Of a stretch of DNA of 31,659 nt, positions 1-31,659 are shown piece after piece. The position numbers and the translations under genes are program-made. Source of the stretch: Candidatus Heimdallarchaeota archaeon (GTDB lineage: Archaea > Asgardarchaeota > Heimdallarchaeia > Heimdallarchaeales > Kariarchaeaceae). Location of the stretch: NCBI GenBank assembly GCA_015523565.1, contig WAKA01000050.1, positions 1 through 31,659 on the forward strand, given 5' to 3'. The notes under the pieces are model-generated. The model made no database searches. It was not told where the DNA came from and worked only from the letters and a program-made list of their open reading frames with translations. Numbering within the stretch: position 1 is the first letter of the stretch; each line of letters opens with the position of its first letter.

Positions 1-80
1 CTACTATATAAGGGCAATTATTTTTTCAATGAATAAGAGACAAATTCAACAGAATAAAACTACAAGGAATAGATAGAATT

Positions 81-1067
81 TCAAAGCCTTGCTGCGCCTA
101 CAATTCGTTGTTTTGCATTTAAATCAAGAATTGTGACTTTTGTTCCCTTGATGGTCGGACTTTCTTTTTCCAGTCTTAATAACAGAGTTGTGGATGTTTT
201 ACTGTGTTCCTTTATTTCCTCAATAATTGCAGGGGTATCGTACAAGCCAACAACAGCATGTATTTTTTTGTCATTTTCAAGATTTACAGGGAGGGGAGGA
301 AGCCGATATGTTGCCTCAAGATTGGATTGCATTTCCACAATATCAGGGTCTGATGCTATAAGAGTCCCCCTTTGCAGGTTTTTTGGCAAAATCCCGCGGA
401 TTGCAAGACCTACGTGTGTATGTGGACCTGCCTGTTTTTCATCGATGTCATTGACTTGGATAGAACGAACAGTCCCTGCATGCTCTCCAGGAAATGCATA
501 GATTCTATCACCTTTTGAAATTGTTCCTTGAACAACAGTTCCCAAAACTACGGATCCAACACCTTGGACTGGAAAAGCATGGTCAACCATTACGACAGAT
601 GCATCGGTGTTGGGATATTGGTCAATTGAAAGTTCAAGCATTGCATCTTTCAAGGTATTCAGGTCTGTGGGTTCAATGGTATATTTGTTCCATGATGCAA
701 CGTGACTATTTTTGAAGAATTTTTCAAATTGGCTATGATAAGAGTCAAAAGCCATTGCAGATTCTGCAATAACTGCCCGAACACCATTCATTTGAAGTAC
801 ATCAGCCAATATTGCAGATTCAGCGACATATTGGTCAATCCCGTCCTTGCTTATGGGCAAAACAGCCAAGTCAGACATATGGGCAGACAATACAAGGGGA
901 ATTGGCTTTTCAGGGTAACGCAATGGAATGACAGTGGTGAATATGTCAGGCTTTGCAAGGGTATATAGTGCAATATCTGTTGAGGTACCTTTTTTTCCCC
1001 ATGATTTGCCAAAGAGTTCCTTCATTGATGCATTTCCAGTAAGTAAAGCAGTGGTCAGATGTTTCAT
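81..1067 (-). CDS. Archaeal SelB-like translation factor (aSelBL/MM1309 type) with degenerate G domain and EF-Tu domains II/III
   Basis: N-terminal GKKGTSTDIALY signature of aSelBL. EF-Tu/SelB domain II motifs VDHAFPVQGVGSVVLGTVVQG, VRSIQ and VGLAIRG...LQRG. No GHxDxGKT P-loop. Confidence 0.85.
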   Translation of the reverse strand: MKHLTTALLTGNASMKELFGKSWGKKGTSTDIALYTLAKPDIFTTVIPLRYPEKPIPLVLSAHMSDLAVLPISKDGIDQYVAESAILADVLQMNGVRAVIAESAMAFDSYHSQFEKFFKNSHVASWNKYTIEPTDLNTLKDAMLELSIDQYPNTDASVVMVDHAFPVQGVGSVVLGTVVQGTISKGDRIYAFPGEHAGTVRSIQVNDIDEKQAGPHTHVGLAIRGILPKNLQRGTLIASDPDIVEMQSNLEATYRLPPLPVNLENDKKIHAVVGLYDTPAIIEEIKEHSKTSTTLLLRLEKESPTIKGTKVTILDLNAKQRIVGAARL

Positions 1068-1108
1068 TTATTATCATTCCAATGAATTGACACATTATTA
1101 AGAAATTG

Positions 1109-2539
1109 TTATTTTCTCAACCTAACAGTCAATGGGCTGTCAGCAGTTACCAGCATTTTTTGTATGCGCTTGGTTGGTGCTTTCTTTTTTGAAAGCCTAA
1201 TTTGACCAGAATAGTCAACAGTGCCGCTGAAAATTATTTGTGGACCAATCATGATATCAACATTCTTGCCTGCATAATCTGCCCCGACATCCAAGACAAT
1301 ATGCTTTTTCTCGTCAAAAACACGGACAGGAGATGAATCAGACAGACTGGCATCCCTTTTTGTATTGAGGGGTTCAATATCAATTGATAATCCCATGTAT
1401 TTTTCCAGTTCACGGATGTTTGATCCATTTTTCCCGATAATTGAAGGGATCATGGGGGGAGGAAGGTAAATTCTGATAGAAGAGTTGCCAATCTGTTCCA
1501 CCTCAAAATTTGGCGTCTCCAAAAGATATTCCAACTCTTGGTGAATTTCATCCATGGGCAACTGACGTCTCTTTTTTGGTCTGCTGGCAGATGACCCCAC
1601 GGGTACAAGGACAACTTGCTCACCGAACGAGAAAAGTTCAAATGCAGGCTTATCGTTGTTGAAAAAGTCGCCCACAACAATGACAGGCCGTGCCAAATCA
1701 TTGGACTGCATGCCAGTCGGAACCTTGACGGTCATTTTAAGACTGAATACAGAGGTGATTTCACCTTTTTCGATAAATATGACAGTGTCAATGATAGAGG
1801 GGATCAAGCCAAGCTCGATACGACCGATAAATCTCTGGATTGCATCCATGGGATTGGTTGCATGGACAACACCAATAAGACCAATACCAGAAAGACGGAG
1901 ATCACTATAGACTTCAAAATCCCTCGATTTACGAACCTCATCGTAAATGACATAGTCTGGTCTCATCAAAAGAAGGATGTCACCTGTCTTTTCAGGATCG
2001 TCATCAAGCATTTGGTATTGTGTCACACGGGCATCCACATTTAAATCCCGTGGTTTCTCTATTGTTTTGACGATTTTGCCTTGCCTTGCATAGAAATCAG
2101 CTAATGCGGCACCAAATGTGGATTTGCCTGCGCCAGGTGAGCCTGCGATAAGTATCCCCTCTGCTTTTTTGGATAGCCTTTCGAAAAGCCGTTCATCCAA
2201 GGAGTAGCTTTCAAGTGTTTTCCTCATTGTTGGTTTGACAGCAGTGATTTCCAGCGCATTGCTGAAAGGATAGGTGGTTATGACAATCCGATAATCCCTT
2301 AACTGGATTATTCTTGCCTGTTCCCAATCATCCTCGATAACGGCGTCATCATGGTTTTCGACATATTCCAGTATTTCATCCGCAATTGCGGCCACATCCT
2401 CCCATGTCATTGGCTCTGGAGATATTTCCTCCAATTTCCACTCACCCGGCCTGCCCCTTTTTGCCAACGGGGGAAGATTTTCCCTGAGATGAACCGACAT
2501 GGTATGTCTGTCGAAAAATTTCTCAATTGCTAATTCCAT
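1109..2539 (-). CDS. PINA/MJ1533-family (PilT/VirB11-like) ATPase with KH domain, lacking the N-terminal PIN domain
   Basis: Family motif FFDxxTMSVHLRE..PLAKRGRPG at residue 8, Walker A GSPGAGKST, Walker B VIYDEVR, GVVHAT..DAIQRFIGRIELGLIP and KH GxxG loop IIGKNGSNI. Confidence 0.9.
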   Translation of the reverse strand: MELAIEKFFDRHTMSVHLRENLPPLAKRGRPGEWKLEEISPEPMTWEDVAAIADEILEYVENHDDAVIEDDWEQARIIQLRDYRIVITTYPFSNALEITAVKPTMRKTLESYSLDERLFERLSKKAEGILIAGSPGAGKSTFGAALADFYARQGKIVKTIEKPRDLNVDARVTQYQMLDDDPEKTGDILLLMRPDYVIYDEVRKSRDFEVYSDLRLSGIGLIGVVHATNPMDAIQRFIGRIELGLIPSIIDTVIFIEKGEITSVFSLKMTVKVPTGMQSNDLARPVIVVGDFFNNDKPAFELFSFGEQVVLVPVGSSASRPKKRRQLPMDEIHQELEYLLETPNFEVEQIGNSSIRIYLPPPMIPSIIGKNGSNIRELEKYMGLSIDIEPLNTKRDASLSDSSPVRVFDEKKHIVLDVGADYAGKNVDIMIGPQIIFSGTVDYSGQIRLSKKKAPTKRIQKMLVTADSPLTVRLRK

Positions 2540-2582
2540 TCAAATCAAACTACATTTTTGGGGAATATAATCATATAGATAG

Positions 2583-3089
2583 TTAGAGGTTTTGTTCTTC
2601 CCATGTCTTAATGCGGTCGTCATATTCGCCCGCCTTGATCTTTTTCTGCATGTCCCTTGGATCCAGTCCCTCGCAGGTTGCACCCAAGGAAGACATGGTT
2701 CCCAAAATCTCAAGGCAAGCAGTCTTGTAGCTCGCACCCAAGAGGTCTGGGCGTTTTGCCTTCGTTATGGAAAGAACCTGTTCCAAAGTCAGGTTCCCTG
2801 CATCTCGCTTCTGGGGCATGCTGCTCCCCTTGGAAATACCCAATTCTTTCTTGATGAGGGCACTTGCAGGAGGAATACCGATCTCCAACTCATAGGTTCT
2901 TGTTTTCTTGTCTACAATCACCTTGACTGGAACTTTCATGCCCTTGTAATCAGCAGTCGCCTTGTTTATGTCCGCAACGACCTGTCCAAGGTTTACACCA
3001 GTAGGACCCAATGCCGGTGCAATGGCACCTGACGGCTTGGCTTCTCCACCATCAATCAACAAATCAACTGTAACTGTTTCCGAACTCAT
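2583..3089 (-). CDS. rpl11: 50S ribosomal protein uL11 (start probably ATG 3089)
   Basis: GGEAKP..AIAPALGPTGVNLGQVV..IN..T..YKGMKVPVKV, PPASALIKKELG and EILGT..SLG are archaeal L11 motifs. Confidence 0.97.
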   Translation of the reverse strand: MSSETVTVDLLIDGGEAKPSGAIAPALGPTGVNLGQVVADINKATADYKGMKVPVKVIVDKKTRTYELEIGIPPASALIKKELGISKGSSMPQKRDAGNLTLEQVLSITKAKRPDLLGASYKTACLEILGTMSSLGATCEGLDPRDMQKKIKAGEYDDRIKTWEEQNL

Positions 3090-3160
3090 AATACTCTTCA
3101 AGTTAGCTTCTCTTCACTAATTAAAACAATTATCATAGAAAACAGCCGTGAACAATGAAC

Positions 3161-3400
3161 TCATTTCATCAATTCTTCCAGTAGTTTTTTCCGGAGCCCC
3201 GCAATGCTCGTTGATTTAACTGTTTTCAAGTCTCCTGAAGCAGTCTTGTGGACGGGAATATTCTCTTGGTCGTCCAATTCAGACAATTTTTGCTTGTACA
3301 CCGCCAAATCCGCCAAGTACTCCTCCTCTGTGATCTCACCCCTTTTACATGCTTCATATCGGCTGTTTATCCAATCATAAAGCTGTTCTGCTGATGTCAT
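3161..3400 (-). CDS. Small helical hypothetical protein (about 79 aa; start probably ATG 3400)
   Basis: Fills the gap between the beta-CASP gene and rpl11 on the same strand. Contains a SHOCT-like GEITEEEY segment. The ATG at 3400 avoids overlap with the upstream gene. Confidence 0.6.
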   Translation of the reverse strand: MTSAEQLYDWINSRYEACKRGEITEEEYLADLAVYKQKLSELDDQENIPVHKTASGDLKTVKSTSIAGLRKKLLEELMK

Positions 3401-3422
3401 GAATATATTATCGTATTCAAAC

Positions 3423-4814
3423 TTATAATTCTTCTGTTGAAACCCCAAAATGCCTTTCAAATGATTTTATGGTCAATGGAACACCGATTTCAGGGAAATG
3501 GACGGTCGTGCCTTTTTTCACAAGGGTAGAAACACTTGTCCTGCTTTCCTCAGATCCATGAACCAAAATAATCTCAGAGGGTTGCATTTTTTCAAACAGT
3601 TGCCTTATTCCCTCATCGCTGACATGACCAGAAAAATGAAACTGCATGATACGTGACTTGATTGGCACCTCAACAGTATTGAAACGATCCATCTGCACTG
3701 TCACCTGACGTGTCCCCTCCAAAATGTCCCGTCCAATGGTTCCCTCTGCCTGATAACCCACAAATGCCAGCAGGTTCTGCGGATCAGAGGCATTGTATCG
3801 CATATGTGTGTGAATTGGTGAAGGCATCAGCATTCCAGATGTGGAGATTATTATGAATGGTTCATCAACTTCCCCCAAATGCTTGCGGAAATCCCATGTG
3901 CGCTCGAAATTTTCACGGGTTATCCCTATGACATTCTCGTGGTCAAAAGGAGATTCAAGCCCCTTCTCCTTAAGTTTTTTCAAGATACGGGGACTGACCC
4001 ATTTGCTTGTCAGGTATCGTTCAGTGATTGCGTTCATCCGGTTGATCATGCCATCCACATAAATGGGATATTCAGAAATACTGTCGGTCAAGACTGTCAA
4101 CAATTCCTGTGACCGACCAACCGCAAAAGACGGAACCATGACTTTCTTGCCCGAAGCCAAGACTGAACGAACCTCATTGGTGAATGCAGTATTGATCTTC
4201 TCACGATCTGGAACCGTGCGAACCCCATTTGTGCTTTCCGTAATCACAAGATCCACGGGATCATCAGGCATGTCATACCCATCAAAAAACGGTGTCCAAT
4301 TGTCATTATAATCACCAGTATAAAGTATCCTGTAACCTTTCCAATCTATGAGAGTCATTGCAGAACCAAGGATATGTCCCGCATTGTAAAACTCAATGGT
4401 AATGCCATCGGCTATTTTCTGCTTCTGTCTATATTCCATTGTCTCTGTTCTCTCATATACAGTCTCCAGATCATCCATTGCCCAGTAACGGTCTTTTTCA
4501 ATCTTATAGTGGTCTTCCCAAAGCATCCGGGCAATGTCCAAGGTCGGCTCAGTCATGAATGATTTGCCCTCAAAGCCATGCCTGTAAACGGCAGGCAGAT
4601 ATCCAGAATGATCAATGTGCGCATGTGAAATGATTGCCGCATCCAGATCTTGAGCGTATTTGTCCAAGCCCACTGGGGGAATGGAAGGTTGAAATGGAAT
4701 CAGTTTCAGACCCGCTTCCAACAGCACCTTGTGTTCGCCATCATCAAGTATAAAGGAACTGCGACCTACTTCCCCACAACTCCCAAATCCAATAAATGTT
4801 AATTCTTTTTTCAT
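3423..4814 (-). CDS. MBL-fold beta-CASP ribonuclease (aCPSF-type, no N-terminal KH domains)
   Basis: GEVGRS, SHAHIDHSG (HxHxDH), AGHILGSA, YTGD, ESTNG, FAVGRSQE, SGML, GYQAEGTIGR, FSGH and LVHG motifs. Confidence 0.95.
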   Translation of the reverse strand: MKKELTFIGFGSCGEVGRSSFILDDGEHKVLLEAGLKLIPFQPSIPPVGLDKYAQDLDAAIISHAHIDHSGYLPAVYRHGFEGKSFMTEPTLDIARMLWEDHYKIEKDRYWAMDDLETVYERTETMEYRQKQKIADGITIEFYNAGHILGSAMTLIDWKGYRILYTGDYNDNWTPFFDGYDMPDDPVDLVITESTNGVRTVPDREKINTAFTNEVRSVLASGKKVMVPSFAVGRSQELLTVLTDSISEYPIYVDGMINRMNAITERYLTSKWVSPRILKKLKEKGLESPFDHENVIGITRENFERTWDFRKHLGEVDEPFIIISTSGMLMPSPIHTHMRYNASDPQNLLAFVGYQAEGTIGRDILEGTRQVTVQMDRFNTVEVPIKSRIMQFHFSGHVSDEGIRQLFEKMQPSEIILVHGSEESRTSVSTLVKKGTTVHFPEIGVPLTIKSFERHFGVSTEEL

Positions 4815-4944
4815 TACAATTCAACTCCTATTTGTCAGGAGAACATAACTAAAAACAAGTGTCGTTCTTCTTTACCCTAGTTTATATTGCATAGTTAAAA
4901 AAACTATCCTAAGAGTTATATTGACATTGGGCTTTTCTTTTTAT

Positions 4945-5268
4945 TCACATGACAGGGGTGCGGGGAATGCTTGGATCATCAATCTCCAAAAAACGGACAT
5001 AACCAGACTTACCAGTTGAAACCTGTTTCACACCATTGTAGAGTTTCACCCACCCATCAACAATTTCAATAATCTTGCCAATCCTGAACTTGGAAGCCTC
5101 ATCTTTACCCCAAACAGACAAGACACAGCTTGAAGTGTCATCCCTTATAAGAACATTGGTCACAAAACGACCACGCCCAACATGCCTCGGTCCATCCTTT
5201 GAAAGGATACGAACCCTAAGTACATCAAAACCACTGTCTGCTTGCAGTTCATCAATCTTCATAGCCAT
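4945..5268 (-). CDS. Single OB-fold ssDNA-binding protein (SSB/RPA-like); start 5268 or 5262
   Basis: MKIDEL...VRILSK...LIRDDTSSCVLSVWG...IGKIIEIVDGWVKLYNG.KQVSTGKSG resembles crenarchaeal SSB / hSSB1-like OB folds. Confidence 0.8.
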   Translation of the reverse strand: MAMKIDELQADSGFDVLRVRILSKDGPRHVGRGRFVTNVLIRDDTSSCVLSVWGKDEASKFRIGKIIEIVDGWVKLYNGVKQVSTGKSGYVRFLEIDDPSIPRTPVM

Positions 5269-5535
5269 AAACAGAAACACCACCTTAACAATCTATCGGT
5301 AATTCAAACCAGTCTTGCCAGTGACGTGACAGAAAAAACGGTGTGAGAAATACAGACTGTGACGAATACATAAAACAAGGCAGACATTGCAAAACCAATA
5401 GCACACAAGCAAAATCTTGCAAAATATAGGCATCCAAACCATTAACAAAAAACCTTTCCTGAAAAGCTGGAGAAAAATACAAAAAATCCAACAGAGTAGT
5501 GAAAAACATATTAATTGGGTCATCCATGGAACATC

Positions 5536-6921
5536 GTGAATGGAAAGATAAGCATCACAATAATTTTCCTTTGCCTTGCAATGATAAGTCAAGCTTATGC
5601 AAATACAGCAACGCAACAGGCAACCACCATTAAGATTGGAGGATTGTTTCCTCTCACAGGAGCATTGTCTGCTGGAGGTGTCGAAAGAAGAGCCGCGGCA
5701 CAAATGGCTGTCGACAATATCAATGCAAATGACTCATTGCTCAGTGGTTACACATTGGAATTGGTTGTCAAGGATACAGCAACAGACCCAGCAAATGGAG
5801 AAGCAATGGCTAAAGAATTGGCGGCGGCAGGAGTCGTAGGGTTTGTAGGAGCAGCAGCATCAAGCGTGTCAAAGGCCATTGCCGCTGTAGCAGAACAAAA
5901 CAAAATACCGCAGATATCATACTCGTCCTCAGATCCAGACCTCTCCAACAAGACCAATTATCCCTATTTCATGAGAATGATATCCCCAGATCCATTGGCA
6001 AAAGTAAAGGCCCTAAAAGACTTCGTCGATAACAAGACGAAAGTGGCAACAATATATATCCCAAACTTCGGAAATATCACGGAAATGCTTCAGGAACAGG
6101 GAATACAGGTCATTTCAGACAACATGGTTCACTACGGCACTACTGATTTCTCCATCCAACTCTCCAATATCCAGAAAAGCAATGCAGACACAATAGTACT
6201 AGCAACATTTGGACCCCTAACTACAGACTTGTTTAAGCAAATTGACAAATACAACCTTCAAAATAGGATATGGATACAACTCTTGGACACAAACATCACA
6301 AATATCATTTACAATGAAAATGGAACCATCAACCAAGAAATCCTCGACAATGTCAATCAAACAATATGGCTTAATACAACATATGACTCACAAAAAACCA
6401 AAGAGTTTCTCGACATCTGGGAAAATTGCAACGGAAAGGACAATCAAACATACCAAGGATGTGGGGGTAGAGACCCAAACCACTTCGCCCCTTTTGCATA
6501 TGACGCAATCTATACCTTTGCATTCGCAATACAGAACATCATTAACAATAACCAAGACTACACAGATGGAGATCTACTTCTCAAAGAACTATACAACTCA
6601 AATTTCCAAGGAATGACTGGAAAAGTAACATTTAATGACCAAGGTGACAGAAATGCAATCATACAATTCAACCAAATAATTGGTACACAAACAACAACCA
6701 TTGCGACTTGGAACGAAAATACTAACGAATTGGTGATTCTAACACAACAAAAAACTACTGAAACAAGTGCCACAACAACACAGACTACCAGCTCCCAGAC
6801 CACAACAACACAACAAACAAGTATACAGAAATCCTCAACAAAGAAGACGGCACTCAAAGCAATACTTCCCGCAATTATCGCAATTGAAACATTCAAACAA
6901 AAGAAGAAAGATAAAAAATAA
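5536..6921 (+). CDS. Secreted, C-terminally anchored type-1 periplasmic binding (venus flytrap; ANF-receptor/GABA-B/LivJ-like) protein; start probably GTG 5536
   Basis: Signal peptide ending AYA. Motifs KIGGLFPLTG, AVDNINA..LLSGYTLEL, PQISYSSSDPDLSNKTNYPYFMR, AYDAIY and FQGMTGKVTFNDQGDR. Thr/Ser/Gln linker, hydrophobic tail and basic end. Confidence 0.85.
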   Translation: MNGKISITIIFLCLAMISQAYANTATQQATTIKIGGLFPLTGALSAGGVERRAAAQMAVDNINANDSLLSGYTLELVVKDTATDPANGEAMAKELAAAGVVGFVGAAASSVSKAIAAVAEQNKIPQISYSSSDPDLSNKTNYPYFMRMISPDPLAKVKALKDFVDNKTKVATIYIPNFGNITEMLQEQGIQVISDNMVHYGTTDFSIQLSNIQKSNADTIVLATFGPLTTDLFKQIDKYNLQNRIWIQLLDTNITNIIYNENGTINQEILDNVNQTIWLNTTYDSQKTKEFLDIWENCNGKDNQTYQGCGGRDPNHFAPFAYDAIYTFAFAIQNIINNNQDYTDGDLLLKELYNSNFQGMTGKVTFNDQGDRNAIIQFNQIIGTQTTTIATWNENTNELVILTQQKTTETSATTTQTTSSQTTTTQQTSIQKSSTKKTALKAILPAIIAIETFKQKKKDKK

Positions 6922-7065
6922 TCCCTAAATAACCTGCATTTTCAAGATTAATGCAATTTTACGACATAACACAAACTTTCATTTTTTCTTTGTCTGCATT
7001 TTGCATAAATTCAGCCGCAGTTAACATAAAATAAGTTGAAAGCATCTGAAATCATTCTAATAAAG

Positions 7066-7074
7066 AAAAAAAAA
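7066..7074 (-). terminator. Oligo-T terminator of tRNA-Trp
   Basis: T9 run on the minus strand two nt after the tRNA discriminator base. Confidence 0.65.
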
Positions 7075-7076
7075 CA

Positions 7077-7212
7077 TGGGGACACCGGGAATTCCACCGA
7101 TCCAAACGCATCTGGAACGATTTTGAACCCGGACCAGCTGGTTTGTTCTTATGAGCCCAGAAAAGGCTCTCAATCTGGAGCCAGCTACGCTGCCAGGTTA
7201 CGCCATGTCCCC
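7077..7212 (-). tRNA. trnW: tRNA-Trp(CCA) with two introns: 32 nt at 37/38 (7143-7174) and 31 nt at 59/60 (7091-7121); CCA end not encoded
   Basis: Acceptor stem GGGGACA/TGTCCCC, anticodon stem GCTGG/CCAGC with CCA at 7178-7176, T stem CCGGG/CCCGG. Removing both inserts gives loops CTCCAGA and TTCAAAT and a 73-nt tRNA. Confidence 0.93.
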
Positions 7213-7220
7213 ATGACAGG

Positions 7221-7271
7221 AAATCATGGAAATTGTTTGATTTCCGTATTCATGGTTACATTCCATGATTT
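7221..7271. repeat. Perfect 11-bp inverted repeat upstream of tRNA-Trp
   Basis: aaatcatggaa (7221-7231) and ttccatgattt (7261-7271), with a 29-nt spacer. Confidence 0.7.
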
Positions 7272-7300
7272 TTAATTGTTATGATATGTTGGGATTTGAA

Positions 7301-10300
7301 TCATATTTTTTCGAAGAGTATTCTGAGACTTCTCATTCCCAATTTGGATTTTGACATTAATTTTTTTATGTGGTTGATTTCTTGTGGTGTTTCTTTTTTG
7401 GGGAGGGTCTTGATTATATCCTCGATGATTTCTCTTTTGGTTAGGACAGGTTCTTTTGAGTAATTGGGATCTATATCGATATTGAGTTCTTCAATGATTT
7501 CTCGATATATTTTCATATTATTTTGGAAAATCTTTGGGTCAAGGAATATTGGAGTCCTAAAAGCGCCGTATCTGAAAACCCTTGATTCGGTCACATTCTT
7601 TATTATAATCTGTCCCTTGTTTCTGTCGAAGACGAGAGTGGTTCCAGGGGCGAGGGTTCTTTTAGCAAGTTCAAGCAATTGTTTTTTTGAGAACACTTCT
7701 GCGAGACGATATGTTTGTTTATTTCCTATTCGAGTATTTTTCCAAAAGTTGTAGTTTTGGATGAGGAGTGCCTTATCGAGGGTGAGTCTGTTGAGAATTC
7801 TGTAGAGAAGGGCTTCAAGGTAGAGATGAATTTTTGAGTAGTAATTGCTGGGATTCGGGAACAAGACATCGCCTTGGTGATATGTATCTGAGAAAGTTGG
7901 GTCTATGTCGGAGGGGTGAGTTGGGAAATGTCCAGGGAGTATCCGTAATTTTTGGATTGAAAATGGTCTATCATAGGCATCATGGGATTTTCCAGGGGGA
8001 TACCAAACATATACTGGTTTTAGGTGAGTGAATTGTTGTTTGAAGTCCATTTCGACTAAATTGTTGGCATTTCCAGAAGCAAGTTCTTTTAGTTCCATAA
8101 TCAGAGCAATTTCGATGCAGGTATTCCCATATTTTGAATTCAGTCTATTGATTGTATCTTGGTCAAGGAAATTCTTGATTTCGTGAAAGTAGCTTCCAAG
8201 GAACCTATCGATCATTTCGTCATTCTTGAATTTTTTCAGGAATTTCGATGCCAATTTTTTGTCGAGAGGTTTGTTTTTCAATAGGACATTGTCATCAAAG
8301 ATTCCTGTTGGAGGTCTAAATGGGAGGAATGTCAAGGATTTTCCATCTTTTATTCCCTGTACCAATTCAAGGAGAGGGATTGGAACTTCCTGACCAGCAA
8401 AAATCTCAGTGGTCAATCCACCGATTGGGCTTGGGAATCCAGCGGTTGATGATGATCTTATTGCGGGGGGCAAGTTTCCGAACCATTTGATGACAGTATT
8501 GGTATCGATTGTTTTAATTGAACCATTAAGGATGAATTTTCCATTTTTGAAGAATTGTGGGTGTTCTTTTTTGGGAATGATCAATCTGAAGAATTTGGAA
8601 TATGAGGTGATTTCCCTCACAGGCACAAAATTGTTGGTGTATTGAATCATACCGGTCACCCGTGTCCATGTCTGATAATTTTTAGTTGGAAAGGTTTCAA
8701 TCAAATTCCCGTTTTCATCAGGGATGATTCGGACAATTGTATTGCTGTTTTTTGGCACAAGCACTTCGAGGATTTTGGAGTATGCATCCTTTGGATCAGC
8801 CTGATTTGTAAACAGTAGTTTTAAATCAGAGACATCAAACAGCCTTTGATGGGTGAATGTTATTGGGTAATCTCGTTTAAGACCGTCAAGAATATTGTTG
8901 ACTTTGTTGATATCGACACCAGAAATCGAGAGTATATTGATTTCAGGCATCCAATGTCCGAAAATGAAGTTGCTTGCATGCCCTTGGTTTTTTGAGAGGA
9001 AAACACGGATGAATATTTCCCTTTGAAGTTCCCTGAATGTCACTAGGTCATCATTATCCAATGGAGTTCTGGAAAATATTGACTGTTGGGATTCATTGAG
9101 TTTGATTGAGAAAAGGTCAGGATTTTCGAATAATCGCACCGTTCCTGTTTCATCCAGATATTTTGTTATCCCAAATCGAACAATGGCACAATTTCCGATG
9201 GTTACGTTTTGGGGGCAGAAAAGAGTTTCCCGATCAATAATAGCCCGATATGTGTTTCCTTCTGCGTCTTTTAAAGGAATGAGTATTATGGAAGAGAAAT
9301 CCGTGACCTTGTCATTGACCTCAACCACAACCAAGTCGTCATGATTTTTTATTTTCAACAATTGGCTGGAGAGTGCATCTTGAACTGCTAAAGTCAGGGG
9401 GAAATCAATTCCCAGATTTTTGGGTTCGGGCCATCTTCCACTTCTCATGAATTCAATCATCTGATGTTGTGCAATCGAGTTTTCCATTTTTGCCACATAA
9501 CCGACGATAATCTTGTTTATTATTCGCATTTGAACCGCATTCAAGTCGGAAATCTTGTCCACCTTGAAATTGTTTTTTGCAATGGCTAATTTCAGGTCGT
9601 CTGTAGCAAAATCCAAAGCATTTAGGGAGCACAGTTCATTTGATGGCAAGGATGTGAACAAATTGATATCTCCAGCCATTGTTTTCAGCTTATTCCAGTC
9701 CCTTCCCAATCTGTCGATCCTTGCAAGACCGAAACCGTCAATGAAGGTTCTGTTATCAATAGCAGATTGGATAATTGGTGGATATCCACCCAGTTCACCA
9801 ATCAAAAGACCAGCATTTCCATTGGCATCCAAACTTTTCACAGGACTACTGAGGGAGGCAACTCCTGTAAGTGACAACTTGAATTCATCAATTGTATTGA
9901 GGTAGGAGTTTTCCATAATCGTTGCAACAAGAAAATTGGTGATTTTTGTCAGTCTATTAGTTTCCTCCAATGGTTCAGGAGGAACAATCAAAGTTAACCT
10001 ATCAGTTCCAATTCCAACTGTATTAACATCTATGGAGTGTTGTTTCACCAAATCAAGGGCTTTCAAAAAGGCTTGATCAAGGAGATCAACAGATTCATCG
10101 GAAATGGAAATGCCAACTTCCTTCATTTTTGAGATTATTGCCTTCTTTTGTTTTGAGGAGAGTTTTAATATAATATCCGTGATTGGGTTCCCATCAGTTG
10201 TAAAATTGGCTAAAAACATGGATCCAGGGAGTCTTGATTTTCCAAGGGCAATTTCGATTAGGTGGATTGCAGGGAATTCCCTTTCAATTATATTAAGATA

Positions 10301-10849
10301 CAGCTTTTGGGCAATTTCACCCTGAAAATGAAAGATTTCAGACCCTTTAATGAAATTTGCCTTGGGGTTCGAAATGATTTCAGCAATTGAATCATATTTT
10401 GCCAATTCATCCACATTCTTGTTATTGTTGATTAACCGGAAATATTCTTCAAGAATTTTGGAATCCGTTGTTCCAAAGTATGATTGGATTTTTGTGTCAT
10501 TGACAAATTGTGTTTTAGTCTTTGTGCTTTGATAATAGTAAAGGAAATTGACTTTTCGGGAAATTATTTCTTTTGGGGAAATGCCATCAATTTCATTGAG
10601 GAAATTTTTATGGTAGATTGTTTCGAGACCATTTCTTAGTGTATCGTCTAGAGGGATGATTCCTGACATCGTATAGGGAACTTCCCCCATACCCAAGAAA
10701 TTGAACATTGGACATGACGTCAAAATTGAATCTTCAAGGTTAATTGGAGGGTAAAATGCGGTCTCAAGACTGAAACAAAAGAGACCATCATCATATGAAC
10801 CCAAATGGGTTATGAAAAGAGGAAAAATATGTTCCAACTTGACATCCAC
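7301..10849 (-). CDS. Large hypothetical protein (1182 aa), no recognised domain; 5' end uncertain or possibly degraded
   Basis: 3.5-kb uninterrupted ORF with globular composition. No signal peptide or TM segment is evident. The GTG start is preceded in frame by 38 codons containing two stops. Confidence 0.8.
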   Translation of the reverse strand: MDVKLEHIFPLFITHLGSYDDGLFCFSLETAFYPPINLEDSILTSCPMFNFLGMGEVPYTMSGIIPLDDTLRNGLETIYHKNFLNEIDGISPKEIISRKVNFLYYYQSTKTKTQFVNDTKIQSYFGTTDSKILEEYFRLINNNKNVDELAKYDSIAEIISNPKANFIKGSEIFHFQGEIAQKLYLNIIEREFPAIHLIEIALGKSRLPGSMFLANFTTDGNPITDIILKLSSKQKKAIISKMKEVGISISDESVDLLDQAFLKALDLVKQHSIDVNTVGIGTDRLTLIVPPEPLEETNRLTKITNFLVATIMENSYLNTIDEFKLSLTGVASLSSPVKSLDANGNAGLLIGELGGYPPIIQSAIDNRTFIDGFGLARIDRLGRDWNKLKTMAGDINLFTSLPSNELCSLNALDFATDDLKLAIAKNNFKVDKISDLNAVQMRIINKIIVGYVAKMENSIAQHQMIEFMRSGRWPEPKNLGIDFPLTLAVQDALSSQLLKIKNHDDLVVVEVNDKVTDFSSIILIPLKDAEGNTYRAIIDRETLFCPQNVTIGNCAIVRFGITKYLDETGTVRLFENPDLFSIKLNESQQSIFSRTPLDNDDLVTFRELQREIFIRVFLSKNQGHASNFIFGHWMPEINILSISGVDINKVNNILDGLKRDYPITFTHQRLFDVSDLKLLFTNQADPKDAYSKILEVLVPKNSNTIVRIIPDENGNLIETFPTKNYQTWTRVTGMIQYTNNFVPVREITSYSKFFRLIIPKKEHPQFFKNGKFILNGSIKTIDTNTVIKWFGNLPPAIRSSSTAGFPSPIGGLTTEIFAGQEVPIPLLELVQGIKDGKSLTFLPFRPPTGIFDDNVLLKNKPLDKKLASKFLKKFKNDEMIDRFLGSYFHEIKNFLDQDTINRLNSKYGNTCIEIALIMELKELASGNANNLVEMDFKQQFTHLKPVYVWYPPGKSHDAYDRPFSIQKLRILPGHFPTHPSDIDPTFSDTYHQGDVLFPNPSNYYSKIHLYLEALLYRILNRLTLDKALLIQNYNFWKNTRIGNKQTYRLAEVFSKKQLLELAKRTLAPGTTLVFDRNKGQIIIKNVTESRVFRYGAFRTPIFLDPKIFQNNMKIYREIIEELNIDIDPNYSKEPVLTKREIIEDIIKTLPKKETPQEINHIKKLMSKSKLGMRSLRILFEKI

Positions 10850-11067
10850 TCCTGTTTAAAAGTTGAATTTCCAAGTCCCCTATATTTCAGAGCATTGCCA
10901 TACACCATATAATCCATCATTTTCAGATTCCATATTAGAGTTTCGGGAATTGATCATTATCATGTTATTTCAATTTCATGCAGGATTTAAAAGTCATCAG
11001 GAATAGAATTTTCACTTATATTATGTTAAATCCAATACCATTGGTGCAAAAAACAGGCTATAAGAAA

Positions 11068-11075
11068 TTTTAATA
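11068..11075 (+). promoter_or_regulatory. TATA-like box of surface protein A / ABC cassette
   Basis: TTTTAATA starts 30 nt before ATG 11098. The same motif and spacing occur before paralog B. Confidence 0.65.
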
Positions 11076-11097
11076 ACGGAATCCAAAAATGAAAAAT

Positions 11098-11847
11098 ATG
11101 CACAACAAAAAAATTAAGGGATCATTTGTTTCGATTTTGGTTATTGCAATGTTGATTGTGCAAATCAATGATATCTACAATTTGATAGAGTATTACAAGA
11201 CCCCAACCAGTCCAAATTACTCTACAGACTTGTGGAGCACGGAATACGATGTGATTGACAATCCAGATGATTATGTGCTATCCTTATCAATAAATTACCC
11301 TATGAGCTCAAGTAATTACAAACGGACGGTTCGAGGGAATAACATCACGGTAATGAACATCAATGGAACTGTGCAAAATGCACCCTTTAGCGTGTTGATT
11401 GGTACTTCCGTGGTGGAAATGGTTGCGGCAGAGCTTTTTTTTGTTATTGCTATTTACAGTGGAGGGAAATTGTACAAGGATGATTATTATTTTTTCAGAA
11501 ATGACAAGGAAAACAATATCACAAGTTTTGAAAAAAGTTTCCAAGTTGAGACAAAAGCCACGGGGAAAAGTGTTTTTGAGGAGAAGGAGTTCCAAATCTT
11601 TTACAAGTACAAAGAAACATTCATTATGAAAAACGGGAGTAAGCAATGGATAATAGTAGGATACTACCAGATAGAATTAGGGAATGGAACAAACTATGCC
11701 GTTTTAAACCAAATAGGTGTAGGGTCACCAGATCTTATAATCAGGGTTCTCAATCCAATCAGGCTGGTAATTGATGGGGGGTTGTTTATTGCGACTGTTG
11801 CAATCATGATTCAAATGTATAGAAGACGACAAGAATGGTTCGGTTAA
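11098..11847 (+). CDS. Doubly membrane-anchored extracellular protein, paralog A (249 aa from ATG 11098)
   Basis: N-terminal hydrophobic helix, about 190-aa beta-rich loop with several N-x-S/T sequons, C-terminal TM plus basic tail. Aligns without gaps to 17533..18282. Confidence 0.85.
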   Translation: MHNKKIKGSFVSILVIAMLIVQINDIYNLIEYYKTPTSPNYSTDLWSTEYDVIDNPDDYVLSLSINYPMSSSNYKRTVRGNNITVMNINGTVQNAPFSVLIGTSVVEMVAAELFFVIAIYSGGKLYKDDYYFFRNDKENNITSFEKSFQVETKATGKSVFEEKEFQIFYKYKETFIMKNGSKQWIIVGYYQIELGNGTNYAVLNQIGVGSPDLIIRVLNPIRLVIDGGLFIATVAIMIQMYRRRQEWFG

Positions 11848-14303
11848 CCGTGGTTACCATGAGCAAGTACAGTCATATTTCTGTAGACAAGTCATTCAGC
11901 AAATCATTTTTGACAATTTTCATATATTTTCTTGTTTTCATTTCCATTTTGAATCAGGGCAGTATAAACCTTGAGGGGGATTGGGAGAAAACCATTGCAA
12001 TAGTGGGGTCAGAGACGAACAAATGGGAAGGTGAGACGAATATATTTTCACAGGTTGTTTTCAAGCCATATTTTGTGGATGGAATAACTGTTTATTCAAC
12101 TAAAATACGGGATGGGCAATTGGGGATGACAATGAATTCCAAGGTTATGGAGAATTATTCGGAAATATGGTTGATTGTTTCATGGAAAGGTAGTTTTCAA
12201 TTATCCAATACAACAATTAGTGAGGGAATTGCTTGGGATAAAACCATTGGAGAGCCAATTGTGTTGCAATATGGTAATCAAAGCATTTTTAGGTTTATGC
12301 CTGACAAACAGCTAAAGATATCCCAAGTAGAAGTCATCAATTGGCTCAATGTAAAATCGAGAGGATTCATTCAGATAGGCAATAAGAGTCTTGTTCTTTT
12401 CAACATGGTTAATTTTCCATTTTCATTGTTAAATACGACAACAATAAAGAGGTATGATTTTTGGGATTATCCAGATGGTGCAGAAAAGGATGATACAAAT
12501 GAGATTATAAAGACTTCGAATCAATTGGAGACAAAGATTTTGAATTTACTTACGTTTGCAAATTACACCATTGTTTTACAATGGTCATTCTTGGTTGACA
12601 AGATTTTTGAAAAAAGGCAGGAACAGGTGTCAATCAATATATTTTACTTTGTTTTTCTTCTTCTTACAATTCAATTTGCAATTTATTTTAAGCATAAAGG
12701 AGAATTGAAATCATCGTATATCCATAATCTCTTAATAAGGGGTCTCACACCAAGAAACATATTTTTTGATCAACTAAGAGAGAGCATTGTGATTGAATTA
12801 CTGCATATTGCCATTGCCTATATTCTAACGTTATTTTATATGAAAAAGGGGATAATTGAAATATCTGCATTGCCGTTTATTGTGAGTATTTTTATGCTGA
12901 ATATCATTTCAACGATGATTGTACTGTTGCGATCAATTGGGGAATATGATTTATACACAGGGGAATTTATAGAGGAAGAGAAAATTGGAGCCAATCTTAA
13001 GAGATTCATCAATTGGGTTTTCCTTATTTTCATTATCTTATTGGTTGGCACAAACATTTCTCGTTTTTTAAGGCAAGAGATTGCCATACAGGTGATCAAG
13101 GTTTTCTTACTGACAGGTACAGGATATTTAATTCATAGACATTTTTCAGATATTTTCCTTGAGACAGGCAAGCATATCCCAAAATTTTCAAAAAGCATGG
13201 CAATGCTGTCTCGATCGCGTGATTTTTCAAAAAAAATCAGGGGATTGTCTTCCCTTGTCACACTTATTTTTTTGGCAACCATTCTTTTTTCACAACTTTC
13301 ATTTGCGGGAAAATACACAAGTGACATTGAACATACACTTTTGATTGGAGATTACTATTTGGAAAATATAGATGAGGGAACGTTAAGTAAACTAAAAATG
13401 TCACCCTTTATTGAGGGCTACGTCGGGATTAACAGAACAGATGCATATTCGTTAATATTGAATGGGGAAACATATGAGCTAGCCATTTCAGTTTTCTTGG
13501 TTAATTTTACCCAGATGGATGAAGTAATTGGAGAAAATGCATATTGGCAAAGGATCAAGACATTTGTTTCAGGGGAGGGGGCGATTGTTTCGAGAAGCAT
13601 ATCAGCTAAATTGGGGATAAAATCCGATGATACAATTGAGTTTATAGGTTCTGAAAATAAATCGAGGGTATTGGGGATTTTGCCGCTGTTTCCAGGCATA
13701 TTTGACAAGAATTGGATTGTCATCAATTCAGCAATCGTTATAGATGGAGAAAAGCAGGCAAACATAGCTATAAGAACAAAATCAAGGGAAAGGTTCGTGA
13801 GTTGGTATGAGAGTAATTTAGGATATTTTAATCCAAAGGAGGTCACTATTCGAGAAGTGTTTCAAATCAATTTCTTTATTGGAATGAAGTATTTGTTTTA
13901 CTCGATGATAAGGGTGAGGACTCAAGAGCTTGGAATGCTTTTTGGGATTTTTGCATTGTTTTTTTTATTGGAGGTTGCAAAGATCGTTTCTGCAATTATT
14001 GGTGATCATTTGAAATGGAGGCCAATAATGATTTCAAGGGGCAGTCCTGAAAAAAATATGAGAAAACTGCTATATGATCCACTTGACATATTTTTCTCAA
14101 CTTTTGCCTTATGGATCGCAGTTGCCTTGGTTCTGTCAACAGTCATATTCCAGACTGTATTTGGAAGCATGGTTGAAGAAGTACCTGTTGAAACACCATA
14201 TCTTTTATTGGTTTTTTCAATTTCAATAGGTATATTTGTCTATTTGGTTTTTGCATTGAAGACGAAAATTGGAAAGATAAGAATGAGGTGGTTAATTGCA
14301 TAA
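11835..14303 (+). CDS. FtsX/MacB-like ABC permease 1 (two FtsX-like halves); start 11835 or 11859
   Basis: TM-ectodomain-TM cluster pattern occurs twice. Coupling-helix-like LLIRGLTPRNI and MISRGSPEKNM. In an operon with a LolD-type ATPase. Confidence 0.75.
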   Translation: MVRLTVVTMSKYSHISVDKSFSKSFLTIFIYFLVFISILNQGSINLEGDWEKTIAIVGSETNKWEGETNIFSQVVFKPYFVDGITVYSTKIRDGQLGMTMNSKVMENYSEIWLIVSWKGSFQLSNTTISEGIAWDKTIGEPIVLQYGNQSIFRFMPDKQLKISQVEVINWLNVKSRGFIQIGNKSLVLFNMVNFPFSLLNTTTIKRYDFWDYPDGAEKDDTNEIIKTSNQLETKILNLLTFANYTIVLQWSFLVDKIFEKRQEQVSINIFYFVFLLLTIQFAIYFKHKGELKSSYIHNLLIRGLTPRNIFFDQLRESIVIELLHIAIAYILTLFYMKKGIIEISALPFIVSIFMLNIISTMIVLLRSIGEYDLYTGEFIEEEKIGANLKRFINWVFLIFIILLVGTNISRFLRQEIAIQVIKVFLLTGTGYLIHRHFSDIFLETGKHIPKFSKSMAMLSRSRDFSKKIRGLSSLVTLIFLATILFSQLSFAGKYTSDIEHTLLIGDYYLENIDEGTLSKLKMSPFIEGYVGINRTDAYSLILNGETYELAISVFLVNFTQMDEVIGENAYWQRIKTFVSGEGAIVSRSISAKLGIKSDDTIEFIGSENKSRVLGILPLFPGIFDKNWIVINSAIVIDGEKQANIAIRTKSRERFVSWYESNLGYFNPKEVTIREVFQINFFIGMKYLFYSMIRVRTQELGMLFGIFALFFLLEVAKIVSAIIGDHLKWRPIMISRGSPEKNMRKLLYDPLDIFFSTFALWIAVALVLSTVIFQTVFGSMVEEVPVETPYLLLVFSISIGIFVYLVFALKTKIGKIRMRWLIA

Positions 14304-16665
14304 GTTTGTATTGCTAGCCCTTACAAGAAATAAAAAGCAGACTATGGTAAATATATTGACATTTCTCATGATCCCATTGACAATATCTTCTGTTTTTATT
14401 GTTTCAAACGGAATCGAACAAGAAATGATTAATCAGTTTTTGAAAGAGAAAAATGATTATGACTACTCCTTAGTGCAACCTGCGCAGGGAGAGATAAGAA
14501 TTGCCAAGAAATTGAACCAATTGGAAAACATAAAGGATCAAATTCTCATACAACCGATTGTTGAAGAATTTCAGACAATTTCAATCCTTAAGGATTACGT
14601 CAAGGTTTGTGGGGGTTCATGCTTTTTTGTAGACCTTGTGATCTCAGACAGTGTAACAGACATGACATATATTGAAGAAACCAATAGACCAAGTGAAAAT
14701 TATAGTTTCATGGTATTTTCGAAAATAACTCAAAATGGGACTATAAGACCAAAAGAAATTAAGTCAGTTAAGATAGAAAATAACTCATTTCAGATTTTGG
14801 GATTATTTAAGCTGGAAGTTGTGAAACCGATTTTGATAATCCCTACAATGAGGGCTATTGACATTTTTAAAACAAAGGTTCATATTGCAAATGATAGTGC
14901 TTTTATTGAAACATTTGAAGGGAAGATGAAATCAGTAATTTATGCAAATTTTAGTAGGGATTTCCTTGGTGAATTTAAAAAAATAGGTGCAATTGGCACT
15001 GTAACGCGCAATTTTGATGAAACCCTTAAAAAGGCGATAGGGTATTCAATAACTTATTCAAGATTTTTGAATGAATTTGAAAATTTGAAAGCCTCATTCA
15101 GTCTTTTTGAAACGTATTTATTCTTGATGGCCTTTCCGATTTGGATTATGTTCATCAAAGTATACTCGACAATGAAGAAGCAAAAAAGGGACTTTATTGG
15201 AAAATATCAAGAAGGGCTCATTAATAGGGGAATAGATCAAGTGGAAATTGCAAAAGCAGAAACATTGTGGATCTTATTGGTTGCCCTGATTGCAGTAACT
15301 GCATATGTTTTTCTTGGATTTATTCTGCTTTTATTTTTTCAAATGCGAGAGGGAATAGTAATCTCATTGATTACCAGTTTCATTTCATTATTTGGTCTAA
15401 TTATCGAAATAAACTTGCCTAAGAAAAAAACAAAAGAACAAAAGTCAATATCTTTCAAACGGCAAATCCAAGTTCTGCTACTAACCTATTTTATTGTTTC
15501 ACTCATGTCATTTCTTGGAGTGTTGATATTTCTTTCGGGCGGTAGTTTTATTTATAGTGTAATTCCTCAAGGCACAAAATCAATCATGATTTTAATTTTC
15601 AAGATAGTAGGCATGAGTTTTATTATTTTTATTGCGTTAAGGCAGTTACTGAATCAGGCTATTTCAAAAAAATTTTTTGTGATAAAGAAAATGGACAACA
15701 AAGGAAAGAGTTTCAGTCAAACCTTGGGGATCATGATAATTGCAAATTTGATTTTCATGATCATTCTTTTTGTACATAATTCATCTATAGACCATTATCT
15801 GTTGGGAAACAATAACTTCCAAATAGATGATGAAAAATATTCGGGATTGCCAGCAGGGATAAAAGAAAAAATTGTAGAAATAGAAGTTTTCCAGATATTT
15901 AGCTATGAAGGGGAAATAAATGTCTTCATCATAAACGAGACAGATATCTCAAAATTTTCCAACATTGTCCAAAATGATATGGGGATAAATTTATCACCGT
16001 TAGGATTAAAGTTTGGAAAAGGAATTATTGGATCAAATCTAGAATCATTGCTGAAAGCAAACGGCACCTTTCTCAAAATTCCAATATTGAACATCTCGGC
16101 AGATATTGTTGGATCATTTGACCATTTTGATCTCTTATCGGATTATGGGGGAATTGACAAATGGGTCTTAATAGTAGATGATAAAAGTGGAGCAAAAACA
16201 AAATTGTGGATAACAGATTCAATGTCGGATCAAGAGGTCAATGTCCTTAAAAGTAAGGGAGTTTATGCGATTAGACCGCCTACATTAATCCGTACTATTT
16301 TCTATAAGACAACCGTTTTTTCAAAGTTTGTGGATATTTTTAATGAACTTTTAATGGTCAATTATTTTATTGGATTATTAGAACATTATTACATCCTGAT
16401 TAGATCAAGACTTATCAAAAAATTATCCATCAGGGGAATTCCAAAAAGGAAAGGATATCTGTTCTCAGTCCAATATGTGCTTTCATTTAATAAAATGAAT
16501 TGGATCACTTATTTCTCAATTGGGGGGATGATTTACCTATTTGGGACAATGGAATATGAAGTAGTCCAGTCCACTGTTCTTAAATGGTTTTTTTTGGTTT
16601 TTCTTTTGAATGGGCTGGTTTTGTCTTTGATTTTTAATCAATGGAGGAAAATTCAAAATGTATGA
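14296..16665 (+). CDS. FtsX/MacB-like ABC permease 2 (two FtsX-like halves)
   Basis: N-terminal LALTRNKKQT helix plus TM typical of MacB-type permeases. LINRGIDQVEI and LSIRGIPKRK motifs. Overlaps both neighbours by 8 nt. Confidence 0.75.
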   Translation: MHKFVLLALTRNKKQTMVNILTFLMIPLTISSVFIVSNGIEQEMINQFLKEKNDYDYSLVQPAQGEIRIAKKLNQLENIKDQILIQPIVEEFQTISILKDYVKVCGGSCFFVDLVISDSVTDMTYIEETNRPSENYSFMVFSKITQNGTIRPKEIKSVKIENNSFQILGLFKLEVVKPILIIPTMRAIDIFKTKVHIANDSAFIETFEGKMKSVIYANFSRDFLGEFKKIGAIGTVTRNFDETLKKAIGYSITYSRFLNEFENLKASFSLFETYLFLMAFPIWIMFIKVYSTMKKQKRDFIGKYQEGLINRGIDQVEIAKAETLWILLVALIAVTAYVFLGFILLLFFQMREGIVISLITSFISLFGLIIEINLPKKKTKEQKSISFKRQIQVLLLTYFIVSLMSFLGVLIFLSGGSFIYSVIPQGTKSIMILIFKIVGMSFIIFIALRQLLNQAISKKFFVIKKMDNKGKSFSQTLGIMIIANLIFMIILFVHNSSIDHYLLGNNNFQIDDEKYSGLPAGIKEKIVEIEVFQIFSYEGEINVFIINETDISKFSNIVQNDMGINLSPLGLKFGKGIIGSNLESLLKANGTFLKIPILNISADIVGSFDHFDLLSDYGGIDKWVLIVDDKSGAKTKLWITDSMSDQEVNVLKSKGVYAIRPPTLIRTIFYKTTVFSKFVDIFNELLMVNYFIGLLEHYYILIRSRLIKKLSIRGIPKRKGYLFSVQYVLSFNKMNWITYFSIGGMIYLFGTMEYEVVQSTVLKWFFLVFLLNGLVLSLIFNQWRKIQNV

Positions 16666-17326
16666 AATTGTAAAATGTGAAAATATATTTCACGCCTATC
16701 ATGGCAAAGAAGAGAATGTTGTGTTACAAGGAATTTCATTCTCAGTGAATGAAAAAGAGAAAATTGCAATAGTTGGAAAAAGTGGAAGCGGAAAAACAAC
16801 ATTGCTGAAGATAATTGGTTCGTTGATTATTCCAAGTGGGGGAAAAATTATAGTTCAGGGAAACAATTTGAGAAGCCTTACTGTTCCAGAAGTATTAGAA
16901 TTTAGGAGGAAATATGTTGGATTTGTGTTTCAAGACAACAATCTAATAGATTTCTTGACAATTAAGGAAAATATTGAGTTACCCATGAAATTTATCAATT
17001 TACCAAGAGATGAAAGAGAAAAACGAATTGAAGAGATTGCAGAAGCCTTAGATATAAAGAGACACCTATATTCCCTTCCAAAAGAATTGAGTGGTGGAGA
17101 AATCCAGAGAGCAGGAATAGGAGTTGCTGTTGCCAATTACCCGCCTTTGATTCTTGCAGATGAGCCTACTGGAAATTTAGATTTCAAAACATCAGAAATG
17201 GTTTACGAATATTTCAACAATATTTCAGAACAGTTCAATAGCACATTGATAATTGTATCACATGATACAAATATCAAAAATTTTGTTGATAGGGTACTGG
17301 ATATGAGACAAATCAATAAAATTTGA
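16658..17326 (+). CDS. ABC transporter ATP-binding protein, LolD/MacB/FtsE family
   Basis: Walker A GKSGSGKTT, Q-loop GFVFQ, signature LSGGE, Walker B ILADEPTGNLD, H-loop VSHD. Confidence 0.95.
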   Translation: MYEIVKCENIFHAYHGKEENVVLQGISFSVNEKEKIAIVGKSGSGKTTLLKIIGSLIIPSGGKIIVQGNNLRSLTVPEVLEFRRKYVGFVFQDNNLIDFLTIKENIELPMKFINLPRDEREKRIEEIAEALDIKRHLYSLPKELSGGEIQRAGIGVAVANYPPLILADEPTGNLDFKTSEMVYEYFNNISEQFNSTLIIVSHDTNIKNFVDRVLDMRQINKI

Positions 17327-17502
17327 TGGTAGACCCTATAACAAATCAATTGATTTTAAACATTCAGGCAAGATGTTGAAAAGATTGTCTATTGAGTGCA
17401 TCCATGAAAATTTGGGACGGAAAACAAGATCGCATAATTAAGATGTTACAAAATAAGAATATACAGCCAGTATTTCTGTGAAAAATCGGTTGTCATGGGA
17501 AG

Positions 17503-17510
17503 TTTTAATA
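17503..17510 (+). promoter_or_regulatory. TATA-like box of paralog B
   Basis: TTTTAATA starts 30 nt before ATG 17533, homologous to 11068-11075. Confidence 0.65.
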
Positions 17511-17532
17511 ATTAATTCCAAAAACGAAAAAC

Positions 17533-18282
17533 ATGTACAAAAGCAAAATCAGAGGATCATTTGTGGCAATTTTGGTTATTTTGATGTTGATTGTGCAGGT
17601 CAATGATGCTTACTATTTAATTGAGTATTATAAGACCCCAACAAGTCCAGACTACACCAGAGACATATGGGGAACTGAGCTCAATCCGATTGAAAGTCCA
17701 GATAATTACTCTCTGACCCTCTCAATAAGCTATCCGATAAGCTCAAGTGAATATAGGCAAAAGGTTCGGGGTGATAATGTCACTGTGATGAAGATTAATG
17801 GAACCTTGCAAAATTCCCCTTTTTATGCGTTAATTGGCACTTCAGTGGTAGAAATTGTAAAAATGGAGCTTCTTTTTGTTGTAGCGATTTATAGTGAGGG
17901 CAAATTGTACAAGGATGATTATTATTTTTTCAGAAACGACAAAGAACACAACTTTACAAGTTTTGAAAAGGGATTCCAAGTTAAAATAAAGCCCACAGGG
18001 AATAGTGTTTTTGAGGAAAGAGGATTTCAAATCCTATACAAGTACAGAGAAACATATATCATGAAGAATGGAAGCATAGACCAAGCAATTATAGGATATT
18101 ATCAGATAGAATTGGGGGAGGGGACAAACTATACCGTTTTGGATCAAATAGGGGTAGGTACACCAAATCTCACTATCAGGGTTCTCAATCCAATCAGGTT
18201 GATAATGGATGGTCTTTTGTTTATTGCGACGGTTGCAACCATAATTCAAATCTATAGAAAACGGGAAGCTTGGATTGGTTAG
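17533..18282 (+). CDS. Doubly membrane-anchored extracellular protein, paralog B (249 aa)
   Basis: About 175/249 residues identical to paralog A by hand alignment. Same topology. Confidence 0.9.
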   Translation: MYKSKIRGSFVAILVILMLIVQVNDAYYLIEYYKTPTSPDYTRDIWGTELNPIESPDNYSLTLSISYPISSSEYRQKVRGDNVTVMKINGTLQNSPFYALIGTSVVEIVKMELLFVVAIYSEGKLYKDDYYFFRNDKEHNFTSFEKGFQVKIKPTGNSVFEERGFQILYKYRETYIMKNGSIDQAIIGYYQIELGEGTNYTVLDQIGVGTPNLTIRVLNPIRLIMDGLLFIATVATIIQIYRKREAWIG

Positions 18283-18307
18283 CCAATATATTGAAACAGT
18301 TTCATTT

Positions 18308-18340
18308 AGGCATTCTCATGTCCATTCGGACAGGTCATTT
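18308..18340 (+). pseudogene. Short remnant of the 5' end of permease 1
   Basis: RHSHVHSDRSF matches KYSHISVDKSF (11865-11897), at the equivalent position just after the paralog stop. Confidence 0.5.
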
Positions 18341-19429
18341 ATAGATGAAGTAAAATGTTTTTTCGATAATATTGTCAAGATCCATGACAGTGGGTTTTTC
18401 CATTTCCATTGCCAAATTGTCTCCAAAATGGCTGTGGAGTTCCTTGATTGTTTCATTCATCGCCATTCTGAGAAGTTTAGAGTCACGTTCAGAAAATACA
18501 GCAATGAAATACAATGAATCGTCTTTTAGCAGAATGTGGCGATCCTTGAATTTGACAAGTTCAGGAGTAGAATTGGAATTGAAAAATTCACTGATCAACG
18601 AGGTGATGGCTTGAAGTGCACCCGATAGTATGATGGTTTCCGCCTCGTTTTTTTCCTTGCCAAATGATTTGCTGTATTTGAGTACCCCATAGGAGTTTAC
18701 GATGATCACCAAATGTGTTTTCTCAGGAAGGATAAATGCAATTCGTGGATCTTTAAGATAGGCAAGGATTAGTGCAGAATAGGTTCCTGAAAGGAAGATA
18801 TAGTTAAGTGAAAGTAGCATTGGTGTTTTTGTGATTGCAACGACAGCAAGCGTTATGACGGATCCTAAAGCACTTGCCATGATGGTGAAGTAAAATGCAT
18901 TAACCTGAAATCGTTGTGTATCACTAAGGTCTTCCTTCATTAAAATTTTAAGATCACGATGGGTAAAGAGCACAAGTAATACAAGAACGGCTGCATTGAG
19001 AATATCTCCTGCCGATTTGATTTGCAAAATTAGAGACGTTTCCCCCAATTCAGCAAGAACAAAATGAGCAATTCTAAGACCAAAAATTGCACCGAGTAAA
19101 AAAATAAACGGAGAAAGTTGTTTAATATCCAGACTTGGTTGAACAAGAAGTTTGACAAATGATGCAAGTGAAATCAAACCGATGACAATCAGCAGATTGC
19201 TTAGAATGGAAACAATTGCATTAGCGACTAGAGATTTGGAAGGGGTAAAGATTTCAAATTCAAGATAAGTCAGGACATTCCAAAGAAGAGTGGCAATTAG
19301 GGTGGAGACAAGGAGCCAAGTGAGTTTAAAGGTTGCTTGTTCCTTTTTCTTTAAGATAAGTGAGATGACACTAATTGTCACAACAATGGATATAAAAAGA
19401 AACATATGGACATAAAGGGGAGTGGACAT
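18335..19429 (-). CDS. Seven-TM protein fused to a C-terminal longin-like domain (start probably ATG 19429)
   Basis: Seven hydrophobic helices, then DPRIAFILP and a beta-beta-alpha-beta-beta-alpha pattern (HLVIIVNSYGVLKYSKSF, IILSGALQAITSLISEFF, HILL, FIAVFS, LLRMAMNETIKEL). TTAAAAAA box 27 nt upstream. Confidence 0.75.
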   Translation of the reverse strand: MSTPLYVHMFLFISIVVTISVISLILKKKEQATFKLTWLLVSTLIATLLWNVLTYLEFEIFTPSKSLVANAIVSILSNLLIVIGLISLASFVKLLVQPSLDIKQLSPFIFLLGAIFGLRIAHFVLAELGETSLILQIKSAGDILNAAVLVLLVLFTHRDLKILMKEDLSDTQRFQVNAFYFTIMASALGSVITLAVVAITKTPMLLSLNYIFLSGTYSALILAYLKDPRIAFILPEKTHLVIIVNSYGVLKYSKSFGKEKNEAETIILSGALQAITSLISEFFNSNSTPELVKFKDRHILLKDDSLYFIAVFSERDSKLLRMAMNETIKELHSHFGDNLAMEMEKPTVMDLDNIIEKTFYFIYK

Positions 19430-19475
19430 CCCAATCAAAGAAAAAATATTTTTTAACAATAAAAATGTTCGTTTT

Positions 19476-20363
19476 TTAAGTAAGAAATCGAATAGAAGTG
19501 ATGGAAAAAACATAAGCTATAGCAAACAAGGCAGTGGCTTGTTTTATTTTTTTGGAATATTGTTGGTTCCAATCACGTGGTCGTAATGCACGTTCAATAA
19601 CAGTTATTGAAAGAAATGGGATAATCGGCACCATTATCGCAGGGAGGGTGAATAACAAGATCAAAAGCAAGAGTAGAAGAACAATTGAACAGGTTTTCAA
19701 GAGTTTTAGTGACGTGTCAAATCCAAAAGTAGTTGTGAAGTTTGTGTCTGTTTTCTTATCAGTTTCAAAATCACGAAGTTGATTTTCTAGTTGGTTGCCA
19801 AATGAAAACAATGCCGTTGCGCACAATACCATGACATTAAGTCGGTTCATTGCAATTTTTAGTAAAATTAATGTGCCAAGGTAGGGATATGTGGAAATCA
19901 GAAGGGAATGTGTTATCAAGTCGATTACTGGTCTACTTTTGAAACGGAATGGCTTAGCTGAATACGCCCAAGCAAAAAAGCAAGAGAATGCTACGAAAAT
20001 AAGACCAGGTATTCCGAATGGCAATAGTGCCATTGTCAAAAAGAGAACCATGCCAATCGAGAGCATCAGGAAATTTTTCTGGTTCATTTTACCTCTTGCA
20101 AAAAGATTTCTTTTTGATTTTTGAATGTCATGCAAGTCATATGCCTTATCATAATAATCGTTAACCATGAAGGCAAAGGCATATCCAACAGCCATGACAA
20201 TGGCGATCAATATCCCCTTTTTTGGAAAGGTTCGGTTTGCAATCATGGCGATCAAGGAAAGGGTGGTTGCAGCGATCCATTCAGTTCTTATGAGTGCATT
20301 TGTTTCAACAAAAAAGGATTTTATCCCAGACAAACGATAAACTGTGGAACCTTTGCCAACCAT
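19476..20363 (-). CDS. UbiA-family prenyltransferase
   Basis: Asp-rich motifs NDYYDKAYD and NQLRDFETD, YSAKPFRFKSRP, multiple TM helices. Confidence 0.9.
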   Translation of the reverse strand: MVGKGSTVYRLSGIKSFFVETNALIRTEWIAATTLSLIAMIANRTFPKKGILIAIVMAVGYAFAFMVNDYYDKAYDLHDIQKSKRNLFARGKMNQKNFLMLSIGMVLFLTMALLPFGIPGLIFVAFSCFFAWAYSAKPFRFKSRPVIDLITHSLLISTYPYLGTLILLKIAMNRLNVMVLCATALFSFGNQLENQLRDFETDKKTDTNFTTTFGFDTSLKLLKTCSIVLLLLLLILLFTLPAIMVPIIPFLSITVIERALRPRDWNQQYSKKIKQATALFAIAYVFSITSIRFLT

Positions 20364-20458
20364 TATTTTTCTTTTTCAATAAAGTTATATTACATTTTTT
20401 GTGGAAGGGTGATCATAATTGTTAAAACAACCCACCATTTATTTTTTAATGAAAGCAA

Positions 20459-20535
20459 TTCAGCCGCTGAAACTCACCAGTTTCAGAGCGTTTGGTGAGA
20501 TAATTTCACCGTTATCCCATAGGATAGCCAATGAA
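20459..20535 (+). ncRNA. Candidate structured intergenic element with three consecutive hairpins
   Basis: ctgaaact-cacc-agtttcag, ggtgaga-taa-tttcacc and gttatcc-cata-ggatagc. The G-U pairs work on the plus strand. Confidence 0.3.
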
Positions 20536-20584
20536 CAGTAGACAAAGTTTGAATTAAAGATTATTTTCCTTTAATGCAATTCAG

Positions 20585-21118
20585 TTACCTGATATTTTCT
20601 GCAAGGACAATTCTTGTAAGACCTATGGCTTGCGAGGCAAGAAGATGCATATTGCCTAAAGATGCATAAACTGTTGGGAGATTTTCCTCAATAGCCAGCA
20701 CATATTCTTTTGGCATGTCAAGTTTTGCTCCAAGAAACACAGCAAGATCCCTTTTCAGGAAAGTTGAAGAGATGTGTGGGGCATCTTTTTCCAAGACTAC
20801 AGCCTGCCTGTTTTTAATGGATTTGAGGAATTCGGAGAATGGGATTTCTTTGAAATGTGTTTGCCAATTGTCCTTAAGTGCCGCTGCGAGAGATATTTCA
20901 TCATGCACCATGTAATCATAGTCTGCTTGGGTTAATGAGAGTATTCCGCCTTGGGTAAAAACCGCATGGAATGTGATGTGTTGCCCTTGGAAAACATCCC
21001 TCAGTGCAACAAGTGCATTTCTCATAATGATATCCATTCTTCTGTGTCCTTCAAGATTTTTAAGGGAATAATTTGGGTTTGGGAGTGCATCCGTCACGAC
21101 AACGAAATCAATATACAT
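20585..21118 (-). CDS. trmY: tRNA (pseudouridine54-N1)-methyltransferase, SPOUT family (start probably 21118)
   Basis: YSLKNL.GHRRMDIIMR (cf. FSLxDL..GRxDxxxR), HDEISLA, FLGAKLDM and SLGNMHLLASQAI. Confidence 0.75.
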   Translation of the reverse strand: MYIDFVVVTDALPNPNYSLKNLEGHRRMDIIMRNALVALRDVFQGQHITFHAVFTQGGILSLTQADYDYMVHDEISLAAALKDNWQTHFKEIPFSEFLKSIKNRQAVVLEKDAPHISSTFLKRDLAVFLGAKLDMPKEYVLAIEENLPTVYASLGNMHLLASQAIGLTRIVLAENIR

Positions 21119-21809
21119 CAAGTTTTGGTTCCTCTGCTTTTTTAAGAGAGTTTTGTTGTGTTGAGACAGGAATCTTGATGGAATAGGTACAGGCACGACC
21201 CGTATTGTTCAATCGCCGGACAATTGAATTTCCTTCAAAAATGAAATCAGTGGTTGCCTGTAGCGATCCCTGAACCATGGCACAAGATTTTCCCGATGTG
21301 TCTTCCCCATTGCAAAGACAAGGTTCAACAATGGCATGGAAAGTGAGGAAACGCTTGTTTTTATCACCATTTGTGATTGTGATTTTGGAAATGGGAAGGA
21401 TGGATCCGTCCTGTTGATAGCTAAAGTCAATGAAAGGATATGCCAAATTGATAATTTCTTGGAATTCTTTGAAATCAGCTCTTGCGATTTTGGTTTTTGT
21501 TTGGCTGATATTTTTTTTCAGGAGCGAATAAACGAAATTATACCCAGTCTTTTGGGCAACAGCGGCAGATGGAAGTGCCGCGGCAATTTTCCTATAAAAG
21601 TCTGCAAGATTGTTTGAATAATAGTCCCTGTTGCGGTTGGTACTTGTCAGTTTAACGGCTTTTTGGGTGACAAGGGAATTCAGTGCAGGTCGCACCGTGT
21701 TTCGATGGTATCCGCTGACATCGCTGATTTGCTGAATGGAAAGAGTCATGGGTAGTTTTGTCAGGATAAGTTTTACCTTGTCAGAGGTTTTCAGGCAATG
21801 TCTACCCAT
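21108..21809 (-). CDS. Winged-HTH regulator with C-terminal V4R-like Cys-containing sensor domain
   Basis: LSIQQISDVSGYHRNTVRPALNSLV HTH, then PCLC...SCAMVQGSLQA...ACTYSIKI. Confidence 0.75.
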   Translation of the reverse strand: MGRHCLKTSDKVKLILTKLPMTLSIQQISDVSGYHRNTVRPALNSLVTQKAVKLTSTNRNRDYYSNNLADFYRKIAAALPSAAVAQKTGYNFVYSLLKKNISQTKTKIARADFKEFQEIINLAYPFIDFSYQQDGSILPISKITITNGDKNKRFLTFHAIVEPCLCNGEDTSGKSCAMVQGSLQATTDFIFEGNSIVRRLNNTGRACTYSIKIPVSTQQNSLKKAEEPKLDVY

Positions 21810-21822
21810 ATTTTCCCCTCAA

Positions 21823-22113
21823 TTAGTTTTCGTGGGCGAGAGCTTTTTTAGCTTCCTCGATGTGAGCCTCCATAAGGCTTGGCTCCATCATGGGGTTCAA
21901 GGTATAAAATACGGATCTCATATCTTCAAGGTTAGGGATTTCTGTGATAATCCCCTCTTCAGAAAGTCTTTTGAGTGCATACCTGACTGTTTTGGCAGGC
22001 ATGCTTACTTTAGTGATGAGCTCCTTTTGAGTGAGGGGCGAATGTTCAGCAAGAGCGGTAATCAATTTTTTAGATGATTTTGGAAGTTTGGGCAATTTAT
22101 ATTGCGTGCTCAT
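21823..22113 (-). CDS. Small archaeal winged-HTH (MarR/TrmB-like) regulator (about 96 aa; start 22113)
   Basis: LPKSSKKL..AL....PLTQKEL.....MPAKTVRYALKRL...GII...PNLEDMR..FY matches a common archaeal wHTH family. Confidence 0.85.
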   Translation of the reverse strand: MSTQYKLPKLPKSSKKLITALAEHSPLTQKELITKVSMPAKTVRYALKRLSEEGIITEIPNLEDMRSVFYTLNPMMEPSLMEAHIEEAKKALAHEN

Positions 22114-22118
22114 GTTAT

Positions 22119-22313
22119 TCACCGAGTTTGCACAAATTTCATGTGCCTCAAATAAGAGAGGTTGAAAACCATATTTAAATGATAAGATAGTGTCAATTAT
22201 TATTGTGCAAATTTGCACATGTTGGAGATGCTAGAGATTTTTAGAAGAAAGAGAAAATAGAGTATTTAAACAAAATAAATTATCAAAATAACATCAATGT
22301 GCGAGTTTGAACA
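22119..22313. promoter_or_regulatory. Divergent promoter region with three related palindromic operator-like sites
   Basis: Perfect TGTGCAAATTTGCACA (22204-22219), TGTGCGAGTTTGAACA (22298-22313) and TCACCGAGTTTGCACA (22119-22134). TATTTAAA boxes near 22172 and 22263. Confidence 0.65.
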
Positions 22314-22376
22314 TTATTGAATCGGTGAAAAGATAGGGGCGAATGACTTGCGATATTTTTATATGGTGAGGGAAAA

Positions 22377-23447
22377 ATGGTTTCAATAATGAAAGATGAA
22401 AAAGATTTGGGCTTGCTTGCGGAACAGCTTGACAACCAACTGCGGGATTCTGTGATCATAGGGAATCATGTGTCCGATGGTCAAGTAATACTCAAAGGAG
22501 CAAAAATGGAAGGAGATAGGTGGCGTATTCATGTAATAACGATAATGGGCATGCAATCATTGAGTACACGTGCACCATCACAACAGATAAGGCGGTATGG
22601 TCAAGAATCATTGAGATTTTTGGATCCAGAAGAATACATTGCAAGAATTGCTGTTTGGAGGGATATGTTGACTGGTCATCTTGGAGTACAATTGTTATTG
22701 TACTCTGGTCGAACCATAGAAATTGTCGGAGACATATCCATTGATATAATGGATGGAGAATTGGCGGAGAAGGAATACCATGTGCCAAAGGAGGTAAGAC
22801 TTCCCAAATCCAATGTCGAGATAGGACATGATGTGAAGGAACCAGTCCCAATGGTGGATGAAACTGGAGAAAAAACATTGGATGAAGCAAGTGTAAACGG
22901 AGAGGATGAGATAGGTGCAAGCATGGGCATGGTGGATGAAACTGGAGAATTATCTGAAGATGAAATGGAGGGGACACAAATTGTGGAGATTGGGAAAGAT
23001 CAAGGGAGGGAAGAGGAGAACATAGGGAAAGAGGAATTTAAAGAAGATACAATAATCAAAGAAGAAGAAACGGTAATTGATGAAAGTCCAAGGCATGTGG
23101 AAGAGGGAGAAACATTTTTGGATGCAAATGAAGAAAAGGAAGTTGGGGAAGAAGTTACAGAACATGAGACAAAATTTGGATACAATAAAGAAGTGCGAAC
23201 AGAGGTCATGGAAAGTGGAGGAGTTTGGAGAGACCCTGAAGAAAAGAGTGAGGCAGAATACAAAGATATTGATGATATTGAGCAGATAATAGAGGAAGAG
23301 TTGGAAAAAGTGGAAGAGGAAAAGGACAAAAAATTGGCCAAACATGGGAAGAGGTTGACAAGCCCTTTGACAACTGAAGACTTGGATAAATTGGAAGAAG
23401 TCCTGAAGCGGAGAGAGGAAGATGGAAACAATCAAGATGGAAATTAA
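22377..23447 (+). CDS. Hypothetical protein: about 130-aa folded N-domain plus long Glu-rich disordered region
   Basis: GGTGAG SD-like site upstream, strongly purine-rich coding strand, internal MVDETGE repeat. Confidence 0.75.
   Translation: MVSIMKDEKDLGLLAEQLDNQLRDSVIIGNHVSDGQVILKGAKMEGDRWRIHVITIMGMQSLSTRAPSQQIRRYGQESLRFLDPEEYIARIAVWRDMLTGHLGVQLLLYSGRTIEIVGDISIDIMDGELAEKEYHVPKEVRLPKSNVEIGHDVKEPVPMVDETGEKTLDEASVNGEDEIGASMGMVDETGELSEDEMEGTQIVEIGKDQGREEENIGKEEFKEDTIIKEEETVIDESPRHVEEGETFLDANEEKEVGEEVTEHETKFGYNKEVRTEVMESGGVWRDPEEKSEAEYKDIDDIEQIIEEELEKVEEEKDKKLAKHGKRLTSPLTTEDLDKLEEVLKRREEDGNNQDGN
22851..22949 (+). repeat. 21-bp exact direct repeat (atggtggatgaaactggagaa), 78-nt period
   Basis: Copies at 22851-22871 and 22929-22949, both in frame (MVDETGE). 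Confidence 0.9.
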
Positions 23448-24054
23448 AGGGGAAACATTAAAGGTAAAACTTTCTCGACCAGACCAGCGAAACGCAGTTT
23501 CCTCAACCATGATAAGGGAACTGGGGGAAGCCTGCAAAGTGGTAGAAGAAACTGAGAAAATCAAATCAATGGTATTGATTGGGGAAGGCAAGGTTTTTTG
23601 TGCCGGCGCAGACTTGAAGGAAATTGGAAAGCTTTACGGCAAGGCAAAACATGAGTTCACCAAGTCTGCACAAAAATTGCTTAGGCGGATTGAAAAGCTT
23701 CCTGCATTGGTTGTTGCTGCGATGAACGGTCACGCATTTGGAGGGGGGCTGGAACTGGCATTGGCTTGTGACATTCGAATTTTGGTGGAAAATGCAAAAA
23801 TAGGGCTGACTGAGGTAACATTGGGACTTATTCCTGCATGGGGAGGTACACAGCGGTTACCAAAGGTGATTGGATTGGGAAAGGCAAAAGAGCTGGTGTT
23901 ATTGGGGAAGCCGATTGAAGCAAGGCAAGCAGAGCAAATAGGTATTGTAACAAGGTTATGTACAAGGGAAGAAATTGAATCAGTTGCATTAAAATATGCT
24001 AAAGGTGCTTTAAGTCAATCAAGAGAGTTAAAGAGAAGAATGCAATGGTTATGA
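23422..24054 (+). CDS. Enoyl-CoA hydratase/isomerase (crotonase) family protein with a short C-terminus; start 23422 or 23437
   Basis: LSRPDQRNA, FCAGADL, NGHAFGGGLELALACD and GLTEVTLGLIPAWGGTQRL, with both catalytic Glu present. Confidence 0.92.
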   Translation: METIKMEIKGETLKVKLSRPDQRNAVSSTMIRELGEACKVVEETEKIKSMVLIGEGKVFCAGADLKEIGKLYGKAKHEFTKSAQKLLRRIEKLPALVVAAMNGHAFGGGLELALACDIRILVENAKIGLTEVTLGLIPAWGGTQRLPKVIGLGKAKELVLLGKPIEARQAEQIGIVTRLCTREEIESVALKYAKGALSQSRELKRRMQWL

Positions 24055-25281
24055 GTTGCCAGAATTTCCTTGGGCGATGCGTCCTGAGATTAATTGGTTT
24101 GCATTGATTTCAGAGTTTTGATCAATGATTGTTCCAGGCAACAAAGTTATATTGGGCCAAAGGATGGAGTTGGGACCGATAACAGCGCCGAATTTTGGAA
24201 GTGGGACTTCCACTTCCTTACTGGGAAGGATGGCAGATATTTTTCCTGTTTTGGACTTGTTGACAGTAACACACCCTGCATGGATGGTTGAATGTTCACC
24301 GACAATGGAATCACCGATGTAGCAAAGTCTTGAGACAGTTGCTTCCTTCATCAGGACAGAGCCTTTTATTTCACATCCCATGCCGATGACAGACCCCTCC
24401 TCGATCACCGTACCTTTCCTTATGAGTGCATTGTTGCCAATGAATACGTTTTTCCCGATGTATACAGGACCTTTTATGATTGAGCCTTGTAAGACCGTGA
24501 CTCCTTCTTCAATATGAACGGGTCCAACAATTTGGGTATTGCTTTCAATCATGGCAGAGGGATGAATGGTGGTATATTGCATTTTTTCGAGCATGAGTCG
24601 ATTTGCAATCAAAACATCCCAAGGTTGTCCCACATCGACCCAAGGCTCGGTCCAGATTGCGCATGCAACTTTTCCGCCTTCCTTTATGAACAGATTGAAT
24701 GCCTCATTAAAGTGGTAGCCTTTTTCCAAATAGTCAAATATCTTAGGAGTTAAAACAAAAGTGCCAGCAATGACATAGTTTCCTTCTTGGACTTCAGTCT
24801 CTTCGTAGACATGTTGAAGAAATCCTTGATTGTCAAGTGTCACAACACCGAATTCAGCGGTTTGAAGCTGAAGGGCGACAGCCATGGACATATCTGCACC
24901 GAGATTGTCAAGGGCGTTAAGGGTTCGGGTAATGAGTGCGGTATCTGAGATTATGTCAGTATGCTGGAGCACGAACATTTCTTCATTTTTAAGATAGGTG
25001 GCTATGGTTTTGACAGCCTCATCAATTCCGAACTTGGTTGGTGGTTGCTCAACATATTTGAGATTAACGCCAAACTGATCTCCTGAACCTAGCTGGTTTT
25101 TGATCATTTCACCCATATGACCAATGACAACAAATATTTCGTTGATTTGGTGAGCTTTGAGTTTTTCTATTTGATAAGCGATCAGAGGTTTTCCAAGCAC
25201 TGGGATGAGGGCTTTTGGGGTGGTTGCTGTAAGAGGAAGGAGATCTTGACCTAAACCTGCGGCAAGTATTACTGCTTTCAT
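24049..25281 (-). CDS. glmU: Archaeal GlmU-like sugar-1-phosphate nucleotidyltransferase with left-handed beta-helix domain
   Basis: MKAVILAAGxG..L.PLT...PKALIPV, W.DVGQPWD and hexapeptide repeats (IVGPVHIEEG, IKGPVYIGKN, YIGDSIVG). Lies directly downstream of glmS. Confidence 0.8.
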   Translation of the reverse strand: MKAVILAAGLGQDLLPLTATTPKALIPVLGKPLIAYQIEKLKAHQINEIFVVIGHMGEMIKNQLGSGDQFGVNLKYVEQPPTKFGIDEAVKTIATYLKNEEMFVLQHTDIISDTALITRTLNALDNLGADMSMAVALQLQTAEFGVVTLDNQGFLQHVYEETEVQEGNYVIAGTFVLTPKIFDYLEKGYHFNEAFNLFIKEGGKVACAIWTEPWVDVGQPWDVLIANRLMLEKMQYTTIHPSAMIESNTQIVGPVHIEEGVTVLQGSIIKGPVYIGKNVFIGNNALIRKGTVIEEGSVIGMGCEIKGSVLMKEATVSRLCYIGDSIVGEHSTIHAGCVTVNKSKTGKISAILPSKEVEVPLPKFGAVIGPNSILWPNITLLPGTIIDQNSEINANQLISGRIAQGNSGNS

Positions 25282-25315
25282 TGTTTCACCTTTTTCGTTG
25301 AATTAAATAATCTGC

Positions 25316-27142
25316 CTATTCCACAGTGACGGATTTGGACAAGTTTCTTGGCTTGTCAGGATCAAACCCTTTCAAAGTGGCAGTGTAATAGGCAAGCATT
25401 TGTTGTGGGATTTCATAGAGGATTGAGGACAGATAACGGCTATAGCCTTTTGGAATTTCGAAGTAATGATCCAAGACCCCCTTGATTTCCTCGTCACCCT
25501 CTTCGATGATACCTATGGCAACAGCCCCCCTTGCCTTCATTTCTTGAACAGACCCCATCATTTTACGGCGGGTTTCATCATTGGGGATTGTGAAGACTAC
25601 AGGAAAGCCATCCTCGATCAGGGCAATAGGTCCATGCTTTGATTCGCCGGCAGGATAAGCTTCAGCATGCACATAAGCGATTTCTTTCATCTTAAGGGCA
25701 CCTTCACATGCCGTGATAAATGAAGGCCCCCGACCAAGGTAAAATGCAGATTGTTTGTTCTTAAACCATTTACTCAATTCCTTCGCCTTGATTTCATGTT
25801 TCCTGATGACTGTTTCAATGGTTTCAGGAAGGTTCATGATGGCTTGATGAAATTCTTCCAGTTCATTGTCTGAAAGGGATTGGGTTTTTTGAGCAACATG
25901 ATAAGCCAGCCGCTGAATTGCAAGGTTTAATCCAGAATATGTTTTAGTCGCGGCCACACCAATTTCAGGACCAGTATGTATATAGATGACATGGTCTGCA
26001 TAGCGGGTTAATGTTGAGTCAACGACATTTACGACTGCAACAATGGTCGCTTTTTTCTCAATTGCATCCTTGACAGCCCGGATTGTGTCAAGAGTTTCTC
26101 CACTTTGTGAAGAAGCTATGACAACAGTATTCTCATCCACAATGGGGGAAATATTGTCCCATTCAGCAGAGATGACAGGGATAACAACCTTTTTTGCAAT
26201 TTTGGGGAAAAGATAATAGGCGGGCATTGCAGCATAATAAGCGGTTCCTGCGGCAACAACGACAATTTTATCTGCGTCAATTATTTTTTCTGCAACTTTA
26301 TCAAGTTGATCCTCTTGAGTCACCAACTGAGTTTTTAGGACTTTTGGCTGTTCATGGATTTCTTTCAGCATAAAATGTGGAAATCCACCTTTCTGTGCGG
26401 ATTCGGCGGACCAATTTATTTCTTTTGGTTTTCGGAGAACAGTTTCCCCAGTCACCAAGTTTAGTATCCTATAAGAGTTTGGTTTAAGGATTGCCAGCTC
26501 ATCATCTTTCAGAATGATGACTTTGTTTGTATATGGAAGAAATGCAGGAATATCGCTTGCACAATAGTTAACACCTTCACCAATCCCCAAAACCAAAGGG
26601 TTGTCTCTTCTGAATGCATAAATGGTATTGGGTTCGTCTATAAGTGTCATGACAATGGCGAATGTACCCTTGATGGTCTTGACCAATTGTTTGATGGCTT
26701 CTATCGGAGGCATTCCTTGGGAGAGATAATATTCCATGAGGTGGGGGATTACTTCAGTGTCAGTATCTGACTGGAATTCAAATCCCAAATCCATTAGGTC
26801 TTTTTTTAGATCAAGAAAGTTTTCAATAATTCCGTTATGAACCACTGCAACACGTTTATGTTGGGAAACATGTGGATGGGCATTTTTTTGGCTTGGGGGA
26901 CCATGAGTTGCCCATCGTGAATGTCCGATTGCAGTTGTCCCTGTCAATGAGGGGAAGTCAAGTTTTAGGCCAACCTCTTGGATGGAACCTTTGTCTTTTT
27001 CTACGACCAACTTGTTTGAGGGGTCAATGATTGCAATGCCGACAGAATCATAGCCACGATATTCAAGTCTTGTCAATGCCTCATAAACAATTTTTCCAGT
27101 ATTTTCATATCTGGTTTGGGTTACGCCAATTATTCCACACAT
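25316..27142 (-). CDS. glmS: Glutamine-fructose-6-phosphate aminotransferase (isomerizing); start ATG 27142
   Basis: MCGIIG, LEYRGYDSVG, GHSRWATHG, HNGIIEN, SQSGET, GPEIGVAATK, ESKHGP and DKPRNLSKSVTVE. Confidence 0.98.
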   Translation of the reverse strand: MCGIIGVTQTRYENTGKIVYEALTRLEYRGYDSVGIAIIDPSNKLVVEKDKGSIQEVGLKLDFPSLTGTTAIGHSRWATHGPPSQKNAHPHVSQHKRVAVVHNGIIENFLDLKKDLMDLGFEFQSDTDTEVIPHLMEYYLSQGMPPIEAIKQLVKTIKGTFAIVMTLIDEPNTIYAFRRDNPLVLGIGEGVNYCASDIPAFLPYTNKVIILKDDELAILKPNSYRILNLVTGETVLRKPKEINWSAESAQKGGFPHFMLKEIHEQPKVLKTQLVTQEDQLDKVAEKIIDADKIVVVAAGTAYYAAMPAYYLFPKIAKKVVIPVISAEWDNISPIVDENTVVIASSQSGETLDTIRAVKDAIEKKATIVAVVNVVDSTLTRYADHVIYIHTGPEIGVAATKTYSGLNLAIQRLAYHVAQKTQSLSDNELEEFHQAIMNLPETIETVIRKHEIKAKELSKWFKNKQSAFYLGRGPSFITACEGALKMKEIAYVHAEAYPAGESKHGPIALIEDGFPVVFTIPNDETRRKMMGSVQEMKARGAVAIGIIEEGDEEIKGVLDHYFEIPKGYSRYLSSILYEIPQQMLAYYTATLKGFDPDKPRNLSKSVTVE

Positions 27143-27190
27143 CTTATTCAACCAAATCCAAAGTTTTAGCAATCCAATTAAGGTGGAAAG

Positions 27191-27208
27191 CTTATATAAA
27201 CATTTCAC
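27191..27208 (-). promoter_or_regulatory. BRE/TATA promoter of glmS-glmU
   Basis: Minus strand reads GTGAAATG-TTTATATAAG about 50 nt upstream of the ATG. Confidence 0.6.
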
Positions 27209-27237
27209 AACATATTTCTGGAAAAGATCGGAAAAAC

Positions 27238-28716
27238 CTAGTTGAGTTCGAATTTATTGAAGTTTCCATATCTATTTGAAGGGGTGGAAGGAGAAGGAGA
27301 TCTAGAATAGGAGAACATGGGGGAAACGGGGTTCATATTCAGTTCGGATCCATATGCACGCAATTGGTTTGATAAATGATTTCGTTCCTCTTTTAAGGAG
27401 ATAATTTGGTCAAGGATGGGTTGTGGTGGCATGGAATGGGTAGCATATTCTTTGACAAGATAATCAATTCTTGCGTCAATGTCACCCAATCTAGCCTTTA
27501 GCTGACTCACGCCACCTTGTTTAGTTGGTTTTTGGGGAGGTGTACCATTCATCAGTGAAAAAATATCATCCAATAGTGATTTTATGCTCCGTTTCAATAT
27601 AGATCCATCTGGACTAGAGATATCAATCATTTGAATTTTACGGGCATCCTTGACTGCAAGATCCTCATTGCTTTTTTGGAGAACCCAATCAAAATAGCCT
27701 GCAATAGGGTAGAGTTCTGCTGGAGTACCAAAGATATATAGTTTTTTAGAGCCAAAATCGACAAGATATTTCATTTCTTTCAGTAAAGAAGTAACAAAGC
27801 GTTTGTCGACAAGTTCGTCATAGGGAAACTTGAAAGACATTTGTTTTTTGCCGACTTGTTGGGAGCAGACGATTATACCTTTATCAAGGAAAACTATCGC
27901 CCCTTTCATTTTGATTTTTTTCAGGTTATTTTCTTCAATTGCAATTCTGACATTAATAAGCGTTGCAATGACACCAGTAACAAGAACGTCAGGAGGGAAC
28001 ACATGACGTATTGTCTCAAAGTTTTCCCTATGGAACAGGACGAGTTTCAATTTCGGAGAAAGCTCGTCAAATCTTGAAGAAACTGTTTTGAAGATTTCAT
28101 CAAGGCGTTGCTTGAACATTTCAACACTTTTAGCCATTGCAGAAAGGTGTGACATGAAGAATGGGTACAACTCAAGATCAGAAATATCCATGGTTCTCAT
28201 TTCCCGAACTACATGGGTTGCAACCTTTCGGATTTTATCCAATTCGTCAACCGCGACTTTGGTTGTCTTTGAAAGCATCTCGCTGATAGTGGAAAGGTCA
28301 CTTTCTATTGAGGGATACCCAAAAAACCCAGCATGTCTTGCAATTCTGATAATAGCCACAATTCTGTCAAATCGTTTGTGCAAAGCCAATAATTTTTGCC
28401 CATATGGTTCAATTGACTTGAGAGTATTAATGAAAATTTTTGGGATTTCTTCAATGATTTTATTTGGTTCACCCAAGTCAGTAGAGTCACAGAATGGGCA
28501 ATGCAATCTTTGATACAACTGAATGGAAACTGTTTCAATATTGCAGTTGGGGCATTCGTCAAATGGAGTGCGTTCAAGGCATGAGGGGCATTCGAATTCT
28601 TCAATTTCAACGACATGAAGGCATCGCTGGCAGACCAAGGATGCACAATTTTTGCAGAATTGAAGACCTGCATTTCCTTTACATTTTTTGCATTGCAACC
28701 TAATGCGATCCCTCAT
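27238..28716 (-). CDS. Multi-zinc-finger (B-box-like plus zinc ribbons), helical/coiled-coil and PH/GRAM-like domain protein
   Basis: Six CxxC pairs in the first 80 aa, about 150 aa of amphipathic helices, a beta-rich KGAIVFLDKGIIV...FKFPYDEL segment ending in a helix, and a C-terminal helical hairpin. Confidence 0.65.
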   Translation of the reverse strand: MRDRIRLQCKKCKGNAGLQFCKNCASLVCQRCLHVVEIEEFECPSCLERTPFDECPNCNIETVSIQLYQRLHCPFCDSTDLGEPNKIIEEIPKIFINTLKSIEPYGQKLLALHKRFDRIVAIIRIARHAGFFGYPSIESDLSTISEMLSKTTKVAVDELDKIRKVATHVVREMRTMDISDLELYPFFMSHLSAMAKSVEMFKQRLDEIFKTVSSRFDELSPKLKLVLFHRENFETIRHVFPPDVLVTGVIATLINVRIAIEENNLKKIKMKGAIVFLDKGIIVCSQQVGKKQMSFKFPYDELVDKRFVTSLLKEMKYLVDFGSKKLYIFGTPAELYPIAGYFDWVLQKSNEDLAVKDARKIQMIDISSPDGSILKRSIKSLLDDIFSLMNGTPPQKPTKQGGVSQLKARLGDIDARIDYLVKEYATHSMPPQPILDQIISLKEERNHLSNQLRAYGSELNMNPVSPMFSYSRSPSPSTPSNRYGNFNKFELN

Positions 28717-28781
28717 GTTATTATTGACATATGATTTTGAAGACTATAAAAACAAAGGAATACTCAAAAAATATATCCAGA

Positions 28782-29060
28782 TTACCGCTTGGCTTTCCGA
28801 TGTTTCTTGGAACGGATTTTCACTTGTCCAAAATGGATTGCACAACTGACACAGAAGTTTTGGGTTTCTTGCCGACGGGGGATAACCGCACCTGCTTTTC
28901 GCAGTTCTTGTGCAATTCTAGGGTCGACAACACTTATATAACGTGTTCTTTTTTTCACTTTGTCTGCGGGAACGTTTCGACCGCAGTTGTCACACTGGAC
29001 ATTTCCAGCCCTCCCTTTTGAACCGCCAGATCTTCCGCCGGTTCGTCTTTTTTTAGTCAT
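28782..29060 (-). CDS. rps26e: 30S ribosomal protein eS26
   Basis: MTKKRR.GGR...KGR...VQCDNCGR.VP.DK and CVSCAIH...VKIRS. Confidence 0.97.
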   Translation of the reverse strand: MTKKRRTGGRSGGSKGRAGNVQCDNCGRNVPADKVKKRTRYISVVDPRIAQELRKAGAVIPRRQETQNFCVSCAIHFGQVKIRSKKHRKAKR

Positions 29061-29261
29061 TAAAGCATCGCCTCTTGTGAATGCATATGATGAATTATAT
29101 TCAGGGGTTTTTTAAAATTGGCATAATTTCAGAACTGATTGCAAAGGATGGAAAAATGGCAAATGAAAGACCATTATCAGGATATCCTTGAACTAAAAAT
29201 TGATTTATGATTTATTTTATTACTAAAATGCTTATCAATAGGCTTCTACCTAATAGAAGTA

Positions 29262-31454
29262 ATGAGTAAAAATTCACTAGCACTCATAGTTATTTTGATT
29301 ACGGTTTTGGGGTCAGCAGGCACCATGCCATTAGTAATCAATGCATCTGCGAAAAAAAATAATGAATTTTCTAATTCACAAGAATTGAAAAATTACACAC
29401 CAAAGTTTGATGCATTGAATGTGAAAGGTGAAATGACTCTGTCTCCCATGTTTACACCAGACAATGCATTGGCAATCCATGCGTATTGGATTTCTAGAGC
29501 AAACAGTACATTGGACATTCAAAACCAGTACATTACCATGTTCAATACTTCTTCTTCGACTTCGGTAGATGACTGGAAAAATGATCCTTCGCCAATTTTG
29601 CGGGAGATTGTTAAGGCATACCAACGAGGGGTTTCTGTCCGCGTACAAATAAATGAAGATGGGGATTCTGATGATGTCACCACCTTTCTACAAAGCGTAG
29701 GCATTCCAGTTCGTTGGATGGGCTCAAGCAGCAATAACCCAGATGGTGAGTATTTATCCGCAACACACAATAAAATGGTCATCATTGATGGAAAAGTCTC
29801 GCTTATAAGTTCAATTAATTTTGGGAAAAATGCATTCACGAGGAACAGGGAGGCAGGGATGGTAATTCAAAATGAGGCAATCGCAGCATATTACACCTCA
29901 ATTTTTGAATCAGATTGGAATGATGGGGAAGTCCCTCCAGCATTAGATCCTGGTGAAGGGGTAAACCCACCATTCTTGAACGATGTTGAAGTACAGCTTT
30001 CTGGTTTTGAAAGTCATACAAACATTCCAAAAGCGAACTTTACAGGCACATACAATGTTACAGCATTTGCGAATCCAGACAATGCAAATGATGTAATCTT
30101 CAAATATCTTAAATCAGCCAAAAAGTCAATTTATGTCTCAATGTATACAATTTCAAGACCTGATTTCAACAATACATTGATTGAATTGAAGAAGGCAAAT
30201 CCAGAATTGGATATTCAAGTATTAATTTCTAGAAGAAGGGTAGGGGGTACAGAGAACAGGGACACAGCAGCAGCTGCAAGATCATTGGTGGCAAACCTGA
30301 TACCAGTATATAACAGTACAGATACATTGAATTTTTATCATAACAAGTATTGGATAATAGACGGAAAGCACACTTTTGTGTATTCTGGCAATTGGTCACC
30401 AAGGAGTGTTGCACCCCCATTAGAAAATGGGGAGACATCATACTCGTCAGGAGAAGCAAATAGGGACATGGGACTGGTTGTAGCAGATGCTCCAGATATT
30501 GCACAATTTTTCATTGATGAGGTCTGGAAGAAGGATGTTGCAGTTGCATCTGCATGGGAACTTCCTGTTGGGATTTCCCAAACGTCATTTGAGACTGCGC
30601 AAGTAGTTAGTGGAACTGTAAAACTTTCTGCCCAAGCATCTGGATTGAACCCAACATTTGTAGGATATAGGTTTGGAAATGCAGAATTCACAGAGGTGAA
30701 TTCAACAGATGGCTCATTCACAGTTGAATTTGACACAACAACACTTGAAAATGGAATTACAACTTTTGAGGTAAAGGCAGAAACACCTTTAGGGACATTT
30801 ACCGATAGTGTTGAAATTAACATAGTCAATTATGCATCATCGGAAAATTGGAGGGTTTTGCTTTCTGAAGTGTTACCAAACCCAGGGGCAGTGGATGATG
30901 CTGAAGGAGAATATTTTGAAATAACAAACAGTTTTCCATTTGATGTGTTGATTTCAGGTTGGCAAGCAGGAACTTCTTCAAAGTTACTGACGTTTGACGA
31001 GGGTTATAGAATAAGCGCATATACATCAATCATAATTGCCCGGAATGCAAATGGATTTTCATCAGGTTATGGGGCGAACGCGGATTTTGAATTAAGCATG
31101 TCATTGACAAATTCAAAGGGGTTTGTTCAACTGTTAAACCAAAAAGGAGAAGTAGTTGACGCAATCGCGTGGGGAGATGAAACTGCACCTGACGGTTCTG
31201 AATCTGTTGCATCACCAGGGTCAGATGAAGCAATTTTAAGGGAACCAATCTACAAAGACACCAATTCTGCATCCGATTTTGTATTGGGTATTCCAGATCC
31301 AAAAGGAGCAGTTCCTCACCAGCCATTGCTTTTGCCAGGGGCAACACCTACCCCAACAGTTGAAGAGACTGGAAGTAATGTCTCACCACTTGGATTTTTG
31401 GCAACAATAATGGCAATCCCAGCAATTGAGGCAATTAGACGCAGGAGAAGGTAA
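29262..31454 (+). CDS. Secreted phospholipase D-superfamily protein (two HKD motifs) with Ig-like and lamin-tail-like domains and a C-terminal anchor
   Basis: Signal peptide, HNKMVIIDG..SSIN and HNKYWIIDG..SGNW, Ig-like VSGTV...FDTTTLENG, LTD-like LLSEVLPNP...EGEYFEITN...ISGW, P/T linker, TM and RRRRR. Confidence 0.9.
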   Translation: MSKNSLALIVILITVLGSAGTMPLVINASAKKNNEFSNSQELKNYTPKFDALNVKGEMTLSPMFTPDNALAIHAYWISRANSTLDIQNQYITMFNTSSSTSVDDWKNDPSPILREIVKAYQRGVSVRVQINEDGDSDDVTTFLQSVGIPVRWMGSSSNNPDGEYLSATHNKMVIIDGKVSLISSINFGKNAFTRNREAGMVIQNEAIAAYYTSIFESDWNDGEVPPALDPGEGVNPPFLNDVEVQLSGFESHTNIPKANFTGTYNVTAFANPDNANDVIFKYLKSAKKSIYVSMYTISRPDFNNTLIELKKANPELDIQVLISRRRVGGTENRDTAAAARSLVANLIPVYNSTDTLNFYHNKYWIIDGKHTFVYSGNWSPRSVAPPLENGETSYSSGEANRDMGLVVADAPDIAQFFIDEVWKKDVAVASAWELPVGISQTSFETAQVVSGTVKLSAQASGLNPTFVGYRFGNAEFTEVNSTDGSFTVEFDTTTLENGITTFEVKAETPLGTFTDSVEINIVNYASSENWRVLLSEVLPNPGAVDDAEGEYFEITNSFPFDVLISGWQAGTSSKLLTFDEGYRISAYTSIIIARNANGFSSGYGANADFELSMSLTNSKGFVQLLNQKGEVVDAIAWGDETAPDGSESVASPGSDEAILREPIYKDTNSASDFVLGIPDPKGAVPHQPLLLPGATPTPTVEETGSNVSPLGFLATIMAIPAIEAIRRRRR

Positions 31455-31455
31455 A

Positions 31456-31659
31456 ATGAAAAGAATCAAGGCAAAAATACCAACATGGGAAGAAGGTTTC
31501 AGATTCATTAAAGAGGTAGGTGAAACACTCCAAGTGCCTGTAGAGGAATGGGATGAAAAGCAGGTTTTGGAGATTTCTGACCTCTCAGTTCATGTTGTGC
31601 CTGATGATCGTGGCTTTGCCTTTGTAACCATCAAAGTAAATAATGAGAAGTATAAAGAG
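31456..31659 (+). CDS. Hypothetical protein, partial (runs off the window)
   Basis: ATG one nt after the PLD stop and open for 68 codons to the window end (MKRIKAKIPTWEEGF...). Confidence 0.65.
   Translation, partial: MKRIKAKIPTWEEGFRFIKEVGETLQVPVEEWDEKQVLEISDLSVHVVPDDRGFAFVTIKVNNEKYKE

Follow-up and report, generated by a model that had tools for sequence, protein, structure and literature searches.

The locus described here raises the question of whether 31 nt that interrupt the T-loop of a tRNA-Trp gene, which also carries an intron at the canonical place, are removed by the cell as a second intron, are retained in the mature tRNA or have inactivated the gene, and, if they are an intron, how they came to be there. 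The window, by which we mean the whole 31,659-nt stretch of DNA that was analysed, is contig C50 of a Candidatus Heimdallarchaeota assembly (G000) of 3.57 Mb in 233 contigs that is about 90% complete. Judged from its sequence, the T-loop insert is very probably a spliced bulge-helix-bulge (BHB) intron of a working, apparently single-copy, three-exon tRNA-Trp(CCA) gene.

A tRNA-Trp gene in three exons

The whole pre-tRNA-Trp(CCA) gene occupies 7077-7212 on the minus strand (136 nt, read from 7212 down to 7077) and does not encode the CCA end. Exon 1 (7175-7212, minus strand) supplies the 5' strand of the acceptor stem, the D-arm, the 5' strand of the anticodon stem and the loop through G37 of the cloverleaf, with the anticodon CCA at 7178-7176, and is followed by a canonical intron of 32 nt between positions 37 and 38 (7143-7174, minus strand), a relaxed BHB that was seen by ARAGORN in its intron mode and in the minimum free energy (MFE) fold. 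Exon 2 (7122-7142, minus strand) holds position 38, the 3' strand of the anticodon stem, a 4-nt variable region, the 5' strand of the T-stem and T-loop positions 54-59. The second, non-canonical intron of 31 nt (7091-7121, minus strand) then separates positions 59 and 60, and exon 3 (7077-7090, minus strand) completes the gene with T60, the T-stem 3' strand CCCGG, the acceptor 3' strand TGTCCCC and the discriminator A73. The acceptor stem is GGGGACA/TGTCCCC with its discriminator A at 7077, the D-arm is GCGU-AACCUGGCA-GCGU with two G-U pairs in the stem, the exons together give an anticodon stem GCUGG/CCAGC with the loop CU-CCA-G, and the T-stem pairs CCGGG (7132-7128) with CCCGG (7089-7085). 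When both inserts were excised in silico ARAGORN returned a 73-nt tRNA-Trp(CCA) cloverleaf with every stem intact, and when the T-loop insert alone was excised it returned, in intron mode, a tRNA-Trp with a 32-nt intron. We name the gene for its cloverleaf, its anticodon CCA and its discriminator A73 as read by ARAGORN.

Three nucleotides past the discriminator begins a run of nine T (7066-7074, minus strand), an arrangement repeated in relatives, which looks like an archaeal oligo-T terminator at which transcription would end. The CCA 3' end that is absent from this gene is encoded in the Phe, Pro and Tyr genes of genus g11 of the sister family (L244-L248). The large ORFs next to the gene, at 7301-10849 (minus strand, 1182 aa), 11089-11847 (plus strand, 252 aa) and 11835-14303 (plus strand, 822 aa), had no Pfam match at E <= 0.001.

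The boundaries of the canonical intron are placed at 7143-7174, a shift to 7142-7173 giving an identical product. It keeps the BHB spacing of 4+3 on each side, and in its MFE fold the intron hairpin, the inner part of which is GAGCC/GGCUC, is flanked by 7-nt/7-nt internal loops. Two of the four pairs form in its central helix CUCC/GAAC, which makes the motif a relaxed one, and this weak helix is a point against reading the gene as spliced. The pairing bases of the helix (G opposite C35 and A opposite U33) are kept in 8/9 copies from the same family, the copy in relative G009 being the one that differs. This intron differs far more between G000 and its relative G001 than the T-loop intron does, the latter being identical at 29 of its 31 positions.

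The T-loop insert forms a strict bulge-helix-bulge

Read 5' to 3', with a caret at each predicted cut, the interrupted T-arm runs CCGGG, TTCA, AA^A, a 24-nt hairpin, TGGA, AT^T and CCCGG. Its central helix has 4 bp, one of them U-G, and joins T54 T55 C56 A57 of the T-loop (TTCA, 7127-7124) to the intron sequence TGGA (7096-7093), all on the minus strand. On either side of it lie bulges of 3 nt each, on opposite strands, at 7123-7121 (AA^A) and 7092-7090 (AT^T). The exon side is closed by helix h, the 5-bp T-stem, and the intron side by helix h', a hairpin (7097-7120, minus strand) with a UGCG loop that contains the core CCAGATGCGTTTGG and is paired at 9/10 positions, the exception being a T/T mismatch. 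With these flanking helices the locus passes a strict genome-wide scan for the hBHBh' motif, and it scores 54.1 bits with model R1. Excision of 7091-7121, in which each cut falls after the second base of its bulge, restores a 7-nt T-loop, TTCAAAT, and the predicted spliced junction is ...GGGTTCAAA joined to TCCCGG....

The 48 nt of T-arm plus intron fold at -19.2 kcal/mol (z = -2.98). By our own estimate a random insert would offer a 4-bp central helix together with 3 bp of intron helix about once in 1000 trials (0.375^7), and because the actual intron helix is far longer, and in view of the z-score, we regard the structure as beyond chance. Against the spliced-gene reading stand the U-G pair in the central helix and the absence of that helix from the MFE fold, which leaves its 4 bp open, as is usual for BHB motifs. 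The preliminary description had taken the locus for a tRNA-Trp that has, besides its canonical intron, a non-canonical BHB intron at 59/60, and this core reading is correct, as are all the coordinates and motifs that it gave for a full bulge-helix-bulge at 7091-7121 (the sequence being that of the minus strand); its claim that splicing restores TTCAAAT was confirmed by the in-silico excision.

Standard searches miss the gene and find no second copy

In the raw window no tRNA was called by ARAGORN or by Rfam, whether in gathering or in E-value mode. Over the whole G000 genome the Rfam tRNA model missed the locus and found no other tRNA-Trp, ARAGORN in intron mode called 38 tRNAs, none of them Trp, and blastn-short with the mature sequence found no second tRNA-Trp copy. 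The strict hBHBh' scan of the same genome, in which each of 87,120 candidates was spliced and then run through ARAGORN, recovered the tRNA-Trp, no second Trp, and three further hidden tRNAs with 59/60 BHB introns: His(GUG), with an intron of 31 nt (contig C140, 19014-19044, plus strand; L156), Arg(UCG), with one of 30 nt (contig C151, 8428-8457, plus strand; L157), and Gln(CUG), with one of 29 nt (contig C232, 3374-3402, plus strand; L158), the last labelled Glu(CTC) by ARAGORN. A short 37/38 intron is also present in His(GUG) and Gln(CUG). The expectation that standard scans may miss the gene therefore proved true for ARAGORN and the Rfam tRNA model on raw sequence; and another intact tRNA-Trp, which together with transcripts retaining the insert had been named as the sign of a pseudogene, was found by none of four methods (ARAGORN, Rfam, BHB scan and blastn-short) in a genome about 90% complete, a figure that leaves room for an unassembled second copy.

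Phe(GAA), Thr(GGU/CGU), Ala(UGC) and some other tRNAs were likewise found in G000 by neither ARAGORN nor the strict BHB scan, and they may sit behind other non-canonical introns or in unassembled sequence. Gly(GCC) of the same genome is truncated where contig C142 ends, and ARAGORN calls with 'introns' of 506 nt and 1356 nt (C135, C202) look doubtful. Searches of metagenome contigs gave 0 matches to the exact spliced junction (a 31-mer), and, for the Trp pattern with its intron, nothing beyond chance matches and contigs identical to the relative G008; against genome contigs, an anchor of 17 bases taken from the gene's 5' half gave, among the matches listed, nearly all chance bacterial ones. 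Without BHB-aware tools G000 would seem short of tRNA-Trp, tRNA-His, tRNA-Arg(UCG) and tRNA-Gln(CUG), and hidden tRNAs of this kind would bias inferences on completeness and codon usage for Asgard genomes.

One site, filled and empty, within a family

A survey of Asgard tRNA-Trp genes had been proposed in the preliminary description; we ran it in the GTDB family of G000 (f1), the Trp anchor being kept only there, so that class-wide Trp patterns could not score other families. A tRNA-Trp was found in 9/12 genomes of the family (G000 counted), with the 37/38 intron in all nine and the second intron in four (G000, G001, G003 and G008), the BHB being intact in each of these. The G001 intron is that of G000 with two substitutions, one of which turns a C-G into a U-G pair and so keeps the pairing, the other turning the T/T mismatch into T-G, while those of G003 (21 nt) and G008 (31 nt) are unrelated in sequence. 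In the remaining five relatives the Trp T-loop is uninterrupted, and among these is G002, which belongs to the same genus and has nearly identical exons. Because four sites are occupied, five are empty and the sequences are unrelated, the 59/60 site of tRNA-Trp must have been filled, replaced or emptied several times in this one family. The locus thus offers a clean presence/absence series, with three unrelated intron sequences at the one position and five genes in which it is empty.

A large class of mini-introns at 59/60

Hairpin mini-introns of about 30 nt at 59/60 form a large class across Asgard archaea, and the Trp T-loop intron belongs to it. A covariance model built from seven T-arm-plus-intron sequences, with introns of 21-31 nt, matched 59/83 genomes of the class at E <= 0.01 and 99/151 sampled genomes of the phylum at E <= 0.001. 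After excision of the predicted intron 85 of the 101 matches that were fetched became tRNAs for ARAGORN, with about 37 anticodon types among them. Intron length was 29-33 nt in 97/101 matches with a mode of 31, a distribution that is partly biased because the model was trained on introns of 21-31 nt. In 97 distinct T-arm-plus-intron sequences, aligned by a fit to the model that found them, standard pairs filled 94.4% of pair cells (67.5% when shuffled), and the covariation score of this alignment, which was both selected by and fitted to the model, was 0.649 as against 0.167 for shuffled sequences and at most 0.13 when the partners were slid. Within the same model-fitted alignment position 57 covaries with its intron partner (A-U in 74 sequences, G-C in 18) and all six pairs of the intron helix have changes on both sides, a pattern with which the Trp copies of G001, G003 and G008 agree. 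The hairpin loop has a weak motif, approximately UUGNGG (alignment A3, 101 introns: T 57%, T 53%, G 41%, N, G 42%, G 38%).

A shared core points to intron copying

The Trp intron of G000 and G001 clusters with 59/60 introns that genus g11 of the sister family f2 carries in tRNA-Phe(GAA), tRNA-Pro(UGG) and, probably, tRNA-Tyr(GUA). Clusters were defined at 75-80% identity or higher together with column-preserving shuffles; single-linkage clustering at 70% identity was rejected, having linked 49 AT-rich introns in a single cluster without meaning. G001 Trp and G033 Phe have an identical 16-mer in common, in arms whose T-stems are different (alignment A4). A core, TTTCAGATGCG[T/C]TCTGAA, is nearly invariant across two or three different tRNAs in 19/25 g11 genomes, and the outer stem varies (L244, L228, L245-L248), which suggests that the core either is constrained or has spread very recently. 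Neither a donor copy nor a direction of transfer emerged, the core pattern occurring once in G000 and once in G001. In G002 there are 13 model matches (3-6 in its neighbours), with nearly the same intron in Leu(UAA), Leu(CAG) and Asp(GUC) (L221, L229 and L233; also L193/L198), and this looks like a burst of intron copying inside one genome.

Such a shared core suggests that introns were copied between T-loops. Because the core is common to other tRNAs, we infer that the Trp T-loop intron most likely arrived by the copying of an existing intron and did not arise in place. We would go further only tentatively, since the fuller picture is possible at best: the intron might have come recently from a mobile lineage of hairpin mini-introns, about 31 nt long, that insert specifically at 59/60 and move between tRNA genes and across Heimdall-group families, and its core (TTTCAGATGCG-TCTGAA) might be conserved through recognition by something beyond the splicing endonuclease. 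The Trp series, with its link to the introns of the sister family, bears on how archaeal tRNA introns arrive, a question left unanswered for Asgard archaea by a recent preprint (10.64898/2026.10.13.758758).

It is also conceivable, if rather doubtful, that the core common to the Trp and the Phe, Pro and Tyr introns reflects a consensus design of the class or convergent selection, and not copying. In favour of this are the weak loop consensus of the class, near UUGNGG, and its preferred length, and the similarity of the G000 Trp intron, 0.76, is borderline, being reached by a conservative, column-composition-preserving null in 8/300 shuffles. However, the identity of the G001 Trp intron to G033 Phe (0.80) and to G026 Pro (0.79) was met by 0/300 shuffles under the same null, and the 16-mer common to G001 Trp and G033 Phe includes stem positions that vary freely in other introns. 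Moreover, pairs of introns from different tRNA types with at least 80% identity numbered 17 over the class as against 0 in shuffles, and 5 as against 0 in 200 column shuffles, and the core pattern was found only in the 19/25 g11 genomes (one or two copies each) and in G000 and G001, nowhere else in the class and with no control matches.

An explanation of a different kind holds that the intron is kept as protection, since it breaks the T-arm/3' target site of integrating viruses and plasmids. The preliminary description had raised the idea for elements that target tRNA 3' halves, and it is a speculation of the sort made by Randau and Soll 2008, to go by the citation of that work in PMC4033280. 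The intron indeed interrupts the 3' part of the gene, yet close relatives live without it, a scan of five neighbouring ORFs showed no integrase domain, and the same core at one site in different tRNAs fits a selfish or neutral spread that is limited by where a BHB can form. We hold protection to be improbable, and the pattern of related introns that share a site in different tRNAs resembles the intron's own spread more than the blocking of integration.

Splicing enzymes and a proposed pathway

G000 encodes an EndA alpha paralogue (L130, 1195-1788, plus strand, 197 aa) that is closest to the catalytic subunit of Aeropyrum pernix (3p1z_B, E = 1e-26). Its alignment is free of gaps over the Crenarchaea-specific loop region, and its catalytic His and Lys are identical to those of A. 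pernix in the alignment, the Tyr position having been read by eye. The catalytic His is absent from a second EndA paralogue, the presumed beta subunit (L131, 1369-1998, minus strand, 209 aa), and an RtcB ligase is also present in the genome (564 bits). As to the endonuclease type, which the preliminary description had put down for checking, the two paralogues point to a two-subunit splicing endonuclease belonging to type (alpha-beta)2, which would assemble as a heterotetramer. Asgard EndA has been assigned to the (alpha-beta)2 type with an L1 loop (PMC5829648), and an (alpha-beta)2 EndA bearing this loop cleaves BHB introns in isolated mini-helices as well as at positions other than the standard ones (PMC3241643).

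We infer splicing in the cell from the anatomy of the gene, its in-silico product, conservation with covariation and these enzyme genes, and the pathway set out here draws on that anatomy and on published enzyme work. The 136-nt precursor would fold so that each intron presents a bulge-helix-bulge motif. In the T-arm, the T-stem would act as exon helix, T-loop positions 54-57 would form the 4-bp central helix with intron TGGA, and two 3-nt bulges would flank this helix, the motif being closed by the intron hairpin of ten positions. The (alpha-beta)2 EndA would then cut past the second base of each bulge, and RtcB would ligate A59 to U60, restoring the 7-nt T-loop so that the tRNA elbow can form. 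The 37/38 intron, with its relaxed motif, would be removed by the same route.

Could the insert be other than a spliced intron?

It could be supposed that a 31-bp insertion into the T-loop has inactivated this tRNA-Trp, leaving a pseudogene while another tRNA-Trp is in service, and the invisibility of the gene to standard finders, in an assembly about 90% complete from which a second copy could be missing, would be compatible with this. We nevertheless consider it very unlikely. Four methods found no other Trp gene, all stems are intact and the spliced product is perfect, and the insert has exact BHB geometry. The same site is moreover occupied in three relatives, with changes that preserve pairing, and three other essential tRNAs of the same genome (His, Arg and Gln) have the same layout.

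Even less probable, to our minds, is that the insert is retained and that the mature tRNA-Trp has an enlarged T-arm with an extra hairpin. The case for splicing rests on sequence, which gives this alternative such room as it has; but retention would split conserved T-loop bases and break the D/T elbow, and the ends of the insert fall exactly where BHB cleavage restores TTCAAAT. In addition, position 57 covaries with the intron base that faces it, which is relevant only to the structure of a precursor, and the sequence of the hairpin has been free to change between relatives. We reject both of these alternatives and keep to a spliced intron in a working gene. An assembly artefact is likewise rejected, the same structure being present in independent assemblies.

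Comparison with known systems

Euryarchaeal pre-tRNA-Trp, as in Haloferax and Pyrococcus, carries a 37/38 intron that holds a box C/D guide. The 37/38 site is common to that gene and to ours, whereas the 32-nt intron found here is too short for a guide, and our gene has a second intron besides. T-loop BHB introns as such are long established (PMC3241643; PMC6379350). The pre-tRNA-Cys(GCA) and pre-tRNA-Pro(GGG) of ARMAN-2 (Fujishima et al. 2011, PMC3239211) are interrupted at the same 59/60 site, and the Pro intron is also a strict hBHBh' motif; ARMAN-2 differs in that it belongs to the DPANN archaea and has an epsilon2-type endonuclease, and in that the partner intron of Pro(GGG) lies in the T-loop at 53/54 and not at 37/38. 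As far as the Thermoproteales are represented in the preprint and in PMC5829648, through which we cite Sugahara 2008 and Fujishima 2010, they resemble the present case in their (alpha-beta)2 EndA with the loop, in introns at many positions and in related introns across tRNA genes. They belong to another phylum, and by the same accounts related introns there occupy different positions, whereas here they keep to one position and, nearly, to one length of about 30 nt.

The preliminary description had held that tRNAs with several introns or with introns at non-canonical positions are best known from TACK and some DPANN archaea, a statement that has been overtaken, Asgard archaea now being reported as rich in them, the T-arm included (PMC11291895; bioRxiv 10.64898/2026.10.13.758758). 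According to these two studies Asgard tRNA genes are heavily interrupted and their annotated introns lie mostly at 37/38 and in the T-arm. A BHB intron at 59/60 in an Asgard tRNA is in itself expected biology, its layout being common and already reported in the group, and the present case is real but fairly ordinary. What those reports (Valentin-Alvarado et al. 2024, PMC11291895; Goswami et al. 2026 preprint) describe is like our gene in its multi-intron tRNA genes, BHB sites and two-subunit EndA, and in that some of the genes were missed by annotators. Their focus, however, is on Atabeyarchaeia, Freyarchaeia and Jordiarchaeaceae, and Heimdallarchaeia are reported to have a low intron burden. 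Moreover, intron families that extend across tRNA types are almost absent from the focal lineages of the preprint by Goswami et al. (1.5%), whereas in the Heimdall group such families are evident at 59/60.
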